Origin: an uncultured Bacteroidales bacterium
Lineage (GTDB): Bacteria > Bacteroidota > Bacteroidia > Bacteroidales > Bacteroidaceae
NCBI GenBank assembly: GCA_902778625.1
Contig: CACYYM010000015.1
Location: 5,567-69,566 of the forward strand
Length of the DNA: 64,000 bases
Direction of reading: 5' to 3'
Made by a program: the position numbers and the translations under genes. Positions 1 through 64,000 of the stretch are shown here, one piece after another. The notes beneath the pieces are model-generated. The model was not told where the DNA came from. It did no database searches and saw nothing but the letters and a program-made list of their open reading frames with translations. The number at the start of each line of letters is the position of its first letter. Positions within the stretch are counted from its first letter, which is position 1.

Positions 1-474
1 CTTCACCTTGTTCGCAGCCAGTTTCTTTGCTCTCTGCTGACGTACTTCGTAGCTCAGTTTCGAGAAAGGAACTGCGTCGAGTCCGTAGTAAGCCGGTGAC
101 GCAATGCCCGACTGCTGTGGCATGAAGCTCAATTCGCCCGTCTCGGCGTTGCGAAGCATATAGCCCATGCTGCCGAAGCTGACTGTGCCATCTTCCTCGA
201 GAGCCTGCTGAAGCTCATCTACATATTCAATACACATCATGCGCGCGTCGGTACGCGACAGATTGTGCATCCTGGAGAAGGACTGGATGAAGTCTTCTCC
301 TGCTTCTTGTTCATTCCAAAGGAAAGAGACGGTGCGATAAGGCGGCAGGAAGATGCCTTCCTCGTCCACGCGTCTACTGCTCATCTCCCTAACGATAAAG
401 GTTCCAAGCTGCGGAACGCTTACCTCCGTCTGATGGAGGAGCAAATACTCAATGTGTGTCGAAAGTTCTATCAT
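1..474 (-). CDS. HU-like/SPOR-family protein, N-terminal part (CDS runs off left edge)
   Basis: Absent from the ORF track because it is open at nt 1. My translation from ATG 474..472 gives MIELSTHIEYLLLHQTEVSVPQLGTFIVREM..., 158 codons with no stop. The N-terminus resembles the Bacteroidales HU-CCDC81/SPOR family. Confidence 0.6.
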   Translation of the reverse strand, partial: MIELSTHIEYLLLHQTEVSVPQLGTFIVREMSSRRVDEEGIFLPPYRTVSFLWNEQEAGEDFIQSFSRMHNLSRTDARMMCIEYVDELQQALEEDGTVSFGSMGYMLRNAETGELSFMPQQSGIASPAYYGLDAVPFSKLSYEVRQQRAKKLAANKVK

Positions 475-558
475 GCCGACAAAGGTACGACTTTCCTTTG
501 AAAGCCGCAAGCTTTTCGGCAAGAAGTTATCAACAAATTTTCAAGTAAAACTTTAGGT

Positions 559-1179
559 TTACTCTTCTTTGGCGTTCTTAATTTGCTCTGCCACTTCAGG
601 TTTAACCTTGTAACGTTTGTTCAAACCTTTAACTATGTCGTTCGTGATGTTATACTTCGGATTGGCAACAAGAAGGTTGTCGCCAGCCTTAATCATCACG
701 TAGTCATACTTCTTTGTTTTATTGTAACGCTTCAAGAATGACTGGATGCTGTCGCGAGCCTCCTCGTTGATGCGAGCCTGCTCCATTGCGAATTCACCCT
801 GCAGGCGGTCGGCAAGCTCTGCCAAATCATTTTGCTCTTTCTGTATTGAAGCTTGAGCGCGCTCCAGCTCATCGCGGGTCGTGAACTCGTTGCTCTCATA
901 CTTCTTCTGGACAGATGCGGCATGGTTCTCGAGGGCACGCTGCTTCTGGGCAAGCGTCTTCTGGATGTTATTGCCTTTGCGGGTAAGCACTTCGCTGTAG
1001 TCCTTGTAGAGTTGGTACTGGCTCATCAGCGTATCGAGCTCTACATAAGCAATCTTGAGTCCTACAGTTTCTTCCTGTTGAGCCGTTTCCTTAGTTGTTT
1101 CCTCCTGTTCTTTCGTACCGCAAGAAGCAAAGAACACTGTTGCAGCCGCAAAGGCCATAAAAGTAAAAAACTTCTTCAT
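559..1179 (-). CDS. skp: OmpH/Skp-family periplasmic chaperone lipoprotein
   Basis: ORF 559..1242. Start moved to internal MKKFFTFMAFAAATVFFASCG (signal peptide plus lipobox). Coiled-coil, Q/E/K-rich ~200-aa body typical of OmpH. Confidence 0.75.
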   Translation of the reverse strand: MKKFFTFMAFAAATVFFASCGTKEQEETTKETAQQEETVGLKIAYVELDTLMSQYQLYKDYSEVLTRKGNNIQKTLAQKQRALENHAASVQKKYESNEFTTRDELERAQASIQKEQNDLAELADRLQGEFAMEQARINEEARDSIQSFLKRYNKTKKYDYVMIKAGDNLLVANPKYNITNDIVKGLNKRYKVKPEVAEQIKNAKEE

Positions 1180-1209
1180 CGTCAAGTAGTAATTGTTTTT
1201 ATTTGGGTG

Positions 1210-1217
1210 CAAAGGTA
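1210..1217 (-). promoter_or_regulatory. Bacteroidetes -7 box TACCTTTG (TAnnTTTG) for skp
   Basis: caaaggta on the + strand, 31 nt upstream of the 1179 start. Confidence 0.5.
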
Positions 1218-1305
1218 CGATAAATACTTTATAATTCATCATTTGCGTTTCATAAAAATTCTTAATTCTTACATAAAGTGCGTATTCTCTATGCTAAAAA
1301 GAAAA

Positions 1306-1415
1306 CACCGCCTGCGGGGATCTCAAACGCCGCACGCGGAAATGGTCAACGCAGCACGCGGGGATTGCCATCGCCGCACGCGGCGTTTGAATCGTCGCAA
1401 GCGGAGTCATTAAAT
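1306..1415. repeat. Composite 22-bp-period CGCCGCACGCGG element, copy 1
   Basis: Units cgccgcacgcggaaatggtcaa / cgcagcacgcggggattgccat / cgccgcacgcggcgtttgaatc. Same unit types as at 27456-27550 and 38230-38320. Confidence 0.8.
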
Positions 1416-1424
1416 GCCTTGTTA

Positions 1425-1634
1425 TCAGTTAATTCGTTCTTTGGCGTGTTTATGCTCCCGACGTTCGATGGCATCCATGCTCTGAACACAGTGTATGCCT
1501 CTGTCTCTCATCGCTTTACTGCCGCCGATATGCGTACTGCCAAATTTGCTTCCGGGCTTCAAAAGTATCTTGATGCACAAAAACAGAACAGATAAGGCAA
1601 CAATTCCGAGGGTAATGAGTGCAAGTTTCAACAT
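1425..1634 (-). CDS. small membrane protein, unknown function
   Basis: 69-aa ORF with an N-terminal TM segment (LALITLGIVALSVLFLCI). A TATATTTG box lies just upstream at about 1645. Confidence 0.4.
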   Translation of the reverse strand: MLKLALITLGIVALSVLFLCIKILLKPGSKFGSTHIGGSKAMRDRGIHCVQSMDAIERREHKHAKERIN

Positions 1635-1721
1635 ATTTCGCTATATTTGTGGCACAAATATACAATAATATATAATAATGTATAGTTATTTATTAAGATA
1701 AATAGCTTTAAAGTCAGAATT

Positions 1722-3176
1722 ATGGATAAAACATCATTACAGCCCCAGAGTGTATTTAAGTGCTTTGCACAAGTCAACCAAATTCCTCGCCCATCGAAGA
1801 AGGAAGAGAAAATGATAGAGTTCCTGCTTGATTTCGGCAAGAAGCTCGGACTCGAAACAAAGAGAGACGAAGCAGGAAACGTCCTCATCCGCAAGCCTGC
1901 GACGCCAGGCTTCGAAGACCGACAGACAATCATTCTCCAGAGCCACATGGACATGGTGTGCGAGAAGAATCGCGACGTCGAGTTCGACTTCTCGAAAGAT
2001 GCCATTCAGACTTATGTGGACGGCGAATGGATGAAGGCAAAGGGCACTACACTTGGTGCCGACGACGGCATCGGTGTGGCGATGGAGATGGCTCTACTGG
2101 AATCGACAGACATCGAGCACGGACCGCTGGAATGCGTCTTTACCCGTGATGAAGAAACTGGTCTCTCTGGTGCAGAAGGCATGAAGTCCGACTTTATGAA
2201 CGGTCGCTTGATGGTCAACCTCGACAGCGAAGACGAAGGACAAATCTTCGTCAGCTGTGCCGGAGGCTGCCGTACGCTTGCTCAGTTCGAGTATAAGGAA
2301 GAGCCGCTGCCAGAAGACTTCTTCACCTTCTCGCTTGCCATCAAGGGCTTGACTGGCGGTCACAGCGGCGACGACATCAACAAGAAACGAGCCAACGCCA
2401 ACAAGCTCCTGGCTCGCTTCCTCTATGTCTCTCAGCAGAAATACGACCTTAGGCTTGTCGATATTCAGGCTGGCGGCCTGCACAACGCGATTCCTCGCGA
2501 GGCTTGGTGCCTCTGCGCCATTCCCATGAAGGACAAGGAGAGCATCACTGTCGACTGGAACGTCTTCCTGGCAGACGTTGAGGAAGAGTACAGCGTTACG
2601 GAGAAGACGATGAAGTTCGTTTTGGAGAGCGAGACGAAGGCTGTTAGCGCTATCGAGAAAGATTGCGCACTTCGGCTCATCAAGGCGCTGCAAGCAGTCT
2701 ATAACGGCGTGTTTGCTTACTGTCAGGACATTGACGACCTCATCGAGACAAGCAGTAACCTCGCCAGCATTCACAAGAAAGAGAAGACTATCGACGTGCT
2801 CAGCAGTCAGCGAAGCAGCATTCTCAGTGCCCGTCACAACATGGCCTATACTGTTGCCGCAGCCTTCGAACTTGCAGGAGCAAAAGTGGATATCGGCGAA
2901 GGCTACCCGGGCTGGAAGATGAACCCGAACAGCAAGATACTTGCCATCGCAGTCGAGCAGTACAAGAAGCTCTTCAAGAAAGACCCGATGGTGCTCGGCA
3001 TCCACGCCGGCCTCGAATGCGGTCTCTTCTCTGAGAAGTTCCCAGGAATGGACATGATAAGCATGGGCCCAACGCTTCGAGGCGTGCATAGCCCTGACGA
3101 GAAGCTCCTTATCCCGACTGTTCAAATGGTGTGGGATCACTTGCTCGCAATCCTGAAGAACGCTCCGAAGAAATAG
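1722..3176 (+). CDS. pepD: aminoacyl-histidine dipeptidase (M20C)
   Basis: 484 aa. PRPSKKEEKMIEFL, LQSHMDMV and GADDGIG motifs, and a length typical of PepD. Confidence 0.9.
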   Translation: MDKTSLQPQSVFKCFAQVNQIPRPSKKEEKMIEFLLDFGKKLGLETKRDEAGNVLIRKPATPGFEDRQTIILQSHMDMVCEKNRDVEFDFSKDAIQTYVDGEWMKAKGTTLGADDGIGVAMEMALLESTDIEHGPLECVFTRDEETGLSGAEGMKSDFMNGRLMVNLDSEDEGQIFVSCAGGCRTLAQFEYKEEPLPEDFFTFSLAIKGLTGGHSGDDINKKRANANKLLARFLYVSQQKYDLRLVDIQAGGLHNAIPREAWCLCAIPMKDKESITVDWNVFLADVEEEYSVTEKTMKFVLESETKAVSAIEKDCALRLIKALQAVYNGVFAYCQDIDDLIETSSNLASIHKKEKTIDVLSSQRSSILSARHNMAYTVAAAFELAGAKVDIGEGYPGWKMNPNSKILAIAVEQYKKLFKKDPMVLGIHAGLECGLFSEKFPGMDMISMGPTLRGVHSPDEKLLIPTVQMVWDHLLAILKNAPKK

Positions 3177-3231
3177 CCCTTCGTTATAACGACATAACGG
3201 AATAACGTCATAACGACACACACAGAAATAG

Positions 3232-4722
3232 ATGAAATTAAAGTTTCTCCTTCCTCTGCTCACCCTGCTTTCCGCGGCTTGTTCCGACTACGAAACCTTC
3301 TCGGACAACCCGAACTTCAGACTTGAGTTCTCGCAAGACACCATTGCCTTCGACACGCTTATCAGCACGATTCCCAGCAGCACTAAGACGCTCTATGCCT
3401 TTAACAATAACGGCAACGGCATGCGTGTCAGCACGATTCAGCTCGAGGGAGGCGCCAAGAGCCTGTTCCGCGTCAACGTCGATGGGCGCTACCTCTCAGA
3501 TGGCATTTGGCACGACTTTGAGGTACTGAAGCACGACAGCCTCGTCATCCGCATCGAGATGACACCTCCGGAGGTCGGAAGCACTGAGCCGCTCTACTTT
3601 GAGGACAAGTTACACTTCACTTTGGAAAACGGCGCAAGACAGACTGTCGTGCTTAGCGGCGGCTCCATCGACGCTTATATCATGAAGGGAGGACTGATTA
3701 TCGAATCTGACCAAACGCTCCTGACCGACAAGGCTTACGTCATCTACGACTCGCTTGTTGTGATGAAGGGTGCAACACTCACTCTGACCGAAGGCACAAG
3801 GCTGATGTTCCACGACAAGGCTGCTCTGCATGTCTATGGAAAGCTTCTTGTTCAAGGCAGTCTTGAAAAGCCCGTCGTGCTTCGAGGCGACAGGATGGAC
3901 CACATGTTCGACTACCTGCTCTACGACAACACGCCAAGCCGTTGGGAAGGTGTCGTCATTCATCGAGGCAGCTACGGCAACGAGTTCTACCAGTGCGACC
4001 TGCACAGCTCGCTCTTCGGCATCATTGTTGAGGACACAGAGCAAACGGTTCCGGAACTGACAAAGCCATCTGTCATCATCGATTGTAGCATTTTCCATAA
4101 CATCGGAGGCGACGGCTTGCAGTTCAACAATTGTGTGAGCAAGGTCACGAACACGCAGATAAGCAATACGCTAGGACATACCGTCAACCTCAACGGAGGC
4201 TCGCATTTCTTCACCTATTGTACGTTGGCACAGTTCTATCCTTTTACGGCAAACAGAGGCGACGGCTTACATCTCGTCAGTTGCAAAGACGGTGGCGAGT
4301 ATGGACTGCTACGCAAAGCACATTTCATTAACTGTGTCATAACGGGTTACGGCGATGATGTCATTATGGGCGAGAACATCCCGCAGGACGGTTCGTGCGA
4401 CTATCTCTTCCACCATAGCTTCCTCAATACGCCGATAGTTGAGGAGCCGGATCATTTCGTGGACTGCGTCTTCGACCGGGACAAAAAGAAGAACGAGGAA
4501 GAGAAACTCGTTCGGCAAGATAACTTCGTGCTCTTCGATACGGAGAACTTCATCTATGACTTCACGCCGAAAGACAGCAGCATGATTCGCTCGCTTGCCG
4601 ACCCGAACTATGAAGGCGTACCTGCCTTCGACAGATATGGTGTGAGCCGACTCGCAGATGAAGGTCCGGATGCAGGATGCTACGAGTTTGTCAAGAAACC
4701 AGACGAGGAGGAACAGCCGTGA
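3232..4722 (+). CDS. lipoprotein with parallel beta-helix-like repeats, unknown function
   Basis: Signal peptide plus lipobox (LLSAACS). Repetitive hydrophobic/Gly-Asn segments in the C-terminal half. Confidence 0.5.
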   Translation: MKLKFLLPLLTLLSAACSDYETFSDNPNFRLEFSQDTIAFDTLISTIPSSTKTLYAFNNNGNGMRVSTIQLEGGAKSLFRVNVDGRYLSDGIWHDFEVLKHDSLVIRIEMTPPEVGSTEPLYFEDKLHFTLENGARQTVVLSGGSIDAYIMKGGLIIESDQTLLTDKAYVIYDSLVVMKGATLTLTEGTRLMFHDKAALHVYGKLLVQGSLEKPVVLRGDRMDHMFDYLLYDNTPSRWEGVVIHRGSYGNEFYQCDLHSSLFGIIVEDTEQTVPELTKPSVIIDCSIFHNIGGDGLQFNNCVSKVTNTQISNTLGHTVNLNGGSHFFTYCTLAQFYPFTANRGDGLHLVSCKDGGEYGLLRKAHFINCVITGYGDDVIMGENIPQDGSCDYLFHHSFLNTPIVEEPDHFVDCVFDRDKKKNEEEKLVRQDNFVLFDTENFIYDFTPKDSSMIRSLADPNYEGVPAFDRYGVSRLADEGPDAGCYEFVKKPDEEEQP

Positions 4723-5192
4723 AAGGCTTGCTCATAGTGGTGGGCAAGACCACAGACAGGCGCTTCGAAGCCATCATAAATGAGTATGTCGAACGCATAA
4801 GACACTATATTCCCTTTGCCATCGAGGTCATCCCTGAACTCAAGAACACAAAAGGGCTCAGCCAAAACGAGCAGAAGGAACGCGAAGGGGAACTCATCCA
4901 GAAAAGCCTGCAGGCAGGAGACTACATAGTGCTCCTCGACGAACACGGCAGCGAGCGGACAAGCATGGAGTTTGCCGCCTGGATGCAAAAGAAAATGGCT
5001 GCGGGGCCAAAGCGCCTCGTCTTCATCGTGGGAGGACCTTACGGCTTCTCCGACACCATACATAAACGGGGCAACGAAGAGGTCAGCCTGAGCCGCATGA
5101 CACTCTCCCACCAGATGGTCCGCATGTTCTTCGTGGAGCAGATCTACAGAGCAATGACCATCCTGAACGGCGAACCCTATCATCATGAATAG
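4719..5192 (+). CDS. rlmH: 23S rRNA (pseudouridine1915-N3)-methyltransferase
   Basis: ORF 4677..5192. GTG at 4719 overlaps the upstream stop (GTGA) and gives a 157-aa VKGLLIVVGKT... protein, the typical RlmH length. C-terminal ILNGEPYH motif. Confidence 0.85.
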   Translation: MKGLLIVVGKTTDRRFEAIINEYVERIRHYIPFAIEVIPELKNTKGLSQNEQKEREGELIQKSLQAGDYIVLLDEHGSERTSMEFAAWMQKKMAAGPKRLVFIVGGPYGFSDTIHKRGNEEVSLSRMTLSHQMVRMFFVEQIYRAMTILNGEPYHHE

Positions 5193-5214
5193 ATACACAT
5201 AACAATATAATACT

Positions 5215-6090
5215 ATGCTATCAGTAGAAGAACTTAACGACAGACTTATTGACCTGTCTTTTGCCGAGGACATCGGCGACGGAGACCACACGACGCTTTG
5301 TTGCATCCCGGAAACCGAGATGGGCGAAAGCAAGTTGCTCATCAAGGAAGAAGGCATCTTTGCAGGCAACGAGATTGCAAAGAAAGTGTTCCATCGCTTC
5401 GACCCTGACCTGCAGGTCGAGACATACATCGAGGATGGAGCGCATGTCAAGCCTGGCGACATCGTGATGAGCGTCAAGGGAAAGGTGCAGAGCCTCCTGC
5501 AGACGGAGCGCCTCATGCTCAATATCCTGCAGCGAATGAGCGGCATAGCCACGATGACGCACAAGTATCAACAAGCCATCTACGATGCCGGTTGCAAGAC
5601 GCGCGTCCTTGATACCCGCAAGACGACACCCGGCATGCGAATGCTCGAGAAAGAGGCTGTGAAGATTGGCGGCGGCATGAACCACCGCATCGGACTCTTC
5701 GACATGATTCTCCTGAAAGACAATCACATCGACTTCTGCGGCGGTGTTCACAACGCGATAAGTCGTGCGAAGCAATATTTGAAAGAGAAAGGCAAGGACC
5801 TTAAGATTGAGTGCGAGGTCAGGAACTGGAAGGAACTGGACGAAGCGCTTGCCGAAGGTTGCGACCGCATCATGTTCGACAACTTCACGCCCGAGGACAC
5901 GAAGAAGGCCGTGGAGATAGTTGCGGGCCGATGCGAAACGGAATCGAGTGGCGGCATCACTTTCGACACGATGATTCCCTACGCCAAAGCCGGCGTCGAT
6001 TTCATTTCCTTCGGAGCCTTGACACATAGCGTGAAGGGCCTTGACATGAGTTTCAAGGCTGCTGGAAGCGATAAACTTATTATCAAATAG
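5215..6090 (+). CDS. nadC: nicotinate-nucleotide diphosphorylase (carboxylating)
   Basis: 291 aa. DTRKTTPG, LLKDNH and SGGI motifs of quinolinate phosphoribosyltransferase. Confidence 0.9.
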   Translation: MLSVEELNDRLIDLSFAEDIGDGDHTTLCCIPETEMGESKLLIKEEGIFAGNEIAKKVFHRFDPDLQVETYIEDGAHVKPGDIVMSVKGKVQSLLQTERLMLNILQRMSGIATMTHKYQQAIYDAGCKTRVLDTRKTTPGMRMLEKEAVKIGGGMNHRIGLFDMILLKDNHIDFCGGVHNAISRAKQYLKEKGKDLKIECEVRNWKELDEALAEGCDRIMFDNFTPEDTKKAVEIVAGRCETESSGGITFDTMIPYAKAGVDFISFGALTHSVKGLDMSFKAAGSDKLIIK

Positions 6091-6096
6091 CACATC

Positions 6097-7749
6097 ATGA
6101 AACGTCTCACAATACTCTTATTGGCAGGTCTTCTCTTGCCCCTTGCCCCTTCTTCCTTGCCCCTGTATTCTTGCACAAACCTGATTGTCGGCAAGAAAGC
6201 CTCGAAGGATGGCAGCGTGATTATTTCCTACAGTCAGGACGACTATGGTTCGTTTGAACCACTTCGTGTTATTCCTGCTGCCGATCATCCTGCTGGATCG
6301 ATGCATCCCTTATATCATTACGAGAGTAACAACTACCTTGGGGAGATTCCGGAAGTCGCTCATACTTACGGCATTGTAGGCCTGATGAACGAGTTTCAAG
6401 TGTCGATTCACGAGACGACATGGGGCGGCCGGCCTGAATTGACAGATACTATAAGTGGACTTATCGATTATGGTTCGCTCATGGTGCTCGGCCTGCAGCG
6501 TTCCAAGACTGCCCGCGAGGCCATCGAAGTCATGACAAAACTGGTCGAGACCTACGGCTATGAGAGCGAAGGAGAAAGCTTCTCCGTGGCCGACCCTAAC
6601 GAGGCGTGGATTCTGGAGATGATAGGCAAAGGCCCAGGACGCAAGGGAACCGTGTGGGTGGCCGTGCGTATCCCAGACGATTGCATTAGCGGTCACGCCA
6701 ATCAGAGCCGCATCCATCAGTTCCCCCTCAAGGACAAGAAGAACTGCCTCTACGCAAAGGACGTCATCAGCTTCGCTCGCGAAAAGGGTTACTTCAGCGG
6801 CAAAGATGCAGACTTCTCGTTTGCCGACGCTTACGCACCCGCTGACTTCGGCGCACTTCGCTTCTGTGAGGCTCGTATCTGGAGCTATTACAACAAGTGG
6901 GCTGCCGAGAACATGAGCCCCTATCTGCCTTATGCGATGGGTGACACGAAAGGTCAAGTCATTCCACTTTACGTAAAACCAAAAGCTCCGCTCAGCGTTC
7001 AAGATGTCAAGGACATGATGCGCGACCACTATGAAGGCACGCCGATGGCGCTAACCGAGGACATCGGAATGGGTGCTTGGGAAATGCCGTACCGCCCCAC
7101 TCCACTCAGTTTCGAGGTGGACGGGAAGAAGTATTTCAACGAACGCCCCATCAGTACCCAGCAGTCGGCCTGCGTTTATGTGAGTCAGATGCGCTCCTGG
7201 CTGCCCAATCATATTGGTGGAGTCACTTGGTTCGCCAATGATGAAGCGAACATGACAGCCTTTACACCCTGCTATTGCAACATGACGCAGGCTCCCGAAT
7301 GCTACGACAAGAATACCGCCGACGCCTTCCATTTCTCCACTCGCTCAGCGTATTGGGTGGAGAACTGGGTCAGCAACATGGTCTATCTGCGCTACAATCT
7401 GCTCTTCCCCGAACTGCAGAAGGTGCGCGACAGACTGGAGAAGGACTACAACTCGCTGCAGGCCGATGTGGAGAGCAAAGCGGCAGGCATGAGCAAAGAG
7501 GAAGCCATCAAGTACCTTTCGGCATATAGTCATCGTGTTGCTGGTGCTATGATGGACGAATGGAACCAGCTTGCACAACTCATCATCGTGAAGTACAACG
7601 ACATGGCCGTCAAGCGAACCGATGAGAACGGGCAGTTCGAGAAGACTCCCGGAGGCAATCCCCGTCCTGTCCTTCGCCCAGGTTATCCTGAGAGATTCAA
7701 GCGCGAAATCATCAAGCAGGCTGGTGAACGCTACAAGGTTCCCGAGTGA
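6097..7749 (+). CDS. C69-family dipeptidase, secreted
   Basis: Signal peptide followed by CTNLIVGKKASKDGS (N-terminal Cys nucleophile context of the C69 family). 550 aa. Confidence 0.8.
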   Translation: MKRLTILLLAGLLLPLAPSSLPLYSCTNLIVGKKASKDGSVIISYSQDDYGSFEPLRVIPAADHPAGSMHPLYHYESNNYLGEIPEVAHTYGIVGLMNEFQVSIHETTWGGRPELTDTISGLIDYGSLMVLGLQRSKTAREAIEVMTKLVETYGYESEGESFSVADPNEAWILEMIGKGPGRKGTVWVAVRIPDDCISGHANQSRIHQFPLKDKKNCLYAKDVISFAREKGYFSGKDADFSFADAYAPADFGALRFCEARIWSYYNKWAAENMSPYLPYAMGDTKGQVIPLYVKPKAPLSVQDVKDMMRDHYEGTPMALTEDIGMGAWEMPYRPTPLSFEVDGKKYFNERPISTQQSACVYVSQMRSWLPNHIGGVTWFANDEANMTAFTPCYCNMTQAPECYDKNTADAFHFSTRSAYWVENWVSNMVYLRYNLLFPELQKVRDRLEKDYNSLQADVESKAAGMSKEEAIKYLSAYSHRVAGAMMDEWNQLAQLIIVKYNDMAVKRTDENGQFEKTPGGNPRPVLRPGYPERFKREIIKQAGERYKVPE

Positions 7750-7760
7750 TGTTGAAAAAG

Positions 7761-7878
7761 ATAACGTGTTAAGTCGGCAAACTTAACGTGTTAAAACGAC
7801 AAACTTAACGTGTTAAAACGACAAACTTAACGTGTTAAAATGACAAACTTAACGTGTTAAAACGACAAACTTAACGTA
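7761..7878. repeat. 22-bp tandem repeat, about 5.4 copies (ttaacgtgttaaaacgacaaac)
   Basis: Read directly. Copies start at 7761, 7783, 7805, 7827 and 7849, with a partial copy at 7871. The array ends 27 nt before the amylase ATG. Confidence 0.95.
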
Positions 7879-7904
7879 GGACATTATTTAAGGATACATG
7901 CGAT

Positions 7905-9908
7905 ATGAAAAAATTTGGACTTTTGCTATCAGCAATCATACTGCATTTAACCGTCTTTGCACAAGGCTGGCCGATGGATTATGACGGCGTGATGATGCAG
8001 GGATTCTATTGGGATTCCTATTCAGAAACGTCTTGGGCGAAGCTTGAAGCACAGGCAGACGAGATTGCTCCTTATTTCCAATTGATTTGGATTCCGCAGA
8101 GCGGATGGTGTAACAGCGATTACACTATGGGCTACATGCCTGTCTATTACTTCGACCAAAAGAGTGCTTTCGGTTCCGAATCACAGCTTCGAAGTATGAT
8201 AAAAACTTACAAGAAAAAGGGTACGGGCTTCATCGCCGATGTTGTTCTCAACCATCGAAAGAATATTGGCAAAGATGGCTCATGGGTTGACTTTCCCGAA
8301 GAGACATACAACGGTGTAACGTATCAGATGTATCCCTCCGATATCTGCAAGAACGACGACGGCGGAGCGACAGGCAATTGGGCATCGGCACACGGTATTT
8401 CGCTCTCGGAGAACAATGACACAGGCGATGATTGGTCAAGCTGTCGCGACCTCGATCATAACAGTCAAAACGTCCAAGAATACATCAAAGCCTATCTCGA
8501 TTTCCTACTTAACGACATAGGTTATGTCGGTTTCCGCTATGATATGGTGAAAGGCTTCTATGCAAGTTTCGTTGGCGAATATAATATGGCGGCAAGACCT
8601 GCTTTCAGCGTTGGCGAATACTTTGATGGAACAAGCAACATCAAACAGTGGATAGACTTCACGAAAGGTTATGTGGCAGAATATCCGACCAGCGGAGCCT
8701 TCGACTTCGGCTTCCGTTATCGCATGATTGATGCTGTCAACAATCAGAAATGGCGTTATCTTGGAGAGGGCGATCCACCACTTATTTCTGATAATTACTA
8801 TAAGCAGTATGCCATAACCTTCGTCGAGAATCATGATACCGAGAATCGAATCAATGGAGATGTGCAGAATCCAATCTACAGAGACACACTTGCTGCAAAC
8901 GCTTACATGCTTGCAATGCCTGGAACGCCTTGCGTCTTCTACAGACATTGGGCGGACTGCAAGTATCCGCTCAAGCAAATGATTCTTGCCAGACGACTTG
9001 CCGGCATCACGAACACTTCTGGTGCTGAAGAGAAATGGAGAGACGACAAATACTATGCAAAGGCAGTTTACGGCAAGAACGCCACTCTGATCTGTGTCGT
9101 TGGCAGCAATCCAGACGGGTATGGAGTGAGCACTTCTGACTATCGCAAAATACTTTCCGGCAAAGGATATCGCTATTATTTGAGTCGAAACGCCAACACA
9201 GTTTGGATGGATGTCCCAGATGGAACTTACGAAGGCTCAATTCAAGTCAAGTTCACTGCAGTTAGCAATTATACTGGCTTCAGGATTGTCTATACGACAG
9301 ACGGCTCTGATCCGACTTCCGAAAGCAACACTATTACAAGCGGAAGCACTTTGAGTATCGAATCCTCCTGTACGCTTAAGGCCGGCATATTGCATGGAGG
9401 CAAGGTTTATGGCATTCAGACTCGCAAGTACAACATCTTTGTGCCACACGACATCACGCTTTACGTTCACTCCGACGTCACTTGGTCCGCAATGTCCTTC
9501 TACGTCTGGGACAACCTCGACAACAAGCCCAACGGCAATTGGCCCGGCAAGCGAGTAAGGGATACTAAGGAGATAGGAGGCAAGACATGGAACTATCAGA
9601 CCTATCATCTCTCGTCGGCCGACCAATACCTCAACTTGATTGTTACAAACACAGCAGGCGGCAGACAAACCATTGACGTTCGTGGTATCCGCTCTGACCG
9701 CTTCTTCTGCATTACAGGAGACAAGGACGGGAGCAACTTCATCATTGAAGACCAGACGGATGATATGGCGACAGGAATTGAGGAACTTGACAACTTTACG
9801 CCCTCACCATTTAACAATTCCGCTTTCAACCTGCAAGGCATGCCTGTTCCTCAAGGCAAGAAGAAAGGCATCATTATAGAGAACGGACGAAAGACCCTGT
9901 ATAAATAA
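7905..9908 (+). CDS. GH13 alpha-amylase with C-terminal binding domains and T9SS sorting tail
   Basis: GH13 regions DVVLNH, GFRYDMVKG, VGEYFDG and FVENHD. C-terminus FNLQGMPV...KGIIIENGRKTLYK resembles a T9SS CTD. Confidence 0.85.
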   Translation: MKKFGLLLSAIILHLTVFAQGWPMDYDGVMMQGFYWDSYSETSWAKLEAQADEIAPYFQLIWIPQSGWCNSDYTMGYMPVYYFDQKSAFGSESQLRSMIKTYKKKGTGFIADVVLNHRKNIGKDGSWVDFPEETYNGVTYQMYPSDICKNDDGGATGNWASAHGISLSENNDTGDDWSSCRDLDHNSQNVQEYIKAYLDFLLNDIGYVGFRYDMVKGFYASFVGEYNMAARPAFSVGEYFDGTSNIKQWIDFTKGYVAEYPTSGAFDFGFRYRMIDAVNNQKWRYLGEGDPPLISDNYYKQYAITFVENHDTENRINGDVQNPIYRDTLAANAYMLAMPGTPCVFYRHWADCKYPLKQMILARRLAGITNTSGAEEKWRDDKYYAKAVYGKNATLICVVGSNPDGYGVSTSDYRKILSGKGYRYYLSRNANTVWMDVPDGTYEGSIQVKFTAVSNYTGFRIVYTTDGSDPTSESNTITSGSTLSIESSCTLKAGILHGGKVYGIQTRKYNIFVPHDITLYVHSDVTWSAMSFYVWDNLDNKPNGNWPGKRVRDTKEIGGKTWNYQTYHLSSADQYLNLIVTNTAGGRQTIDVRGIRSDRFFCITGDKDGSNFIIEDQTDDMATGIEELDNFTPSPFNNSAFNLQGMPVPQGKKKGIIIENGRKTLYK

Positions 9909-9945
9909 TCTTCCTCTCTCGATGCGTTACTCAGCATCGCAGGCA

Positions 9946-10025
9946 GAGTTCATTATACATACATGTATCTATAATTAAATGTACATGTATGTATAATTGT
10001 AGATACATGTATGTATAATGAACTC
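9946..10025. repeat. 80-bp AT-rich palindrome (perfect 26-bp arms)
   Basis: gagttcattatacatacatgtatcta at 9946-9971 is the exact reverse complement of 10000-10025. The centre repeats tacatgtatgtataat. Confidence 0.9.
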
Positions 10026-10185
10026 GACACGTTAAGTTGAATGACTCGACGTGATAGGATGATTCACGTGGCGTTTCAAGTTGTATGTTTCGACTGGTGG
10101 GGTCTCAATTTTTTCCGTTGTTTGTTTGCATTTCTCGCAAATGTTTACGAACTTTGCGTGCAGATAACCTAATTGTTCCGACAAG

Positions 10186-11727
10186 ATGAGACACTTCTTT
10201 TCGCTGTTTTTGCTTACGTTTTTTATGTTTTTTTCTACCTCGTTTTGCGAGGCGAAGGACAAGACAAAAAATGCTGAAGGACCTCGCAAAGTGCTTGTTC
10301 TGGCCGAACGGGGTGGTTTGCACGAGGGCTTTACTGCTGCCGGACTTGAATGGCTCGAACGTCAAAAAGAACGCTTCAACATGGAGCTGACGGTCCTGAA
10401 CACAGCCAACGAGATTCCCAAAGGCGAACTGCAGAAGTTTCAACTCATTTTGCAACTGAACTATCCGCCTTATGCGTGGAGCAAAGCAGCACAAAAAGAC
10501 ATGCAAACCTACATTGACAAAGGGCTTGGCGGATACATCGGCTTCCACCACGCAAGCTTGCTCGGCGAGTTCGACGGCTTTCCGATGTGGGATTGGTTCT
10601 CTGCCTTCTTGGGCAAGATACGCTATCAGAACTACATTGCCGACAAGTGCGACGGCAAAGTTCAACTCGAAGACAGAGAGCATCCGGTTTGTAAAGGCGT
10701 CCCCTATTCCTTTATAATAAAGGAAGATGAATGGTACACATATGATGTCAGCCCTCGCTAGAATGTTCATGTCCTTGCGAATGTAGATGAGAGCAGCTAC
10801 TCCATCGAGACAAACATAAAGATGGGCGACCATCCTGTTATCTGGACAAATCCATCGAAGAAGGCTCGTAATGTTTATTTCCAGTTTGGCCACAGCAAGT
10901 CGCTCTTCACGAATCAAGCTTTCATCAGGCTCTTCGAGAATGCAATAAGATGGACTTTGAATGACGAAGTTACCGCTTCGGAAAACAATGAATATCCTGC
11001 CAATTATGCTCGAGCACCGCGTTTCCGTGCCCTACTCCATTATGAGCCAGGAGCAGAAGAGGCGCATGTGCAGTTCGACAAGCAAGCCATCGAGTTCTTC
11101 CACAAACTGACATATGGCGAGGGTTGGCTCATGGATGTGACCACTTCGCTTGCCGATTATCCTTACGAGAGGCTGAAAGATTACTCCATTATAATCAGCT
11201 TGAATGCTGCTCCAGGCGGTAAAGCGCAGCGAGATGCCTTTGAGCAATACATGAAGAACGGTGGCGGATGGATTGGTTTCCACGCCTCCGCCTATAATGA
11301 CAGAAATACGCATTGGCCTTGGCTAAACGAGTTCTTGGGGTGCGGACCGTTTTATTGCAACAACTGGCCCCCGCAGCCAGCTTTGGTGGAATGTGATACG
11401 CAGGACCATCCGGTTACTTGTAGTTTGCCCAGCTCCTTTGTGGCACCTGCAAGTGAGTTCTATCAGTGGCAGCCAAGTCCACGAAAGAATCCCGATGTCG
11501 AAGTGCTGCTCTCCATCTCGCAAAAGATGTATCCTTTCGGCTTAAAGGATGTCGTGAACTTTGGCGACTTTCCGATTGTGTGGACAAACAAGAAATATCG
11601 GATGATTTATCTTAACATGGGACACGGCGACGAAGGCTTCATCGATGCGACACAAAACCTTCTCTTTGTGAATGCGTTTCGTTGGGTTGTAAGTCGAGAC
11701 CCGAAAGGCGACCCGTTTCAAAAGTAG
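10186..11727 (+). pseudogene. double ThuA-domain protein interrupted by one in-frame TAG (10759-10761)
   Basis: ORFs 10186..10761 and 10822..11727 share a reading frame. Translation across the gap reads ...YTYDVSPR*NVHVLANVDESSYSIETNIKMGDHPVIWT..., with no other stop, and the stop falls inside the first ThuA-like domain. Confidence 0.7.
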
Positions 11728-11735
11728 AGACAAAC

Positions 11736-11776
11736 AATAAGGCGCTGCCAACTTGGGCAACGCCTTATTCCTTTAT
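11736..11776 (+). terminator. hairpin terminator after the ThuA-like gene
   Basis: aataaggcg...cgccttatt 9-bp stem followed by cctttat. Confidence 0.5.
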
Positions 11777-11791
11777 ATAATATATAATGTA

Positions 11792-12250
11792 TTAACGCAG
11801 TCGGTCGAGCGAGCGAACCAACATCTCATCCTTCAATATGCCTCGGAATGCGAGGTATAGCAAGATAAGAGCTGCTGCAGGAAGAGCCGCTGTCCAATGT
11901 GGTCGCCAAGTGGCTGGCATACTTGTCGTAAGCATATAACAGATGATGCCATAAGCTATATACCAAGCTACGAGCAATATCATGCAGAATGTTGCCAAAC
12001 GCATTTGAAGGGCACGATGCTTGTAGAACCAGATGTCCATGAACACAAAGGCGCTCGTAATGACGAGAATGCCCATCATGACTGGACAGAAGTAGAACAG
12101 ATGCTGACCTTCCGAGACGAGCCACAAGTTATACATATCCGCTGTCTCCATGCTCTCGCTCGACATAAAATGAGCGATAGGCATACAGAGGCAACCAATG
12201 CAACAAGCAAAGGCTGCAAGAAGATAGAGTGTCTGAATGCGTTGAATCAT
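11792..12250 (-). CDS. DUF4293-type polytopic membrane protein
   Basis: MIQRIQTLYLLAAF... N-terminus and four TM segments, as in the Bacteroidetes DUF4293 family. Confidence 0.65.
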   Translation of the reverse strand: MIQRIQTLYLLAAFACCIGCLCMPIAHFMSSESMETADMYNLWLVSEGQHLFYFCPVMMGILVITSAFVFMDIWFYKHRALQMRLATFCMILLVAWYIAYGIICYMLTTSMPATWRPHWTAALPAAALILLYLAFRGILKDEMLVRSLDRLR

Positions 12251-12253
12251 TGC

Positions 12254-12589
12254 TTAATCGAGCAATGTTGCCTCTTTACTTGGGTTGCGATAGTAAATCT
12301 TGCCGTCGATAAACTCCTGTGTTGCTATAAGAGTTGCCTTGGGAAGTTTCTCGTAGTAACGGCTTATCTCGATCTGTTCGCGGTTCTCGAAGACCTCGTC
12401 CAAATTGTCTTGTGTGCTTGCGAACTCAGAGAGCTTCTTGCTCAACTCCTGCTTGATGTCGGCAGAAATCTGGTTAGCACGCTTACCGATGATAACGACG
12501 CTTTCGTAGATGTTGCCTGTTTCTTCGCAAAGGCTCATGGGGTCACGGTTAACGGTGTCGTTTGGGGCTTGTGTTTTCTTGTAATCCAT
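12254..12589 (-). CDS. rpoZ: RNA polymerase omega subunit (Bacteroidetes long form)
   Basis: 111 aa. GNIYESVVIIGKRANQIS core and REQIEISRYYEKLPK. Lies directly downstream of bamD, the usual Bacteroidetes arrangement. Confidence 0.6.
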   Translation of the reverse strand: MDYKKTQAPNDTVNRDPMSLCEETGNIYESVVIIGKRANQISADIKQELSKKLSEFASTQDNLDEVFENREQIEISRYYEKLPKATLIATQEFIDGKIYYRNPSKEATLLD

Positions 12590-12619
12590 AATATAATTTA
12601 CAATTTGTATATTTGCTGT

Positions 12620-13501
12620 TTAATGTTTCTTCATTTCATCCTCGTCTTCCTTCAGTATCACGCCTTTCCTTGCAACAATGCGCTCCGAGTGGCTTAAGAT
12701 GGACTGCGCTTCCTTCAAGTATTCGCTTTCAGGGAAGTCGTTTTGGAAGGAATAGTACTCGTCGATTGTATCGCGAAAACGTTCCACTCGCTTCTCTTCC
12801 ACGCTTTGCCGAGCCAGTTGGTACTTTGCTCTCAATGACAGGAAGGAAAGGTCTTCGCGAAGCTTCGCAGAAGCATAGGGATAATCCTTCAACGCATTCT
12901 GAGCCGTAACGAAGCAAGCCTCGTAGTTGTTGCCGCCATAGATGCTGTTGAGGGTATAGGTGCCAAGGTCGTAATAAAGTTTTGCCGACTGATATTCCTT
13001 TTTGACAAGCTTGTCCTGCATGTCGAAGATTATCTCGTGAACCTGCTCTTTCAGCGTTGTTTCAGGGCAATAGTCGAGGAAACTCTGAAACTCCTTGATG
13101 GCTTCCATTGTGCTCGACTGGTCGAGACGAATGTCTGGTGTTTGCTTGTAGAGAGCATAGCCACTATTGAAGCGAGCAAGCTCCATGTATTGACCCTTGG
13201 GATATGTCTGATAATATTTCTTGAAGTACAAGACAGCCGACTCGTAGTCCCTTGCCTTAAGATTGCTTTCGCCAAGCATGTAAAGGCTTTCCTCACCATA
13301 CGAAGTGCCTTTCAAAGGTATCAGCAACAAGCTGAAAAGCTCTGAGGCCTGACGATAATGACCTTCTGCATAAAGGGCTTTGGCTGCCTCATATTTGTAC
13401 TCATAGTCGTTGCTCTTGAGCACGTTAGAGTACTCGCTGCAAGCAGCAAGCATCATCAATGCACAAAGCAAAGGCAGGAATAGAAGTCGACATTTACTCA
13501 T
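12620..13501 (-). CDS. bamD: outer membrane assembly lipoprotein BamD/YfiO (TPR)
   Basis: ORF 12620..13765. Start moved to MSKCRLLFLPLLCALMMLAACS (lipobox) at 13501, which removes the overlap with the GH130 gene. TPR-like repeats follow. Confidence 0.8.
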   Translation of the reverse strand: MSKCRLLFLPLLCALMMLAACSEYSNVLKSNDYEYKYEAAKALYAEGHYRQASELFSLLLIPLKGTSYGEESLYMLGESNLKARDYESAVLYFKKYYQTYPKGQYMELARFNSGYALYKQTPDIRLDQSSTMEAIKEFQSFLDYCPETTLKEQVHEIIFDMQDKLVKKEYQSAKLYYDLGTYTLNSIYGGNNYEACFVTAQNALKDYPYASAKLREDLSFLSLRAKYQLARQSVEEKRVERFRDTIDEYYSFQNDFPESEYLKEAQSILSHSERIVARKGVILKEDEDEMKKH

Positions 13502-13577
13502 ATCAGGGCGCAAATGTACTACTTTTTGTGTTCTCTGCCAAAAATGACAGAAGAAAAAAGTGCTTATAGCACCTTTT

Positions 13578-14735
13578 TTAATGTTTCTTTGCTTTTGCAG
13601 GGTCGTAAATTGCCATTCCGACGAACGAATCGGCGCATCCGTAGTAGAGATACCACTTGCCTTTATAGGGCACAAGTCCTTCGACGAAAACTGTTCCAGA
13701 AGGATACTGTCCGCTCTTCTCGAAGTCGTCTTCTGGATAGAAGAATGGCTCGTCCAGTCGATCAAGGAGTTTCGTCGGATCTTTCAAAGAGAAGAGAGCC
13801 TGGCCTGCGCAATAAGCACCTGAAGCAAAGCGCTGGTCGCCATTCTCGCCGCCACGGTTCTTGCCGTTATAGAAGAGCATGATGCCTTTCTTTGTCATAA
13901 TGGCTGGCGGACCACATTCCACAAGCTGACTGTCGAAGTAACCTTTTCTTGTGTCCATGACATGCAAGAGTTTACCATCTGGAGCAAGCATTGGTGTCCA
14001 ATGAATAAGGTCGTCGCTGGTTGCAATATTGACAAAGTTCTCGCCCCAATACATCATATACTTGCCCTTGATGCGAGCAATAACTTGTTTGCCATTCTTT
14101 ATCTTAGTTACGATTGAGCCGGACTTCGAGTAGCCTTTGCTAAGTTGGTTTTTGTGGTCATCGGAGAAGATTGGACCATGCTTCGTCCAATGCACAAGGT
14201 CTCTTGAAGTGGCAACACTCAGTCGAGCCAGTTTGTGGTTCCAACTTGTATATGTCATTACATAAAGTCCATCCTCGGTCATGCAGACTCTCGGATCTTC
14301 GCAACCACCAGGAGCATCGAAGTCTTTCCATTCGTCATCACCAGGGAAGAGGACTGGAGCACCATGATGCTGGAAGTGAATGCCATCTTCGCTGAAAGCA
14401 TAGCCAATTCGAGAGGTCCTCGAACCAATGCCTTGGGCAATGTTGTCTTCAGCTCGATAAAGAAGCGCAATGCCGCCATTGAAGACGGTTGCAGCTGGGT
14501 TGAATGTCTCGCTATTTTCCCATTGTGCTACCCTGCCCCACATTGGACAGAAGAAGCGGCTGGTCGTATCAGGACGAACGATTGGATTGGCTCCAACAGG
14601 TCGCTCAAAACCTAACCAAGCCCACTTCTTTTCAGTGTTAGGAACTTTCTGTGCTTGAGCAAGGAAGACAGAAGAGGATAGAAGAAGGCAGAGGAAGATA
14701 AAATACGACAGTCTTGGAAGCAAACTGCTTTTCAT
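13578..14735 (-). CDS. GH130-family glycosidase, secreted (signal peptide present)
   Basis: Five-bladed-propeller family motifs FNPAATVFNGGIALLYRAED and GGCEDPR. The N-terminal signal peptide suggests the hydrolase rather than phosphorylase subgroup. Confidence 0.7.
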   Translation of the reverse strand: MKSSLLPRLSYFIFLCLLLSSSVFLAQAQKVPNTEKKWAWLGFERPVGANPIVRPDTTSRFFCPMWGRVAQWENSETFNPAATVFNGGIALLYRAEDNIAQGIGSRTSRIGYAFSEDGIHFQHHGAPVLFPGDDEWKDFDAPGGCEDPRVCMTEDGLYVMTYTSWNHKLARLSVATSRDLVHWTKHGPIFSDDHKNQLSKGYSKSGSIVTKIKNGKQVIARIKGKYMMYWGENFVNIATSDDLIHWTPMLAPDGKLLHVMDTRKGYFDSQLVECGPPAIMTKKGIMLFYNGKNRGGENGDQRFASGAYCAGQALFSLKDPTKLLDRLDEPFFYPEDDFEKSGQYPSGTVFVEGLVPYKGKWYLYYGCADSFVGMAIYDPAKAKKH

Positions 14736-14748
14736 TTCGAATTTTGAA

Positions 14749-15339
14749 TTAAATTTGAATTGCTATGGTATAAACATAGCCCATGTATGGGTTCTCTATA
14801 GTTTGAAGTTCGATGCCTTGTAGTTTGTCTGGTTTGAGAACAGAGTGCAGGTCGTCAACTATGCCGGTCCCTTTCAACTTCAGAACCGCCTCTTTCTGTG
14901 TCCAGATCCGAGTGAAAGCGACATCTGGGAAAGGGTTGGAGAAGATGCTTTCTGCTTCTTCAGGGCTCATTGTATGTCGAACGAGGTCGGGTTTTGCCGT
15001 ACGAATGCGTTCAATGTCCAAGCCACAAGGCCGATTGCTGACAAAGCACCCAACAGCTTCTTTGCAATGACTGATGCTGAAGTGAATGTCGGGATGTTCT
15101 TTCAGGTAAGGTTTGCCGTGTTCGTTATAGGCAAAGGCAGGCATTTCATTAATGTTGAAGCGTTCGCAAAGCCCTCGTAGGAGCTCGACATAACCGATGG
15201 CACACTCCTTTCTGCCCTGCAATTGCTTGTAGCGCAAAGCCTGTTCCCGTCGCCATTCAGGCAACGAATTGATGAGCCGCTCTGTCTGTTCTTCGTTCAG
15301 GTCGGCAATATGGTCGTTAAGACAAAGGATGTACTTCAA
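14749..15339 (-). CDS. 4'-phosphopantetheinyl transferase (Sfp-type)
   Basis: FSISHC, GLDIE and WTQKEAVLK motifs. Confidence 0.8.
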   Translation of the reverse strand: MKYILCLNDHIADLNEEQTERLINSLPEWRREQALRYKQLQGRKECAIGYVELLRGLCERFNINEMPAFAYNEHGKPYLKEHPDIHFSISHCKEAVGCFVSNRPCGLDIERIRTAKPDLVRHTMSPEEAESIFSNPFPDVAFTRIWTQKEAVLKLKGTGIVDDLHSVLKPDKLQGIELQTIENPYMGYVYTIAIQI

Positions 15340-15365
15340 CCTTTCAACTATTTACCTTTTCACCT

Positions 15366-15641
15366 TTAAGTGTACGACGGCTTGTCTGTTTCCTCAACGA
15401 AAGCTGCGTCGTGATGGCCTGTCATGTGCCAACAGATAGCGCACTTTCTTCCTGGAGGCAGAGCAAGCCAAGCCTTTGTGACCTCTCTCGGATCAGCATC
15501 TTTGTTGCCTAACAACTTAAGAGCCAAGTGTTCACGCGTGTTCTTTGCTTCAATGTTACGAAGTGGACGGATGGGAAGTCCTACGAACCATTCATCAGCA
15601 AAAGCCTCAGTAACGTCGCTGCATTTTTCTGGAATTTTCAT
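15366..15641 (-). CDS. hypothetical 91-aa protein
   Basis: ORF only, tightly spaced in a co-directional gene row. No family recognised. Confidence 0.35.
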   Translation of the reverse strand: MKIPEKCSDVTEAFADEWFVGLPIRPLRNIEAKNTREHLALKLLGNKDADPREVTKAWLALPPGRKCAICWHMTGHHDAAFVEETDKPSYT

Positions 15642-15653
15642 GATTGTTATGTT

Positions 15654-16520
15654 TTAGTTGGTTAATAAATGTATCACTCTAATGCCCGTTTGGACAGGGT
15701 GTTTCTGCATGTATTCATAAAGCGTCATGGGTTCGAGCACGACTTTCTTGTGGATGCTGCTGGCATTGAGCAGATGCAATTTGCCGTCCTTTCCCCAAAC
15801 GGCAAAGCCTACGTGACTTACATCCAGGCCTTTCTTGTTTGTGGTGATGGCAATGATGTCGCCGTCCTTGACGCAGCTGAGCACCTTCTTGCTGTCCCCT
15901 ACCCGGTCCTTTGGAATATAACGGACAGTTGCTCCCGTCACGCGTTTCTCCATCTCGGCAATGAGTTTGCGCTCTTCCATGTTGACTTTGAGCAAGGGAT
16001 AAGAGTCAGGGTGCTCGCTCATATAGGTCAGGCTGAGTTTCATCGGCACAGAGATGCTGGTGGGAGGCACGATTTCCTTTACCAGGCCGAGCTTCGTGCC
16101 CGACTGAATCCATTGGCTAAAGTAGTGATTGCGACTCTTGTAGCCATCTATCTTGCCTGCATCGTAACGCAACTTTTGCAGCCAGGCAAGGTAGTCCTTC
16201 CAGCTCTTGCTGCCGTGACTTGTCGTGAGAGCAAGCGCACAGCAATTCTCAACTAGAGTGGTGCAGTCGAGGCTTTGCAGATTGATGGCAAGATGCTCCT
16301 CCATATCCTTAATTTCGAGCGTGTGAGCCACATAAGGACGGTTCATCAATTGCTTCGCATAGAACAATGTAAGCGGTTCATTTGCAGGTGCTTTTGCTCC
16401 AAGCTTCAACAGCTCAACAACTCGAAGGCTGTCCTCCTTTGTGTAGCTTACTTCCTGAGCTTGAGCACAGAAGATAAAGGAAGATAGAAGAGGAAAGATA
16501 TAGGACAATAGTCTTTTCAT
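15654..16520 (-). CDS. DUF1460-type secreted protein (amidase/transglutaminase-like fold family)
   Basis: Signal peptide. Overall resemblance to DUF1460 proteins. Lies immediately upstream of ampG. Confidence 0.55.
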   Translation of the reverse strand: MKRLLSYIFPLLSSFIFCAQAQEVSYTKEDSLRVVELLKLGAKAPANEPLTLFYAKQLMNRPYVAHTLEIKDMEEHLAINLQSLDCTTLVENCCALALTTSHGSKSWKDYLAWLQKLRYDAGKIDGYKSRNHYFSQWIQSGTKLGLVKEIVPPTSISVPMKLSLTYMSEHPDSYPLLKVNMEERKLIAEMEKRVTGATVRYIPKDRVGDSKKVLSCVKDGDIIAITTNKKGLDVSHVGFAVWGKDGKLHLLNASSIHKKVVLEPMTLYEYMQKHPVQTGIRVIHLLTN

Positions 16521-16547
16521 ATTCTCTAAACTCTAAACTCTAAACAT

Positions 16548-17798
16548 TCAACTTTCCTCTGGCAGATGAAGCATTGCAGTAACTGCGAAGGTAACAAGGC
16601 AGAAGCCCATCACGGCGATGAAGAACTGCTGATAGCCCATCTGGTCGGACATCCAGCCGCTCACCATACCTGGCAACATCACGCCGCCAAGGTACTGAAA
16701 GGCTGTGCAGAACGAGAAGACAGAGGTGCTTCGCTCGCCATGAGAGAAGCTGACGAGGTAAAGCGTGTAAGCCGTAAAACCTAGTCCGTAGCCCACTTGT
16801 TCGATGAAGACGCAGGTTGCGATGAGCGGCAGGCTTTGCGACTGAATGTAGCTCAGATAGACATAAACGATATCGGGCAAGGTAATGCAAAGCACGAGCG
16901 GCCAAAGCATTTTCTTCAAGCCGAACTTCGAGACGAGCCAGCCGCCTACGATGCCGCCGCCAAGCAGTCCGATGACACCTAAAGTGCCATAGACAAAGCC
17001 GTACTGAACATCCGTCAGCGCCAGTCCGCCCTCAGCAATAGTACGCTTCAGGAAGAGCGGCACAATCTTCGTCAGCAAGCCCTCAGGCAAGCGGAAAAGC
17101 AGGATGAAGAGCAGAGCCGTGATGAGGTGCGGCTTGGTGAAGAAGACCTTCAACGTCAATCCGAAGTCTTCGAGGATGTTCAGTTTCTCTCCTTTTGGTG
17201 AGTCAGAATCGGGCTTGGGCAATGCTTTCCAATGATAAGCCGCAAGCATCAGCATCAGGCCAGCAACGGCGAGAAAAGTGATGCTCCACGACAGAGGAAT
17301 GCTCATCTCGCTCTTCTGCAAAAGGCCTGCCAGCATGACCAGACCGCCCTGCCCCAGCACCATTCCGATGCGATAGAAGGTGTTGCGAAGGCCTACATAG
17401 AGTTCCTGGTCTTTATTGGTGAGGCCGAGGATGTAGAAACCATCGGCACAGATGTCGTGAGTGGCGCTGCTGAAGGCAATCAGCATGAAGAGGGCAAGCG
17501 AGCATTGCAGCCAAAAGCTGGTGGGCAGCGTGAAGGCAAGCAAAGCAAGTGAAGCTCCGATGAGCAGCTGCATGGCGAGAATCCACCAACGCTTCGTCTT
17601 GATGCCGTCCACGACAGGGCTCCAAAGGGGCTTAATCACCCAAGGCAGCCCGAGCCAGCCCGTATAGAGCGTGATTTGCGTGTCGGTCAAACCCATCTCC
17701 TGATAGAGGACGAGCGACATCAGCATTACGGCTGCGTAAGGAAGCGATTCGCCCAGATACAGACTGGGCACCCATTGAAGCGGTTTTGTCGTTTTCAT
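16548..17798 (-). CDS. ampG: AmpG-family muropeptide MFS transporter
   Basis: 416 aa, 12+ TM. N-terminal PSLYLGESLPYAAV and LGLPWVIKPLWSP motifs of AmpG. Confidence 0.8.
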   Translation of the reverse strand: MKTTKPLQWVPSLYLGESLPYAAVMLMSLVLYQEMGLTDTQITLYTGWLGLPWVIKPLWSPVVDGIKTKRWWILAMQLLIGASLALLAFTLPTSFWLQCSLALFMLIAFSSATHDICADGFYILGLTNKDQELYVGLRNTFYRIGMVLGQGGLVMLAGLLQKSEMSIPLSWSITFLAVAGLMLMLAAYHWKALPKPDSDSPKGEKLNILEDFGLTLKVFFTKPHLITALLFILLFRLPEGLLTKIVPLFLKRTIAEGGLALTDVQYGFVYGTLGVIGLLGGGIVGGWLVSKFGLKKMLWPLVLCITLPDIVYVYLSYIQSQSLPLIATCVFIEQVGYGLGFTAYTLYLVSFSHGERSTSVFSFCTAFQYLGGVMLPGMVSGWMSDQMGYQQFFIAVMGFCLVTFAVTAMLHLPEES

Positions 17799-17818
17799 GT
17801 AATTTCGTATTTATGGCA

Positions 17819-17826
17819 CAAAGTTA
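17819..17826 (-). promoter_or_regulatory. -7 box TAACTTTG for ampG
   Basis: caaagtta on the + strand, 21 nt upstream of start 17798. Confidence 0.5.
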
Positions 17827-17929
17827 CACAAAAAAGCGGAGAAAACAAAAAAGAAGGCCGATTTTTGCAATCATACCGTAATTTTGAGTAAAATGCAGCA
17901 CGGTGAAAGTTTCGCGCCCTGTGTCGTAA

Positions 17930-17972
17930 TTGACAAGTTAACGCGTTGAGGGGGGCAAGTTAACGCGTTGTA
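17930..17972. repeat. two copies of (g)acaagttaacgcgttg, ~22-bp period
   Basis: Read directly. Member of the ACG(T/C)G-core intergenic family. Confidence 0.7.
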
Positions 17973-18077
17973 TTTACGTTTATGCTGCCTAAAACAACCT
18001 CATTTCCCGTGTTTCCGGCATGTCCGACTTCGTCCGTTTTGCTAACTGACTGATATTCAATGGCACTTACTCAAAAG

Positions 18078-18293
18078 TGTGACAATGTGACAGTGTGACA
18101 TGTGACAATAAGGTGGTTCCGGATAGTCCATTTTCCTGGAATGCCCATCAGTAAAGGGTTATACTATATATTATTATAGTATATATATTTAATATATTAA
18201 TATATAATAACTTAATAACTTACGTTATACTACACCCTTGTATGCAATGTGGAACCTCCTTAATGTCACATGTCACAATGTCACAATGTCACA
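18078..18293. repeat. 43-bp imperfect inverted repeats built from tgtgaca heptamers, flanking a 130-bp AT-rich core
   Basis: Left arm tgtgacaatgtgacagtgtgacatgtgacaataaggtggttcc (18078-18120). Right arm ggaacctccttaatgtcacatgtcacaatgtcacaatgtcaca (18251-18293). The element abuts the stop codon at 18297. Confidence 0.9.
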
Positions 18294-18296
18294 AAA

Positions 18297-20204
18297 TCAT
18301 CTTGCATTGTGCATGATGCTGTAACCAGCCAAGCGGTCATAGCGGGAACCTTGCTGGCGGTAATAAACGAGGACTTCGTATTCGTTCTCGGTCTCAAAGA
18401 AACTGCCCATCGTTCGCTGCATAAGGCCGTCTTTCTGGATGAACTCGTAGCTGTAATAGCCTTGCTTCAACAGGATGGCAGCATGATAATACTGATGCGC
18501 ATCATCGTACTCCATCTTGCAATCGGGATTGAACGTCTGCCCCGACCACCAGCCGCTCACATACACGTCGCCGCCCTGCAAGCGAGGCGTTTCGAGGAAG
18601 AAGTGCACAACGACATATTCAGCCGTCGTCCAGTCGTCATAATTATCTGAACTCCTGACCACATAGACGCCGTTCTGGTCTTCTGAATAGCTGTAGGCAT
18701 GGTCTACTACGGCAGGGAAGAGCGTGGCATGATAGTAAGGCTCGAACCATTCGATGCGGTCCACTCCAGTAGCCGTTCGATGCACATCGAGAATCTCAAA
18801 GCGATGGTATTCGTTGCCGGCAGGAAAGATGAGGTTGCGATTGTGCGTGAACTCGATGCCGTTGGCTCGACGGATGTTCGGCACAAGGCCCTCTACCCTA
18901 CTGTCCCAACGACGATTCTGCATGACGATGACCTTGAGGTCGCGTTCCGGGTCGAAGATTGACAAGGCGCCGTAGCCGATGGAGAGCGTCATTTGCTGAT
19001 GCCTGTCGTTGAAGTCAATGTCGGTATTGCTGCTGATTTGAGCCATGATGCCTGCCTCGCGTTCATAGATGCAGAAACGGGCTTCAAGCACGGGCTCGTC
19101 CTTCTCATCTTCTTCATAAATAAGGACACGATAGTTGCCGCTCAGTCGGAGTCTTATCTCCTTTGAAGGGACGCGAAGCCGATAGTGCGTATAGATTTGT
19201 GTGGTATTGAAACTCTTCTCAAAGTCCTCGATGAGCTGGTCGTTCAGGCCTTCGAGGAAGTCGCTTTCGAAGATGTCGTCGGTCACGTTCCAATCCCAAT
19301 CGCAATGGTCGATGTGGTAGCGGTAGCGCTTGTAGTCGTGGCTCATCTCGTCCCACTCGATATCGATGTACTGACGCCCACCGAATGCGAGATAAGGCGG
19401 CAAGGTGGGGTCATCGTCGATGGTCAAAGTGAGGGTTCGCACATTTCCGCCAAAGATTTGTTGGACTTGCGAGAAAAGGTGAATGGGTGAAAGGGTAAAA
19501 AGAAGGAAGAAGATAATGGTTCGGAGGATATTGCTCTCGTCATTATTGGGCTTGTCTTCGCCTTTCAGCACAGGCAATTGCCAATGGAACTTGACGGCCA
19601 AACAGCGAATGAGAATAACGATGAAAGAGCTGAGCAAGGCACTTATCTCGACACTCAACCCAAGCTCAAGGCATGCGACGTAAGTCAAACCTCCTGCCAC
19701 GCAAGCTAGGGCATAAATCTCGCTACGGAAAATGAGGGGAACGTCGTTCATCAAGACATCACGAATGATGCCACCACCGGCTCCTGTCACAGCTCCCATC
19801 GTGATGGCCACCCAATAAGGATGTCCGAAGGTAAGTGCTTTCTCGAGGCCTACGACGTTGAAGAGCGCAAGTCCGATGGTGTCGAAGATGAACCAGGTAT
19901 AGTTGTGGTGGATGATGTACTTGCCGAACATGCCGACAGCGAGCACCGCAAGTGCGCAGCAGACAAAGTAGCTGCCGTTGGTCATCCAAAAGGGATTGAC
20001 GCCAAGCATAAGGTCGCGAATCGTTCCGCCACCAATCGCAGTCGCCATACCCACAATCCAAGCACCAAAGATGTCGAAATGCTTCGTCGAGGACAATCGG
20101 ACACCTGAGATAGCAAAGGCAAAGGTACCGATGAACTCGATGATGACAAAAGTGACGGGCAACCTTAACGTATCGCCCATGTCCTGCAGGAACTCGAGCA
20201 GCAT
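18297..20204 (-). CDS. in-frame fusion: TRIC/UPF0126 cation-channel domain + T9SS plug-like (DUF5103) domain
   Basis: Residues 1-~205 carry the two GGGTIRD/GGGIIRD UPF0126 repeats. The rest matches DUF5103 (HCDWDW, SGNYRVLIYEE, NRRWDSR, LKQGYYSYEF). The link KGEDKPNNDESN-ILRTIIFFLLFTLSPIHLFSQ has no in-frame ATG/GTG/TTG. Confidence 0.7.
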   Translation of the reverse strand: MLLEFLQDMGDTLRLPVTFVIIEFIGTFAFAISGVRLSSTKHFDIFGAWIVGMATAIGGGTIRDLMLGVNPFWMTNGSYFVCCALAVLAVGMFGKYIIHHNYTWFIFDTIGLALFNVVGLEKALTFGHPYWVAITMGAVTGAGGGIIRDVLMNDVPLIFRSEIYALACVAGGLTYVACLELGLSVEISALLSSFIVILIRCLAVKFHWQLPVLKGEDKPNNDESNILRTIIFFLLFTLSPIHLFSQVQQIFGGNVRTLTLTIDDDPTLPPYLAFGGRQYIDIEWDEMSHDYKRYRYHIDHCDWDWNVTDDIFESDFLEGLNDQLIEDFEKSFNTTQIYTHYRLRVPSKEIRLRLSGNYRVLIYEEDEKDEPVLEARFCIYEREAGIMAQISSNTDIDFNDRHQQMTLSIGYGALSIFDPERDLKVIVMQNRRWDSRVEGLVPNIRRANGIEFTHNRNLIFPAGNEYHRFEILDVHRTATGVDRIEWFEPYYHATLFPAVVDHAYSYSEDQNGVYVVRSSDNYDDWTTAEYVVVHFFLETPRLQGGDVYVSGWWSGQTFNPDCKMEYDDAHQYYHAAILLKQGYYSYEFIQKDGLMQRTMGSFFETENEYEVLVYYRQQGSRYDRLAGYSIMHNAR

Positions 20205-20239
20205 GTAAAAACTATGAGTTAAGAACCATGTACTAAAGA

Positions 20240-20506
20240 CTATTCCACCAGCCCGACCTTAATCCACTCGTCGAGCAATGCCTTGGCATCTTTCGAAGCG
20301 GTTTCGGCATCTACCTCATACTCTTGTTGCAGGAGTGAAGCCATAGTCTCGGCATCGAAATCCTTATCGACAATGTTCTTCCAAAGGAAAGTTGCCGACT
20401 CGTTGAGGCTGATGACTTTGTTGAAGTCGATATTTGCTTTGCCGTAAGCCACGATAATGTGCTCGCCGCACACTTCGCGGAGTTCAAATCCTTGCTTAAT
20501 CTTCAT
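20240..20506 (-). CDS. PqqD-family (RRE-like) peptide-binding protein
   Basis: Start set at MKIKQGFELREV (ATGA overlap with the upstream stop). LNESATFLWKNI...ETMASLLQQEYEVDAETASKDAKALLDEWIKVGLV fits the PqqD pattern. Confidence 0.75.
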   Translation of the reverse strand: MKIKQGFELREVCGEHIIVAYGKANIDFNKVISLNESATFLWKNIVDKDFDAETMASLLQQEYEVDAETASKDAKALLDEWIKVGLVE

Positions 20507-21030
20507 CTTATTGCGTTGTAAAATAATAATAATATTCTTCTTATGGGTCGGAGCTTTCGCCACAACTTGATGCGACGGACGAGCTTCGGGTCGTCGGCTG
20601 GAATGATGCGATTGGGGCGGATGTATTGCGTCACGACGCCGCTCACGTCACCCACTTTGCAAAGCTCCACGCTTTTCAGGTTGCCGTCGCCTTGAAGTGT
20701 AAGGTTGTCACCGTCCTTATCAATGATGCGATGCAAGACATAATGACCCGGAGCAATCTGGGCGAGGACAGCATCGCCAACATTGTAGGTGTCACGCTTC
20801 TCCAAGAAAACCCGATCGCGAGTGTGCTCGATGAAGGGGCGCATACTATATCCTTTCACATAGATGGCATAAGGTTTCCCTTCGTGCAACATCTTCGTCA
20901 CTTCGCCCAGCCAAGCATCGTTGGGAAGTTCATGCCGAGGCTGATTCGAGACGATGCCATTGCGTTTGCGATACCTTTTGCGGAAAGGCGTCAGCAAAGC
21001 GGTCAACAGTTTTCTTACGAGCTCTTTCAT
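20503..21030 (-). CDS. S24/S26-type serine peptidase
   Basis: GYSMRPF nucleophile box and LQGDGN box. 175 aa. 4-nt overlaps with both neighbouring genes. Confidence 0.65.
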   Translation of the reverse strand: MKELVRKLLTALLTPFRKRYRKRNGIVSNQPRHELPNDAWLGEVTKMLHEGKPYAIYVKGYSMRPFIEHTRDRVFLEKRDTYNVGDAVLAQIAPGHYVLHRIIDKDGDNLTLQGDGNLKSVELCKVGDVSGVVTQYIRPNRIIPADDPKLVRRIKLWRKLRPIRRILLLFYNAIR

Positions 21031-21905
21031 TTAGCTATTGTGTCGTGGCAAAGTATGGCTGCTTCTGCATTTGGCAAACATCCCAGTTCATACATCCCTA
21101 CGAGACGGATGAGTTCGCCAATTCCGTCGCAAACACCTTTATAGACGCGCTCGTCCCACTTCATATTGCTCATGGCAGGAAGCAAGTTGCAGAAGGCTTC
21201 AATGGTGCTGAGCTTTCGAATGGTATTCTCTGGTCGTTGCTGAATGCGGACAAGTCCGCCAATCGGTGCTTGTATGTTGCGGTAGCATTTCGTCTTTCCG
21301 CTCCAAGGACTGCCGTAAATGATGGCTTGACCATCTATGACGCGTACCACAGGATTATCGTCGTTCATCAGGTCGCAACCAGGAATGTTGTCGTACCAAA
21401 GACGCGTGTGTGTACTCTTGCCCGTACCGCTTGGAGCTGTCATGAGATAGCCTTTGCCTTCGCAACGAATGACGGAAGCGTGCATCAGCATCGTGCCCAT
21501 ACAAGCTGCAGAGAAAGCATAAGCCATCATCAGAGCATTGTTCAGGCCGTAGTTGCGTTGTGCCCAAGTTTCTCCAAATAGCGACACTTGACAAACTGAG
21601 AAGTCGGCATTGCTTCGCATACGACTGCAAAGGACATTGTTGACATCGTGAATGGCATACTGATAACCGCCATCCTTCATTCGGTAAACACCATGGTCGC
21701 AGCCGCCACAATCGAACACTCCTATCTCTTCGCCATCTTCTTGCCAATCGAGATGGTCGTCGACAGTTATGGTAAAAAGCACTTCTTCGGGCTTTTCTTC
21801 GAGTCTGAATGGTGCAAACGAAGGGATGAGTTGCTCGTCGTTTCCTTCATCGACGAAGTTGACGACAAGCGAATGACCGCCTATTTTATAGTATAGTGAC
21901 TTCAT
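21027..21905 (-). CDS. HprK-related P-loop kinase (HPr-kinase C-terminal-domain-like only)
   Basis: MTAPSGTGKSTHTRLW P-loop in a 292-aa protein. No HprK N-terminal domain. Confidence 0.6.
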   Translation of the reverse strand: MKSLYYKIGGHSLVVNFVDEGNDEQLIPSFAPFRLEEKPEEVLFTITVDDHLDWQEDGEEIGVFDCGGCDHGVYRMKDGGYQYAIHDVNNVLCSRMRSNADFSVCQVSLFGETWAQRNYGLNNALMMAYAFSAACMGTMLMHASVIRCEGKGYLMTAPSGTGKSTHTRLWYDNIPGCDLMNDDNPVVRVIDGQAIIYGSPWSGKTKCYRNIQAPIGGLVRIQQRPENTIRKLSTIEAFCNLLPAMSNMKWDERVYKGVCDGIGELIRLVGMYELGCLPNAEAAILCHDTIAK

Positions 21906-22366
21906 TTCTTTTTGTCTTTCTTCTTGGGCTTAACGACCGCTATTTCCTCCTGTTCGATGTATTCTTCTGGTTTGAAGCGGAACTGCCCTTGGTCAACGAG
22001 CACCATTTGCAGCCCTTTTCCACTTGCATAACGTTTGTGCAACGACAGATATTTGCGCTCCATCTTCTTCCTATTCTTGCTGAAGAAGACGCTTGGAACA
22101 TAAGGACCGCCCTTGTAATTCTCCTCGAGATAACGTTGCAACTGGAAGGAATAGAGCTGACGGTCAGCAAGGAACTTCGTCTTCTTTTCCAATGTGACAC
22201 TATCAACGAGGTGCATATCAGTGATAAAGACGGCGGAATCGACCAGCGAGATGCCCACACCAACCATGTAGACGGGCTTCTGTACAACTTTCTTCTGCTT
22301 GGCTTCAAGAGCCCCTGCAATCAAGCTAAGCAAGCCCAAGCATATAATTAACTTTAATATTCTCAT
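21902..22366 (-). CDS. secreted 154-aa protein with Lys-rich tail, unknown function
   Basis: Signal peptide MRILKLIICLGLLSLIAGALEA and C-terminal KPKKKDKKK. First gene of the overlapping operon. Confidence 0.5.
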   Translation of the reverse strand: MRILKLIICLGLLSLIAGALEAKQKKVVQKPVYMVGVGISLVDSAVFITDMHLVDSVTLEKKTKFLADRQLYSFQLQRYLEENYKGGPYVPSVFFSKNRKKMERKYLSLHKRYASGKGLQMVLVDQGQFRFKPEEYIEQEEIAVVKPKKKDKKK

Positions 22367-22390
22367 TTACATTCGCATATAATTCGGGCA

Positions 22391-22398
22391 CAAAGGTA
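22391..22398 (-). promoter_or_regulatory. -7 box TACCTTTG for the 22366->20240 operon
   Basis: caaaggta on the + strand, 25 nt upstream of start 22366 and immediately after the htrA terminator. Confidence 0.55.
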
Positions 22399-22399
22399 C

Positions 22400-22431
22400 G
22401 AAAAATCCCCGAACCCGCAAAGGATTCGGGG
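22400..22431 (-). terminator. rho-independent terminator of htrA
   Basis: ccccgaa...ttcgggg 7-bp stem followed, on the minus strand, by ATTTTT. Confidence 0.6.
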
Positions 22432-22468
22432 AAATCTTATTCTCTTATTTTCTAAATATCTTATTTTC

Positions 22469-23962
22469 TTATTCGTCCAGCTCAATCACATAGCTGACCT
22501 TTCTGCCACTTGGGGTGATTGCCTTAATCCAGAGCGTGCGGTCGGTGCTTTGGTTTGCGCTCTTGACAGCTTCTTCCCAATCTTCGACGGTCTGCATCTT
22601 CTGGTCGTTGACTTGCAGGATGATGGTGCCCTTGTTTGCTCCGGCAGTTTTCATCTTACCATTGCGTATTGCATTGATAGTCAAGCCGTAGTCGATGCCA
22701 AGCGTCTTCTGTTCTTCCTCGCTAATAGGCTTCAGGTTAACGCCCATCTGGTCAAGGTCAACCTCTTCCATCACCTTCGTCGTGCCCTGAGTATTTCTCA
22801 AAGTGACGTTCACCTTGGTCTCCTTCTTGCCACGCTTGTAGGTAAGGCTTACCTTATCGCCCGGACGATGCTGTGCAATGGCTTCCTGCAACTCCGACAT
22901 CTTCGTGACTTTCTTTCCGTCAAATTCGGTCACGACATCGCCCTTCTCCAGGCCTGCATCTTCGGCTGCACTTGCATCGCTCACCTTATCAACATAAACG
23001 CCTTCCACCACATCGAGGTCGGGCTCGTTGCCTTTCGCCTTCTCGCTATCAATCCAAGTTGAAACGTCAATACCTTGAACGCCAAGAATAGCTCTCTGAA
23101 CTGTTCCATAGACCTTGAGGTCAGCCACAACCTTGTTCATGATGCTAGTCGGGATGGCGAAACCATAGCCACTATAACTACCAGTCTGGCTGTAGAGCAT
23201 TGCGTTGATGCCCACCAGTTCGCCTTTCTCGTTGACAAGAGCGCCGCCTGAATTGCCGCTATTGATGGCAGCATCAGTCTGTATGAAGCTCTCGATGCCA
23301 TTTGCTCCAAGCGAACGCGCCTTGGCACTCACGATACCAGCTGTAACGGTGCTCGTCAAGTTGAAGGGATTGCCGACTGCCAACACCCATTGACCGAGCT
23401 TGAGATCGTCACTGTTGCCTATCTTGATAGCAGGAAGATCCTTTGCATCAATCTTGATAAGTGCAAGGTCAGTCGTAGCGTCGCAACCGATGATGCGACC
23501 TTTGAACTCACGGTTGTCGTTGAGCTTTACCTCAATCTCATCAGCCTCGCCCACGACATGGTTGTTCGTCACGATATAGCCGTCTGTGGAGATAATCACG
23601 CCACTACCTGCAGCATGACGGTCGGGTTGCTTGTACTCGCGTTGCTGTGGCTGACGGCCTCTGCCGCCGAAGCCGAAGAAGTCGCCAAAGAAGTCTTCGA
23701 ACGGGTCTTGCATCTGAATGCGTTGAGTCTTGCCTGTCTGTGTTACCTTAATATATACGACACTTCCCACAGCACTCTCTGCTGCGGTGGTTAAATCGAC
23801 ATAACCACCAACTGGAGTCGCAACGGCAGGCATCGTTGCCACAGGCTCGGGGTTAAGAGGTTGACTGCTCGATGCCGTTCCTCTAACAACAGCACCTGTA
23901 ACTGCACTGCTGCCCAAAATGAGGGCAACTGCACCAAACCAATTCTTTGTTGTCTGTTTCAT
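22469..23962 (-). CDS. htrA: Do/HtrA-family periplasmic serine endopeptidase, two PDZ domains
   Basis: TNNHV, D..LIKI and GNSGGAL catalytic-triad contexts. 497 aa. Confidence 0.9.
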   Translation of the reverse strand: MKQTTKNWFGAVALILGSSAVTGAVVRGTASSSQPLNPEPVATMPAVATPVGGYVDLTTAAESAVGSVVYIKVTQTGKTQRIQMQDPFEDFFGDFFGFGGRGRQPQQREYKQPDRHAAGSGVIISTDGYIVTNNHVVGEADEIEVKLNDNREFKGRIIGCDATTDLALIKIDAKDLPAIKIGNSDDLKLGQWVLAVGNPFNLTSTVTAGIVSAKARSLGANGIESFIQTDAAINSGNSGGALVNEKGELVGINAMLYSQTGSYSGYGFAIPTSIMNKVVADLKVYGTVQRAILGVQGIDVSTWIDSEKAKGNEPDLDVVEGVYVDKVSDASAAEDAGLEKGDVVTEFDGKKVTKMSELQEAIAQHRPGDKVSLTYKRGKKETKVNVTLRNTQGTTKVMEEVDLDQMGVNLKPISEEEQKTLGIDYGLTINAIRNGKMKTAGANKGTIILQVNDQKMQTVEDWEEAVKSANQSTDRTLWIKAITPSGRKVSYVIELDE

Positions 23963-24191
23963 AATGCTATTTTGTTTAAGTTTATAAGTTTCGATTCGTT
24001 TCTCGCTGCAAATGTAAGTACATTTATATTATTGTGTTCTTTTTATTCCTAATCTTTAACATGCAAGCCCTATAGCTTAACGGTTCTTAAACAGAGCAGG
24101 AACGATTTTTACATTTATTTATCCACATCTACAAATCGACATACAAAAAAAGTGCCAAACCCGTCTTTGGCACCTTAATGTCGAAATCACT

Positions 24192-24262
24192 GACACAGCA
24201 CGTTGTTTTTGCAAACACAGCACGTCGATTTTGCAAACACAGCACGTTGTCTTTGCAAACGC
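24192..24262. repeat. three 22-bp units acacagcacgt(t/c)g(t/a)ttttgcaa
   Basis: Read directly. ACGT(T/C)G-core family. Confidence 0.8.
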
Positions 24263-24358
24263 TACTTGGAAGGTTGAGAAATTGATGCTTTGCATCAAGC
24301 CTCACACGCTTGAAAGAAAAAAAAATATGTCAAGAATTGGTGTATCGTATTTTTTTCG

Positions 24359-24366
24359 TACCTTTG
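24359..24366 (+). promoter_or_regulatory. -7 box TACCTTTG upstream of RNase P RNA
   Basis: tttttttcgtacctttgcacc. Lies about 150 nt before the RNase P P1 stem. Confidence 0.4.
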
Positions 24367-24515
24367 CACCGCATAACATAATGTTTCTTAAGACGTGCTT
24401 ACGAAAGAGAACGACGATTGGGACGTCTGGGAAGAAGAAGAGTAGACAACGAGAAGAAAAAAGAGGATTAAACATAAAGACGATAAAAAGGTCAAAAGAA
24501 TAAGAAAACAAGAAA

Positions 24516-24945
24516 ATCAGTGAACCGGCTTGTCGCTGCTCTGCTTGCGTTCTTTCAGGAGCAAAACAGAGGAGAGGAAAGTCCGGGCAACACAGGGCAT
24601 CTCGCTTCCTAACGGGAAGAGGCTCGCGAGGGTCTGTCTGTGCAGAAGAAAACAACCGCCCTTTGAAATGTTGAAACCTCAAACAGTTGAAACGTTAAAA
24701 GGGGTAAGGGTGAGAAGGTGAGGTAAGAGCTCACCAGGTCGGCAGTGATGTCGATGCTGTGCACACCGAGAGTTGAAAGTTCATGTAAACCCGCGCATTT
24801 GTCCCGAGCTTGGCGAAGGATAACGAGAGGGCGGCCCGTCCGAGCGGGAGGGTAGAACGATAGAGGACAGCGGCGACGCTGTCAGTAGATAAATGACAGG
24901 CATTCCTTAAACGGAACACAGAACCCGGCTTACAGGTTCACTGAT
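24516..24945 (+). ncRNA. rnpB: RNase P RNA, bacterial type A
   Basis: GAGGAAAGTCCGGGC, GGTAAGGGTGAGAAGGTGAGGTAAGAGCTCACC and ACAGAACCCGGCTTAC universal blocks. P1 pairing atcagtgaacc / ggttcactgat defines the ends. Confidence 0.9.
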
Positions 24946-24966
24946 TTTTCTTTATATAAAAAGAAC

Positions 24967-26241
24967 ATGGTAAGTTTAGAGCACATTTGGAGCGTCAACG
25001 AGAAGCATCTCAGCTTCCTGCAAAGGGTTGGATTAAGGATTCTGAAGCGGTTCGTCATCACTTGGGAGTGTATCACCAAGAACAACATCCTGAACTATGC
25101 TTCTGCCCTCACCTATAGCAGCATGCTGGCTGCTGTTCCTGTATTTGCCATCATCTTTGCCATTGCCCGAGGCTTCGGCTTCGACACAATCATCGAGACT
25201 AAGCTAAGGAGTTCGCTCGAAGGCAATCCCGACATTGCCGACACGATTCTTTACTTTGTTGACTCATACCTGCAACACACCAAGGGCGGCGTCTTCATCG
25301 GCATTGGCTTGATATTCTTGCTCTACACCCTGCTATCGCTTACAGCAAACATCGAGCAAGCGTTCAACACCATCTGGTATGTGAAGCGCTCACGTTCGAT
25401 TTACCGGCAAATCATCGACTACGTCGGTATCTTCCTCTTTCTGCCCTTCGTCATCGTCATAACGAGTGGCCTGAACATCTTCCTGCAAACGTTCCGAACG
25501 CTATTGCCCGACACACGGCTGCTCAGCAAGACGATGACCTTCATTCTGCATGTCTCGCCAGTCGTCTTCGCTGTTCTCGCCTTTATGGTACTCTTCACAC
25601 TCATGCCCAACACACGAGTCAAGTGGAAACATACCATCTGGCCAAGCATCCTGACCGGCATAGTCTTCATGGCAGTCGAGTGGCTCTACGTCCACTACCA
25701 GATTAAGTTGAGCGCCTACAACGCCATCTACGGCTCCTTCGCAGCCATTCCTCTGTTCATGTTGTGGTTGCAAATTTCGTGGTGCATCTGTCTCTTCGGA
25801 GCACAGCTCTGCTACGCCAACCAAAGCGTGCACACATATGCCTTCGAACGTATCAGCGACGAACTTAGCCGACGTTATCGTGACACACTTATCCTCCTGT
25901 TGATGAGCCGTATCTGCAAGCATTTCTCTTCGGGCCTGAAGCCCTACACCGCCCATCGTCTGGCTGTCGATACACATCTGCCCGACAGCCTGGTCGGCAT
26001 ACTGCTCGGAGAACTGACACGAGTGCAATTGCTCGTCGAAGCACGCAATGAGCCTGGTGACGAGCCCCACTATCTGCCCGCCATCGACATACATCGTGTC
26101 ACGGTCGGAATGGTGACACGCCGCATCGACTCCTTCGGAATCGAGAATCCCTCGCTCGTCTGGCAGACAGGAACGCCCGAATGGGATGCTTTGCGCACAC
26201 TACGCAACGAGAACGAAGACGCGTTGCTAATTGATTTATAG
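24967..26241 (+). CDS. YihY/BrkB-family membrane protein
   Basis: NNILNYASALTYSSMLAAVP signature and six TM segments. 424 aa. Confidence 0.8.
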   Translation: MVSLEHIWSVNEKHLSFLQRVGLRILKRFVITWECITKNNILNYASALTYSSMLAAVPVFAIIFAIARGFGFDTIIETKLRSSLEGNPDIADTILYFVDSYLQHTKGGVFIGIGLIFLLYTLLSLTANIEQAFNTIWYVKRSRSIYRQIIDYVGIFLFLPFVIVITSGLNIFLQTFRTLLPDTRLLSKTMTFILHVSPVVFAVLAFMVLFTLMPNTRVKWKHTIWPSILTGIVFMAVEWLYVHYQIKLSAYNAIYGSFAAIPLFMLWLQISWCICLFGAQLCYANQSVHTYAFERISDELSRRYRDTLILLLMSRICKHFSSGLKPYTAHRLAVDTHLPDSLVGILLGELTRVQLLVEARNEPGDEPHYLPAIDIHRVTVGMVTRRIDSFGIENPSLVWQTGTPEWDALRTLRNENEDALLIDL

Positions 26242-27045
26242 CTGGCAGACAAACGTGAAATGCTCCGAGAACGGCTCGCTGTCCGGTCTTGAGCGGAACA
26301 GGCCGAAGATGGTACTGCCGCTGCCGCTCATTGCAGCATAAGCTGCGCCCTGACGGTATAACTCCTGCTTAATCTCACCAAGTAAAGGATGATTCTCGAA
26401 GATGCTCTCTTCGAAGTCATTCGTCATCCTTTCTGCCCATTGACCGACAGGCAACGTTGCCGTTTCGAGCAATGAATATACAGGCTGATGAGGATGTACG
26501 CCTGCATAAGCTTCACGCGTAGAGACATGAACATCTGGCTTCACAAGCAACAAATACCACCCCCTGAGACTCAAAGAGATAGGCGTGAATACATCACCTA
26601 TTCCTTCAGCATAACGGGGAACTGGATTAACAAAGAACGGACAGTCTGCACCGAGCTTGCTGGCAAGCGCTTCCATCTGCACTTGCGAGAGTGGCAAATG
26701 GTAAAGTTGAGCGATTGTCCTCACCATACAAGCCGCGTCGCTACTGCCACCGCCAAGGCCTGCACCGCTGGGAATAACCTTTCGCAAATCGATCTGTAGC
26801 GGAGGCACAGGATAACCCTCCTGCCTCAGAAGGCGAACAGCTCGCAAGACAAGATTGTCGTTCACATCCCCTTCAAGCGGATGCCCGCCAAGTGTCAGCT
26901 TATCGTCGCCTTCTCCCTCTTCAATCGCAATCTCATCGAAAAGCGGCACAGGATAGAAAATCGTTTGCAGGTTGTGATAGCCGTCTGGACGGCGCTCCAC
27001 GACATTCAGGCCAAGGTTAATCTTGCAGCAGGTTCGAACTTTCAT
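26236..27045 (-). CDS. ispE: 4-(cytidine 5'-diphospho)-2-C-methyl-D-erythritol kinase
   Basis: Start moved to MKVRTCCKINLGLNVV. KVIPSGAGLGGGSSDAA GHMP-kinase motif. Confidence 0.85.
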   Translation of the reverse strand: MKVRTCCKINLGLNVVERRPDGYHNLQTIFYPVPLFDEIAIEEGEGDDKLTLGGHPLEGDVNDNLVLRAVRLLRQEGYPVPPLQIDLRKVIPSGAGLGGGSSDAACMVRTIAQLYHLPLSQVQMEALASKLGADCPFFVNPVPRYAEGIGDVFTPISLSLRGWYLLLVKPDVHVSTREAYAGVHPHQPVYSLLETATLPVGQWAERMTNDFEESIFENHPLLGEIKQELYRQGAAYAAMSGSGSTIFGLFRSRPDSEPFSEHFTFVCQL

Positions 27046-27455
27046 GTCAGCAAATCGTTTGATATATTTTGTGCAAAGATACGATAAACAATTCAAAATT
27101 CAAAATTTACAATTTCAAAATTAAAGACTTAGGCTGCAATTTGTCAAAATGCCGATTTGTCAAATTGTCGTAAAACGTGCCATTTTGCTTTCTTCCTGAT
27201 TTTTGGCAGACTCGCGAGAATCGAAGAAAATGCTCTCGCCTATGGTTTGAGTCATTTTTTCAGAGAAACGCGCTTATAAACGAAATTCGACTCCTAGCCA
27301 ACGAAACCTTTTTGTAACTATTTGATTCACAGGCGACAATTTTATTCTCCAATTTTCTAATTTCAATCAAAACACATCGGCTTGCCATCTCCACTTAGCA
27401 AAAACGACCTTTTTAAGGCGTTTTTAAGCCCAATTTCGAGTGGAGAAGGTGCGAA

Positions 27456-27550
27456 TTTCCACAGGCGAAAAATCAATCGCCGCACGCGGAAATTGCAATC
27501 GCCGCACGCGGCGTTTGAAATCGCTACACACGGAAATTTCAAATTCGGCG
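27456..27550. repeat. Composite CGCCGCACGCGG element, copy 2
   Basis: cgccgcacgcggaaattgcaat / cgccgcacgcggcgtttgaaat / cgctacacacggaaatttcaaa. Confidence 0.8.
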
Positions 27551-27824
27551 AATTATGTGCCCTTTTTCGGCACGACGGAAAATGACACTATGACAGCAAA
27601 ATGTCCGATTATCTTACACACTGATTTTATGTTTGCTGACAAAAGAGATGCTATTCGGCACAATTATTTTTTGCACGTTCTTCAACAAAATAATACTGCA
27701 AAAAGTGGATATCAACATATTTGGACTTTGAAAAATTCGCACGAAAACAGCACATTTTGTGACTTTTTATGCAAAAACGCAAAATCCTTTTAATTATAAT
27801 TAGGTATATAATGGAAAAAAATCG

Positions 27825-27832
27825 TATCTTTG
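27825..27832 (+). promoter_or_regulatory. -7 box TATCTTTG for the rseC-rnf operon
   Basis: 18 nt upstream of ATG 27850. Confidence 0.55.
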
Positions 27833-27849
27833 CGTGATTTTGGAGAGAA

Positions 27850-28266
27850 ATGGACAAGAAAGCAACAATTAAGCACGAGGGCATCGTAGAGAACATTGGA
27901 ACAGACCGATGTTCGGTTCGCATTTTGCAGGCTTCGGCTTGCAGTAGTTGCAGTGCCCGCAGCCTCTGTCACAGCAGCGAAAGCAAAGAAAAGGTGGTGG
28001 AAGTAAGCGGCCACTATCCTACTCTACAGGTTGGCGACAAGGTGACACTGGTCGGCTCTGTCCGTCAAAGCCTGAAGGCAACCGTGCTAGCGTATGTCGT
28101 TCCGCTTGTCTTGATGCTTATTGCGCTCTACGTCGGCACTCGCATGGGCGGAGACGGCATAGGGGCTACGACTGCACTCCTCGTCCTTGCCCTCTACTAT
28201 GGCGTGCTCTATCTGTTTCGCGACAGGTTGGGCAAGAACTTCACCTTCAAGATAGAAAGTAACTAA
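27850..28266 (+). CDS. rseC: RseC/MucC-family (SoxR-reducing system) protein
   Basis: CSSCSARSLC motif plus two C-terminal TM segments. Lies directly upstream of rnfB. Confidence 0.7.
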   Translation: MDKKATIKHEGIVENIGTDRCSVRILQASACSSCSARSLCHSSESKEKVVEVSGHYPTLQVGDKVTLVGSVRQSLKATVLAYVVPLVLMLIALYVGTRMGGDGIGATTALLVLALYYGVLYLFRDRLGKNFTFKIESN

Positions 28267-28285
28267 ACAAAACAATAAAAACATT

Positions 28286-29206
28286 ATGAATGTAATTCTG
28301 ATTGCAGTATGCGTGCTGGGACTCATCGGACTTGCCTCTGCGGTAATTCTGTTTGTTGTCTCTCACAAATTTGCTGTGCATGAAGACCCTCGCATTGCGC
28401 AGGTTGGAGCCGTTCTGCCTCAGGCTAATTGTGGCGGTTGCGGCTATCCCGGATGCTCGGGTTTTGCTGCTGCTTGTGTGAAAGCGGCAAATGAAGGTAG
28501 CCTGGAGGGCAAGCTTTGCCCTGTAGGCGGTCAGCCTGTCATGGAACAGGTGGCAAACATCCTCGGTCTGGCTGTTGAGGCAGCAGCTCCGAAGGTGGCA
28601 GTCGTTCGTTGTAACGGTACATGCGAGAACCGTCCTCGTCAAGCACAGTTTGATGGAGCCAGGAGTTGTCGCGTCCAGCAGATGACTGGCATGGGCGAGA
28701 CCGGCTGCGGCTACGGTTGTCTTGGCTGCGGCGATTGCGTGAGCAAGTGTCAGTTCGATGCGCTCCACATGAATCCCGAGACTGGTCTTCCCGAAGTTGA
28801 CGAAGAGAAGTGTACGGCTTGCGGTGCTTGTGCAAAAGCTTGTCCGAGAGGCATCATCGAGATTCGTCTCAAAGGTCCCAAAGGACGTCGTGTCGTTGTT
28901 CTCTGCAACAACAAGGACAAGGGCGCCATCGCCAACAAGGCTTGCAAAGCTTCATGTATCGGTTGCGGCAAGTGCGTCAAAACTTGCGAAAAGTTCGAGG
29001 CAATTACCCTCGAGAACAACCTTGCCTACATTGATGCCGAGAAGTGCAAGATGTGCCGCAAGTGCGAAGAAGCATGCCCGAAAGGAGCCATCCACAGCTT
29101 TAACTTCCCTCCGCGAAAGCCTAAGACGGAAGAGACTGCTCCCCAAAGTGCACCAGAGCCCCAGAATGCTCCGATACAGAATGTTGAATCCTCTAAAGCC
29201 GAATAA
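28286..29206 (+). CDS. rnfB: Rnf complex subunit B (polyferredoxin)
   Basis: N-terminal TM and several CxxCxxCxxxCP 4Fe-4S motifs. Confidence 0.9.
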   Translation: MNVILIAVCVLGLIGLASAVILFVVSHKFAVHEDPRIAQVGAVLPQANCGGCGYPGCSGFAAACVKAANEGSLEGKLCPVGGQPVMEQVANILGLAVEAAAPKVAVVRCNGTCENRPRQAQFDGARSCRVQQMTGMGETGCGYGCLGCGDCVSKCQFDALHMNPETGLPEVDEEKCTACGACAKACPRGIIEIRLKGPKGRRVVVLCNNKDKGAIANKACKASCIGCGKCVKTCEKFEAITLENNLAYIDAEKCKMCRKCEEACPKGAIHSFNFPPRKPKTEETAPQSAPEPQNAPIQNVESSKAE

Positions 29207-29209
29207 TAT

Positions 29210-30553
29210 ATGAAGACATTTAAGATAGGCGGTGTTCATCCCGCAGAAAACAAGCTGTCTGCAGCAAGTCCTATTCGCGAGGCAGCGTTGCCTAAGCAGG
29301 CAGTCTTCAGTATGTTCCAACATATCGGTGCTCCAGCAAAGCCCGTCGTACAGAAGGGTGACGAGGTAAAAGTGGGCACGTTGTTGGCTGAGGCTGGAGG
29401 TTTTGTCAGTGCTCCCATACATAGCAGTGTCAGCGGTAAGGTATCGAAGGTTGATGCAGTCCTCGATGCAAGCGGCACTCGTCGTATGGCTGTTTACGTG
29501 GATGTCGAAGGCGACGAATGGGAAGAAGGCATCGACCGCTCCCCTGCCCTCGTTAAGCTCAGCGACCGTCCCGAACTCGACAGCAAGACAATTGTAGAAA
29601 AGATAAAGGCGGCAGGCATCGTCGGCATGGGCGGTGCTACATTCCCTTGCCATGTCAAGCTCTCACCTCCTCCTGGATGCAAGGCCGAGTGCGTCATCAT
29701 CAATGCCGTAGAGTGCGAGCCGTACTTGACTGCCGACCACCGTCTCATGCTTGAGCATCCCGAGGAGATACTCGTGGGTTTGCAGCTCATCATGAAGGCT
29801 GTGGATGTGCAGAAGGGCTACATCGGTATCGAGAACAACAAGCCCGATGCAATTGCTCTGATGAAGGAGAAGGCTCAAAGCTACGAAGGCATCGAGATTG
29901 TGCCTCTCAAGGTTAAATATCCGCAAGGCGGCGAGAAGCAGCTCATCGACGCAGTCATTGGCCGTCAAGTTCCTGCTCCTCCTGCCATTCCTATCAATGT
30001 TGGAGCTGTTGTGCAGAACGTCGGTACTGCCTTTGCCATCTATCAAGCAGTGATGAAGAACAAGCCGCTCATCGACCGTATCATCACCGTTACAGGCAAG
30101 AGCGTGAAGCAGCCGAGCAATCTCTTGGCTCGCCTTGGCACGCCCTTCCAGCAACTCATCGACGAGTGCGGAGGCCTTCCGGAAGACACAGGCAAGATTA
30201 TCGGTGGCGGTCCCATGATGGGTAAGGCCCTGCTCAGCCTCGACATTCCTATGACAAAAGGCTCAAGCGGTCTGCTCATTATGAACAACAAGGAGGCGCA
30301 TCGAGCAGAACCTAAGCCTTGCATACGCTGTGCAAAGTGCGTCAGCGCTTGTCCGATGGGCTTGGAGCCTTATCTGCTCAGCAAGATGAGCGCGAAGGAA
30401 GATTGGGAAGGTGCTGAGAAGAATGACATAACAAGCTGCATCGAATGTGGCAGCTGCCAGTTCACTTGCCCAAGCAATCGTCCGTTGCTCGACATGATTC
30501 GCGTCGGAAAAAGTACCGTTATGGGAATTATTCGCAGCAGAGCTGCTAAATGA
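29210..30553 (+). CDS. rnfC: Rnf complex subunit C
   Basis: GMGGATFP, CIRCAKCVSACP and CIECGSCQFTCP. Confidence 0.9.
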   Translation: MKTFKIGGVHPAENKLSAASPIREAALPKQAVFSMFQHIGAPAKPVVQKGDEVKVGTLLAEAGGFVSAPIHSSVSGKVSKVDAVLDASGTRRMAVYVDVEGDEWEEGIDRSPALVKLSDRPELDSKTIVEKIKAAGIVGMGGATFPCHVKLSPPPGCKAECVIINAVECEPYLTADHRLMLEHPEEILVGLQLIMKAVDVQKGYIGIENNKPDAIALMKEKAQSYEGIEIVPLKVKYPQGGEKQLIDAVIGRQVPAPPAIPINVGAVVQNVGTAFAIYQAVMKNKPLIDRIITVTGKSVKQPSNLLARLGTPFQQLIDECGGLPEDTGKIIGGGPMMGKALLSLDIPMTKGSSGLLIMNNKEAHRAEPKPCIRCAKCVSACPMGLEPYLLSKMSAKEDWEGAEKNDITSCIECGSCQFTCPSNRPLLDMIRVGKSTVMGIIRSRAAK

Positions 30554-30556
30554 TAA

Positions 30557-31573
30557 ATGACAAACGATAAAAGATATTATAACATGAAACCAATCATATC
30601 CCTTTCACCGCATGTTCACGGAGACGACTCCGTGCAGAAGAACATGTATGGTGTCTGCATTGCACTCGTGCCTGCACTGCTTGCAAGCCTTTGGTTCTTC
30701 GGCCTTGGTGCTGCTATCGTGCTTGCCACATCGGTGCTTTCTTGCGTCTTCTTCGAGTGGGCGATTACGAAGTTCCTGCTGAAACGTCCTGCCTGCACAA
30801 TCTGTGACGGCAGTGCTATCCTGACAGGTTTGCTGCTTGGCTTCAACTTGCCGAGCAATCTGCCAATATGGCTAATCATCATTGGTGCCCTTGTTGCTAT
30901 CGGCATCGGTAAGATGACATTCGGCGGACTTGGTCAGAACCCCTTCAACCCTGCCCTTGTCGGTCGTGTGTTCCTGCTCATCAGTTTCCCTGTGCAGATG
31001 ACAACTTGGTCCGACAATCTGCGCGACAGTATTGATGGCTGTTCCGGTGCAACTCCTTTGAGCCTAATGCAGAAAGCCATTCTTGAAAAAGATCCTTCAA
31101 TTCTGAATGACTTACCTTCAAGCCTAGAAATGCTTTATGGCCAGACAGAGGGTTCTTTAGGCGAAGTCAGCGCTTTGCTGCTTCTGTTGGGCTGTGCCTT
31201 CATGCTTTGGCGCAAGATTATCACTTGGCACATTCCAGTCAGCATTCTTGGAACAGTAGCTGTCTTCTCAGGCATCATGCACATCGCCAATCCGATTTAT
31301 GCTATGCCGCATGTCGTGCTGATGAGCGGCGGCCTGATTCTCGGTGCTTGCTTCATGGCAACGGACTATGTTACCTCGCCCATGACAGCAAAGGGACAAC
31401 TCATTTATGGCGTTTGTATCGGCTTGCTGACAGTCATCATCCGTAACTGGGGCGCTTATCCCGAAGGCATGTCGTTCGCGATTCTCATCATGAACGCTTT
31501 CACGCCTCTCATCAATACTTATTGCAAGCCTGAACGTTTCGGCGAAGTCGTCAGAAAGGAGGAAAAGAAATGA
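30557..31573 (+). CDS. rnfD: Rnf complex subunit D
   Basis: Polytopic membrane protein with SGATPL flavinylation context. The start could instead be MKPII at 30584. Confidence 0.85.
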   Translation: MTNDKRYYNMKPIISLSPHVHGDDSVQKNMYGVCIALVPALLASLWFFGLGAAIVLATSVLSCVFFEWAITKFLLKRPACTICDGSAILTGLLLGFNLPSNLPIWLIIIGALVAIGIGKMTFGGLGQNPFNPALVGRVFLLISFPVQMTTWSDNLRDSIDGCSGATPLSLMQKAILEKDPSILNDLPSSLEMLYGQTEGSLGEVSALLLLLGCAFMLWRKIITWHIPVSILGTVAVFSGIMHIANPIYAMPHVVLMSGGLILGACFMATDYVTSPMTAKGQLIYGVCIGLLTVIIRNWGAYPEGMSFAILIMNAFTPLINTYCKPERFGEVVRKEEKK

Positions 31574-32094
31574 AGAAGCTTAAATCCACTTGGTACAATA
31601 TGGCAATCGTGCTGACCGGCATTGCAGTCGTTGCAGGAGCAGCACTTGGTTATGTGAATAGCATAACGGCTCCAACCATCGAGGCTCTTAAGGTTCAACA
31701 AGAGAAAGAAGCCGAGCAAGAAGTCTTGAATGGTCAAGAAGGTTCTGCCATCAAGATAACAGACCCGAAAGGTTTTGGCGGTGCTCTGACTGTAATGGTA
31801 GGTCTTGCTCAAGACGGCACAATCCTTGGCTACAAGGTACTTGAGTCGAGCGAGACTCCGGGACTTGGTGCTAAGGCACAGGACTGGTTCCAAAAGGGCC
31901 AAAAAGGCGACATCATCGGCAAGCAAGCAGGCAAACTTGAAGTCAGCAAGGACGGAGGCGAAGTGGATGCCATCACAGCGTCGACCATTACCAGCCGTGC
32001 TTTCCTACGTTGCATCAACGCTGCCTACAAGACACTTTCCGAGAACGACGCACAGAGTGGAGCAAGTCCACAAGCAAAGCCTAATAATAATTAA
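31570..32094 (+). CDS. rnfG: Rnf complex subunit G
   Basis: N-terminal TM and DAITASTITSRA FMN-binding motif. 4-nt overlap with rnfD. Confidence 0.85.
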   Translation: MKKLKSTWYNMAIVLTGIAVVAGAALGYVNSITAPTIEALKVQQEKEAEQEVLNGQEGSAIKITDPKGFGGALTVMVGLAQDGTILGYKVLESSETPGLGAKAQDWFQKGQKGDIIGKQAGKLEVSKDGGEVDAITASTITSRAFLRCINAAYKTLSENDAQSGASPQAKPNNN

Positions 32095-32116
32095 TAATGT
32101 AAAGGAGGAAACTGAA

Positions 32117-32701
32117 ATGAACAATATGAAAGTCCTGCTTAACGGCATCATAAAGGAGAACCCCACGTTTGTGCTCTTGCTTGGCATGTGTCCGACACTC
32201 GGAACGACAAGCAGCGCAATTAACGGCCTCTCGATGGGACTTGCCACGATGGCTGTCCTCATCTTCTCCAACCTCATCATTTCGCTTATCAAGAAGCTGA
32301 TTCCCGATATGGTACGCATTCCTTCGTTCATCGTCGTGATTGCATCTCTCGTGACAATCTTGCAGATGCTCATCAAGGCATACGCTCCCGAAGTGGACAA
32401 GAGCCTTGGTCTGTTCATCCCACTTATTGTGGTGAACTGCATCATCCTTGGTCGTGCGGAAGCTTTTGCAGCCAAGAATGGCGTAGTAAGCAGCATTTGC
32501 GATGGCATCGGAATGGGTATAGGCTTCACTATTGCCCTCACCCTTTTGGGTGCAGTTCGCGAGTTGCTTGGAACGGGTAAGGTGTTCGATACGACAATCT
32601 TCCCCGAGAACTACGGAGCACTTGTCTTCGTTCTTGCTCCCGGAGCTTTCATCGCTCTTGGTTATCTCATTGCTATCATTAACAAGATTAAAAAGGCATA
32701 A
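32117..32701 (+). CDS. rnfE: Rnf complex subunit E
   Basis: ORF 31805..32701 trimmed to MNNMKVLLNGIIKENPTFVLLLGMCP after a GGAGG-like site. RnfE/NqrD family. Confidence 0.85.
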   Translation: MNNMKVLLNGIIKENPTFVLLLGMCPTLGTTSSAINGLSMGLATMAVLIFSNLIISLIKKLIPDMVRIPSFIVVIASLVTILQMLIKAYAPEVDKSLGLFIPLIVVNCIILGRAEAFAAKNGVVSSICDGIGMGIGFTIALTLLGAVRELLGTGKVFDTTIFPENYGALVFVLAPGAFIALGYLIAIINKIKKA

Positions 32702-32703
32702 CT

Positions 32704-33324
32704 ATGGCATACATACTTATATTCATCACTGCGGTCTTTGTTAACAACATCGTCCTGTCTCAGTTCTTGGGCATATGTCCCTTCCTTGGCGTCAGCAAGA
32801 AAGTGGATTCTGCCCTTGGTATGGGTGCAGCTGTGGCTTTCGTACTCACGCTTGCCACCATTGTCACCTATCTCATTCAAATGTATGTGCTCAAGGCTTT
32901 CGGCCTAGAATATCTCCAGACGATTGCCTTCATCCTTGTGATTGCAGCCCTCGTGCAGATGGTCGAGATTATCTTAAAGAAAAGCGCTCCTGCGCTATAT
33001 CAGGCACTTGGCGTCTTCTTGCCGCTCATCACGACCAACTGCTGCATCCTCGGTGTAGCAATTCTCGTGGCTAACGGCACATACGCAACTCAAGGCCTCG
33101 AGCCTAACCTGCTGACCGGCGTTGTCTTTGCCATCAGCACGGCCATCGGCTTTGCTCTTGCGCTTGTCGTCTTTGCAGGCATTCGCGAGCAACTTGAAAT
33201 GATGGATGTTCCCAAAGGCCTTCAAGGAATGAGCATAGCCCTTATTACCGCAGGTCTTCTGGCAATGGCTTTCATGGGTTTCAGCGGCGTCGATAACGGA
33301 CTTAAAACTCTGTTCGGGCTATAG
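32704..33324 (+). CDS. rnfA: Rnf complex subunit A
   Basis: RnfA/NqrE family, six TM segments. NNIVLSQFLGICPFLGVS. Confidence 0.85.
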   Translation: MAYILIFITAVFVNNIVLSQFLGICPFLGVSKKVDSALGMGAAVAFVLTLATIVTYLIQMYVLKAFGLEYLQTIAFILVIAALVQMVEIILKKSAPALYQALGVFLPLITTNCCILGVAILVANGTYATQGLEPNLLTGVVFAISTAIGFALALVVFAGIREQLEMMDVPKGLQGMSIALITAGLLAMAFMGFSGVDNGLKTLFGL

Positions 33325-33330
33325 ATTAAG

Positions 33331-33375
33331 TAATTTTGAATTTTGAATTTTGAATTTAGCAATTTTGAATTTAAT
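33331..33375. repeat. octamer stutter (aattttga)n
   Basis: taattttgaattttgaattttgaatttagcaattttgaattt. Related runs at 14736-14760, 27090-27124, 38345-38395 and 62658-62690. Confidence 0.85.
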
Positions 33376-33378
33376 TAT

Positions 33379-34392
33379 ATGAACATCCTATTAACAGGTG
33401 GTGCGGGCTACATTGGCAGCCACACCCTCATCGAGTTAGACAAGGCAGGCCACAGCGTGGTTGTAGTCGATAACTTCTACAATTCCCAGCCTGAAGCCAT
33501 TCGTCGCGTCGAGCAAATCATCGGCCACAAGGTCATCTTTATTGAAGCCGACATTCGCGATTGCGAAGCTATGGACAAGGTCTTCACGGACCACAAGATA
33601 GATGCTGTCATCAACTTCGCTGGCCTCAAAGCTGTTGGCGAATCCGTTGCCAAGCCTCTTATGTACTACGAAACAAACATGAACGGCGTGTTCGTTCTCA
33701 TTGACGTCATGCAGAAGCACGGTTGCAAGAACATCATCTTCTCTTCTTCTGCAACGGTTTATGGTGATCCTGCCATTATTCCCATTACAGAAGAATGTCC
33801 CAAGGGCCAGTGCACCAATCCTTACGGCTGGACGAAGTCTATGATTGAACAGGTACTGATGGACGTTCAGAAGGCCGATCCCGAGTGGAACGTCGTGCTT
33901 CTCCGTTATTTCAACCCTATTGGCGCTCATGAGTCGGGACTGATTGGCGAGAACCCCAACGGCATTCCTAACAACTTGATGCCATATATCACACAAACTG
34001 CCATTGGCATTCGCAAGGAGCTTGGTGTCTTTGGCAATGACTATGACACACACGATGGAACCGGCGTTCGCGACTACATCCATGTCGTTGATCTTGCCAA
34101 TGGTCACGTTTGTGCACTCAAAGCCATTCAGGAGAACAAGGGTCTTGCCATTTACAACCTCGGAACAGGTCACGGCTACTCCGTCCTTGACGTCGTCAAA
34201 GCCTTCGAGAAGGCCAACGGTCTCAAGGTTCCATATGCAATCAAGCCCCGTCGCCCAGGTGACATCGCCACTTGTTATTGCGACCCAGCAAAGGCAAAGC
34301 GCGAGCTGGGCTGGGAGGCCAAGTTCGGCATCGAAGAGATGTGTCGCGACTCATGGCGTTTCCAGAAGAATAATCCAAACGGATACGAATAA
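33379..34392 (+). CDS. galE: UDP-glucose 4-epimerase
   Basis: Start set at MNILLTGGAGYIGSH, so the ORF-track N-terminus that runs through the octamer repeat is dropped. YGWTK catalytic YxxxK. Confidence 0.9.
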   Translation: MNILLTGGAGYIGSHTLIELDKAGHSVVVVDNFYNSQPEAIRRVEQIIGHKVIFIEADIRDCEAMDKVFTDHKIDAVINFAGLKAVGESVAKPLMYYETNMNGVFVLIDVMQKHGCKNIIFSSSATVYGDPAIIPITEECPKGQCTNPYGWTKSMIEQVLMDVQKADPEWNVVLLRYFNPIGAHESGLIGENPNGIPNNLMPYITQTAIGIRKELGVFGNDYDTHDGTGVRDYIHVVDLANGHVCALKAIQENKGLAIYNLGTGHGYSVLDVVKAFEKANGLKVPYAIKPRRPGDIATCYCDPAKAKRELGWEAKFGIEEMCRDSWRFQKNNPNGYE

Positions 34393-34418
34393 TCATCTAA
34401 AACTTAATAACTACACAA

Positions 34419-37400
34419 ATGAAGCGTTCTATTATCTCTTTCATGACACTCTGCTTCGCATTAATGGCAACAGCAGAGCCCATTGGTAAGCAAGCTGCGC
34501 TTTATACAGCAAAGGCTTATATGCTTGCTAAAGGTAAGAGCATTAATCAGGCACAAACGCCCTTCAAGGCTCATAGCAATGCCACTTCGAACGGTCAGGA
34601 AGACACTTACTACTATGTCTTCAACGCAGGAGACAATGGTGGATACGTCATCGTCTCTGGCGACGACCGCGTAGAGCCCATCCTCGGATACGTCGACCAT
34701 GGTTCGTTCGACCCCGACAACATCCCAGAAAACATGCGAGAATTGTTGCAGATGTATACCAACGAAATTAAGTTTGTCATCGACAACAACATCCAGCCCG
34801 ACGATCCTCGCATCAAGAAACGTAACAAAGTCGCAGGAACACGTCATAGCGTTGGCGAAATGCTGACAACTCGTTGGAACCAGGGCAGGCCCTACAACAT
34901 CACTTGTCCCGATTACTATTTGGAGGACGACAAGGAGGAGCAAACCCCCTTGCCCAAAAGAAGCGGTCCAGCAACTGGTTGTACTGCAACGGCGATGGCA
35001 CAGGTCATGTACTTCTACAAATATCCAGAAAAGATTAAGAAGCTCATTCCGAGCTACTCCATCACATATTGGTCGAAAAAAGATGGTTCGTCAAAGACCG
35101 TCAACATCCCAGCCATTCCACGCAACACAGTTATCAAGTGGGACGATATGCGCGACACTTATTCTTGGGAAGACGGACACGTAGCAAATGCTCAGGACTC
35201 GGCCGTTGCTAACCTGATGCGTTATTGCGGACAAGCCGTTACCATGCACTATGGTCCCTCTTCTGGTGCTAACTTCAGTGCTGAAGCCTATATCGAATAC
35301 TTCGGATTCGACCAGAGAGCATGGGTTGGCGAACGTTACAACTTTAGTATCGACGAATGGTTTGATTTGATTTACAACGAAATTGACCAAGGCTATCCCG
35401 TCCTTATCTCTGGTTTCTCTTCCGGAGGTGGTCACGCATTTGTGATTGACGGCTTCGACGGTGATAATCTCTTCCATCTCAACTGGGGCTGGGGCGGCGG
35501 CAGCAATGGCTGGTTCCTCGTCGGCATCCTGAATCCTGGTGATAACAGCGGAATTGGTGCAAGTAGCAGCAGCGACGGATATAGCATGAGCCAACGCGCA
35601 CTCTTCAACCTTCGCCTTCCGCGCACACCTAAGTCCGAGGGATATCTTACCGTTAGCGATGCTTCTATCTACAACAATACAAGCATCAGGGTTAAGTACA
35701 CAAACAGAACCGGTTCGTCGAACAGCTTCCACACAGGCATTGTCATGCTCGACGAGAACGGCGAGCTCGCGCTTGTTGGCGATAAGCAAAACATCAACGG
35801 CTTAGCAAACAACGCGACAGCCACGAAGACCTTCCAGATTGCAGGGCATCTTCCTGAAGGCATCTACAAGCTCTCTCCTGCAAGCAAACCATCCAAAAGC
35901 GAGGAGTGGCAGGCTGAATACGACTTCAAGACACAGTACATCGAGGCCGTAGTCGATAGCACTGACCAAGTTTTCCTGAGCTTCAAGAGGCCCATTCCCA
36001 CCTATGAGAGCATAGTAGTCGATACCATCGTCTTCCCTGGCACACGTATCGTCGGAAAGGAACAGGAAGTCAAAGTCACCTTCCGTAACGAAGGCAAGGA
36101 GTACTTCAAGACCATCTATCTCCTCGCAAGCAAGACACAAGAGAAAGTCTATACCAAGAGCAAGTCCCAAGTTGCCATTCATGCCGGAGAGACGCTCGAC
36201 ATCTCCTACTTCTTCAAGCCCGAAGAGACAGGTACCTACAACCTCTGGCTCGCTACCGACGACAAGGGTAACAACGTCATTGGAGAAGGCACGATGGAAA
36301 TAATCGAAGAATCGCAAGCCTCTAAAGCAGATCTCACCGTCACATCCTACACCATCACAAATCTTGTCAACAACTACATCTACGGTAAGACGATGGTCGG
36401 GCAGGCTAAAATCAGGAACAACAAGAGCGAGGAGTACAAAGGAAGAGTCAAATTACAAATCTGGACACAGTACAATGGTCAAGGTTCAGCTTGGAGTGGC
36501 TCGACCCACACCTACGACGTTGATATCATGGGTGGAAAAATCGCTACCATCGACTTCCAGTTCGACGGGCTCGGCGAGAACAACAAGTACTACCTTGCCG
36601 CATACTATGGCAATCAGGACGGCTCTCTCGGCAATGGCGGCGTTTGGGACCTTGGAGGCTGGACGGTCAAAGCCGGTATCGCTTGCTGGAAAAACGACGG
36701 CACACTGACTGGCAAGGAGTACAAGTCGTCGTTGACCACATCCGCCACCTTCTGCGGCATCCTGGCCGATTGCAGCAAGAGGATAACGCGAATGTCGGGA
36801 AACAAAAACCCCAACACCATCTACGCCTTTGGTGAGAACATGGAACCGCCAACAACTCTTGTCGACCACAACCTCGTGCATGGCAAACACGCCAACCACA
36901 TCAACCTCGTCAACGACCAGCCCTACTATCTCCCTGCTACGTTCAGGGCTGATACAGCAACCTACACCTACACCTTCGCCGAGACAGAAGACGGAACAGG
37001 CTGGCACGCCTTCACAATGCCATTCGCCGTCGATTCCATCTTCCTCGACGGTGCAGAGGTCACTCTCGACGACACACTCAACCACTTCTGGATCTACGAG
37101 TTCGCTAAGGAAAGCTTCAATGGCGACGTTGTCTTCAAGCCTGCCCAAAAACTCCGTAGCGGCACTCCCTACATCATCGCTGGTGACCATAAGATGGCAG
37201 GTCGCTCACTCGTCTTCCGAGCATACAACGTGCCCTTCTACAAGTCCGGAACAGACCAGATGGTCGTAACGTCAGCCAATTACAAGTTCCACGGCAATAC
37301 GTTCGCTCCGAAGCTCAAGAACATCTACCTCCTCAATGAAGCAGGAACAGCATTCGAGTACACCACCGTAATAAAGACACTCGACGCAATGGCATCCTAC

Positions 37401-38138
37401 TTCACCACAGAGCTCCCCGACAGCCTTATGCCCGAGAGCATCGTTCTGCCCGAAATTCCAGTTGCACCTGTCCGTAAGATAACGCTCGACGAGATGGCAA
37501 CAGAGCCCATCGTAGCCGGCACATACGACGAGCTCACACTCTGTCGCACCTATGAAACAGGACTGAACACCGTCTGTCTGCCCTTCCAGATCGACGACGT
37601 GACAAGCGTTTTCGGTGAAGGCATTCAGGCATACACCTTCTACGGTCTCTCGTCCAACTACATCGAGTTCATCAAAGCCGACACACTTGCTGCAGGAATA
37701 CCCTTCATCATCCTCGTACCCGAGCTAGAAGCTACAGCCGAAGCAGGCATACCCTCGACCATCGTCCTCGAAGACATCACCATCGACGAGACGAGTGTTC
37801 AGGCAGGTTTTGTAGAGCACTCATCAACCATCTTCCAGGGTACCTACGCCCCCATTGTCGCAGCCGAGCAGCAGAACGTCATTTATGGCGTAGCTGTTGA
37901 CGGAGCAACGTTCATGCTCGAAGGTCAAGACCAAGTCAACGGCTTCCATGCATACCTCCGCTTACCCGAGAACGCAGAGGCTATGACCATACGCCTCTGG
38001 GACGACCCGACAGGCATTAGGAGAATTGACAATGGAGAATGGGGAATGGAGAATGCCATCTTCAACCTCGCAGGTCAGCGTCTCCAGAAGATGCAGAAGG
38101 GCGTTAACATCGTGAACGACAGAAAAGTACTGAAATAA
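34419..38138 (+). CDS. C10 (streptopain-like) cysteine protease, 1239 aa, with propeptide, Ig-like repeats and T9SS CTD
   Basis: GCTATAMAQVMYFYKYP (catalytic Cys), GGGHAFVIDGFD (His) and HLNWGWGGGSNGWF. Tail FNLAGQRLQKMQKGVNIVNDRKVLK. Confidence 0.85.
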   Translation: MKRSIISFMTLCFALMATAEPIGKQAALYTAKAYMLAKGKSINQAQTPFKAHSNATSNGQEDTYYYVFNAGDNGGYVIVSGDDRVEPILGYVDHGSFDPDNIPENMRELLQMYTNEIKFVIDNNIQPDDPRIKKRNKVAGTRHSVGEMLTTRWNQGRPYNITCPDYYLEDDKEEQTPLPKRSGPATGCTATAMAQVMYFYKYPEKIKKLIPSYSITYWSKKDGSSKTVNIPAIPRNTVIKWDDMRDTYSWEDGHVANAQDSAVANLMRYCGQAVTMHYGPSSGANFSAEAYIEYFGFDQRAWVGERYNFSIDEWFDLIYNEIDQGYPVLISGFSSGGGHAFVIDGFDGDNLFHLNWGWGGGSNGWFLVGILNPGDNSGIGASSSSDGYSMSQRALFNLRLPRTPKSEGYLTVSDASIYNNTSIRVKYTNRTGSSNSFHTGIVMLDENGELALVGDKQNINGLANNATATKTFQIAGHLPEGIYKLSPASKPSKSEEWQAEYDFKTQYIEAVVDSTDQVFLSFKRPIPTYESIVVDTIVFPGTRIVGKEQEVKVTFRNEGKEYFKTIYLLASKTQEKVYTKSKSQVAIHAGETLDISYFFKPEETGTYNLWLATDDKGNNVIGEGTMEIIEESQASKADLTVTSYTITNLVNNYIYGKTMVGQAKIRNNKSEEYKGRVKLQIWTQYNGQGSAWSGSTHTYDVDIMGGKIATIDFQFDGLGENNKYYLAAYYGNQDGSLGNGGVWDLGGWTVKAGIACWKNDGTLTGKEYKSSLTTSATFCGILADCSKRITRMSGNKNPNTIYAFGENMEPPTTLVDHNLVHGKHANHINLVNDQPYYLPATFRADTATYTYTFAETEDGTGWHAFTMPFAVDSIFLDGAEVTLDDTLNHFWIYEFAKESFNGDVVFKPAQKLRSGTPYIIAGDHKMAGRSLVFRAYNVPFYKSGTDQMVVTSANYKFHGNTFAPKLKNIYLLNEAGTAFEYTTVIKTLDAMASYFTTELPDSLMPESIVLPEIPVAPVRKITLDEMATEPIVAGTYDELTLCRTYETGLNTVCLPFQIDDVTSVFGEGIQAYTFYGLSSNYIEFIKADTLAAGIPFIILVPELEATAEAGIPSTIVLEDITIDETSVQAGFVEHSSTIFQGTYAPIVAAEQQNVIYGVAVDGATFMLEGQDQVNGFHAYLRLPENAEAMTIRLWDDPTGIRRIDNGEWGMENAIFNLAGQRLQKMQKGVNIVNDRKVLK

Positions 38139-38190
38139 CGCAAAGGCAAGCCGAAAGTTCAATGAGCCTCGGCTAAGCCACACACTCAGC

Positions 38191-38225
38191 GTGCCTCGTC
38201 AATCCGACGGGGCACGTTTCGTTTC
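38191..38225 (+). terminator. hairpin terminator after the first C10 gene
   Basis: gtgcctcgtc aatcc gacggggcac 10-bp stem, then gtttcgtttc. Confidence 0.55.
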
Positions 38226-38229
38226 TGAA

Positions 38230-38320
38230 ACCGCAAGCGGAATTTCAAACGCCGCACGCGGGGATGGTCATCGCCGCACGCGGAAATTGCAATCGCCGCA
38301 CGCGGCGTTTGAAATCACCC
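38230..38320. repeat. Composite CGCCGCACGCGG element, copy 3
   Basis: accgcaagcggaatttcaaa / cgccgcacgcggggatggtcat / cgccgcacgcggaaattgcaat / cgccgcacgcggcgtttgaaat. Outer tttcaaacgccg and cggcgtttgaaa are inverted. Confidence 0.85.
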
Positions 38321-38397
38321 TGTAGGGCATTTTTTCCTGCGGAGGCAGATTAGTTCATTTTTTCAATTCTCAATTTTTAATTTTCAATTAAAATCCG

Positions 38398-38405
38398 TAC
38401 CTTTG
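38398..38405 (+). promoter_or_regulatory. -7 box TACCTTTG for the second C10 gene
   Basis: 29 nt upstream of ATG 38434. Confidence 0.55.
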
Positions 38406-38433
38406 CAGCGAAAAAGACAAAACTGACAACATC

Positions 38434-41400
38434 ATGAAGAAGATTTCACTACTCTTATGCTTGCTCTGCTGCGTTATGGCTTCAGCAGAACCGCTCGGCA
38501 AAAAGGCTGCACTCTACACCGCCAAGGCGTATATGACAGCAAAGGGAAAGACTGTGCTGACTCCAGCCCGCACTCGAGCCAACAGCCAAAACAGCACCTC
38601 CGCAAACCAAGAGGAGGAGTATTACTATGTCTTCAATGCTGGTAACGATGGCGGCTATGTTATCGTCTCGGGCGACGACCGAGTAGAACCGATTCTTGGC
38701 TATGTGGATCAGGGCTCCTTCGACCCCGACAATATCCCCGAGAACATGCGCTCGTGGCTGCAGTTCTATGCCGACCAGATAAAGTTCATCATCGATAACG
38801 ACATCCAGCCTGGCGACCCTCGAATTCAGAAGCGCAACAAGGTGCAGAGTACGAAACACAGCATCCCAGAACTGATGAAATCGCGCTGGAACCAAGGGCA
38901 TCCCTACAACCTCACTTGCCCGAAATACTACAAGGGCGACGGTACTCAGCATTATTCGGCATCAGGTTGTGCCGCTACAGCTATGGCGCAAGTCATCAAC
39001 TTTTATAAGTATCCAGAAAAGCTGAAGGCACAGATTCCGGCTCACTCCAGGACTTATACGCTCGACGACGGCACAACAAAGACTGTTACGGCAAAGGCTG
39101 TGCCCAGAAACACGAAGATTGACTGGGAGAACATGCGCGACACATACAGTTGCGGCAGCGACCATGAGCACGACAAACCCGATACAGCCGTTGCGAACCT
39201 GATGCTCTATTGCGGTCAGGCCCTCAAAATGGGTTGGGGAGCATCATCGGGTGCCGATACGTCGAAGTCGAGAGACGCGCTGGTCAACTATTTCGGTTTC
39301 GACGCAAGAGCCTTCTGGGCAAACCGTCCGAACTATACCATCGACGAGTGGTTCAACATGCTCTACGATGAGATGGAAGCAGGCTACCCCGTCCTCTATC
39401 GTGGTCACAGCTCAGGTGGCGGACATGCCTTTGTCATCGACGGCTTCGACGGAGAAGAGCTCTTCCACGTGAACTGGGGCTGGGGAGGTGGCAGCAACGG
39501 CTGGTTCCTCATCAGTATCCTCAATCCAGGCGATAACTCAGGTACCGGTGCAAGCAGCAGCAGCGACGGCTACAGCATGACTCAGGGCGGTTGCTTCAAC
39601 CTCCGCACTCCGAATTCGCCTAAGGGAGAGTACCTTACAATCAGCGACGTATCCATCTCCGGCACAACTATCAAGGCAAAGTTCACGAACAAGACAGGTG
39701 CGAAAGCCAGCTTCCACACGGGCATTGTCAGGCTCGACGAGAATGGCGAACTGGCATTAGTTGGAACGAGGTTGACCATTTCGGGCTTGGCTGACGGTAA
39801 TTCGCAGACAAAAACGTTCCAGATTTCAGGAAAACTTCCTGAGGGCACCTACAAGCTCTCGCCTGCTTGCAAACCAATTAAAAGCGAGGTCTGGCATACA
39901 AAATACAACTTGAACGACGAGTACATCGAAGCCATTGTGGACACGACAGGCACAACTCTCATCTACCCCTACCCGACCTACGAAAGCATAAGCATCGACA
40001 CCATCACTTTCCCGGGAACGCGTATTGCCGGTAAGGAACAGGAGGTAAAGGTGAGGTTCCGTAACGATGGCAAGGAATTCTTCAAGACCGTCTATTTCCT
40101 GGCAAGCAAAACACAGACGAAGATCTACACCGAAAGCAAGTCGCAGGTTGCAGTTCGCTCGGGCGAAACGGTCGATGTGTCGTACTTCTTCAAACCCGAA
40201 GAGACGGGTACCTACAACCTGTGGTTCGCTACTGACGATAAGGGCAACAACGTCATCGGAACAGATACGATGGTAGTCATCTCTGAAGCAGAAGCCACTC
40301 AGGCAAGCCTGGCCATCTCGTCTTACACCATAACGAATGGTGCAAACGACATTGCATACGGCAAACGTCTCATCGGCAAAGCTGTCATCAAGAACAATGG
40401 AACGCAGGACTATCACGGAGGCATCAAGCTGCAGCTCTGGAGCCAGAAGATAGGCAACAACACAGCATACAGCGGCCCTACACGCTCGTTCCAAGTTGAC
40501 ATCATCAAAGGCAAGACGGCTACGGTCGATTTCGAATACGATGGTCTCAGCGAAGGCTACTACTATCGCTTCAAGGCAATGTACACCAATCAGGACGGCA
40601 CATTGGGCAGCGGCGGTATCTGGGACCACAAGTTCGAGATGAAAGCCGGCGTGCTGCTCTGGAAGGCTGATGGCAGCGTAACAGGTAAGGCTCACAGCTC
40701 TTCAATGTCCACCGGTACAACAAATGTCGGCTTCTATGCAAACTGCAACAAGATTACACGTCTATCGCTCAACAGAGGCAATAGCAACGTCATCTATGCA
40801 TTCGCACCAGGTATGGATTTACCAAAGGTGAACGACGAATTTAATGCTGTCGTAGGCAGTCACGCCGACCATATCGACTTGGTCAACGACAAAGCATACT
40901 ACATCCCCATCAGCTTCGATGCTGACAGCGCTTCATTCACCTACACCTTCCCCGAAACAGAAAACGGAACAAAGTGGCACGCCTTTACGATGCCATTCAA
41001 GCCCGACTCCATCTATATCGATGACCAACTCGTCGAGCTCAACGATTCACTCACGCATTTCTGGATCTACGAGTTCACGGCCGAGGGCAGCAATGGCGAA
41101 GCTATCTTCAGGCCAGCGCTGGAACTGCGTAGCGGCACACCTTACATCATCGCTGCCGATTCCACTATGGCAGGTCGGTCAATTGTTTTCCGCTCGATTG
41201 GTAGTATTCCGTTCTTCAAGACTGGCTCCGATAAGATGCTCGTCACATCGCCCAGCTTCAAGTTCCACGGCAACACGTTAGCTCCGAAGCTCAAGGGAAT
41301 CTATGTCTTGAACGACGATGGCACAGCTTTCGAGTACACCTCGGTTATGAAAACACTTGAGGCAATGGCTCCATACTTCACTACAACCCTCGACGAAAGC

Positions 41401-41589
41401 ACGGCTCCAACTTCCATCGTCCTGCCCGACATTCCTGTCAGCCTCGACGTAGAAGACCCAACTGGCATTGTTCCGCCATACATCGCAACAGAAGAAAAGG
41501 GAGCCATCTATAACCTTTCAGGTCAGCGTCTCCAGAAGATGCAGAAGGGCATCAACATCGTAAACGGTAAAAAGATACTTATCAGATAA
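38434..41589 (+). CDS. C10 cysteine protease paralog, 1051 aa, T9SS CTD
   Basis: Colinear with 34419..38138: GCAATAMAQVINFYKYP, GGGHAFVIDGFD, HVNWGWGGGSNGWF. Tail YNLSGQRLQKMQKGINIVNGKKILIR. Confidence 0.85.
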   Translation: MKKISLLLCLLCCVMASAEPLGKKAALYTAKAYMTAKGKTVLTPARTRANSQNSTSANQEEEYYYVFNAGNDGGYVIVSGDDRVEPILGYVDQGSFDPDNIPENMRSWLQFYADQIKFIIDNDIQPGDPRIQKRNKVQSTKHSIPELMKSRWNQGHPYNLTCPKYYKGDGTQHYSASGCAATAMAQVINFYKYPEKLKAQIPAHSRTYTLDDGTTKTVTAKAVPRNTKIDWENMRDTYSCGSDHEHDKPDTAVANLMLYCGQALKMGWGASSGADTSKSRDALVNYFGFDARAFWANRPNYTIDEWFNMLYDEMEAGYPVLYRGHSSGGGHAFVIDGFDGEELFHVNWGWGGGSNGWFLISILNPGDNSGTGASSSSDGYSMTQGGCFNLRTPNSPKGEYLTISDVSISGTTIKAKFTNKTGAKASFHTGIVRLDENGELALVGTRLTISGLADGNSQTKTFQISGKLPEGTYKLSPACKPIKSEVWHTKYNLNDEYIEAIVDTTGTTLIYPYPTYESISIDTITFPGTRIAGKEQEVKVRFRNDGKEFFKTVYFLASKTQTKIYTESKSQVAVRSGETVDVSYFFKPEETGTYNLWFATDDKGNNVIGTDTMVVISEAEATQASLAISSYTITNGANDIAYGKRLIGKAVIKNNGTQDYHGGIKLQLWSQKIGNNTAYSGPTRSFQVDIIKGKTATVDFEYDGLSEGYYYRFKAMYTNQDGTLGSGGIWDHKFEMKAGVLLWKADGSVTGKAHSSSMSTGTTNVGFYANCNKITRLSLNRGNSNVIYAFAPGMDLPKVNDEFNAVVGSHADHIDLVNDKAYYIPISFDADSASFTYTFPETENGTKWHAFTMPFKPDSIYIDDQLVELNDSLTHFWIYEFTAEGSNGEAIFRPALELRSGTPYIIAADSTMAGRSIVFRSIGSIPFFKTGSDKMLVTSPSFKFHGNTLAPKLKGIYVLNDDGTAFEYTSVMKTLEAMAPYFTTTLDESTAPTSIVLPDIPVSLDVEDPTGIVPPYIATEEKGAIYNLSGQRLQKMQKGINIVNGKKILIR

Positions 41590-41601
41590 TCAAATACTAA
41601 C

Positions 41602-43347
41602 ATGGTAGAGACAACAAACATAGTTGAGGAGAAGAAGAGCCTCAATTTCATTGAACAGAAGGTAGAGAACGATTTGGCTGAAGGCAAGAATGGTGGACGC
41701 ATTCAGACGCGTTTCCCACCCGAACCGAACGGCTATCTCCACATCGGACACGCTAAGGCGATTGCTCTCGACTTCGGTATCGCAGAGCAATATGGCGGCA
41801 AGTGCAATCTCCGCTTCGACGACACGAACCCGATAAAGGAAGACACCGAGTACATCGAGAGCATCGAGAACGATATCAAATGGCTGGGCTTCCAATGGGA
41901 CAACGTGTATTATGCGAGCGATTACTTCCAGGAGCTTTGGGATTTTGCCGAGTGGCTCATCATGCAGGGACGTGCCTATGTTGACGAGCAGAGCGCTGAA
42001 GTTATTGCTCAGCAAAAGGGAACGACGACGAAGCCAGGCACCAACAGTCCTTTCAGAGATCGTCCTGCAGAAGAGAGCCTCAAGTTGTTCCGCTTCATGA
42101 ACAGCGGCGAAGCAACTCCCGGCACACTCGTTCTTCGTGCAAAGATCGATATGGCTCACCCGAACATGCTCTTCAGGGACCCCCTGCTCTATCGTGTCAT
42201 GAACATCCCACACATTCGGACTGGCAACAAATGGAATGCTTATCCGATGTACGACTTTACCCACGGACAGAGCGACTACCTTGAGGGTGTGACGCATAGC
42301 CTCTGCACGCTCGAGTTCGTGGAACATCGTCCCCTCTATGATCTCTTCGTAACTTGGATGAAGGAGTACAAGGGCGAGACCGACAACATTGAGGACAATC
42401 GCCCTCGCCAAACGGAGTTCAACAAGCTGAACCTCAGCTACACACTCATGAGCAAACGCAATCTGTTGGCTCTCGTCAAGGAAGGTCTCGTGAGTGGATG
42501 GGACGATCCTCGAATGCCAACCATTTGCGGCTTCCGTCGTCGCGGTTATAGTCCCGAAAGCATTCGTGGCTTCATCAAGAAGATAGGCTACACCACCTTC
42601 GATGCCCTCAACGAGATGGCGCTCCTGGAGAGTGCTGTTCGCGAGGACCTCAACAGCCGAGCCATTCGAGTTAGCGCAGTTCTCGACCCCGTTAAGGTCG
42701 TCATCACGAACTATCCGGAAGGTCAAGTCGAGGAACTTACCGCTATCAACAACCCTGAGAACGAAGCCGATGGAACGCACAAGGTTGCTTTCAGTCGCGA
42801 GATTTGGATTGAGCGCGACGACTTCCAGGAAGAGGCAGAGAAGAAGTTCATGCGTCTCGCTCCAGGCAAGGAAGTGCGCCTGAAGAACGCATATATAATA
42901 ATGTGTACCGGTTGCACGAAGGATGCTGACGGAAATGTTACGGAGATTCAATGTACCTACGACCCCGATACTCGTAGCGGAATGCCTGGAGCAGACCGAA
43001 AGATCAAGGGAAAGACCTTGCATTGGGTAAGTTGCCAGCACGCTGTAAAAGCCGAAGTTCGCCTCTACGACAGGCTTTGGAAGGTGGAGAACCCGCGCGA
43101 TGAACTCGCTGCCATTCGCGAAGCTCAGGATTGCGACGCTGTGACTGCCATGAAGCAAATCATCAACCCCGACAGCCTCACAGTCCTCAAGGACTGCTAC
43201 ATCGAGGAGTTCGCAGCCACGATGAAGCCTCTCTCCTATCTCCAGTTCCAGCGAATCGGCTACTTCAACGTGGATACAACCAGCACCCCAGAGCACCTCG
43301 TCTTCAACAAGACCGTAGGACTCAAGGACACCTGGGCAAAGAAGTGA
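41602..43347 (+). CDS. glnS: glutamine--tRNA ligase
   Basis: PEPNGYLHIGHAKA (HIGH) and LMSKR (KMSKS). 581 aa. Confidence 0.9.
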   Translation: MVETTNIVEEKKSLNFIEQKVENDLAEGKNGGRIQTRFPPEPNGYLHIGHAKAIALDFGIAEQYGGKCNLRFDDTNPIKEDTEYIESIENDIKWLGFQWDNVYYASDYFQELWDFAEWLIMQGRAYVDEQSAEVIAQQKGTTTKPGTNSPFRDRPAEESLKLFRFMNSGEATPGTLVLRAKIDMAHPNMLFRDPLLYRVMNIPHIRTGNKWNAYPMYDFTHGQSDYLEGVTHSLCTLEFVEHRPLYDLFVTWMKEYKGETDNIEDNRPRQTEFNKLNLSYTLMSKRNLLALVKEGLVSGWDDPRMPTICGFRRRGYSPESIRGFIKKIGYTTFDALNEMALLESAVREDLNSRAIRVSAVLDPVKVVITNYPEGQVEELTAINNPENEADGTHKVAFSREIWIERDDFQEEAEKKFMRLAPGKEVRLKNAYIIMCTGCTKDADGNVTEIQCTYDPDTRSGMPGADRKIKGKTLHWVSCQHAVKAEVRLYDRLWKVENPRDELAAIREAQDCDAVTAMKQIINPDSLTVLKDCYIEEFAATMKPLSYLQFQRIGYFNVDTTSTPEHLVFNKTVGLKDTWAKK

Positions 43348-43349
43348 GC

Positions 43350-43455
43350 AAACACAACGTAGTTAAAATGCAAAAACAACGTGGTGAGTTGACAAACTCG
43401 ACGTGTTGAGTTGACAAACTCGACGTGTTAAGTTGACCGACTCACCCTGTTAAAT
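43350..43455. repeat. degenerate 22-bp-period array (gagttgacaaactcgacgtgtt)
   Basis: Two clear units plus degenerate flanking units, between glnS and the TPR gene. Confidence 0.75.
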
Positions 43456-43469
43456 TTCTCAAAGCGACA

Positions 43470-44939
43470 TTGGACGACAGCAACAAATACTATCAGTCTC
43501 GGCATTTCTTAAGGCTTCTTCATCGTTACGAGAAAGCCATTTCCGAGGGTCATGTGCCTTATCTCGAGGCAGATGAGCTGACCGATATTGCCGAGTACTA
43601 CATGACAGGGAAACAGGATGCAAAGGCGAATCAAGCCATCAAAGCTGCCCTCGACATGCACCCCGATAGTGTTGACCCGCAAATCTTCCTGGCTCGACAG
43701 CGTATGTTCTACGGCAAACTCGACGAAGCACGCAGCATCATCGACGGCATCACCGAGCAGGACGACTGCGAAGTCATCTACATCCGAGCTGAGCTGCTCA
43801 TCAAAGAAGGCCGTCCTGACAAGGCTTCCGACTTCCTCCAACAGCAACTGCCGCAGATGCAGGACAGCCTCGACACCTATCTCTACGACTGCACATCCAT
43901 CTTCATGGACTACGACCAGTGGGACTTTGCACAGGAATGGCTCGAACAACTCCAGGACTCCTTCCCCACCCATCCGCGTTTGCCCATTATGGAGGCTGAG
44001 ATACAAATGGGACTCGACGATTATGAGAGCGCCTATGCTCAGCTGAAAGCAATCCTCGAGGAAGAGCCTTTCAACTCCGAAGCCTGGAACCTCCTTGCCG
44101 AGACCTGCGTCACGCTCGAGAAATTCCCTGAGGCACAAGAGGCTGCCGACTATGCCCTCGCCATAAATCCCGAGGACAGCAACGCCCTCCTGATGAAGGC
44201 AAACGCATTCATGCAAGCAGGTGAAATGGCTGAAGCCATTGAGCAATACAAGAAATACCTCACCTATCAGCCCGACGACCTCAGCGTGCAAATCTCGCTA
44301 GCCATTTGTCTCAGCAGCGAAGAACGCTACAAGGAAGTCCTCTCGGAACTCTCCAAAGCAGAACTCAACGCCCTCGAATTGCCCGAGAAGAAGGCTGAGC
44401 TCTCGCAGATTTATCAGCTCATGGCATTCGCGCAAAGCCGACTGAACAAGCATTCCGAAGCAATCTACTTCATAAAGAAAGCTTGGGAGTATTGCGAAAG
44501 GGAGCAGCGTTGGCGATGTGCAATGACAGAAGGCGACATTCGTCTGCAAGCAGGAGAAACCAAGAAGGCAGAAGATGTCTTTGCCAATGCCTTGGAGGAA
44601 TGTCCCGACAAAGGCGAGACACTCTTCAACATCGCGCTTTCCTACAGTAATGCAGGCTACAACGATGTCGCAATCGACCTCCTCGAAGACGTTTGGACAC
44701 TTTATGGCAACGAGGAAGGCAAGTTCGTCGTGCCCTACCTCGCAAATTGTTTCCTACGCAAGAACGACACGGAAAACTTCCTGACGTACCTCAAACTCGC
44801 TCCTTCCTGCGATCGCGAAGCAACACAAATGCTCTTCCACGAACGCTTCCCTGGCATCGCTCCCGAGGACTACTACGCCTATGCGTTCAAGGAAGCTTAC
44901 GGCTTCTTCCCAAAGTCCTTCAACCCCAACGACCTCTAA
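43470..44939 (+). CDS. TPR-repeat protein
   Basis: 489 aa with repeated TPR-like helical pairs. The track start codon is TTG, so the exact start is uncertain. Confidence 0.6.
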   Translation: MDDSNKYYQSRHFLRLLHRYEKAISEGHVPYLEADELTDIAEYYMTGKQDAKANQAIKAALDMHPDSVDPQIFLARQRMFYGKLDEARSIIDGITEQDDCEVIYIRAELLIKEGRPDKASDFLQQQLPQMQDSLDTYLYDCTSIFMDYDQWDFAQEWLEQLQDSFPTHPRLPIMEAEIQMGLDDYESAYAQLKAILEEEPFNSEAWNLLAETCVTLEKFPEAQEAADYALAINPEDSNALLMKANAFMQAGEMAEAIEQYKKYLTYQPDDLSVQISLAICLSSEERYKEVLSELSKAELNALELPEKKAELSQIYQLMAFAQSRLNKHSEAIYFIKKAWEYCEREQRWRCAMTEGDIRLQAGETKKAEDVFANALEECPDKGETLFNIALSYSNAGYNDVAIDLLEDVWTLYGNEEGKFVVPYLANCFLRKNDTENFLTYLKLAPSCDREATQMLFHERFPGIAPEDYYAYAFKEAYGFFPKSFNPNDL

Positions 44940-44971
44940 TTCCCAATAAGACCTCTTAGCGTCTTAGATAT

Positions 44972-45002
44972 AAAAAAAGCCTCCCTTCTCCTGGGGAGGC
45001 TT
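44972..45002. terminator. bidirectional hairpin terminator between convergent genes
   Basis: aagcctccc ttctcctg gggaggctt 9-bp stem, flanked by an A-run on one side and a T-containing run on the other. Confidence 0.6.
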
Positions 45003-45018
45003 CTTCAATGCTTAGGCA

Positions 45019-45897
45019 TTATTTCTTCTTAGTCGTTGCCTTTTTCTTCGTTGTAGTTGTTGTAGTTGTTTGCGTTGGAGGTGTGTAATACTGCAGAGCT
45101 TCGGGCATACGTTTCTGCAGTTCTGCCAAACGCTTCTCGTCGGAAGGATGGTCGCTGAAGAGTTCACTCTTCGTGTTGCCACCACTCTGCTGAGCCATAC
45201 GTTGCCAGAAAGGAATGGCCAACTGCGGATCATAACCTGCCATTGCAGCAAAGATCAGGCCAAGACGGTCAGCCTCTGTCTCATTGTCGCGAGAATACTT
45301 CAGGTTGGCAAAGTTAAAGCCGATCTGCGCAGCATAGTCGATGAGCGATACCGCATCACCATAACCCTTTGCCTGAGCCACTTGTGCAAGCACACTGCCA
45401 CCAATCTGAGCTGCATACTGCTGACGCATCTGCTTGGAGAGCTGCTCGGCTGAATGCTTTGCAACAGCATGAGCAATCTCGTGTCCGAGCACGATGGCCA
45501 GACTCGCTTCGTCTTGAGTAACAGGCAGAAGTCCCTCATAAACCACAATCTTGCCTCCAGGCATACAGAAAGCATTGATTTCCTGGCTGTTTACGAGGTT
45601 GAATTCCCATTGGAAGTTTTGCAACTCCTGGGCATAACCATTGTTTGCAAGATAAGTCTCGACAGCTGTGGCGAGACGCTGTCCCACACGCTTCACAATA
45701 GCCGTGTTGTTCTGGTTCGTGGATAACGTGGCGCCCTTCATGTATTCCTGATACTGCTGTGAGCTGAGACTGAGAATCTGCGCATCATCAACAAGGAGTT
45801 TCGTCTTACGGCCAGTAATGGGAACCGTGTTTGTTGTACCACAAGCAGCCGTGAGCAGAGCAAGGGCACCGATGAGAAGAGATTTGAATGTTTTCAT
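45019..45897 (-). CDS. M48-family Zn metallopeptidase lipoprotein
   Basis: Lipobox LLTAACG and HEIAHAVAKH (HExxH). Thr/Lys-rich tail. Confidence 0.8.
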   Translation of the reverse strand: MKTFKSLLIGALALLTAACGTTNTVPITGRKTKLLVDDAQILSLSSQQYQEYMKGATLSTNQNNTAIVKRVGQRLATAVETYLANNGYAQELQNFQWEFNLVNSQEINAFCMPGGKIVVYEGLLPVTQDEASLAIVLGHEIAHAVAKHSAEQLSKQMRQQYAAQIGGSVLAQVAQAKGYGDAVSLIDYAAQIGFNFANLKYSRDNETEADRLGLIFAAMAGYDPQLAIPFWQRMAQQSGGNTKSELFSDHPSDEKRLAELQKRMPEALQYYTPPTQTTTTTTTKKKATTKKK

Positions 45898-46030
45898 ATT
45901 CGTTCGTTTTATTTGTTTGTTATGCGAAATACTTTTGCAAATTTACACAATTATTTTGTAATGAATGAAATTTTAGATAAAGAAACGTAACTTTTTGCCG
46001 AAATTATTTGCGTATGTCGCAGGAAAGTAC

Positions 46031-46038
46031 TACTTTTG
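46031..46038 (+). promoter_or_regulatory. -7 box TACTTTTG for tRNA-Asp
   Basis: 20 nt upstream of the tRNA 5' end. Confidence 0.5.
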
Positions 46039-46057
46039 CATCGCAATTGAGCGAAAT

Positions 46058-46132
46058 GGTGCGGTAGTTCAGTTTGGTTAGAATACTAGCCTGTCACGCT
46101 AGGGGTCGCGAGTTCGAGCCTCGTCCGCACCG
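46058..46132 (+). tRNA. tRNA-Asp (GTC)
   Basis: Cloverleaf folded by hand: acceptor GGTGCGG/CCGCACC, anticodon loop CTGTCAC, T-arm GCGAG TTCGAGC CTCGT. CCA is not encoded. Confidence 0.9.
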
Positions 46133-46280
46133 CGAAGCAAAAGTGTTTTTCATGGTGTGCCTGATTATTCTAAATCCCCATCAAAACTGATGCTATCGCG
46201 ATTTTGGCCTCGAACACGGATATATGTTGTCAGCACACTCGTCATTGCCATTAGGCATATAAACAATTTCTTCATATGAC

Positions 46281-46308
46281 AAAAAAGCCCCCACGATTGT
46301 GGAGGCTT
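46281..46308 (-). terminator. rho-independent terminator of 46315..47787
   Basis: Minus strand reads agcctccacaatcgtgggggct followed by TTTTTT. Confidence 0.65.
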
Positions 46309-46314
46309 GTTATT

Positions 46315-47787
46315 TTAGTCTATTTTGAATGTGATTGGAATAGTGACCTGGCATCGTACTGGCTGTCCGTCCTTATAACCAGGTGTCCATCTCGGCATCG
46401 TTTGCACCAGACGAATGGCTTCATTGCTAAGGGATGTGTCTATATTTCTTAAGACTTTAATATTAGTGAGTGAACCGTTCTTCTCTACCACGAACTGAAC
46501 ATACACGCGCCCCTGAATGCCTTGATCCAAAGCTGCTTGCGGATATTGCATATGGTTGTTGATCCATTGCAGCATAGCTTGTTGGCCACCAGGAAACTCA
46601 GGTTGCACTTCCACTACATAGTAGATTTCGTCTCCACTGTCGTCTCCACCGTCATCTCCACCGTCGCCAGTACCAGCGCCACTGCTGCCAGAGCTTTGAT
46701 GTGCCATGATGGTCATGACGGCTGTAACATCAGCGATATCAACTTTGGTGTCATGATTTATATCGGCCTTTTCATCATCACCATTTTCAGCCATAATACT
46801 CAGTATTTTTACCACATCGGCTATATCGACTACTGTATCTGCATTCACATCACCTTTTAGTGGCTTTTGGAATACTACATTAATCGTCACTTTCGATGCA
46901 GGCATTTGGAAGAAATATAGACCCTCTAATCCTTCCTGATTTGCCAAGGTGTATTCAAGATTATTCCCTTCTGCGTCCTTCACCTCGATTGACTTGATTT
47001 CGTAGCCTTCGTCTTGTGTTATGTAGAAACTACCCGAGCTTTCCTTGCTATATGCAGGGAACGCAGCCCTTACTGTGCCACCTTCGTTGTACTGAACATA
47101 TATGGGATACAGAATGTCTGTTTCCTCTCCAGCCAGGAAAGGTGTGCTTGTGATGGAGCCGCTGAACGAGCCTGTAAACCTGTCGTAGAGGCCTATTACG
47201 CCGTTTTTCTTTGCGGGCAAGAATACGTGTACCAGATTAGTCTCGCCTTCGTAAATTTTGAAATCGTACAATGTTACGCAAGAAGCAGAACCATCGATTT
47301 GCACTCCACCAGGCGTGGTGGCTGTGTTCAGGTCGAAGATTAGCATTGGCGTTTTGCCTTCGTCCGCTGTGCCTGTTGTCGTTATAGAACCAAGTAAACC
47401 CTCATCGTCGGTTCCCCATGCAGCCATCTGTCCCATTCCCACAACTTCGATATACCGGTTATAGGGGAGGCCTGAGCCTTGAGTCTCGACGCCAGAGCGA
47501 TTGTAGCAAGGAACGTCCTTACCTGCGAAACGCGAGAAGAAGCAGAAAGCATTGCTTTTGAAGTTGGTCAGTCGAGCTCCGAACAGCGCTTCATAATTCC
47601 TCTGTTGGTTCTGTTCAATCATACAACTCATAGCCACCATCGTGTTAGCCTTGTGGATGTAGTTTGTGTTGAAAGCCTGCTGACCCGTAGATTTGATGTA
47701 AGAAAGCAAGATAATCTCATCGTCACCAGCAGTAGCAGTCATAGTCCCAGCCACAACTGCAAGCATTAAAAGTAACAATTTCTTCAT
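46315..47787 (-). CDS. secreted multidomain protein: unknown N-domain + dockerin-like repeats + Gly/Asp linker + TonB C-terminal domain
   Basis: GDVNADTVVDIADVVKIL / DINHDTKVDIADVTAVM (dockerin-type Ca-binding pair). YVVEVQPEFPGGQQAMLQWINNHMQYP...GRVYVQFVV...G (TonB_C). Confidence 0.6.
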   Translation of the reverse strand: MKKLLLLMLAVVAGTMTATAGDDEIILLSYIKSTGQQAFNTNYIHKANTMVAMSCMIEQNQQRNYEALFGARLTNFKSNAFCFFSRFAGKDVPCYNRSGVETQGSGLPYNRYIEVVGMGQMAAWGTDDEGLLGSITTTGTADEGKTPMLIFDLNTATTPGGVQIDGSASCVTLYDFKIYEGETNLVHVFLPAKKNGVIGLYDRFTGSFSGSITSTPFLAGEETDILYPIYVQYNEGGTVRAAFPAYSKESSGSFYITQDEGYEIKSIEVKDAEGNNLEYTLANQEGLEGLYFFQMPASKVTINVVFQKPLKGDVNADTVVDIADVVKILSIMAENGDDEKADINHDTKVDIADVTAVMTIMAHQSSGSSGAGTGDGGDDGGDDSGDEIYYVVEVQPEFPGGQQAMLQWINNHMQYPQAALDQGIQGRVYVQFVVEKNGSLTNIKVLRNIDTSLSNEAIRLVQTMPRWTPGYKDGQPVRCQVTIPITFKID

Positions 47788-47949
47788 AAAATTAAATATT
47801 GAAAGTTATGTTTTTTACTAATACGGCCTGCAAAATTACAAATAATTGAGAAAAATAACAACTGAATGGTTCATTTTCTTTGCTAAAACATAAACTCTAA
47901 CCTCGACGGAAAGAACCTGTCCACTTATACATGTATAAAAATTTTTTCG

Positions 47950-47957
47950 TATCTTTG
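47950..47957 (+). promoter_or_regulatory. -7 box TATCTTTG for 47990 gene
   Basis: 33 nt upstream of the ATG. Confidence 0.5.
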
Positions 47958-47989
47958 CATCGAAATATAAATCTTAAATAGGAAAACAG

Positions 47990-48721
47990 ATGCAAAAATC
48001 AATTTTAACCTTAGTGAGTGCCACCTTGCTGCTCACGGCTTGTGGAAAGCAAGGTCAGGAAGAAACGAACGAGACGTTTACAGATGCTGTGACGACAGCT
48101 CTATCAGAAGGTGGAACGATAGACATGAACAGCTTCGAGTGGACAAGGGAACCGGCTGGATTTGAAGTGAAGGGTGATACCATCGCTATCACCACAGCTC
48201 CGCACACAGACCTTTGGCAACGCACCTACTATCACTTTCAGAACGACAACGCCCCAGTCCTTCAGATGAAGACGAAGGAACAGTTCTTCAGCTTCGTGGT
48301 GAAGACGGATTTCACGCTGAGTCACCAACGCTTCGACCAGTGCGGTATCGTCATGTACTTGGATAGCGAGAACTGGCTGAAAGGCTCTGTGGAATACGAG
48401 AACGACGAGTTTCAGCATCTTGGCAGTGTGGCTACGAACAACGGCTATTCCGATTGGGCTACGACAGCCATTCCTGCCGATGTCAAGACGATGTGGTATC
48501 GCTTCTCCAGAAGGGCAGACGACTATTGCATCGAATGTTCCAACGATGGCGTAAACTTCAGCCAGATGCGCGTTTGCCACATGTATGCAGGAGCCGATGA
48601 AATCAGCTTCGGCATCTATGCCTGTTCGCCCGAAGAATCATCCTTCACAGCTGTTTTCACAGACATGAAGATAACAGAATGTGCATGGAAGGCTCACGAT
48701 GGTCAACAGCCCGATGAATAA
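47990..48721 (+). CDS. DUF1349-type (concanavalin-like) lipoprotein
   Basis: Lipobox LLLTACG. Overall similarity to the DUF1349 / enolase-regulator-like family (WQRTYY, NWLKGSVEYEN). Confidence 0.55.
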   Translation: MQKSILTLVSATLLLTACGKQGQEETNETFTDAVTTALSEGGTIDMNSFEWTREPAGFEVKGDTIAITTAPHTDLWQRTYYHFQNDNAPVLQMKTKEQFFSFVVKTDFTLSHQRFDQCGIVMYLDSENWLKGSVEYENDEFQHLGSVATNNGYSDWATTAIPADVKTMWYRFSRRADDYCIECSNDGVNFSQMRVCHMYAGADEISFGIYACSPEESSFTAVFTDMKITECAWKAHDGQQPDE

Positions 48722-48731
48722 CGCATAAAGC

Positions 48732-50897
48732 TTAGCGCTTTCCGTAAACTTCGATATCGCCAATGCGGACACGTCCGTCGATGCCGGACTTGGTGACGCT
48801 CACCCTGAAGTATTGGGCCTCTACGGGTGTGATGCTGGCTTCGGTCACTGGAGACAGATTGCCCGTGTAAGTGCCCACCTCAGTCCAGGTCTCACCATCC
48901 AGGCTGGTCTCTACCGTAAAGTCACGATTGTTGAGCTGAGGCGCTAAACCACCTGCTTCTGCGTGACGCACCACATAACGGCTTATCTTGAAGGGCTCCT
49001 TGAAGTCCAGTTGTACCCAGCCTGTGCCATCCGTTGTTCCTGAAACCCATTGATAACCATCCGAGGGCGAGCCATTTGTAGCATTCTCTACTGCAGAACC
49101 AGCTGCGACGGCCGACGAAGTAACCTCCGTGTCCTCCAACATGGAAAGGTTGAAAGGCAAATGACTGGCCTCGTTGTAATAGCTGAACCAATGGTCGGCA
49201 CGGACAATATTGACATTCCCGGGCGAGAGCGCATCAAGCTCTGTCTTCAGCGCGACAAGCTTATCGGGACCAACGTCCCAAACGGTGACTTGACCGCAGA
49301 CAAACATCGGCTTTGAACCATTGAAATTCGTGATGTCGCGGTTGAAGAAGCTGGTGATGACGTTTGTGCCGCTAGCGTAGCAAGGGTATTGAACAGCGAT
49401 GGGCAGCCACCCCGACTGCACCTTCATCGTCAAACGTCCTTCCTGTCGTTCCCAATCGTTGATGGTGAGTCCGTAGAGGTATGGACAGTTGTCGGCATAA
49501 CGCTTGCGCTGCACAGTGCTGATGTCGTCCCAGATTGTTATAACGCGCAGACCGGCCTTCTCGATATAGCGCTGAGTGAGTTGGGTGTATGGGACAATCT
49601 TGTTCGACGAGGCCGGGACATAGTAGCACGAGTTGTGGGCATCGTAAGGCATCGCATAGCCCATACCAGAAGGACCGCTGACGAAGCAGTCGTTGTCTGT
49701 TGCCTTGCGGTAATAGTAGTTCAGCATCATAGGCGCAATGTCGACCAAAGAGGGACTGATGGTCCAGTTCATTGGCATCTGACCTCGGCCACCCTGATTG
49801 AAGATCTTGGCCATAGCGTGCTGGCAGTACTGGATGTTGTCGCCGTCGCTGATATAGACTGCAGCATAGACCTTCTTCTCCAACTTCGGTCGTTTGGGCA
49901 CAGGAGGAATCTTGACGGGCTTGTTGACAGCAGTATATACGGTTGCATTCTCGAAGAAATCGGCAGGTACAGTGGACAGGCCGTACTTGGTGGTCGCACC
50001 CACACCGGAGCGCTCTTCGGGGAACCAGCCCAGAACGAAGTCGCGACCGGGAGTCAAATCCTTGAGAAACTTGTCGAGCAGCTTGCTTTCCTCCTCCACA
50101 CGAGGATCGAGCCAGAGACATGCCGAACCGGCTGCCACACCGATGTCGTGCACATAGGGAATGTTGGGACGTTCGCTGATAATCAAACGGTGGTTGCAAC
50201 GGCTCCAGTAGTTCTCGTAGAGATAGTTGTAGATGTCACGTGTATTGGTCATCGTGAGCGAAGTCAGGTCCACCAGAACGGGAAGGTCAATATGGCGCGC
50301 CGCCAACTTGCTCTGTATCTCGGCCGTAACGGGAAGCAGACGGTCCAGACCGGCTATGGTGACAGCCAGGTTGGCATAGTGGTTGCTTTTCTCGGTACTG
50401 TAGAGCACCAGGCCATTGATTTCATTCTTGTACGTCTTGATCAGATTATAGGCTGTACTTGTAGAAACTGCAGAGGTACTGAGGGCGTGAGCATTAGGCC
50501 AAGTCGCTCGAGGCTCCTCGTTGTGGTTGTAAAGGAGGAGGCGAGGGCGATTACGATTCACGAGACCTTGCAGAGCGCAGAACATCACACGCTCAGCATC
50601 TGTAAACGACGACACGCTGATATCCAACGCCTTGACCGGATTCAACGGAGGAAGGAAGAGCGGCAGCAAACGGTCCTCGGGCCAGCAAAGCTCATCGGAT
50701 TCGAGGATGCGGTAACCGTTATTGTTGAGGTTGTAGGTCGTGTCGGCAAAAGTAATCTTTTCCACCTCGTTCACGTCAGTACGGATAGCAGCGCCGTTGG
50801 AAAGCGTCGTAATCATCGTCGTGGGCTGCTGAGCCTGCGCAACGAGAATCGCAAAGAAAAAAGAAAGAAGAAATATAGTGCGTTTCATAATCATCAA
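48732..50897 (-). CDS. GxGYxYP-family putative glycoside hydrolase with C-terminal F5/8 type C (discoidin) domain
   Basis: GPSGMGYAMPY motif. C-terminal WVSGTTDGTGWVQLDFKEPFKISRYVV. Signal peptide present. Confidence 0.65.
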   Translation of the reverse strand: MMIMKRTIFLLSFFFAILVAQAQQPTTMITTLSNGAAIRTDVNEVEKITFADTTYNLNNNGYRILESDELCWPEDRLLPLFLPPLNPVKALDISVSSFTDAERVMFCALQGLVNRNRPRLLLYNHNEEPRATWPNAHALSTSAVSTSTAYNLIKTYKNEINGLVLYSTEKSNHYANLAVTIAGLDRLLPVTAEIQSKLAARHIDLPVLVDLTSLTMTNTRDIYNYLYENYWSRCNHRLIISERPNIPYVHDIGVAAGSACLWLDPRVEEESKLLDKFLKDLTPGRDFVLGWFPEERSGVGATTKYGLSTVPADFFENATVYTAVNKPVKIPPVPKRPKLEKKVYAAVYISDGDNIQYCQHAMAKIFNQGGRGQMPMNWTISPSLVDIAPMMLNYYYRKATDNDCFVSGPSGMGYAMPYDAHNSCYYVPASSNKIVPYTQLTQRYIEKAGLRVITIWDDISTVQRKRYADNCPYLYGLTINDWERQEGRLTMKVQSGWLPIAVQYPCYASGTNVITSFFNRDITNFNGSKPMFVCGQVTVWDVGPDKLVALKTELDALSPGNVNIVRADHWFSYYNEASHLPFNLSMLEDTEVTSSAVAAGSAVENATNGSPSDGYQWVSGTTDGTGWVQLDFKEPFKISRYVVRHAEAGGLAPQLNNRDFTVETSLDGETWTEVGTYTGNLSPVTEASITPVEAQYFRVSVTKSGIDGRVRIGDIEVYGKR

Positions 50898-50943
50898 TTT
50901 TGTCTTTTTACCTTTTCAATTTATGGTCTCCAATCTTTAATCT

Positions 50944-51504
50944 TCAAAAACGTACCTTCGTAGCGAACGTCCCTACCCTAACGATAAAGACGCCAGAGCC
51001 CAGTGTTTCGCGGCTCAGTCGCAACTCGCCGTCACGGAAAGGAGGAGTCGGCAGACTACGTCCGTCGATAGTGAAGATGTGCGGTTTAACGCCCTGAGGG
51101 ATGCCACGCAGCAAAGCCCCGCCATCCTGCAGCACAAAGGCAAAGCCTTTCAGCTCGTTGACAGGCGTAGCAGAAGAAGCATCGCCAAACACGATTTCTG
51201 CGATGTCGGCAATCTCGAACTGGATAGCATCTTCCGAGCTCGGCTGAATGGAGAGACTGCCACTAGCGACCGTCACAACAGGATTTGTCTCGAACAGCAC
51301 ACCCACAGTGTCGCCGTTCGTAGTCTTCACTATCAGGCCTTGCCCACCCTCTTCCACAGTAAGGAAGCTCAGTTGCTTCAACTCGGCCACCCTCGTCTGG
51401 GCAGTAGTGCCATCCATCTTCACCACATTCATCACCTTCTCCTGAGCCTGTCCCGACAGAGCCCCGAGCAAAAGCATTGCTAAAACAAAAGTTCTTTTCA
51501 TCAC
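50944..51504 (-). CDS. secreted protein with T9SS CTD-like tail, unknown function
   Basis: Signal peptide. C-terminus FTIDGRSL...GVFIVRVGTFATKVRF. Confidence 0.45.
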   Translation of the reverse strand: MMKRTFVLAMLLLGALSGQAQEKVMNVVKMDGTTAQTRVAELKQLSFLTVEEGGQGLIVKTTNGDTVGVLFETNPVVTVASGSLSIQPSSEDAIQFEIADIAEIVFGDASSATPVNELKGFAFVLQDGGALLRGIPQGVKPHIFTIDGRSLPTPPFRDGELRLSRETLGSGVFIVRVGTFATKVRF

Positions 51505-51615
51505 CTTAAAATACTAATACTAATTTAACATCCACGCCACAAAATTACAACTTTTATTTCACATACACAGACATTTCCCACATAAAAAATTCCAAAACCC
51601 TGATTTTCCGCTCAA

Positions 51616-52758
51616 TCACTCCGCCAAACGCTCCTCCCACAACATCTTAAAGAAATCGAGCACGTAGATGCATTCCACTTCTCCGATACGGCGATTGATG
51701 GGGTCGAGCGAAACGATGATAAGACGGCTCTGTGGGTGCTCCTCTCCAAACGCTTTTAAACCCTTCAGATGCTTGGGCATCACCTCTTCAACAGATTTGA
51801 TCTCTATCGCCACCCTGGCATCACCAATGACAGCATCCACCTCTATGCCTGTATAGGTGCGCCAATACGTCAGTTCCTCCTCGGAATGGCGATAATGCAA
51901 ATAGGCGTAAAGCTCCTGAACCACCAGGTGTTCGAAGGCGTGACCATATTCAGTCGTCCCCCTCGTCAGTTCCTTTCTGTGCAACAGATGATTGGCCACT
52001 CCAACATCGAAGTAATAGAACCGAGGTGTGCCAACCAGCCTCCTTTTCATCACCTTGCGGAAAGCGGGAATACGATAGCCTATGAGCGTGTCTTCCAGTA
52101 TGTCGAAATACGAACTGACTGTTGTGGCACTTACGCCACAGTCCTGAGCTATGTTGTTATTATTGATCATCTCGCCGTTTGTCAGGGCTGCTACTTCGAG
52201 GAATCGTTGGAACGAACCAAGGTTCCTGACCAAAGCCTCTTCCTTGATTTCCTCCTTCAGATAAACTTCGATATAAGCTGCAAGTCTGCGAAGCGGATTC
52301 CCTGCCAGATAATGAGAGGGTATCATGCCATAGTTCACAGCGCGGTCTATATCGAAATCGGGAATCTCTGCGCTGACAAATGGATACAGATATACAGGAA
52401 GAGCCCGTCCGCCCAAAGTGTTCCTGCCTTTGCGCTTCAGCTTTCTTGCGCTCGAACCACACAAGATGAATTTGAGCGAACGTTCGGAGATCAGACGATG
52501 AACTTCGTTGAGTAACTCTGGCACTTCGGGTATCTCGTCGATGATGACAAGCGTACCAGATGCTTTGTCGTGAAGCATTTCATAAAGCAGGGCTGGACGA
52601 CGACTCAAGCGGCTCTTCATATCCGTATTGAGCAAATCGATATAGATGGCATCCGGGAACTGTCGTCTTAAAATGGTTGATTTTCCAGTCTGGCGAGCTC
52701 CAAAGAGGAAAATACTGTCATCCAACTCCTTGTTGATCTGAAGAATACGTTCTAGCAT
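51616..52758 (-). CDS. AAA ATPase with DUF4143 C-terminal domain
   Basis: GARQTGKST Walker A and VIIDEI Walker B. Architecture of the AAA_14 + DUF4143 family. Confidence 0.75.
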   Translation of the reverse strand: MLERILQINKELDDSIFLFGARQTGKSTILRRQFPDAIYIDLLNTDMKSRLSRRPALLYEMLHDKASGTLVIIDEIPEVPELLNEVHRLISERSLKFILCGSSARKLKRKGRNTLGGRALPVYLYPFVSAEIPDFDIDRAVNYGMIPSHYLAGNPLRRLAAYIEVYLKEEIKEEALVRNLGSFQRFLEVAALTNGEMINNNNIAQDCGVSATTVSSYFDILEDTLIGYRIPAFRKVMKRRLVGTPRFYYFDVGVANHLLHRKELTRGTTEYGHAFEHLVVQELYAYLHYRHSEEELTYWRTYTGIEVDAVIGDARVAIEIKSVEEVMPKHLKGLKAFGEEHPQSRLIIVSLDPINRRIGEVECIYVLDFFKMLWEERLAE

Positions 52759-52839
52759 AATTGTTACAATATACCTGATTCAACTTTAGAATTTCCTTTA
52801 AAATCGCAAGTACAACTTTTGATTTTCATTCAAATTCCA

Positions 52840-52935
52840 CTGCAAAAATACAACAATATTTACAATAATCAGTCATTCCTTGCAAGTTTTTGCAAAAAAT
52901 AGCAAGAATTTGCACGAATTCAGAAGCAGAATCCT
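52840..52935. repeat. ~96-bp direct repeat carrying a minus-strand TATTTTTG box, copy 1
   Basis: ctgcaaaaatacaacaatatttacaataatcag..cttgcaagtttttgca..tagcaagaatttgca.gaat.cagaagca.aatcct. Near-identical to 53992-54086. Confidence 0.9.
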
Positions 52936-52984
52936 TCCTCCCTTCCTCCCCCTTGAGGGGGGAGTCAGAGGGGGGCTGGTCTCT

Positions 52985-53968
52985 TTACTCCCACTCGATG
53001 GTGCCGGTTGGCTTCGGAGTGAGGTCGTAGAGCACACGGTTCACACCAGGAACCTCTGTGACAATGCGCTGAGTGATGTGGTGCAGCAGGCTATAGGGAA
53101 TCTCCTCGATAGTGGCGGTCATAGCATCACGAGTGTTGACGGCACGGATGATGACGGGCCAATCCCAACTGCGTTTGTTATCCTTGACACCCGTAGATTT
53201 ATAGTCGGGCACAACGGTAAAATACTGCCATACCTTCCCCTCCAGACCATTCTTGGCAAACTCCTCACGCAGGATGGCATCGCTCTCACGCAGCGCCTCC
53301 AGACGATCGCGAGTGATGGCACCAGTGCAGCGAACACCAAGACCCGGGCCTGGGAACGGCTGACGGAACACCATATTGTCGGGCAAACCGAGTTCCTTGC
53401 CCACTACGCGTACCTCGTCCTTGAACAGCAGCTTGATAGGCTCAACCAGTTCGAACTGCAGGTCATCAGGAAGGCCGCCCACGTTGTGGTGTGACTTCAC
53501 AGGGCCCGACTCCACGATATCGGGATAGATCGTACCCTGAGCCAGGAAGCTGATGCCCTCCTGCTTACGAGCCTCTTCCTCAAACACGCGGATAAACTCA
53601 GCACCGATGATCTTGCGCTTCTGCTCCGGATCAGCCACACCGGCCAACTTATCCAAGAAACGATCGGTGGCATCCACATAGACCAGATTGGCATCCAGCT
53701 CGTCGCGGAACACCCTAACCACCTGCTCAGGCTCGCCCTTGCGCAGCAATCCGTGATTGACGTGAACCGAAACCAGTTGCTTACCAACGGCCTTAATCAG
53801 CAAAGCTGCCACAACCGATGAATCCACGCCTCCGGACAAAGCCAGAAGCACCTTCTTGTCACCAATCTGAGCGCGAAGCTCCTTCACCTGTTCGTCAATG
53901 AATTTCTGGGCCAATGCCGGAGTCGTGATGCGCTCCATATCAGCCGGACGTACGTTTCCTTGTGCCAT
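52985..53968 (-). CDS. guaA: GMP synthase ATP-pyrophosphatase + dimerisation domains only (no GATase domain)
   Basis: Start set at MAQGNVRP. LALSGGVDSSV PP-loop and C-terminal ...GTIEWE. 327 aa, compared with the ~515-aa fused enzyme as I remember it. Confidence 0.8.
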   Translation of the reverse strand: MAQGNVRPADMERITTPALAQKFIDEQVKELRAQIGDKKVLLALSGGVDSSVVAALLIKAVGKQLVSVHVNHGLLRKGEPEQVVRVFRDELDANLVYVDATDRFLDKLAGVADPEQKRKIIGAEFIRVFEEEARKQEGISFLAQGTIYPDIVESGPVKSHHNVGGLPDDLQFELVEPIKLLFKDEVRVVGKELGLPDNMVFRQPFPGPGLGVRCTGAITRDRLEALRESDAILREEFAKNGLEGKVWQYFTVVPDYKSTGVKDNKRSWDWPVIIRAVNTRDAMTATIEEIPYSLLHHITQRIVTEVPGVNRVLYDLTPKPTGTIEWE

Positions 53969-53991
53969 AATCTTAAGATTTTCGTTTCCTG

Positions 53992-54086
53992 CTGCAAAAA
54001 TACAATAATATTTATAATTATCAGCAATTTCTTGCAAGTTTTTGCAGAATTAGCAAGAATTTGCATGAATCCAGAAGCAAAATCCT
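53992..54086. repeat. ~96-bp direct repeat, copy 2 (promoter region of the guaA-like gene)
   Basis: See 52840-52935. The box caaaaata at 53995-54002 lies 27 nt upstream of start 53968. Confidence 0.9.
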
Positions 54087-54163
54087 GACATCATCCCTCA
54101 GCCATCAGACATCATCCCTCAGACTTCTCACTTCTCACCCATAACCCATTTCCGCAACTACTT

Positions 54164-54241
54164 CCGCAACTAACATTGCGCCTTCTTGCGCTCCAGTTGG
54201 TGCTCAGGCGCAGGCGGAAGGTGCTAGAGCATCCAAGAAAC
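54164..54241. repeat. 77-bp dispersed element, copy 1
   Basis: ccgcaacta.ca.t.gcgccttcttgcgctccagttggtgctcaggcgcaggcggaaggtgctagagcatc.aagaaac. About 95% identical to 58111-58187. Confidence 0.9.
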
Positions 54242-54390
54242 AGTAAACAGTAAACCGTAAACTGTAAACTTTAAACTTTTATCTTTTAACTTTCAACTCT
54301 AAACTTTAGAACTGACTCTAAACTCTAAACTGTAAACTCTAAACCGTAAACCGTAAACTCTAAACTCTTATCTTTTATCTCTTAACTCTC
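54238..54390. repeat. heptamer stutter array (gtaaac[t/c/a], ctaaact, ttatctt)
   Basis: Read directly. Fills the intergenic DNA downstream of the NYN gene. Confidence 0.9.
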
Positions 54391-54438
54391 GCCTAAATTT
54401 CCTCTCCAGCGTACTTCCACACCTTGTCCGGAGAATCG

Positions 54439-55077
54439 TTACCTTTCTTGGTATTTTTTCCACTTCTCAGGAATAGTAATATCTCTATCCTGAAACTGAA
54501 GATGAACGGTATCTGGCAATAAACATTGTTTAAATCTAGATTCGTAGCGTTGAAGGAAAATTGGAGAACCACATCCCATAGTTGCTAGATTACTGGAGTG
54601 TTGATTAGGGGGGAAATACACATATACGGTTTGCTTTATATCCTTTGCAATCTCGATGGCAGGAACCATATCGCTATCTGCAGAGACGACAATAGCAATG
54701 TCGCAATTTCGTTCGTATGCATCCACGACTATTTGTGTCGCAATTCTTACATCAGTTTCTTTTTCTTCGTGGGTTCGAATTTCATATCCGCAGTTTCTGC
54801 AAACAAATGTTTTCTTCAAATAAGAACCAAGAATAAGATTGAATTTAGGATTCTCTTTGTTTGCTTGGAAAAAGAGCCACTGATTAACATTAGCATCTGG
54901 GTCATTAGGTCGAGCTGAAAAGTATTTAACAGCAACCAATTCCTGATTAGGTTTCATAAACCTTTCGAAGAGACCAACAACGTCTAGCCAATAGTACCTT
55001 TTCCATTTAGGTGAAGCTTTCAATCCATAATAGAAATTGAAGCCATCTATATAGACTATAACTTTCTTTTTCTCCAT
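54439..55077 (-). CDS. NYN-domain (LabA/DUF88-like) putative RNase with CxxC insert
   Basis: VIVYIDGFNFYY, EKETDV and VVSADSDMVPAI acidic motifs. CRNCGY. Visibly more AT-rich than its neighbours. Confidence 0.7.
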   Translation of the reverse strand: MEKKKVIVYIDGFNFYYGLKASPKWKRYYWLDVVGLFERFMKPNQELVAVKYFSARPNDPDANVNQWLFFQANKENPKFNLILGSYLKKTFVCRNCGYEIRTHEEKETDVRIATQIVVDAYERNCDIAIVVSADSDMVPAIEIAKDIKQTVYVYFPPNQHSSNLATMGCGSPIFLQRYESRFKQCLLPDTVHLQFQDRDITIPEKWKKYQER

Positions 55078-55298
55078 TATTATATAAAATAAGCCGCCCC
55101 CTTTCGGAGGCGACGAGCCTTAGCCTTTTTCATCTAAGGGGGATAAATTCTTCTGCAAAGGTCGGACTTTTTTTTGTTTCCACCAAATCCGCCATTATGT
55201 TTTTAAACATTTTTATGAATTCGTGTAGATTCGTGCTATTGACTTTGCTTTTCCGCTGAAGCGCCAGCGACTTGCAGTTCCCTATGGCCGTCGACCTC

Positions 55299-55358
55299 AG
55301 TTCGTGTTCGTTAAACCGTAAACTGTAAACTGTAAACTGTAACCCGTAAACTTTATAT
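55299..55358. repeat. site A: ttcgtgttcgtt core + gtaaact array
   Basis: cagttcgtgttcgttaaaccgtaaactgtaaactgtaaactgtaacccgtaaacttta. Inverted copy at 61214-61292, direct copy of the core at 61569-61583. Confidence 0.85.
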
Positions 55359-56486
55359 TTTCTCAAAGAAATGCGACCACACGCTGTTGAACAGGAATGA
55401 CGGCATGGAGGTGTAGCTGAAGTCGCGGAAATTCTTGTTGTTCTTCATGATTTTGAAGAAGAGATTCACTCTTTTGCGGAACCATGAACGTTGGCCTGAT
55501 GCCTTCACTTCTTCAGGCAGAGAGAAGATCTCGTCATAGACTCTTCGGTGAGATGGCGCAAGCGATTCGTATGTCTTTTTGCCCTCAACGACATCAGCCA
55601 AAGCCTCTATCAAAGCCAGAACGCGGTCGAACCTGAATTCCTTGCATCTCGCCTCAAAAGCCGCCCTATCGAAATCCTGTTTCCTGAGAACAACCCAATC
55701 CACGATGTGCTTCAGCGACAACTTGTCTTGTTGCAGATCCCCCAAAGCATGCTCCACATAAAGCATCACGGTGAACATCAAAGGCGGGCAAGCCAATGTC
55801 GTTCCCTCGAAAAACCTCCCTTGAACTCCTTGCTCCGCACCTTGGGGGTGCGCCTTGGTGCTAAAGCATCCAAGAACATCTTGAACTCTTGAACTCTCAA
55901 GCAGTCCTCGCAAGTATCGCTCAACCTTCTGCAGGTTCTTGTTCCCACGATATGGCGTGATACATCTGTGGCACTCCACATAGACATCGTCCAGCCTGAA
56001 CTCCGCCTCTTTATAGACCTCAAACTCCAACTGAACACCCTTCTCTTCCAACAGCTTGCAAGCCCGCTCCCAGTCGTGTCCAATGAAGACATCCAAGTCG
56101 CAGCTGTAGCGATGGCTGGGCACAGGATAGTATTGAGCGATGGCCCGTCCCTTCAGGACAGTTGCGTGAATGCCAGCAGCCGACCACAACCGGTCCAACT
56201 TACGCGCCACAGCCCAAGTCCGTTCATACTGAGAGCATTGTTTGTCCGTATGGCCATACCATTGCATCAGCATCTCGAGATCAGGACGCTGATTCGCAGG
56301 CAGTTTCTCCAATGCCTCGAAGCACAATCCCAGCACCCCCTGACTAATTGCAAAATCCAACGCCTCCTGCCAATCCGTGCCTGCAGGAATCTCGATTGCC
56401 AGACCAGGATTCAGCGCCTTACGTATCAGAAGTGTAACAACCCAAACAGTAGCGTCATTCATAGTTGAAATGCTTTCGCAATCCAT
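55353..56486 (-). CDS. uncharacterised nucleotidyltransferase family (NTP_transf_5-like)
   Basis: Start placed at MDCESIST (56486; 56462 is also possible), after a TACTTTTG box at 56503-56510. RYSCDLDVFI DxD motif. 377 aa. Confidence 0.5.
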   Translation of the reverse strand: MDCESISTMNDATVWVVTLLIRKALNPGLAIEIPAGTDWQEALDFAISQGVLGLCFEALEKLPANQRPDLEMLMQWYGHTDKQCSQYERTWAVARKLDRLWSAAGIHATVLKGRAIAQYYPVPSHRYSCDLDVFIGHDWERACKLLEEKGVQLEFEVYKEAEFRLDDVYVECHRCITPYRGNKNLQKVERYLRGLLESSRVQDVLGCFSTKAHPQGAEQGVQGRFFEGTTLACPPLMFTVMLYVEHALGDLQQDKLSLKHIVDWVVLRKQDFDRAAFEARCKEFRFDRVLALIEALADVVEGKKTYESLAPSHRRVYDEIFSLPEEVKASGQRSWFRKRVNLFFKIMKNNKNFRDFSYTSMPSFLFNSVWSHFFEKI

Positions 56487-56544
56487 CAATCGTACTTTTA
56501 CTGCGCAAAAGTACAAAAAAACAAGCACAGTACAAAATAAATGA

Positions 56545-56577
56545 AAATAAAAAAGAGTCCGAACCTAATCAGACTCT
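56545..56577 (-). terminator. terminator module (agagtc..gactct + T-run), copy 1
   Basis: Minus strand: gagtctgattaggttcggactc TTTTTTAT. The same ~55-bp module occurs at 58049-58105. Confidence 0.5.
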
Positions 56578-56585
56578 CAAATGCA

Positions 56586-56652
56586 ACCTGTAAACGTTAA
56601 CCTGTAACCCGTAACCTTTAACCTTTAACCCGTAAACAGTAAACAGTAAACT
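56586..56652. repeat. heptamer stutter array (cctgtaa/cccgtaa/acagtaa)
   Basis: Read directly. Abuts the DegT stop codon. Confidence 0.85.
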
Positions 56653-57978
56653 TCAAACAATCGCTTCCCTAATGCACTCCACAATATACTTGACATCTTC
56701 ATCCGTCACATACGGTCCTGCAGGCAAGCACATGCCAATCTTGAAGATGTCCTCCTCTACCCCGTTGGTATAGACCGGTGCATCTTTATATACCGGCTGC
56801 TTGTGCATAGGCTTCCATACAGGGCGGCACTCTACCTTCTTGTTCAACATAAACACGCGCATAGCCTCTACATTGTCGTTTGGCTGACAGTCTGTGGTGG
56901 CTGAATCCACCTGATGAATCACACCGGCAGCACCACCCACAGCCGTCTTTATCACCTCCTTGTAAGCGTTCTCCTGCCCTTTCACCTTCACAGAAGGATC
57001 GAGCGTCATCGTGCACAACCAGTAATTACTATCATACTCACCACTCTCAACTTTCGAACTGTCACTAAACTCTAAACTCTCAACTCTACACTTTGGTTGA
57101 CTGTTCACAGTCACGCCTTTCACATCAGCCAAAAGCTCTTCATACAGCCCTTGCACATGCTTATGGTGTGCAATATGGTCGTTCAAGACGGTCATTTGTC
57201 CGCGACCAATACCGGCACACACATTACTCATGCGATAGTTATAACCGATGGCAGAATGCTGATAGTATGGATAAGCATCACGAGCCTGAGTGGCATACCA
57301 CATAATCTCGTTGGCATCTTCTGCCGAACGACAAATCAATGCACCGCCACCACTGGTAGTAATCATCTTGTTGCCATTGAACGAGAGCACGCCATACTTG
57401 CCAAATGTGCCCAGCACCTGACCATTGAAGCGTGAGCCCATACCCTCAGCAGCATCCTCCACTACAGGAATACCATACTTGTCTGCGATAGCCATGATCT
57501 TGTCTATCTGATAAGGCATACCGTAGAGCGCCACAGGCACAATCGCCTTGGGATATTTGCCAGTCTTCTCTTTGCGGTCTATGATGGCCTTCTCCAGCAA
57601 ATCGGGGTCCATATTCCAAGTCTCTTTTTCCGAGCCAATGAATACAGGCTTGGCTCCACAATACGTGATTGGATGCGAAGAAGCACAGAACGTAAAGCTC
57701 TGCACAATCACTTCATCACCAGGACCTACCCCACACGCCAAAAGTGCCAAGTGCACAGCCGCAGTACCAGCGGAAAGACAGACCACCTTCCGATCAAGGG
57801 GTTCACTACCGTCCGTTTTACTATTGGCAAAGTCAGCAAGGTCTTTCTCGAAAGCATTCACATTCGGCCCCATCGGCACCACCCAATTCGTGTCGAAAGC
57901 CTCCTTCACGTATTTCTGTTCCCAACCCTCCTCGCTCATGTGAGCCAAGCAGAGGTAAATTGTTTTGCGTCCTTCCAT
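56653..57978 (-). CDS. DegT/DnrJ/EryC1/StrS-family PLP aminotransferase (sugar aminotransferase)
   Basis: IYLCLAHMSEEGWEQKYVKEAFDTNWVVPMGPNV N-terminus, SFNGNKMITTSGGG (PLP Lys context) and SNYWL. Confidence 0.85.
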   Translation of the reverse strand: MEGRKTIYLCLAHMSEEGWEQKYVKEAFDTNWVVPMGPNVNAFEKDLADFANSKTDGSEPLDRKVVCLSAGTAAVHLALLACGVGPGDEVIVQSFTFCASSHPITYCGAKPVFIGSEKETWNMDPDLLEKAIIDRKEKTGKYPKAIVPVALYGMPYQIDKIMAIADKYGIPVVEDAAEGMGSRFNGQVLGTFGKYGVLSFNGNKMITTSGGGALICRSAEDANEIMWYATQARDAYPYYQHSAIGYNYRMSNVCAGIGRGQMTVLNDHIAHHKHVQGLYEELLADVKGVTVNSQPKCRVESLEFSDSSKVESGEYDSNYWLCTMTLDPSVKVKGQENAYKEVIKTAVGGAAGVIHQVDSATTDCQPNDNVEAMRVFMLNKKVECRPVWKPMHKQPVYKDAPVYTNGVEEDIFKIGMCLPAGPYVTDEDVKYIVECIREAIV

Positions 57979-58011
57979 CTTACAGTTTTTTCTATTTGTT
58001 CAAATCTGCTA

Positions 58012-58019
58012 CAAAAATA
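58012..58019 (-). promoter_or_regulatory. -7 box TATTTTTG for DegT gene
   Basis: caaaaata on the + strand, 34 nt upstream of start 57978. Confidence 0.5.
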
Positions 58020-58052
58020 CAACTTTTATTTCAAACTAACAAAATAATTGAA

Positions 58053-58085
58053 AACAAAAAAAGAGTCCGAACCTAATCAGACTCT
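58053..58085 (-). terminator. terminator module, copy 2
   Basis: Same hairpin and T-run as 56545-56577, downstream of the VirE/DUF3987 gene. Confidence 0.5.
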
Positions 58086-58110
58086 TAAATGCGAACCTGT
58101 AAACAGGACT

Positions 58111-58187
58111 CCGCAACTACAATCGCGCCTTCTTGCGCTCCAGTTGGTGCTCAGGCGCAGGCGGAAGGTGCTAGAGCATCAAAGAAA
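58111..58187. repeat. 77-bp dispersed element, copy 2
   Basis: See 54164-54241. Confidence 0.9.
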
Positions 58188-58280
58188 CGGTAAACCGTAA
58201 ACTGTAAACTGTAAACTGTAAACTTTACATAAACTCTAAACTTTCAACTTTTATCTTTTAACTTTTATCTTTTAACTTAA
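58188..58280. repeat. heptamer stutter array
   Basis: ggtaaaccgtaaactgtaaactgtaaactgtaaactttacataaactctaaactttcaacttttatcttttaactttt. Its last part encodes the C-terminus ...LIKLKDKS of the 58258 gene. Confidence 0.9.
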
Positions 58281-60657
58281 TTAAATTCCGGTACACTCCT
58301 TTTTCCACCCTTTCCACCTTACCTTTCTTTGCATAACGCGAGAGAAGGGTTTTAGCTTCGCCACATTGTCCTTGGCGAAGACGTTCTTCCTTGAACTGTT
58401 GGATGGTGAAGACTTCGGGCATGAGGCTCAGGAGCGGTTCTGCCGTAATACGGGCATCGCGGGCTTGGAGCATCTGCTCGGACTCCTTCATGTCCTGAGC
58501 GACACGGCTGGCAAAGATGTGACAGATGTTGTAGTAGGCAAAGTCGCCGAGCCAACGAACGAGCTCGAGAACTTCTTTCTGCTCCTCTTCATAGAGGGCC
58601 AGGAAGGGGATGGCGGCTCTTTGCATGAACTGCCCCACTCGGTGGCTGAGGTCGGCCTCTGCTTCGGTCAGTTCGCCGTCGTTGTAGCGTTCCTCGAGTT
58701 CGTCATACCACTGCTGAATCATCTTCTGCGTCTTGGGCATCTGGAGCGTGAGCGTGTCATTTCCCAGCGCAAGGTCTTTCTGCCAGAGGTTTACGAGCAG
58801 GCTGTCGCGTTCTGTCTCTTCGTCGGAGGAGAGCGGGGTGAAGACGGGTGGACGGAAGGTGCGCTTGACATCAGGGAGCATCATGGGCAGGAACCTTTGC
58901 ATCATACCGCTCTCTGTATCGGCGAAGAGTCGGGTGAGAACGCTCCTTGGAGTGCCTGTCAAGAGGATGGCGGCACAGAGCCGGCATTGGGTGTTGCAGG
59001 AGGCTTCGCTCATGTAGAACTGGCGGTGTGTGTCGAGGTCCCATGCCTTGCGGAGCAGCACGGAGATGTTCGAGAACTGGGCCTTCGAGGCGTTGGCCAA
59101 CTCATCGCTCTCTGTGTAATTGCAGAGGAGCATCCCGTTTTCTCCGAGGTTGGTCTGGACTTCCAAGAGACTGGTTTTGCTCATGGTTTCCATGATGCGG
59201 AAGCGGGGATGATACTTGGCCGGTTTGTCCTTGGCATTGCTCATCCGGTCGCGCATTTCCTGATTCTCACGGACTTTGCGCCATTCCTGGTCGTCCCAAC
59301 TCTGCAGGGTGTGGCGGCACATCAGTTCCACGAGCATGGTCACCCAGCTCTTGCCCTTGCCACTGCCTGCAATGATGGCGGCGTAGAGGTTGGCGGCGAT
59401 GGTTCGGCCGTCTATGTAGGTCGTGCGGAAATGGCTGGCGATGGTGCCGAGGACCACGCAAGCCGTGACTACGAGCATGGGATGGTACTCCTTCGGAAAG
59501 GGTTTGATGAGGAGCTGAACGAGGCGCGGCAACTTCTTCGGCATCTTTGGCGGATTCCAGCCTTGAACCAGGCACTCCAAGTCCTTGTCGGCATCTTCTG
59601 CGTCAGAACTATGGACTATGGACTCTGAACTACGAACTGTCTCCTGAGCCCGTTCGACTGCGTCCTGCATCCTCTTGGGCATGCCTTTCAGGAACTCGAA
59701 CTTCTGGGCGCTCTCCACGGTATTCTTCACGTTTTCGTTTCTCTCCTGTACGATCTCCTGCACGAAAGGCGTCTGGCGGAGAATCTGTTCGATGAGCGCA
59801 GGGTCGTTGTCGGTAATGTATCGGAGCTGGTCGGCCAGGATCAAAGACGTGTGGTGCCTATCGCCAGGCTGCACCTTCTCGCCACCCAGCCAAGCATCGA
59901 CGATCTGGGAATAAGGGATGCCGTGATAGAGAAGTTGAGAGTGGAGAGTGGAGAGTTGAGAGTCAGTAGTGGGTTGAGAGTCTGTTGAAAGTTGAGAGTT
60001 TAGAGTGTAGAGTTTAGAGTCAGCTTGACTATCGTCCTCTTTAACTTCCTTTTTAACTTCCAGACCGTTCACGGTCTTTACTCCCTCTTTTACTTCCTCG
60101 ACTTTGAAGATTTTATCTTCAAGAAAGATTAAATCTTCAACAGTCGTTGTATAGAACACTCTCGTTATATCCTTCGCTCCTTTGTCGTAATCCACGCCGA
60201 GGAGGTCGCTGGCCCAACGCAGATTGTCCTCCTGGCTCAGTTCTGGACGGCGGCGGAAGACAAGGTGATACCCTTTCGTGGCCGACCTTTCCAGCATCAG
60301 CAATCCAAGTTCCTCCTTCTTCGATAGCACCAGTTCAGGAACCATCCTCAGCCATTCCTCTTTTCTGGCAGCTATCTGCTCTTCCCCTTCATTGGGAAGC
60401 GGGGAAGGGGTCCAGTCGATGTCCATGCCCACGGAGGTACTCATTCGGGTAGAGCCCTTCAGCGAACCATCGTCGTTGGGCAGACAGGAGTAGTTCATCT
60501 GCAGGAGCAGCGACTTCTTGTCCACCTCGCCCCTCCTGACGGCAGCGACCAGGTTGACCTGCGAACGTGTGCCACGCAGTTTGAGGTACTCCTCGCGGTC
60601 AGGAACGGGGCGCATCATCTTCGCCCCGTCCTTGTAGTAGATTGAATAACAACTCAT
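58258..60657 (-). CDS. VirE-N / DUF3987-type primase-helicase-like protein (P-loop)
   Basis: 799 aa. N-terminal domain resembles the BT4734/VirE_N family. AIIAGSGKGKSWV Walker A in the C-terminal half. Contains low-complexity inserts encoded by stutter repeats. Confidence 0.6.
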   Translation of the reverse strand: MSCYSIYYKDGAKMMRPVPDREEYLKLRGTRSQVNLVAAVRRGEVDKKSLLLQMNYSCLPNDDGSLKGSTRMSTSVGMDIDWTPSPLPNEGEEQIAARKEEWLRMVPELVLSKKEELGLLMLERSATKGYHLVFRRRPELSQEDNLRWASDLLGVDYDKGAKDITRVFYTTTVEDLIFLEDKIFKVEEVKEGVKTVNGLEVKKEVKEDDSQADSKLYTLNSQLSTDSQPTTDSQLSTLHSQLLYHGIPYSQIVDAWLGGEKVQPGDRHHTSLILADQLRYITDNDPALIEQILRQTPFVQEIVQERNENVKNTVESAQKFEFLKGMPKRMQDAVERAQETVRSSESIVHSSDAEDADKDLECLVQGWNPPKMPKKLPRLVQLLIKPFPKEYHPMLVVTACVVLGTIASHFRTTYIDGRTIAANLYAAIIAGSGKGKSWVTMLVELMCRHTLQSWDDQEWRKVRENQEMRDRMSNAKDKPAKYHPRFRIMETMSKTSLLEVQTNLGENGMLLCNYTESDELANASKAQFSNISVLLRKAWDLDTHRQFYMSEASCNTQCRLCAAILLTGTPRSVLTRLFADTESGMMQRFLPMMLPDVKRTFRPPVFTPLSSDEETERDSLLVNLWQKDLALGNDTLTLQMPKTQKMIQQWYDELEERYNDGELTEAEADLSHRVGQFMQRAAIPFLALYEEEQKEVLELVRWLGDFAYYNICHIFASRVAQDMKESEQMLQARDARITAEPLLSLMPEVFTIQQFKEERLRQGQCGEAKTLLSRYAKKGKVERVEKGVYRNLIKLKDKS

Positions 60658-60688
60658 TTTTAGTAAAGTTTTAAGGCTTTAAAAATTT

Positions 60689-60828
60689 AGCTTACTGCTT
60701 ACCGCTTAAAAGCTTAGAAGTGGATCTTAAACGCTAACCGCTAAACGCTTTCCGCGCTAAACCGCGCGCCTTGCTGCTAAAGCATGCAAGAACCTCTGTA
60801 AACTGTAAACAGTAAACAGTAAACTTTA
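60689..60828. repeat. stutter arrays (gcttac/cgctaa, then gtaaac) around a tgctaaagcatgcaagaa motif
   Basis: Read directly. Confidence 0.85.
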
Positions 60829-60830
60829 CC

Positions 60831-61208
60831 TCACGCACTTCGTGCCAGTATATGTCGTTTCCCTGGCATACGCGCATCGGCGAGCTCTTCGATGTGATAG
60901 AGGGCCGAGCCGAAGTCGTAGTACAGCTCGTCGGTGAGCGCCTTGGTATCCTCGAAGTCCTCGGGGATGGCGATGCGGAAGGTGCCACGCAGCTTGCCCT
61001 CCTTGTCGATGCGGAGCGTGAGGTGATGGCCGTTCCAGACGATCGGGTTCTTGATGCTGGACGGACTCTTCGCTTCTTCCACGAAGCTTGCCACACCCGC
61101 CTTGTCATTCACGTGCAGGTGTCCGCGCAGGTTCTTTACTATATCGCAGAACACGTTGCTCTGCTGTGTCACTCTCAGTTTCATGTTTTTAAATTCTACA
61201 GTAATCAT
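60831..61208 (-). CDS. hypothetical 125-aa protein
   Basis: ORF in an operon-like position upstream of the primase-like gene. No family recognised. The start may be MKLRV at 61184. Confidence 0.4.
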   Translation of the reverse strand: MITVEFKNMKLRVTQQSNVFCDIVKNLRGHLHVNDKAGVASFVEEAKSPSSIKNPIVWNGHHLTLRIDKEGKLRGTFRIAIPEDFEDTKALTDELYYDFGSALYHIEELADARMPGKRHILARSA

Positions 61209-61213
61209 TTTTT

Positions 61214-61292
61214 GTAAAGTTTAAAGGTTAAAGTTTACAGTTTACGGGTTACAGTTTAAAGTTTACAGTTTACAGTTTAACGAACACGAATT
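61214..61292. repeat. site B: inverted copy of site A (gtttac array + aacgaacacgaa)
   Basis: The reverse complement reads caattcgtgttcgttaaactgtaaactgtaaactttaaactgtaacccgtaaactgtaaacttta. Three mismatches to site A over the first 48 nt. Confidence 0.85.
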
Positions 61293-61582
61293 GCTCGAAT
61301 AAACACGAATTTATAATGGTACTTTTATGTAGATGATGAGTTGCTATTGTTTGGAAGCATCTTGAAAGCATAAAGCAGCGAGAGCAAAGGCAAACTCGTT
61401 TGGATTTTGCCGAGTCGCGAAGTGGTTCGAGGAACTCAAAACAAGCTTTCAGAGTGCTTCCCAAAAATATCAACCTTTATTCAAGAATAAAGCAATCTAT
61501 AGGATTGTCATCTATATAAAAAGATTCGTTAGATTAGAGAGATTCGTGTTCAAAGAAAAGAAATTGCCAGTTCGTGTTCGTT
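61279..61582. promoter_or_regulatory. candidate invertible promoter (inverton)
   Basis: aacgaacacgaa (61279-61290) and ttcgtgttcgtt (61571-61582) are perfect 12-bp inverted repeats (15/18 over 18 bp) flanking 280 bp. That segment holds a minus-strand TATTTTTG box at 61462-61469 pointing at the 61208 gene. Confidence 0.5.
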
Positions 61583-61740
61583 TACTTGATTTTTCTTGTT
61601 TTTTCTTTTGGAAGCTTTGAGTCCGAAGGACAGGCCGGTTATCGGAAGGAAGATGGCGGAAGTTCACTTACAGCCAGATTTCTGACGATAGCAGGCAGAC
61701 ACGAAGTGTCGAAGCTTTCAAAAGTGTTTTTTAGGTTTTT

Positions 61741-61800
61741 GTTCTTCAACCGTTCTCGTCAACTGTTCTCGTTAACCGTTCTCGTCAACTGTTAGCGTTA
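61741..61800. repeat. three copies of cgttctcgt(c/t)aac(t/c)
   Basis: Read directly. Overlaps the stop of the 61785 gene. Confidence 0.8.
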
Positions 61801-62066
61801 ATGTTGATTATTCGTACTTCGTTGGCAACGGCTCCGCTGGGCAGGAGTCGCGTGTGGAAAGCGAGCACAGCCTGGACGGTGCTGCCCTGTTCGATGACGG
61901 AGCCTGCAAAGCATTCTGCGTCGATGGTTGCGCTGATGTAGTTCTCGCCTGCCTCGTCGTTCCAACTGAGGAGGATGTCGCGGAAGGCCCACTTCTTGCC
62001 AGTGGTCTTCGAGGTGCCGGTCTTCAGTTCGCCGACACGCTTCACTTGAAGATTTTCAAATTTCAT
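61785..62066 (-). CDS. DUF3127-like small OB-fold-type protein
   Basis: 93 aa. GELKTGTSKTTGKKWAFRDILL pattern resembles DUF3127. Confidence 0.45.
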   Translation of the reverse strand: MKFENLQVKRVGELKTGTSKTTGKKWAFRDILLSWNDEAGENYISATIDAECFAGSVIEQGSTVQAVLAFHTRLLPSGAVANEVRIININANS

Positions 62067-62392
62067 TACTTGCGTGTGTTAAATTAATAATGTTAGTTTG
62101 TCGTTTGAGCTCGTTCGACTGATTTCTGTTGCAAGTCTGCGGTTTAGCGAGCACCATGAGAACTTGTTCTCTAATGGTCGAGCGTGAGCAGGCTCGCGGT
62201 GAAGTCTTGAGCGTCAGCTCTCGCAGAGAAACGGGCCCTGTTTCTATGCTAAAGAGGCTTTGACTCTTAATTCCGTTGCAAATTTACGGCAGTTTCTGAG
62301 ACTTGACCTCTCCAGAGACAAAGAACACGATGCAGTACAAATAAATACAAAAAAATACAAATGCTACACAAATTTTGTACAAATTCTGGCAC

Positions 62393-62432
62393 AAAAAAGG
62401 GAGGGAACCGACAACATTTTGCCGATTCCCTC
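62393..62432 (-). terminator. rho-independent terminator after the smalltalk gene
   Basis: Minus strand: gagggaa tcggcaaaatgttgtcgg ttccctc ccTTTTTTg. Confidence 0.6.
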
Positions 62433-62537
62433 TTGCATCACACAACTTCTTGGATGCTTTAGGTTAGATTGGGCCGTGTCCCTCCGTCGAGAGTGGGGAC
62501 TCTCTCCCCTCTGTTGGGCCGTAGTGACATTCAGTCA

Positions 62538-62654
62538 CTACTCTAAAAGACCCAATTCGCCCATGCAACTTGTAGTTGTGATGGCTGTCAGAAATGCTGT
62601 GAGCGCGGCTACTACTACCTTCACCAGCGTCTCTATGATTTTACTCTTGTTCAT
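62538..62654 (-). CDS. smalltalk-family small lipoprotein (38 aa)
   Basis: My translation is MNKSKIIETLVKVVVAALTAFLTAITTTSCMGELGLLE. ATGA overlap with the upstream stop. The pattern A.LTA..T...TSCM matches the Bacteroidales smalltalk family as I remember it. Confidence 0.6.
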   Translation of the reverse strand: MNKSKIIETLVKVVVAALTAFLTAITTTSCMGELGLLE

Positions 62655-63085
62655 AGCTTTTGATTTTTTAATTTTGAATTTTGAATTTCCTTGAAGAGGT
62701 TGTATCCCTTCTGGATTGTCTCTTTCGATATAAGGGCACCGCACTCCACGAATGCCATAGCATGAACCAAGGCAGGGAGCTGGTCTTCTGCGAGCCTTTC
62801 TTTTCCTCCGAACCCTGTGAGCCTGCATACGGTTTCGATGTATTTTCTCGTATCGTTTTCGCTCGGTGGCGCCCATCGATTTATTATGTCTTCTACACAT
62901 ACGGCTTTGTATTTTCGTCTGTAGGTTTCGAGGATGCAGAAAGCGGCTCGAATGCCCCACGCAAGACTTTCAAACTGAACAAACGATTTGTCACCTTGAA
63001 AACTGCTTTGCCCTTTCCATCGAGTACCTGCAACCCTCCGAATGTTCAAAGGGTTGCAGTTTCTCATGCCGCGAGTCATCTTCAT
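62651..63085 (-). CDS. putative phage-type cell-wall hydrolase (RN.NP.NIR motif family)
   Basis: MRNCNPLNIRR..GTRWKGQ N-terminus, as in proteins annotated P5-like muralytic. Occupies the slot usually held by an amidase in HU-amidase-smalltalk clusters. Confidence 0.4.
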   Translation of the reverse strand: MKMTRGMRNCNPLNIRRVAGTRWKGQSSFQGDKSFVQFESLAWGIRAAFCILETYRRKYKAVCVEDIINRWAPPSENDTRKYIETVCRLTGFGGKERLAEDQLPALVHAMAFVECGALISKETIQKGYNLFKEIQNSKLKNQKL

Positions 63086-63140
63086 AGCGGTTAGCGGTTA
63101 GAGTTTAGCGGTTAGCGATAATGTTTAAGAGTTTAAGTTC
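63086..63140. repeat. stutter array (gcggtta / gagttta)
   Basis: agcggttagcggttagagtttagcggttagcgataatgtttaagagtttaagttc. Confidence 0.85.
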
Positions 63141-63217
63141 AACTCCGCCAAGGGCGGCACTTTTATCTATTAAACTGACTCTAAACACTACACTCTCCAC
63201 TCTCAACTATTCAGGGA

Positions 63218-63691
63218 CTATTCCAAACCCTGAATAGTATCCGTGTTCTTGATGACTTCGATGGCGTCGTCCTGCATCTTGCGGGTAGGAACGAGCTGGA
63301 ACTGAGCCTCGTTGCGGAGGTTCCTGAAATCCTTGCCGGGATTCCAGCAGACGTTCACGGACTTGATGTTGCCTGCACCGAATTCCTCGGTGGTGTCTGC
63401 GCCTTCGCAGCCGAGTTCCACACGGAAGCTGCCGAGTTCACCGAGGCTGACGATGTTGCCAGCAAGAAGCTGCTCGCGGAGACAACGGATCATGTCGGTG
63501 ATGACACCGCTGATGGTACCCTTGGAGAAGGGCGTGTTGTGGTCGGCCATGTGTTGTACGAACTGGTCGTAGGTGAGTTTGGCGTTAGCTTGTGCGGAAC
63601 CATAAGCCTTGGTGCCGCCGGTCTCTGCGCTGATGTCGGCCTTCTTTGTGCCGGGCTTCGCGCTCATAATGCAAATGGAGTAGTTAATCAT
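63218..63691 (-). CDS. Bacteroidales HU-like DNA-binding protein (~150 aa)
   Basis: GTISGVITDMIRCLREQLLAGNIVSLGELGSFRVEL core. The start may be MSAKPG at 63667. Confidence 0.65.
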   Translation of the reverse strand: MINYSICIMSAKPGTKKADISAETGGTKAYGSAQANAKLTYDQFVQHMADHNTPFSKGTISGVITDMIRCLREQLLAGNIVSLGELGSFRVELGCEGADTTEEFGAGNIKSVNVCWNPGKDFRNLRNEAQFQLVPTRKMQDDAIEVIKNTDTIQGLE

Positions 63692-63704
63692 TGTTTTTTA
63701 GGAA

Positions 63705-63772
63705 AGTTGACGAGTTAACGAGTTGACGAGTTGACGAGCCTTTACTTGTTTACTTGTCTACTTGTTTACTCT
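63705..63772. repeat. octamer stutters (gttgacga)3-4 then (tttacttg)4
   Basis: Read directly. Confidence 0.9.
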
Positions 63773-63803
63773 AGTTAATTTTTAAGGTTAATTCTCTCTT
63801 GCC

Positions 63804-63882
63804 GAGTTAAGTAACTCGACGTGTCGAATTGCGCACTTCGACGTGTCGAGTCTGCTCACTCGGCGTGGTGGATTTCGAATTC
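63804..63882. repeat. ~22-23-bp-period array with tcgacgtgtcga palindromic cores
   Basis: aactcgacgtgtcgaatt / cttcgacgtgtcgagtc / actcggcgtggtgga. Confidence 0.75.
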
Positions 63883-64000
63883 CACTGCGAAGTTACGACA
63901 TTTTGAAAGTGTGTTGTCTGTTATTGGCCGACATTGTCTGTTATTGTCATTTATTGGCTGAAATTGTCCGTTATTTACTTGCATAATTCATTTATTTTTT

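Follow-up and report, generated by a model that had tools for sequence, protein, structure and literature searches.

A conserved gene triad for a putative HprK-like kinase, a predicted soluble S24/S26-clan peptidase and a PqqD-family protein in Bacteroidales

In the human gut and the rumen Bacteroidales are dominant, and only a small number of their pathways to ribosomal peptides are known so far. The SynChlorMet cassette, which includes ScmC (TIGR04249/PF27840) and ScmD (TIGR04248), is defined in its TIGRFAMs description by two PqqE-like radical SAM/SPASM enzymes, while in the HPr-rel-A system an HprK-related kinase (HprK-related kinase A, TIGR04352) has a PqqD partner. We know of no S24/S26 peptidase in SynChlorMet, nor of one as a component of the HPr-rel-A system. 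For lasso-peptide clusters, an accessory set made up of an HPr-type kinase, a PqqD protein and the PF14907 nucleotidyltransferase family is documented (PMC7533575). Here we describe a triad of genes from Bacteroidales in and around which the four families of the lasso accessory set (B1; the HprK-like kinases PadeK, ThcoK and PsmK; the PF14907 protein PsmN; the ABC exporter D) all co-occur. The likeness extends to the PqqD protein, which is nearest to B1, to the kinase-like protein, which keeps the HprK core, and to an open reading frame (ORF) with a YxxPxL motif in Butyrivibrio. In contrast, the Asn-synthetase-like cyclase and the transglutaminase-like B2 of lasso clusters are absent from the neighbourhood analysed and from 80 related loci, the position of B2 being filled by an S24/S26-type Ser/His peptidase, and a YxxPxL precursor in cis is absent from the Bacteroidales triads.

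The locus lies in a 64,000-nt stretch of DNA from an uncultured Bacteroidales bacterium (the window). Four minus-strand ORFs span positions 22366-20240, with an ATGA stop/start overlap at each of the three junctions (Table 1). The encoded proteins are referred to as A154, K292, S175 and P88, and their families as A, K, S and P. A preliminary description of this DNA had reported the four genes, their 4-nt overlaps and, ahead of them, a TAnnTTTG box and the htrA terminator; all of these were located. The box precedes the start codon of A154 by 25 nt. Because TAnnTTTG is short and matches 50 times in the whole window against 30.3 expected, the position of this individual box is suggestive and falls short of proof. 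The terminator follows htrA directly and parts it from the four-gene cassette.

Table 1. Features of the operon and its flanks (positions in the window)
Feature	Position	Strand	Basis
A154, predicted exported 154-aa protein	21902..22366	-	ORF call and homologue loci
K292, PEPCK/HprK-fold P-loop protein, putative Ser/Thr kinase	21027..21905	-	invariant residues, AF2, Foldseek, hhalign
S175, predicted soluble S24/S26-clan serine peptidase	20503..21030	-	Pfam/NCBIfam scores, conservation, profile alignment
P88, PqqD-family protein (RiPP recognition element)	20240..20506	-	PF05402, PDB profile matches
Candidate operon promoter TACCTTTG	22391..22398	-	fits Bacteroidetes -7 consensus TAnnTTTG
htrA intrinsic terminator TCCCCGAATCC...GGGTTCGGGGA then TTTTT	22406..22432	-	stem of 11 pairs (7 GC) with T-run
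635-aa gene, fusion of TRIC/UPF0126 channel domain and T9SS plug protein	18297..20204	-	ORF and domain calls

Non-coding DNA on the operon flanks amounts to just 102 nt and 35 nt. Since the 635-aa gene begins 35 nt past P88 without an intervening terminator, it is possibly co-transcribed with the operon. Its family was found in 16 of 83 loci, in varying orientation, and the linkage is confined to the window's own clade, which places this gene outside the conserved module. The ORFs between approximately 10.8 and 30.6 kb include neither a radical SAM enzyme nor a cyclase, a B2 protease, an exporter or a small precursor, in agreement with the absences listed earlier, and when every ORF of the window was searched directly, no ABC-exporter homologue emerged. 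None of A, K, S, P and the PF14907 protein had a PADLOC match, and a role in anti-phage defence was dropped on this ground. We found no published description of the cassette: a text search for 'ScmC' gave unrelated acronyms only, and a paper devoted to RiPP mining in Bacteroidales makes no mention of it.

Comparison across genomes revealed that the conserved unit is the K-S-P triad and that A154 is a Prevotellaceae-specific addition; co-occurrence in other genomes, the check suggested for all four genes, holds for K, S and P, while A154 is confined to Prevotellaceae. The triad was present in at least 595 GTDB species loci, and 620 clusters at 50% identity scored E<1e-30. Gene order was near-universal among the 80 loci examined. 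Of 82 loci that contain K, 79 have S after it and 76 have P, with the same strand and order in almost all. Carriers are gut, oral and rumen Bacteroidales, among them Prevotella, Muribaculaceae, Rikenellaceae and Paludibacteraceae, with relatives in Lachnospiraceae. Catalytic and structural residues were invariant over 36 to 71 diverged sequences per family (30-45% identity). K and S are fused in three proteins (P0181, P0198, P0213), and S is fused to PF14907 in another (L057). K, S and P carry neither a signal peptide nor a transmembrane segment.

In 17 loci an ABC exporter gene extends the operon (K-S-P-ABC exporter), an addition seen in non-Prevotellaceae lineages, and in Phocaeicola massiliensis the order is P-PF14907-ABC-K-S, where P is the PqqD gene. 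The preliminary description had noted no known partner enzymes. This is true for the window's clade; elsewhere an ABC exporter and/or PF14907 adjoins the triad. The three families of the documented accessory set are also found alongside lasso clusters, so that the statement is valid for this clade only. K-S-P without detectable A occurred in more than 20 loci, as well as in Phocaeicola and Butyrivibrio. In Prevotellaceae, the synteny HtrA-[RpoD]-A-K-S-P is stable amid housekeeping genes, which is unusual for natural-product clusters and counts against the explanation that we favour below. One K-S-P copy resides on a conjugative element, and in one relative (L088) S has been lost and PqqD is shortened. 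A scan of viral contigs gave one informative K-S pair. In a Firmicute-like contig, of which the downstream flank was covered, K-S is not immediately followed by a PqqD gene.

The GTGKST P-loop read earlier in K292 is indeed near-invariant or invariant among relatives (SGTGKST, residues 159-165, DNA 21411-21431). The same description had taken the protein for the size of the HprK C-terminal domain; this proved wrong, as with its N-terminal beta-rich domain and P-loop domain K292 is a two-domain protein of about the length of full-length HprK/P (approximately 300 aa). The best 50 of 55 Foldseek matches (E<=0.001) to its AF2 model (pLDDT 95.3) were all PEPCK or HprK/P, with E-values of 1e-6 to 2e-4. 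Profile alignment of the K family by hhalign with an HprK/P sequence, which we take to be that of B. subtilis, gave a probability of 93.3% (E 2.8e-7), and the HprK His, P-loop and Asp-Asp core is retained (H-x-x...GxSGxGKS...(A/N)DD). Family invariants are H142 and S144 (HASV), S159-T165, N181-D182-D183-P185 and, further C-terminal, G198/W201-T205 (GSPWSGKT). K292 differs from HprK/P in its N-terminal domain and beyond the Asp-Asp pair: the similarity stops after approximately residue 197, and GSPWSGKT replaces the HprK signature. Neither Hpr_kinase_C nor Hpr_kinase_N of Pfam matched K292 at E<=1, so that the suggested Hpr_kinase_C assignment, having no HMM support, gave way to fold and motif evidence. 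From these we consider K292 a putative kinase. No ptsH, PTS or carbon-catabolite genes were seen in the scanned window ORFs or among the recurrent neighbours of the 80 loci.

The best NCBIfam match of K292 was ScmC, and the pairing with a PqqD protein is a further likeness to SynChlorMet. However, the window proteins score far under the equivalog cut-offs, both for ScmC (8.5e-6, 25.3 bits vs 125) and for ScmD (13.8 vs 100). Precomputed PF27840 'ScmC' matches in relatives are mostly marked 'weak', the one in L089 being unmarked, and radical SAM/SPASM enzymes were absent from the recurrent neighbours of the 80 loci and from the window ORFs between approximately 10.8 and 30.6 kb. The HPr-rel-A system shares the pairing of an HprK-like and a PqqD protein, albeit with a weak match to TIGR04352 (4.4e-5, 22.7 vs a cut-off of 200) in which only the P-loop region aligned.

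S175 carries the motifs GYSMRPF (Ser62, DNA 20845-20847), VLHRII (His100, 20731-20733) and LQGDGN (GDGN at residues 114-117, 20680-20691). These boxes, recognised earlier, are near-invariant or invariant in relatives: G60, S62 and M63 are invariant in 71 S-family sequences and align with LexA GMSM, and Ser62, His100-Arg101, GDGN and E122 are invariant throughout the family. The Lys general base of S24 peptidases is missing, its position being occupied by the invariant His100-Arg101. This substitution, tentatively proposed before, was upheld by hhalign of the S profile with SEC11A (Ser62=Ser56, His100=His96, GDGN=GDNN; probability 89.8%, E 1.8e-6); the SEC11A reference is presumably correct as used, being consistent with the PDB match 7p2p_A. 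Against the PDB, the S profile matched solely LexA, SEC11A/C and SpsB, and profiles were required for such searches, as single K and S sequences returned noise only. The S24 HMM check gave a split result: S175 is just under the gathering threshold of PF00717 (22.8 vs 23.3 bits), while the relatives P0198 (33.8), P0181 (24.7) and L057 (25.1) exceed it. The NCBIfam model TIGR02228 (sigpep_I_arch) scored 20.2 bits against a cut-off of 51.85.

S175 thus shares the Ser-His pattern of S26B signal peptidases (Sec11/SPC18, SipW), in the order SM.P ... HR ... GD(G/N)N. It differs from them in having no membrane anchor, in a conserved C-terminal helix (W157..P162.R164-R165) and, in some lineages, in its fusion to K or PF14907. 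The median maximum hydropathy of the S family (Kyte-Doolittle, 19 residues) was 0.98, and only 1 of 36 sequences reached 1.6. Because it lacks an anchor, S175 is predicted to be soluble and cytoplasmic rather than extracytoplasmic. Judged from its sequence, it is a soluble peptidase of the S24/S26 clan with a Sec11/SipW-type Ser/His pattern.

The assignment of P88 as a PqqD/RRE-like protein was well founded, since PF05402 matched over the full length at 59.1 bits (gathering 23.4; E 5.4e-16). Searched against the PDB, the P-family profile hit TfuB1 best (6jx3_B, E 9.3e-7), followed by the lasso B1 proteins 9x90_B, 9x8z_B and 5v1u_A with one unrelated chain among them. By profile comparison, the closest solved relatives of P88 are the leader-binding B1 proteins of lasso-peptide pathways.

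A154 has a predicted Sec-type signal peptide (residues ~1-22, ..ALEA|K), a body of approximately 100 residues forming an alpha/beta domain, and a disordered Lys-rich tail. Conserved residues are Y33, G36, D43, S44, T49, L66, R69, Y72, Q75 and F129; the KPKKKDKKK tail is not conserved among homologues. No Pfam or NCBIfam model matched, and no fold in the PDB or BFVD resembled the AF2 model (pLDDT 82, built with a shallower alignment) significantly, the best E-values being 0.9 and 0.02, respectively. Homologues were found in Prevotellaceae only, and a profile search for further ones added little diversity. In nearly all of approximately 62 A-bearing loci, including look-ups from distant A homologues, A sits immediately upstream of K, with frequent translational coupling; the exceptions are L029, with a 427-aa ORF in between, and L049, whose contig stops short of a complete K ORF. 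No locus has both A and the ABC exporter beside K-S-P. A supposed 287-aa paralogue of A that emerged from clustering was RpoD, merged via over-long ORFs. Several A homologues obey the Bacteroidetes A|Q rule (cf. PMC5837995), which fits ordinary processing by SPase I.

A conserved substrate gene was sought around the core. When small ORFs lying no more than 1.5 kb from the core were compared all against all across approximately 80 Bacteroidales loci, only PqqD and its shadow frames recurred, consistent with the absence of a cis precursor noted before. Unusually long K-S or S-P gaps contained low-complexity repeats and no ORFs, and a YxxPxL scan near the core in Bacteroidales loci gave scattered matches, none conserved. 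The substrate is therefore hypothetical. Against the Bacteroidales profiles, the triad of Butyrivibrio fibrisolvens pNP243 scored 1e-34 for K, 7e-22 for S and 9e-17 for P. In contrast, the adjacent lasso cluster, a separate one that has both cyclase (C) and B2, reached only 5e-3 for its own kinase-like protein and 3e-4 for its B1 with the K and P profiles, so that K and P of the Butyrivibrio triad are clearly distinct from them. This triad (K-57aa-P-S) brackets a 57-aa Cys-rich ORF with a lasso-like YxxPxL motif, a precursor candidate that is a single case, and is accompanied by PF14907 and glycosyltransferase genes (PssD/PssE, GT2).

We infer the following route. P88 would bind the leader of a peptide or small protein of ribosomal origin and hand the substrate to S175, which as a Ser62/His100 endopeptidase would remove the leader; P88 would also present it to K292 for phosphorylation of Ser or Thr. 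In other lineages, the PF14907 nucleotidyltransferase would tailor the product and a dedicated ABC half-transporter would export it. The operon of the window's clade contains neither an exporter nor a nucleotidyltransferase gene, and the substrate gene is not in cis. A154 would have been recruited in Prevotellaceae as the translationally coupled first gene and is most likely a periplasmic accessory, e.g. a receptor, immunity or handling factor. That the triad is such a cytoplasmic, leader-guided module, cleaving and phosphorylating a peptide encoded elsewhere, is the explanation we favour, with moderate confidence. Facing it are the absence of a conserved small ORF around the core, the lack of an exporter in the window operon, the partial nature of the similarity of K to HprK, the single Butyrivibrio candidate, and the Firmicute-like contig in which no PqqD gene comes right after K-S. 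A wider claim, that K-S-P represents an unrecognised, widespread class of leader-dependent maturation whose products are exported linear phosphopeptides, optionally nucleotidylated or glycosylated, with unlinked precursors, is possible but doubtful. To our knowledge, a soluble signal-peptidase-type Ser/His leader peptidase has no RiPP precedent.

The preliminary description had left a choice between a minimal peptide-modification pathway and a kinase/peptidase pair acting on the 154-aa protein. Comparative data favour the former, as K-S-P recurs without A154, in fused form and beside an exporter or PF14907. For A154 to be the substrate, the PqqD protein would bind its signal-like N-terminus, S175 would cleave it and K292 would phosphorylate it. 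The near-constant position of A directly upstream of K, their frequent coupling and the mutual exclusion of A and the exporter would suit this, as would the signal-peptidase-like character of S, the AxA-type cleavage site of A and its near-invariant Ser44 and Thr49 as possible phospho-acceptors. Yet triads lacking A imply that A cannot be the ancestral substrate, its Sec signal is canonical while K, S and P have neither signal peptide nor membrane segment, the A|Q sites point to SPase I, and the Lys-rich tail is not maintained. Moreover, the ligands of PqqD-type elements known to us are peptide leaders, not Sec signal peptides. We thus regard this explanation as distinctly unlikely.

A housekeeping or regulatory device, in which a cellular protein undergoes regulated cleavage and is phosphorylated (e.g. 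in envelope stress or surface-glycan assembly) or the substrate of K is a small molecule or glycan, strikes us as rather unlikely, though less so than A154 as substrate. It would account for conservation that looks vertical and syntenic, near htrA and rpoD, with no cis precursor, and the whole-protein fold match of K292 to PEPCK, a small-molecule kinase, equals that to HprK. PF14907 with glycosyltransferases beside the Butyrivibrio triad and the DegT aminotransferase gene that adjoins the window's own PF14907 gene also fit. However, a B1-like PqqD has so far been the mark of systems that recognise leader peptides, and operons that include their own dedicated ABC exporter suggest that the product leaves the cell. 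The copy on a conjugative element and the Cys-rich 57-aa ORF within the Butyrivibrio triad likewise count against such a device. The window, without cyclase, B2, precursor or exporter, might also be read as the functionless remnant of a lasso-type cluster that lost these genes, and the loss of S together with a shortened PqqD in L088 would fit. Invariant residues in families this diverged, intact ORFs in at least 595 species, and K and P families distinct from the Butyrivibrio lasso kinase and B1 make this hardly credible.

If the triad processes peptides, it would provide a new type of leader peptidase, soluble and Sec11/SipW-like, phosphorylated peptides would arise outside lasso pathways, and enzymes unlinked from their precursors would be missed by standard genome mining. 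If a cellular protein is the target, the triad would be an unrecognised system of post-translational control that hundreds of species conserve. In both cases, testable roles emerge for three 'hypothetical proteins' of thousands of metagenomic clusters, for which the K-57aa-P-S set of Butyrivibrio is a tractable entry point. A metagenome scan with Butyrivibrio K recovered three loci, all of them identical.

The four cassette genes occupy the minus strand exactly where the preliminary description had placed them. They encode protein A, the kinase-like protein K, the S24/S26 peptidase-like protein S and the PqqD protein P, and are joined by an ATGA stop/start overlap at all junctions. Only 102 nt of non-coding DNA precede the operon and 35 nt follow it, so a separate small gene would not fit. 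As an operon promoter, the TACCTTTG box is suggestive only, given that the window holds 50 TAnnTTTG copies against approximately 30 expected.

Features of the window in and around the A-K-S-P cassette
Feature	Position	Strand	Description
A	22366-21902	-	154-aa ORF
K	21905-21027	-	292-aa ORF
S	21030-20503	-	175-aa ORF
P	20506-20240	-	88-aa ORF
Candidate promoter box TACCTTTG	22398-22391		TAnnTTTG match, 25 nt 5' of first ATG (A)
htrA terminator	22432-22406		11-bp stem and T-run
Gly_transporter/plug gene	18297-20204	-	635 aa; next gene after P
AmpG-like MFS transporter (MFS_1/BT1) and AmiA-like N-acetylmuramoyl-L-alanine amidase	15654-17798	-	downstream of plug-fusion gene
RNase P RNA, bacterial class A	24517-24948	+	229.6 bits, full length; between htrA and BrkB/YihY-like gene
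PF14907 NTP_transf_5 protein	55353-56528	-	113 bits; 33 kb from cassette
DegT/DnrJ/EryC1 aminotransferase and NYN-domain gene	56653-57978	-	adjoin PF14907 gene
Tandem array	7762-7877		5.3 copies of 22-nt unit TAACGTGTTAAAACGACAAACT, 94% matches; intergenic, before gene at 7905

The K family is large, with at least 8000 90%-identity clusters in a word-indexed search, 7616 50%-identity representatives at E<1e-3 (620 of these at E<1e-30) and at least 595 loci in GTDB species representatives; all source names seen for K relatives were 'hypothetical protein'. Gene neighbourhoods were compared for the 80 best genome loci and three metagenome loci, 82 of which contain K. In 79 of these 82 Bacteroidales loci S follows K, and in 76 P follows, with order and strand constant in almost all; the conserved unit is K-S-P. 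A lies immediately 5' of K in approximately 60 loci, every one of Prevotellaceae type, where the frequent order is HtrA-RpoD-A-K-S-P (RpoD, primary sigma factor); loci retrieved with distant A homologues again read HtrA-A-K-S-P. No A was detected in the more distant Bacteroidales loci (Muribaculaceae, Rikenellaceae, Paludibacteraceae, Cryptobacteroides and others). In 17 loci of distant Bacteroidales K-S-P is followed by an ABC half-transporter of approximately 545 aa (ABC_membrane and ABC_tran). Relatives also include K+S fusion proteins, a fusion of S to the 'uncharacterised nucleotidyltransferase' PF14907 and stand-alone PF14907 genes adjoining P, and Phocaeicola massiliensis carries a tight operon P-PF14907-ABC-K-S. 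These fusions and extended operons tie the cassette components together. Some K-S-P copies stand isolated amid housekeeping genes. Cultured bacteria that carry the cassette include Hoylesella shahii DSM 15611, Prevotella ihumii, Palleniella intestinalis and Hallella absiana, besides Phocaeicola massiliensis.

Contigs labelled 'Clostridia bacterium' (L035), 'Paratractidigestivibacter sp.' (L041) and 'Oscillibacter sp.' (L044) carry the Prevotella-type arrangement HtrA-(RpoD)-A-K-S-P, RpoD being missing from the L041 map, and are probably mis-binned MAG contigs. One K-S-P copy resides on a conjugative element that also has genes for relaxase, NikA-like, ParA and DUF3408 proteins (L086 5525-8597; also L087). 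Ahead of this copy lie an AraC regulator, a 32-aa ORF called as a gene (MKNFEKNYDVSEKLNALRSSGKSLDVRELKLS, last residue Ser) and a 444-aa RicinB_lectin_2 protein lacking a signal peptide, which may represent cargo or a toxin associated with the module.

K does not match Hpr_kinase_C in Pfam, and its NCBIfam matches are weak, each far under the cut-off (ScmC, 8.5e-6; HprK_rel_A, 4.4e-5). AlphaFold2 modelled K with very high confidence (pLDDT 95.3, pTM 0.92), and the 50 Foldseek matches listed, of 55 in the PDB at E <= 0.001, were all PEPCK or HprK/P; among those listed were ATP-dependent PEPCK (TM approximately 0.5 over the whole protein) and HprK/P C-domains (E 1e-6 to 2e-4). Invariant in 38 diverse homologues are H142, S144, the P-loop S159-S164, N181-D182-D183-P185 and G198/W201-T205. 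Alignment by hhalign to B. subtilis HprK/P (probability 93.3%, E 2.8e-7) pairs H142 with the HprK His, P-loop with P-loop and NDD with ADD. From fold matches, invariant residues and this alignment, K is a putative phosphotransferase forming a distinct family of the HprK/PEPCK superfamily. The HprK-like assignment stands on fold and motifs and fails at the Pfam model, and K is not the size of the HprK C-terminal domain alone, as had been stated: it has full-length HprK size with its own N-terminal beta-rich domain.

S scores slightly below threshold against Peptidase_S24 (22.8 bits, threshold 23.3), which its relatives exceed, and the S-family profile matched only LexA, SEC11A/C and SpsB in the PDB. 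Invariant positions in 71 orthologues are G60-S62-M63, H100-R101, G114-D115-G116-N117, E122, W157 and R164. In an hhalign comparison with human SEC11A (probability 89.8%, E 1.8e-6), Ser62 corresponds to Ser56, His100 to His96 and GDGN to GDNN. Together with the invariance of H100, this alignment supports the initially tentative call of His in place of Lys, as in SipW/ER-type peptidases. Unlike signal peptidases, S is without a hydrophobic anchor by 19-residue hydropathy (median maximum 0.98; 1/36 sequences reaching 1.6), which makes it a soluble cytoplasmic enzyme. P was correctly recognized as a PqqD-family protein (PF05402, 59.1 bits; threshold 23.4). The closest solved relatives of its family profile (33 orthologues) are lasso-peptide B1 leader-binding proteins, with TfuB1 (6jx3_B) as top match (E 9.3e-7) and further B1s next.

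A matched nothing in Pfam or NCBIfam, and its model (pLDDT 82) nothing significant in the PDB or BFVD. Homologues have an N-terminal signal peptide with AxA-type sites, in several followed by Gln, a domain of approximately 100 residues with alpha/beta structure (conserved Y33, G36, D43, S44, T49, L66, R69, Y72, Q75 and F129) and a variable Lys-rich tail predicted to be disordered. The strict linkage of A argues for a functional tie to K-S-P.

When small ORFs lying up to 1.5 kb from the core were compared all-against-all across all loci, nothing emerged except PqqD and PqqD shadow frames; long intergenic gaps contained low-complexity repeats. Outside Bacteroidales, tblastn revealed a K homologue annotated 'hypothetical protein' (WP_073386880.1) on Butyrivibrio fibrisolvens plasmid pNP243. 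Next to it come a 57-aa ORF (MKKAYVKPELKASMNGTLEGVYACPDYNTGSNKEQYCYDPCWNPCYNPCQPSYGRIW; WP_167562696.1) and then genes annotated 'PqqD family protein' (WP_073386881.1) and 'S24/S26 family peptidase' (WP_073386882.1), with ABC ATPase, PF14907 and glycosyltransferase genes nearby. The Bacteroidales K, S and P profiles match this triad at 1.4e-34, 6.6e-22 and 9.3e-17, far better than the K and P profiles match the kinase-like protein and B1 of the adjoining lasso cluster (4.7e-3 and 2.7e-4), so the triad is a distinct orthologous set and no lasso by-product. Lasso B1 proteins bind the leader motif YxxPxL. The 57-aa ORF contains YVKPEL; no YxxPxL-bearing ORF was found near K-S-P in Bacteroidales. 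The complete, separate lasso cluster directly adjoins the K-57aa-P-S set (L096 287-6397) and comprises B2, a 301-aa kinase-like hypothetical protein, an Asn-synthase-related cyclase, a nucleotidyltransferase, a PqqD B1 and a 49-aa precursor (MKAWNTPVMESLEINETAGGYNQITEHDGVINYSAGIPAEEYASGPLPR); this polysaccharide-rich pNP243 locus thus holds two PqqD-dependent systems. Further non-Bacteroidales examples were identical copies only, plus one K-S pair near a serine recombinase on a low-GC IMG/VR contig (L101 451-2112). There a shortened K (245 aa) overlaps an S homologue with the motifs GDSMMP, LHRI and GDN, no PqqD gene lies immediately downstream, and that place is taken by a signal-peptide protein whose C-terminal domain is Lys-rich.

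What the analysis shows directly is the folds, the conservation of catalytic residues, the co-occurrence and fusion of the genes, and the topology. The best-supported model, whose biochemical steps we infer, is a cytoplasmic RRE-guided processing module: P would bind the leader of a precursor, presumably encoded by a gene unlinked to K-S-P, S would cleave it as a Ser62/His100 enzyme and K would phosphorylate the substrate, followed in many lineages by putative PF14907 tailoring and ABC export. Lasso clusters offer a parallel in their kinase/PqqD/nucleotidyltransferase/ABC accessory set (PMC7533575), whereas K-S-P has a new peptidase and is missing the cyclase.

That the cassette instead serves a housekeeping function directed at a protein or glycan would fit its vertical, syntenic conservation and the missing cis precursor, and we consider this unlikely, if less so than A itself being the substrate. 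The latter, improbable reading has the linkage of A in its favour, but as an ancestral substrate A is disfavoured by its Sec signal, its restriction by lineage and the lack of signal peptides or TM segments in K, S and P. A decayed remnant is very hard to reconcile with active sites invariant in hundreds of species. Returning to the RRE-guided module, we file the cassette as a putative system for RRE-dependent maturation of peptides, related to the tailoring sets of lasso clusters. Full-text literature searches found no published description of it, and it goes unmentioned in a study devoted to RiPP mining in Bacteroidales. Newer Pfam weakly assigns K relatives to 'ScmC', but the radical SAM enzymes of the SCM cassette are missing in K-S-P. 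None of A, K, S or P matched known defence-system models.

The surroundings in the window are of housekeeping type (HtrA, RNase P RNA, BrkB-like, GHMP kinase, Rnf). The reported absence of partner enzymes was confirmed: a cyclase, a B2 protease and a radical SAM enzyme were all missing from the ORFs scanned at approximately 10.8-30.6 kb, and no ABC-exporter homologue turned up when every ORF of the window was searched directly. The distant PF14907 protein belongs to the same family as that fused to or adjoining S and P in other lineages. No terminator separates P from the next gene, in which a TRIC/UPF0126 'Gly_transporter' membrane domain (approximately residues 1-210) is fused to a complete type IX secretion system (T9SS) plug protein (NF052315, 409 bits; PF17116). 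The halves are fused in the window's clade (L001, L004-L008, L011) and separate genes in the relatives L009, L012, L015, L017, L018 and L020; those of L015 lie on opposite strands. Within the fusion protein, the hydrophobic segment ILRTIIFFLLFTLSPIHLFSQ has the look of an earlier signal peptide. A T9SS plug tethered to the inner membrane would be unusual. The AmpG-like and AmiA-like genes look like a peptidoglycan-recycling pair, whose synteny with the cassette is confined to the window's clade. Read on the minus strand, every unit of the tandem array contains TAAGTTTG, a TAnnTTTG promoter-box match.

Follow-up and report, generated by a model that had tools for sequence, protein, structure and literature searches.

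Does the intergenic DNA at positions 61279-61582 of an uncultured Bacteroidales contig act as a promoter that recombination can turn around? Phase-variable promoters are the main route of surface diversification in gut Bacteroidales, and what is known of them stems, to our knowledge, almost wholly from Bacteroides cultured from the human gut. We analysed a 64,000-nt stretch of the contig (hereafter, the window) and compared the locus with its counterparts in other assemblies. Based on this comparison, we conclude that 61279-61582 is probably an invertible promoter, recombined at its two outer repeats, or at an inner and an outer one, by a recombinase encoded outside the locus.

Results

Inverted repeats enclose a 280-bp segment

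The preliminary description of the window had reported a perfect 12-bp inverted repeat, AACGAACACGAA at 61279-61290 and TTCGTGTTCGTT at 61571-61582, enclosing 280 bp. Our reading of the sequence and a repeat search both bear this out, and the repeat search extends the arm pair to 15 nt with 14/15 matches (93%). A further figure, 15/18 matches across 18 bp, became 14/18 on recounting. At no more than one mismatch the 12-mer occurs four times in the window against 0.40 expected, a number that none of 100 shuffles reached (0/100), indicating that the 12-bp repeat is non-random.

A short array of ~9-bp repeats (ATTCGTnnn ... ATTCGTGTTCGT; in general form ATTCGnnnn) is associated with each 12-bp arm, which forms its outermost unit, and imperfect inverted repeats prolong the arms over 60-80 bp. 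Half-site-like copies had been described near both repeats, and these are present (ATTCGTGTTC, ATTCGTTAG, AACACGAAT and CTCGAAT): AACACGAAT occurs twice, at 61283-61291 and 61302-61310, and further half-site copies are ATTCGTTAG at 61524-61532 and CTCGAAT at 61294-61300. We refer to four of the repeat copies as sites A to D, and to a crossover by its two partners (AxD or BxD):

61571-61582, plus strand: site A, the gene-distal outer repeat TTCGTGTTCGTT, a crossover site in AxD flips (junctions in contigs L030 and L054)
61542-61551, plus strand: site B, the inner repeat copy ATTCGTGTTC, an alternative crossover partner (junctions in L031 and L053)
61302-61310, plus strand: site C, the gene-proximal inner repeat copy AACACGAAT, located by the repeat search
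61279-61291, plus strand: site D, the gene-proximal outer repeat AACGAACACGAAT, a crossover site in both AxD and BxD flips
61291-61570, no strand assigned: the invertible interior of 280 bp, ON in the window, with its promoter toward the 125-aa gene

The site repeats are direct TTCGTK units without the internal dyad symmetry that is usual in the core sites of recombinases, and the recombinase family is therefore not guessable from the sites.

The cassette as a whole is a long imperfect palindrome that folds as one hairpin (RNA fold z = -6.4). Its interior contains the following elements:

61508-61521, plus strand: right arm of a nested inverted repeat, TCATCTATATAAAA, 93% complementary to the left arm
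61475-61492, no strand assigned: perfect palindrome at the centre, CTTTATTC-AA-GAATAAAG, immediately upstream of the -7 box
61323-61336, plus strand: left arm of the nested inverted repeat, TTTTATGTAGATGA, located by the repeat search

The central palindrome at 61475-61492 may be a protein-binding site. The predicted promoter has the distal arm on its upstream side, and the symmetry of the cassette therefore more likely serves protein binding or recombination at the DNA level than an RNA stem. No Rfam family matched at gathering score within the segment; three sub-threshold matches at E<=10 in 60700-62300 were taken as chance. A long palindrome of this kind is more than an inverton needs.

A third perfect copy of TTCGTGTTCGTT lies at 55301-55312 on the plus strand and is followed by a heptamer array, the whole reaching to 55352. 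This copy has the opposite orientation to site D, and no promoter interior adjoins it. Between 1 and 55 kb of the window the 12-mer is represented by a single 1-mismatch match and is otherwise absent, its copies being clustered at 55-64 kb and just beyond the window.

A candidate promoter and a heptamer leader precede the 125-aa gene

Two features connect the segment to the gene that follows it:

61462-61469, minus strand: candidate Bacteroidetes-type -7 box TATTTTTG, with a predicted start near 61455
61215-61280, minus strand: (TAAACYG)n heptamer array, forming the leader from site D to the ATG of the 125-aa gene

The minus-strand -7 box is present as it had been described. It is the sole TAnnTTTG on either strand within 61150-62150, and it faces the 125-aa gene. 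One match per 2 kb of strand is roughly what the window shows as background (50 per 128 kb), and a single TAnnTTTG is therefore not significant on its own. No -33 TTTG was found at the canonical 19-21 nt upstream of the -7 box, and a sigma-70 scan was uninformative. Other cassette types, described below, keep a T-rich ...TTTG at the aligned -7 position, and the TA of TAnnTTTG is missing from paralogous cassettes. We infer that the TATTTTTG -7 box is the active promoter of the switch. The T-run of the box differs among strains, being T4, T5 or T6.

The heptamer leader likewise differs among strains, with lengths of 49, 56, 63, 70, 77 or 84 nt, all exact multiples of 7. The 93-aa gene is co-oriented with the genes downstream of the switch; a terminator scan gave no terminator-like site separating it from the switch, and the OFF state could therefore leak through transcription that reads through from the 93-aa gene.

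The switch lies among minus-strand genes

The genes around the switch are all on the minus strand:

63218-63691, minus strand: HU-HIG DNA-binding protein
62651-63085, minus strand: 144-aa protein, lysozyme/endolysin-like by PHROG
61785-62066, minus strand: 93-aa gene, upstream of the switch, with no Pfam match even at E<=10
60831-61208, minus strand: 125-aa gene, first downstream of the switch, with no Pfam, NCBIfam or PHROG match
58258-60657, minus strand: 799-aa DUF3987 protein (E=2.4e-11), primase/helicase-like, second downstream of the switch

The 125-aa protein belongs to a rare family (13 clusters). The first genes past the switch thus encode a protein without a family match and then the DUF3987 protein, and not a NusG-like UpxY; behind the DUF3987 gene, on the same strand, are genes for a DegT aminotransferase and an NTP_transf_5 protein, at 55353-57978, and for an NYN protein. 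The operon had been called primase-like, a term based here on the DUF3987 match and a weak PHROG match to DNA primase. The label DUF3127, which had been attached to the 93-aa gene, is unconfirmed, since that domain was seen only in one distant positional homologue and below the cut-off (E=0.005). When the neighbours were searched against PHROGs for phage or defence affiliation, only the 144-aa protein matched.

The window had been said to contain no recombinase gene, and this held for the ~37 ORFs tested against Pfam. We found no recombinase domain among these ORFs with Pfam and NCBIfam (a non-exhaustive set), and no recombinase match in the gene content of the next 10 kb outside the window (contig L005; precomputed Pfam, with eight genes rescanned).

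The same locus occurs in both orientations

We retrieved orthologous loci by exact-protein look-ups of both flanking genes (93-aa and 125-aa) and of their close variants, and compared ~40 independent contigs (denoted by L numbers) from ENA, JGI and Logan that represent different samples; their names point to a ruminant-gut or rumen origin. Positions prefixed with q are in gene-sense coordinates, the reverse complement of window 60800-62100. A census of junction signatures gave ~13 loci oriented as in the window (ON) and ~11 that are flipped (OFF), between the same flanking genes:

ON: window, L002, L004, L012, L024, L025, L038, L039, L043, L047, L049, L055, L059
OFF: L026/L044, L030, L031, L045, L046, L053, L054, L056, L057, L058, L060

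L057 was placed in the OFF set by its junction signature only. The flipped interiors match the window at 97-99% identity. Thus, both orientations occur in nature at the same locus.

The arrangement is clearest in L030, in which q1-530, comprising the upstream flank and repeat, is forward, q822->734 and q663->564 align to the opposite strand at 97-99% identity, and the alignment is forward again from q836. L054 has the same arrangement, at the end of a 66.7-kb contig. In L026/L044, L045 and L046 the interior is flipped at 98.9% identity, on contigs of up to 87 kb, and OFF loci are internal to the contigs L044 (51 kb), L045 (87 kb) and L053 (84 kb). A flipped gene-proximal junction is seen in L058 and L060, and L056 has part of the interior flipped but joined differently on the proximal side. 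The forward run of L031 and L053 reaches q559-577, through the inner repeat copy, and is then followed by the inverted interior. Several flipped contigs differ from the window in additional ways, namely a 70-nt interior deletion, a 41-bp insert, or a replaced proximal repeat (L026/L045).

Crossovers lie inside the repeats, and two pairs of partners are used. In L030 and L054 both flipped junctions fall exactly at the 12-bp repeats, one junction reading flank-AACGAACACGAA-ttgctcgaataaacacgaat... and the other ...gaaattgccaaTTCGTTTTCGTT-heptamers; the interior is the reverse complement of the window interior and the flanks are unchanged. ON junctions read ...caagtaAACGAACACGAActggcaatttc... and ...ttcgagcaaTTCGTGTTCGTTaaactg..., and the OFF junctions of L030 and L054 read ...caagtaAACGAACACGAAttgctcgaataaac... 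and ...gaaattgccaaTTCGTTTTCGTTaaaccg..., placing the breakpoints within the 12 bp. L031 and L053 retain 'ctggcaatttcttttctttg', with orientation switching at the inner AACACGAAT. L030, L054, L058 and L060 are AxD products, and L031 and L053 are BxD products. No crossover at site C was seen among the flipped contigs.

Flipping the window in silico gave consistent results. L054 matched the AxD-flipped window at 367/378 positions; its alignment to the unflipped window scored much lower, with 312/344 matches. For L031, 191 of 192 positions matched the BxD-flipped window. The ON controls L012, L024, L043 and L049 fit the unflipped window. Since the assemblers used k-mers of up to 141, many times longer than the 12-bp repeat, misorientation during assembly is an implausible source of the flipped contigs. 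Some of the ON and OFF variants could be paralogous loci within one genome; however, the upstream genes that the variants have in common and the single copy of the locus in the 216-kb scaffold make this less likely.

The preliminary description had set two tests for its proposal that a phase-variable promoter was caught while driving the minus-strand genes: flipped copies of the segment and further copies of its repeat. Flipped copies were found, in which the flanking genes are those of the window and the interior between them is inverted, and further repeat copies bound a second cassette beyond the window and segments elsewhere in Bacteroidales. Together, the two orientations and the junctions in the 12-bp repeats support the proposal, with transcription from the segment predicted.

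Orientation is uncoupled from sequence divergence

We observed no nucleotide differences in the 125-aa gene among L055 (ON), L053 (OFF, BxD) and L060 (OFF, AxD), and only 3 nt differences in this gene between L047 and L049 (ON) on the one hand and L044-L046 (OFF) on the other. Orientation is thus uncoupled from sequence divergence, and the identity of the 125-aa gene across ON and OFF loci indicates that orientation changes faster than point mutation. There are at least three structurally distinct flipped forms, and orientation is scattered over a near-clonal background; these two observations argue for recurrent, fast inversion. Switching would then be reversible and frequent within one population. 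Among the contigs compared, no single sample contained both orientations.

The alternative that survives best accepts the inversions as real and dispenses with a dedicated switch: occasional RecA-dependent recombination or replication template-switching between the imperfect 60-80-bp arms would generate them, and drift would fix them as strain polymorphisms. The extended imperfect arms and the folding of the whole element as one hairpin would suit such events, and the co-variation of the nested repeats between cassette types looks as if the arms homogenise each other. The results of the recombinase searches (window ORFs and 10 kb beyond) and of the search for a sample with both states also agree with general recombination, as does a crossover position that is not fixed, both AxD and BxD being found. 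However, the tracts of identity at the crossovers measure just 9-12 bp, very little for homologous recombination, and a near 50:50 orientation that is uncoupled from divergence (0 differences) implies many independent events. General recombination is also at odds with the conservation of the terminal ATTCGTGTTCGT, which also marks the outward ends of comparable segments on Bacteroidales contigs that are unrelated. We consider this alternative unlikely and favour an invertible promoter, in which a dedicated recombinase would perform the inversion.

Related cassettes occupy other sites

Just beyond the window, a 63-aa DUF4248-like gene is preceded by a second, related cassette. This cassette is laid out like the switch cassette, is bounded by further copies of the repeat, and folds as a hairpin with z = -5.4. 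Across the contigs we saw three cassette types, whose nested repeat arms change together: TATAGATGA / TCATCTACA in type 1, TYCAGATGAC / GTCATCTGAR in type 2, and CTTACTGATGA / TCATCAGTAAG in type 3. The type-3 cassette of L027 has CTTTTATC-GT-GATAAAAG at the position of the central palindrome, so that the symmetry is kept and the sequence changed. The boundary of cassette swaps is site A. A type-1-like cassette faces the HU-HIG gene in L006. A search of genome contigs with the 125-aa protein yielded only four paralogues of 42-46%, all in one MAG, where the two genes that flank the switch in the window are adjacent, with no cassette between them.

The occurrence of these cassettes bears on a second alternative, a MITE- or Correia-like non-autonomous element with an outward promoter, the two orientations of which would reflect separate insertions or exchanges. 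Such an element would be expected to be a palindromic cassette with terminal inverted repeats, as is seen here, and to be absent from some loci: upstream of the 125-aa gene there is no cassette in L040 or L051, and the distant relatives L007-L010 have the locus without one. The same site contains a type-2 cassette in L029 and L034-L037 and a type-3 cassette in L027, and in L002 the 63-aa gene, too, is preceded by the type-2 cassette, all of which would fit mobility. By contrast, the BxD contigs keep part of the cassette in place with the rest inverted, an outcome that re-insertion of a whole element cannot yield. No target-site duplication is visible at the cassette ends, the copies in the window are clustered at this locus type rather than dispersed, and repeated insertion in both orientations at an identical nucleotide, with identical flanks, is unparsimonious. 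We regard a mobile element as improbable.

A static regulatory region of fixed orientation, its repeat arrays being operators or the stem of a structured-leader RNA, was considered after the first four orthologous contigs, all in the window orientation, and would account for the strong folds (z = -6.4 and -5.4) and for the conservation of the central palindrome and nested repeats as symmetry, but it was dropped once flipped contigs appeared from other protein variants and is now highly improbable, given eleven independent assemblies with a flipped interior between the same genes and a distal arm that lies upstream of the predicted promoter and so outside that transcript.

The preferred reading, an invertible promoter with its own recombinase, gains from the distribution of the terminal motif. 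When JGI metagenomes were searched for the pattern of the repeat pair, the source species was not among the matches; the search showed the terminal motif to be dense in other Bacteroidales polysaccharide loci (28 copies/12.6 kb), which encode Wza, Wzz, a VapE-type primase, HU-HIG and an amidase. In those loci the motif is always outward-facing, with interiors of 160-340 nt. Conservation of the terminal motif across taxa is as expected of a protein recognition site. No flip of the motif-dense loci was found in the overlapping contigs L020 and L022, which come from different assemblies and are collinear.

It is possible, if doubtful, that the palindromic cassettes are interchangeable, with a recombinase that recognises their dyad-less, direct-repeat sites both flipping them and exchanging them between operons. 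The cassettes would then act as a promoter-level shufflon for a conserved gene set, of unassigned function, found alongside Bacteroidales polysaccharide loci. The operons concerned would be the 125-aa/DUF3987 pair, the DUF4248-like 63-aa operon and the HU-HIG gene, and the shared cassette plan would consist of outward ATTCGnnnn arrays ending in ATTCGTGTTCGT, nested co-varying repeats and a central palindrome. Gene orders in L005 versus L002/L026 suggest that larger rearrangements may also have taken place between cassette copies.

Small inserts were seen at the sites themselves. A 41-bp GC-rich hairpin insert always splits its site at ATTC^GTGTTC, on the gene-proximal side; the site is D in ON contigs and the inverted site B in OFF contigs, and in L056 the insert stands directly before GTGTTCGTT. 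Single inversions between known sites account for only part of these placements: the change from L024 to L056/L031 fits BxD, and the L030-type placement does not fit. A 27-bp insert behaves like the 41-bp insert (L047, L006 and window 55270-55300).

Discussion

A proposed mechanism for the switch

We propose that the outer pair of sites, A x D, is most likely recombined by a site-specific recombinase whose gene lies elsewhere in the genome, and that the segment may alternatively be turned by a crossover between inner site B and the proximal outer site, B x D. In the ON state, transcription from the promoter would cross the heptamer leader and enter the 125-aa gene and then the DUF3987 primase-like gene, and would possibly reach the sugar-modification genes behind the latter. 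In the OFF state, the promoter would face the other way, toward the 3' end of the 93-aa gene, and would no longer serve the downstream genes.

Significance of the locus

The switch is documented by comparative metagenomics alone, in an uncultured lineage that is apparently from ruminant guts. What is new is a different recombination site, a new set of target genes (those for the 125-aa protein and the DUF3987 protein), alternative crossover partners and an unusual cassette architecture. The locus also offers a handle on an unexplained conserved gene set beside Bacteroidales polysaccharide loci; this set comprises an HU-like protein, a cell-wall hydrolase, a small HTH protein and a primase-like protein, and at least part of it would be under ON/OFF control. 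More generally, assemblies retrieved via flanking proteins can validate a predicted inverton without reads.

Comparison with known systems

Invertible promoters at Bacteroidales polysaccharide-type loci are already well known (PMC12632263, PMC8748976, PMC4747536), and the present switch therefore adds to a known kind. Like the capsular invertible promoters of B. fragilis and B. thetaiotaomicron (serine recombinase Mpi), it is a segment of a few hundred bp between short inverted repeats, with both orientations found naturally. It also resembles Mpi-type invertons in having an internal TAnnTTTG-type promoter (a candidate here), a position upstream of an operon and a polysaccharide-locus neighbourhood, and in that the recombinase need not adjoin the segment. 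The sites differ, however: the repeat described here consists of direct TTCGTK units and 9-bp ATTCGnnnn arrays, without a dyad core. A similarity to the Mpi-type core had been suggested, but the consensus given for that core, ARACGTWCGT, matches at only 6-8 of 10 positions, and off the repeat core. Unlike capsular operons led by UpxY/UpxZ, the operon downstream of this switch begins with the 125-aa protein and the DUF3987 primase-like protein. The host is, moreover, an uncultured bacterium known from assemblies alone.

In B. fragilis, IVp-I and IVp-II are inverted by the tyrosine recombinase Tsr19 (BF2766). The IVp-I/Tsr19 system is a multi-repeat invertible promoter with alternative inversion products, and the number of repeats left between the promoter and the gene modulates expression (PMC4747536). 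As at IVp-I, there are more than two repeat copies here and alternative crossover partners, with AxD and BxD products both observed. The Tsr19 gene adjoins IVp-I, whereas no integrase or recombinase domain was found in the genes near the present switch.

Two further kinds of system share features with the locus. Neisseria Correia elements and promoter MITEs are likewise short palindromic cassettes with terminal inverted repeats, a promoter, related versions and a long hairpin. Unlike Correia elements, the cassettes described here have few copies, occupy one type of neighbourhood, show no target duplication and flip in place, including in part. Shufflons (Rci of R64; the SusC/D shufflon of Tsr0667 in B. 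fragilis) also have several sites in both orientations within a few kb, alternative partners, and structural variation between strains at the recombination sites. In shufflons it is coding segments that move, whereas here it is the promoter cassette.

Additional repeat copies and gene order around the switch

Further copies of the recombination site and its promoter cassette lie in the window and on contigs from other assemblies (designated L0xx), L005 being the one that extends past the window's right end:

Window 55301-55352, orientation opposite to site D (the gene-proximal outer repeat of the switch): third perfect TTCGTGTTCGTT with a heptamer array
L005 9340-9665 (~30-350 nt past the window's right end): second palindromic promoter cassette
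L002 40-360: second palindromic promoter cassette

The third TTCGTGTTCGTT copy lies 6 kb from site D, downstream of the NTP_transf_5 gene, and has no adjoining promoter interior. With this copy as a partner, the large block containing the 125-aa, DUF3987 and DegT genes could invert as a whole; no inversion of this block via the third copy was seen. The second cassette is flanked by a divergent operon with a 63-aa DUF4248-like gene and by an HU-HIG gene, and the gene order around it is strain-dependent: the 63-, 43- and 164-aa genes are inverted, and the HU-HIG and 144-aa genes are present, in the window strain, which is not so in L002, L024 and L026. Because strains differ in gene order at this position, the comparison suggests larger rearrangements among cassette copies.

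Small inserts in repeat sites

We observed a 41-bp GC-rich hairpin mini-insert, TTTGATGCTCTAGCACAAAGGCGCGATTCTAGTCGCGGAGC, that interrupts a recombination-site copy exactly at ATTC^GTGTTC. In three distinct contexts, another small insert, GACTTTCCCTACGGCCGTCGACCTCAG, was found within or beside ATTCG repeat units.

L002 2881-2921; L024 ~2256-2296; L030 ~2167-2207; L056 ~44-84; L005 ~9368-9410: 41-bp mini-insert
Window 55270-55300; L047 ~65-93; L006 ~815-841: small insert GACTTTCCCTACGGCCGTCGACCTCAG

The 41-bp mini-insert is on the gene-proximal side every time, for either cassette orientation, and the heptamer array of the second cassette also holds it, in the opposite orientation. Possible explanations for this insert are a very small mobile element with target specificity and a device that locks the switch.

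Variation in leaders, promoter and flanking sequence

Tandem arrays of 7-8-nt units lie directly 5' of nearly all start codons in the switch's gene cluster in the window.

Window 54238-54389, 55312-55352, 56585-56651, 58185-58278, 60796-60825, 61215-61280, 63085-63117 and 63705-63770: 7-8-nt-unit tandem arrays
Window 61604-61763, in the interval that separates the 93-aa gene from site A (the other outer repeat): 160-nt non-coding module

The leader preceding the 125-aa gene, (TAAACYG)n, measures 49, 56, 63, 70, 77 or 84 nt depending on the strain, all multiples of 7. These start-codon-adjacent arrays might provide a second level of variation through slippage; alternatively, they may form a leader that lacks structure. 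Comparison of the candidate -7 box (61462-61469) with the equivalent position in L030, L053, L054, L058 and L043 revealed T-runs that differ among strains (TATTTTTG, TATTTTTTG and TATTTTGG), and their length variation may tune promoter strength. The 160-nt module is 90% conserved in the L013 species, whereas the 125-aa protein is only 74% identical there, but the module is cleanly missing in L012, L026, L029, L033 and L036; it may be a further modular element or a small RNA.

RNA genes and repeat arrays elsewhere

The window also contains two RNA genes, which are ordinary housekeeping features, and several intergenic tandem arrays with a 22-nt period.

Window 24517-24948: RNase P RNA, bacterial class A
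Window 46058-46132: tRNA gene
Window 1303-1404, 27474-27542 and 38231-38316; also 7762-7877, 24193-24260 and 43379-43453: 22-nt-period arrays

One array family has the palindromic unit CAATCGCCGCACGCGGCGATTG and occurs at three places in the window. Kilobase-long non-coding stretches are present in another Bacteroidales polysaccharide locus, on the JGI contigs JAEEGK010016585.1 (L020) and JAEEGI010002620.1 (L022), with genes for Wza, Wzz, a VapE-type primase, HU-HIG and an amidase. These stretches are packed with tandem repeats of 45-75 nt, all of which terminate in ATTCGTGTTCGT and form opposed blocks on either side of short interiors.
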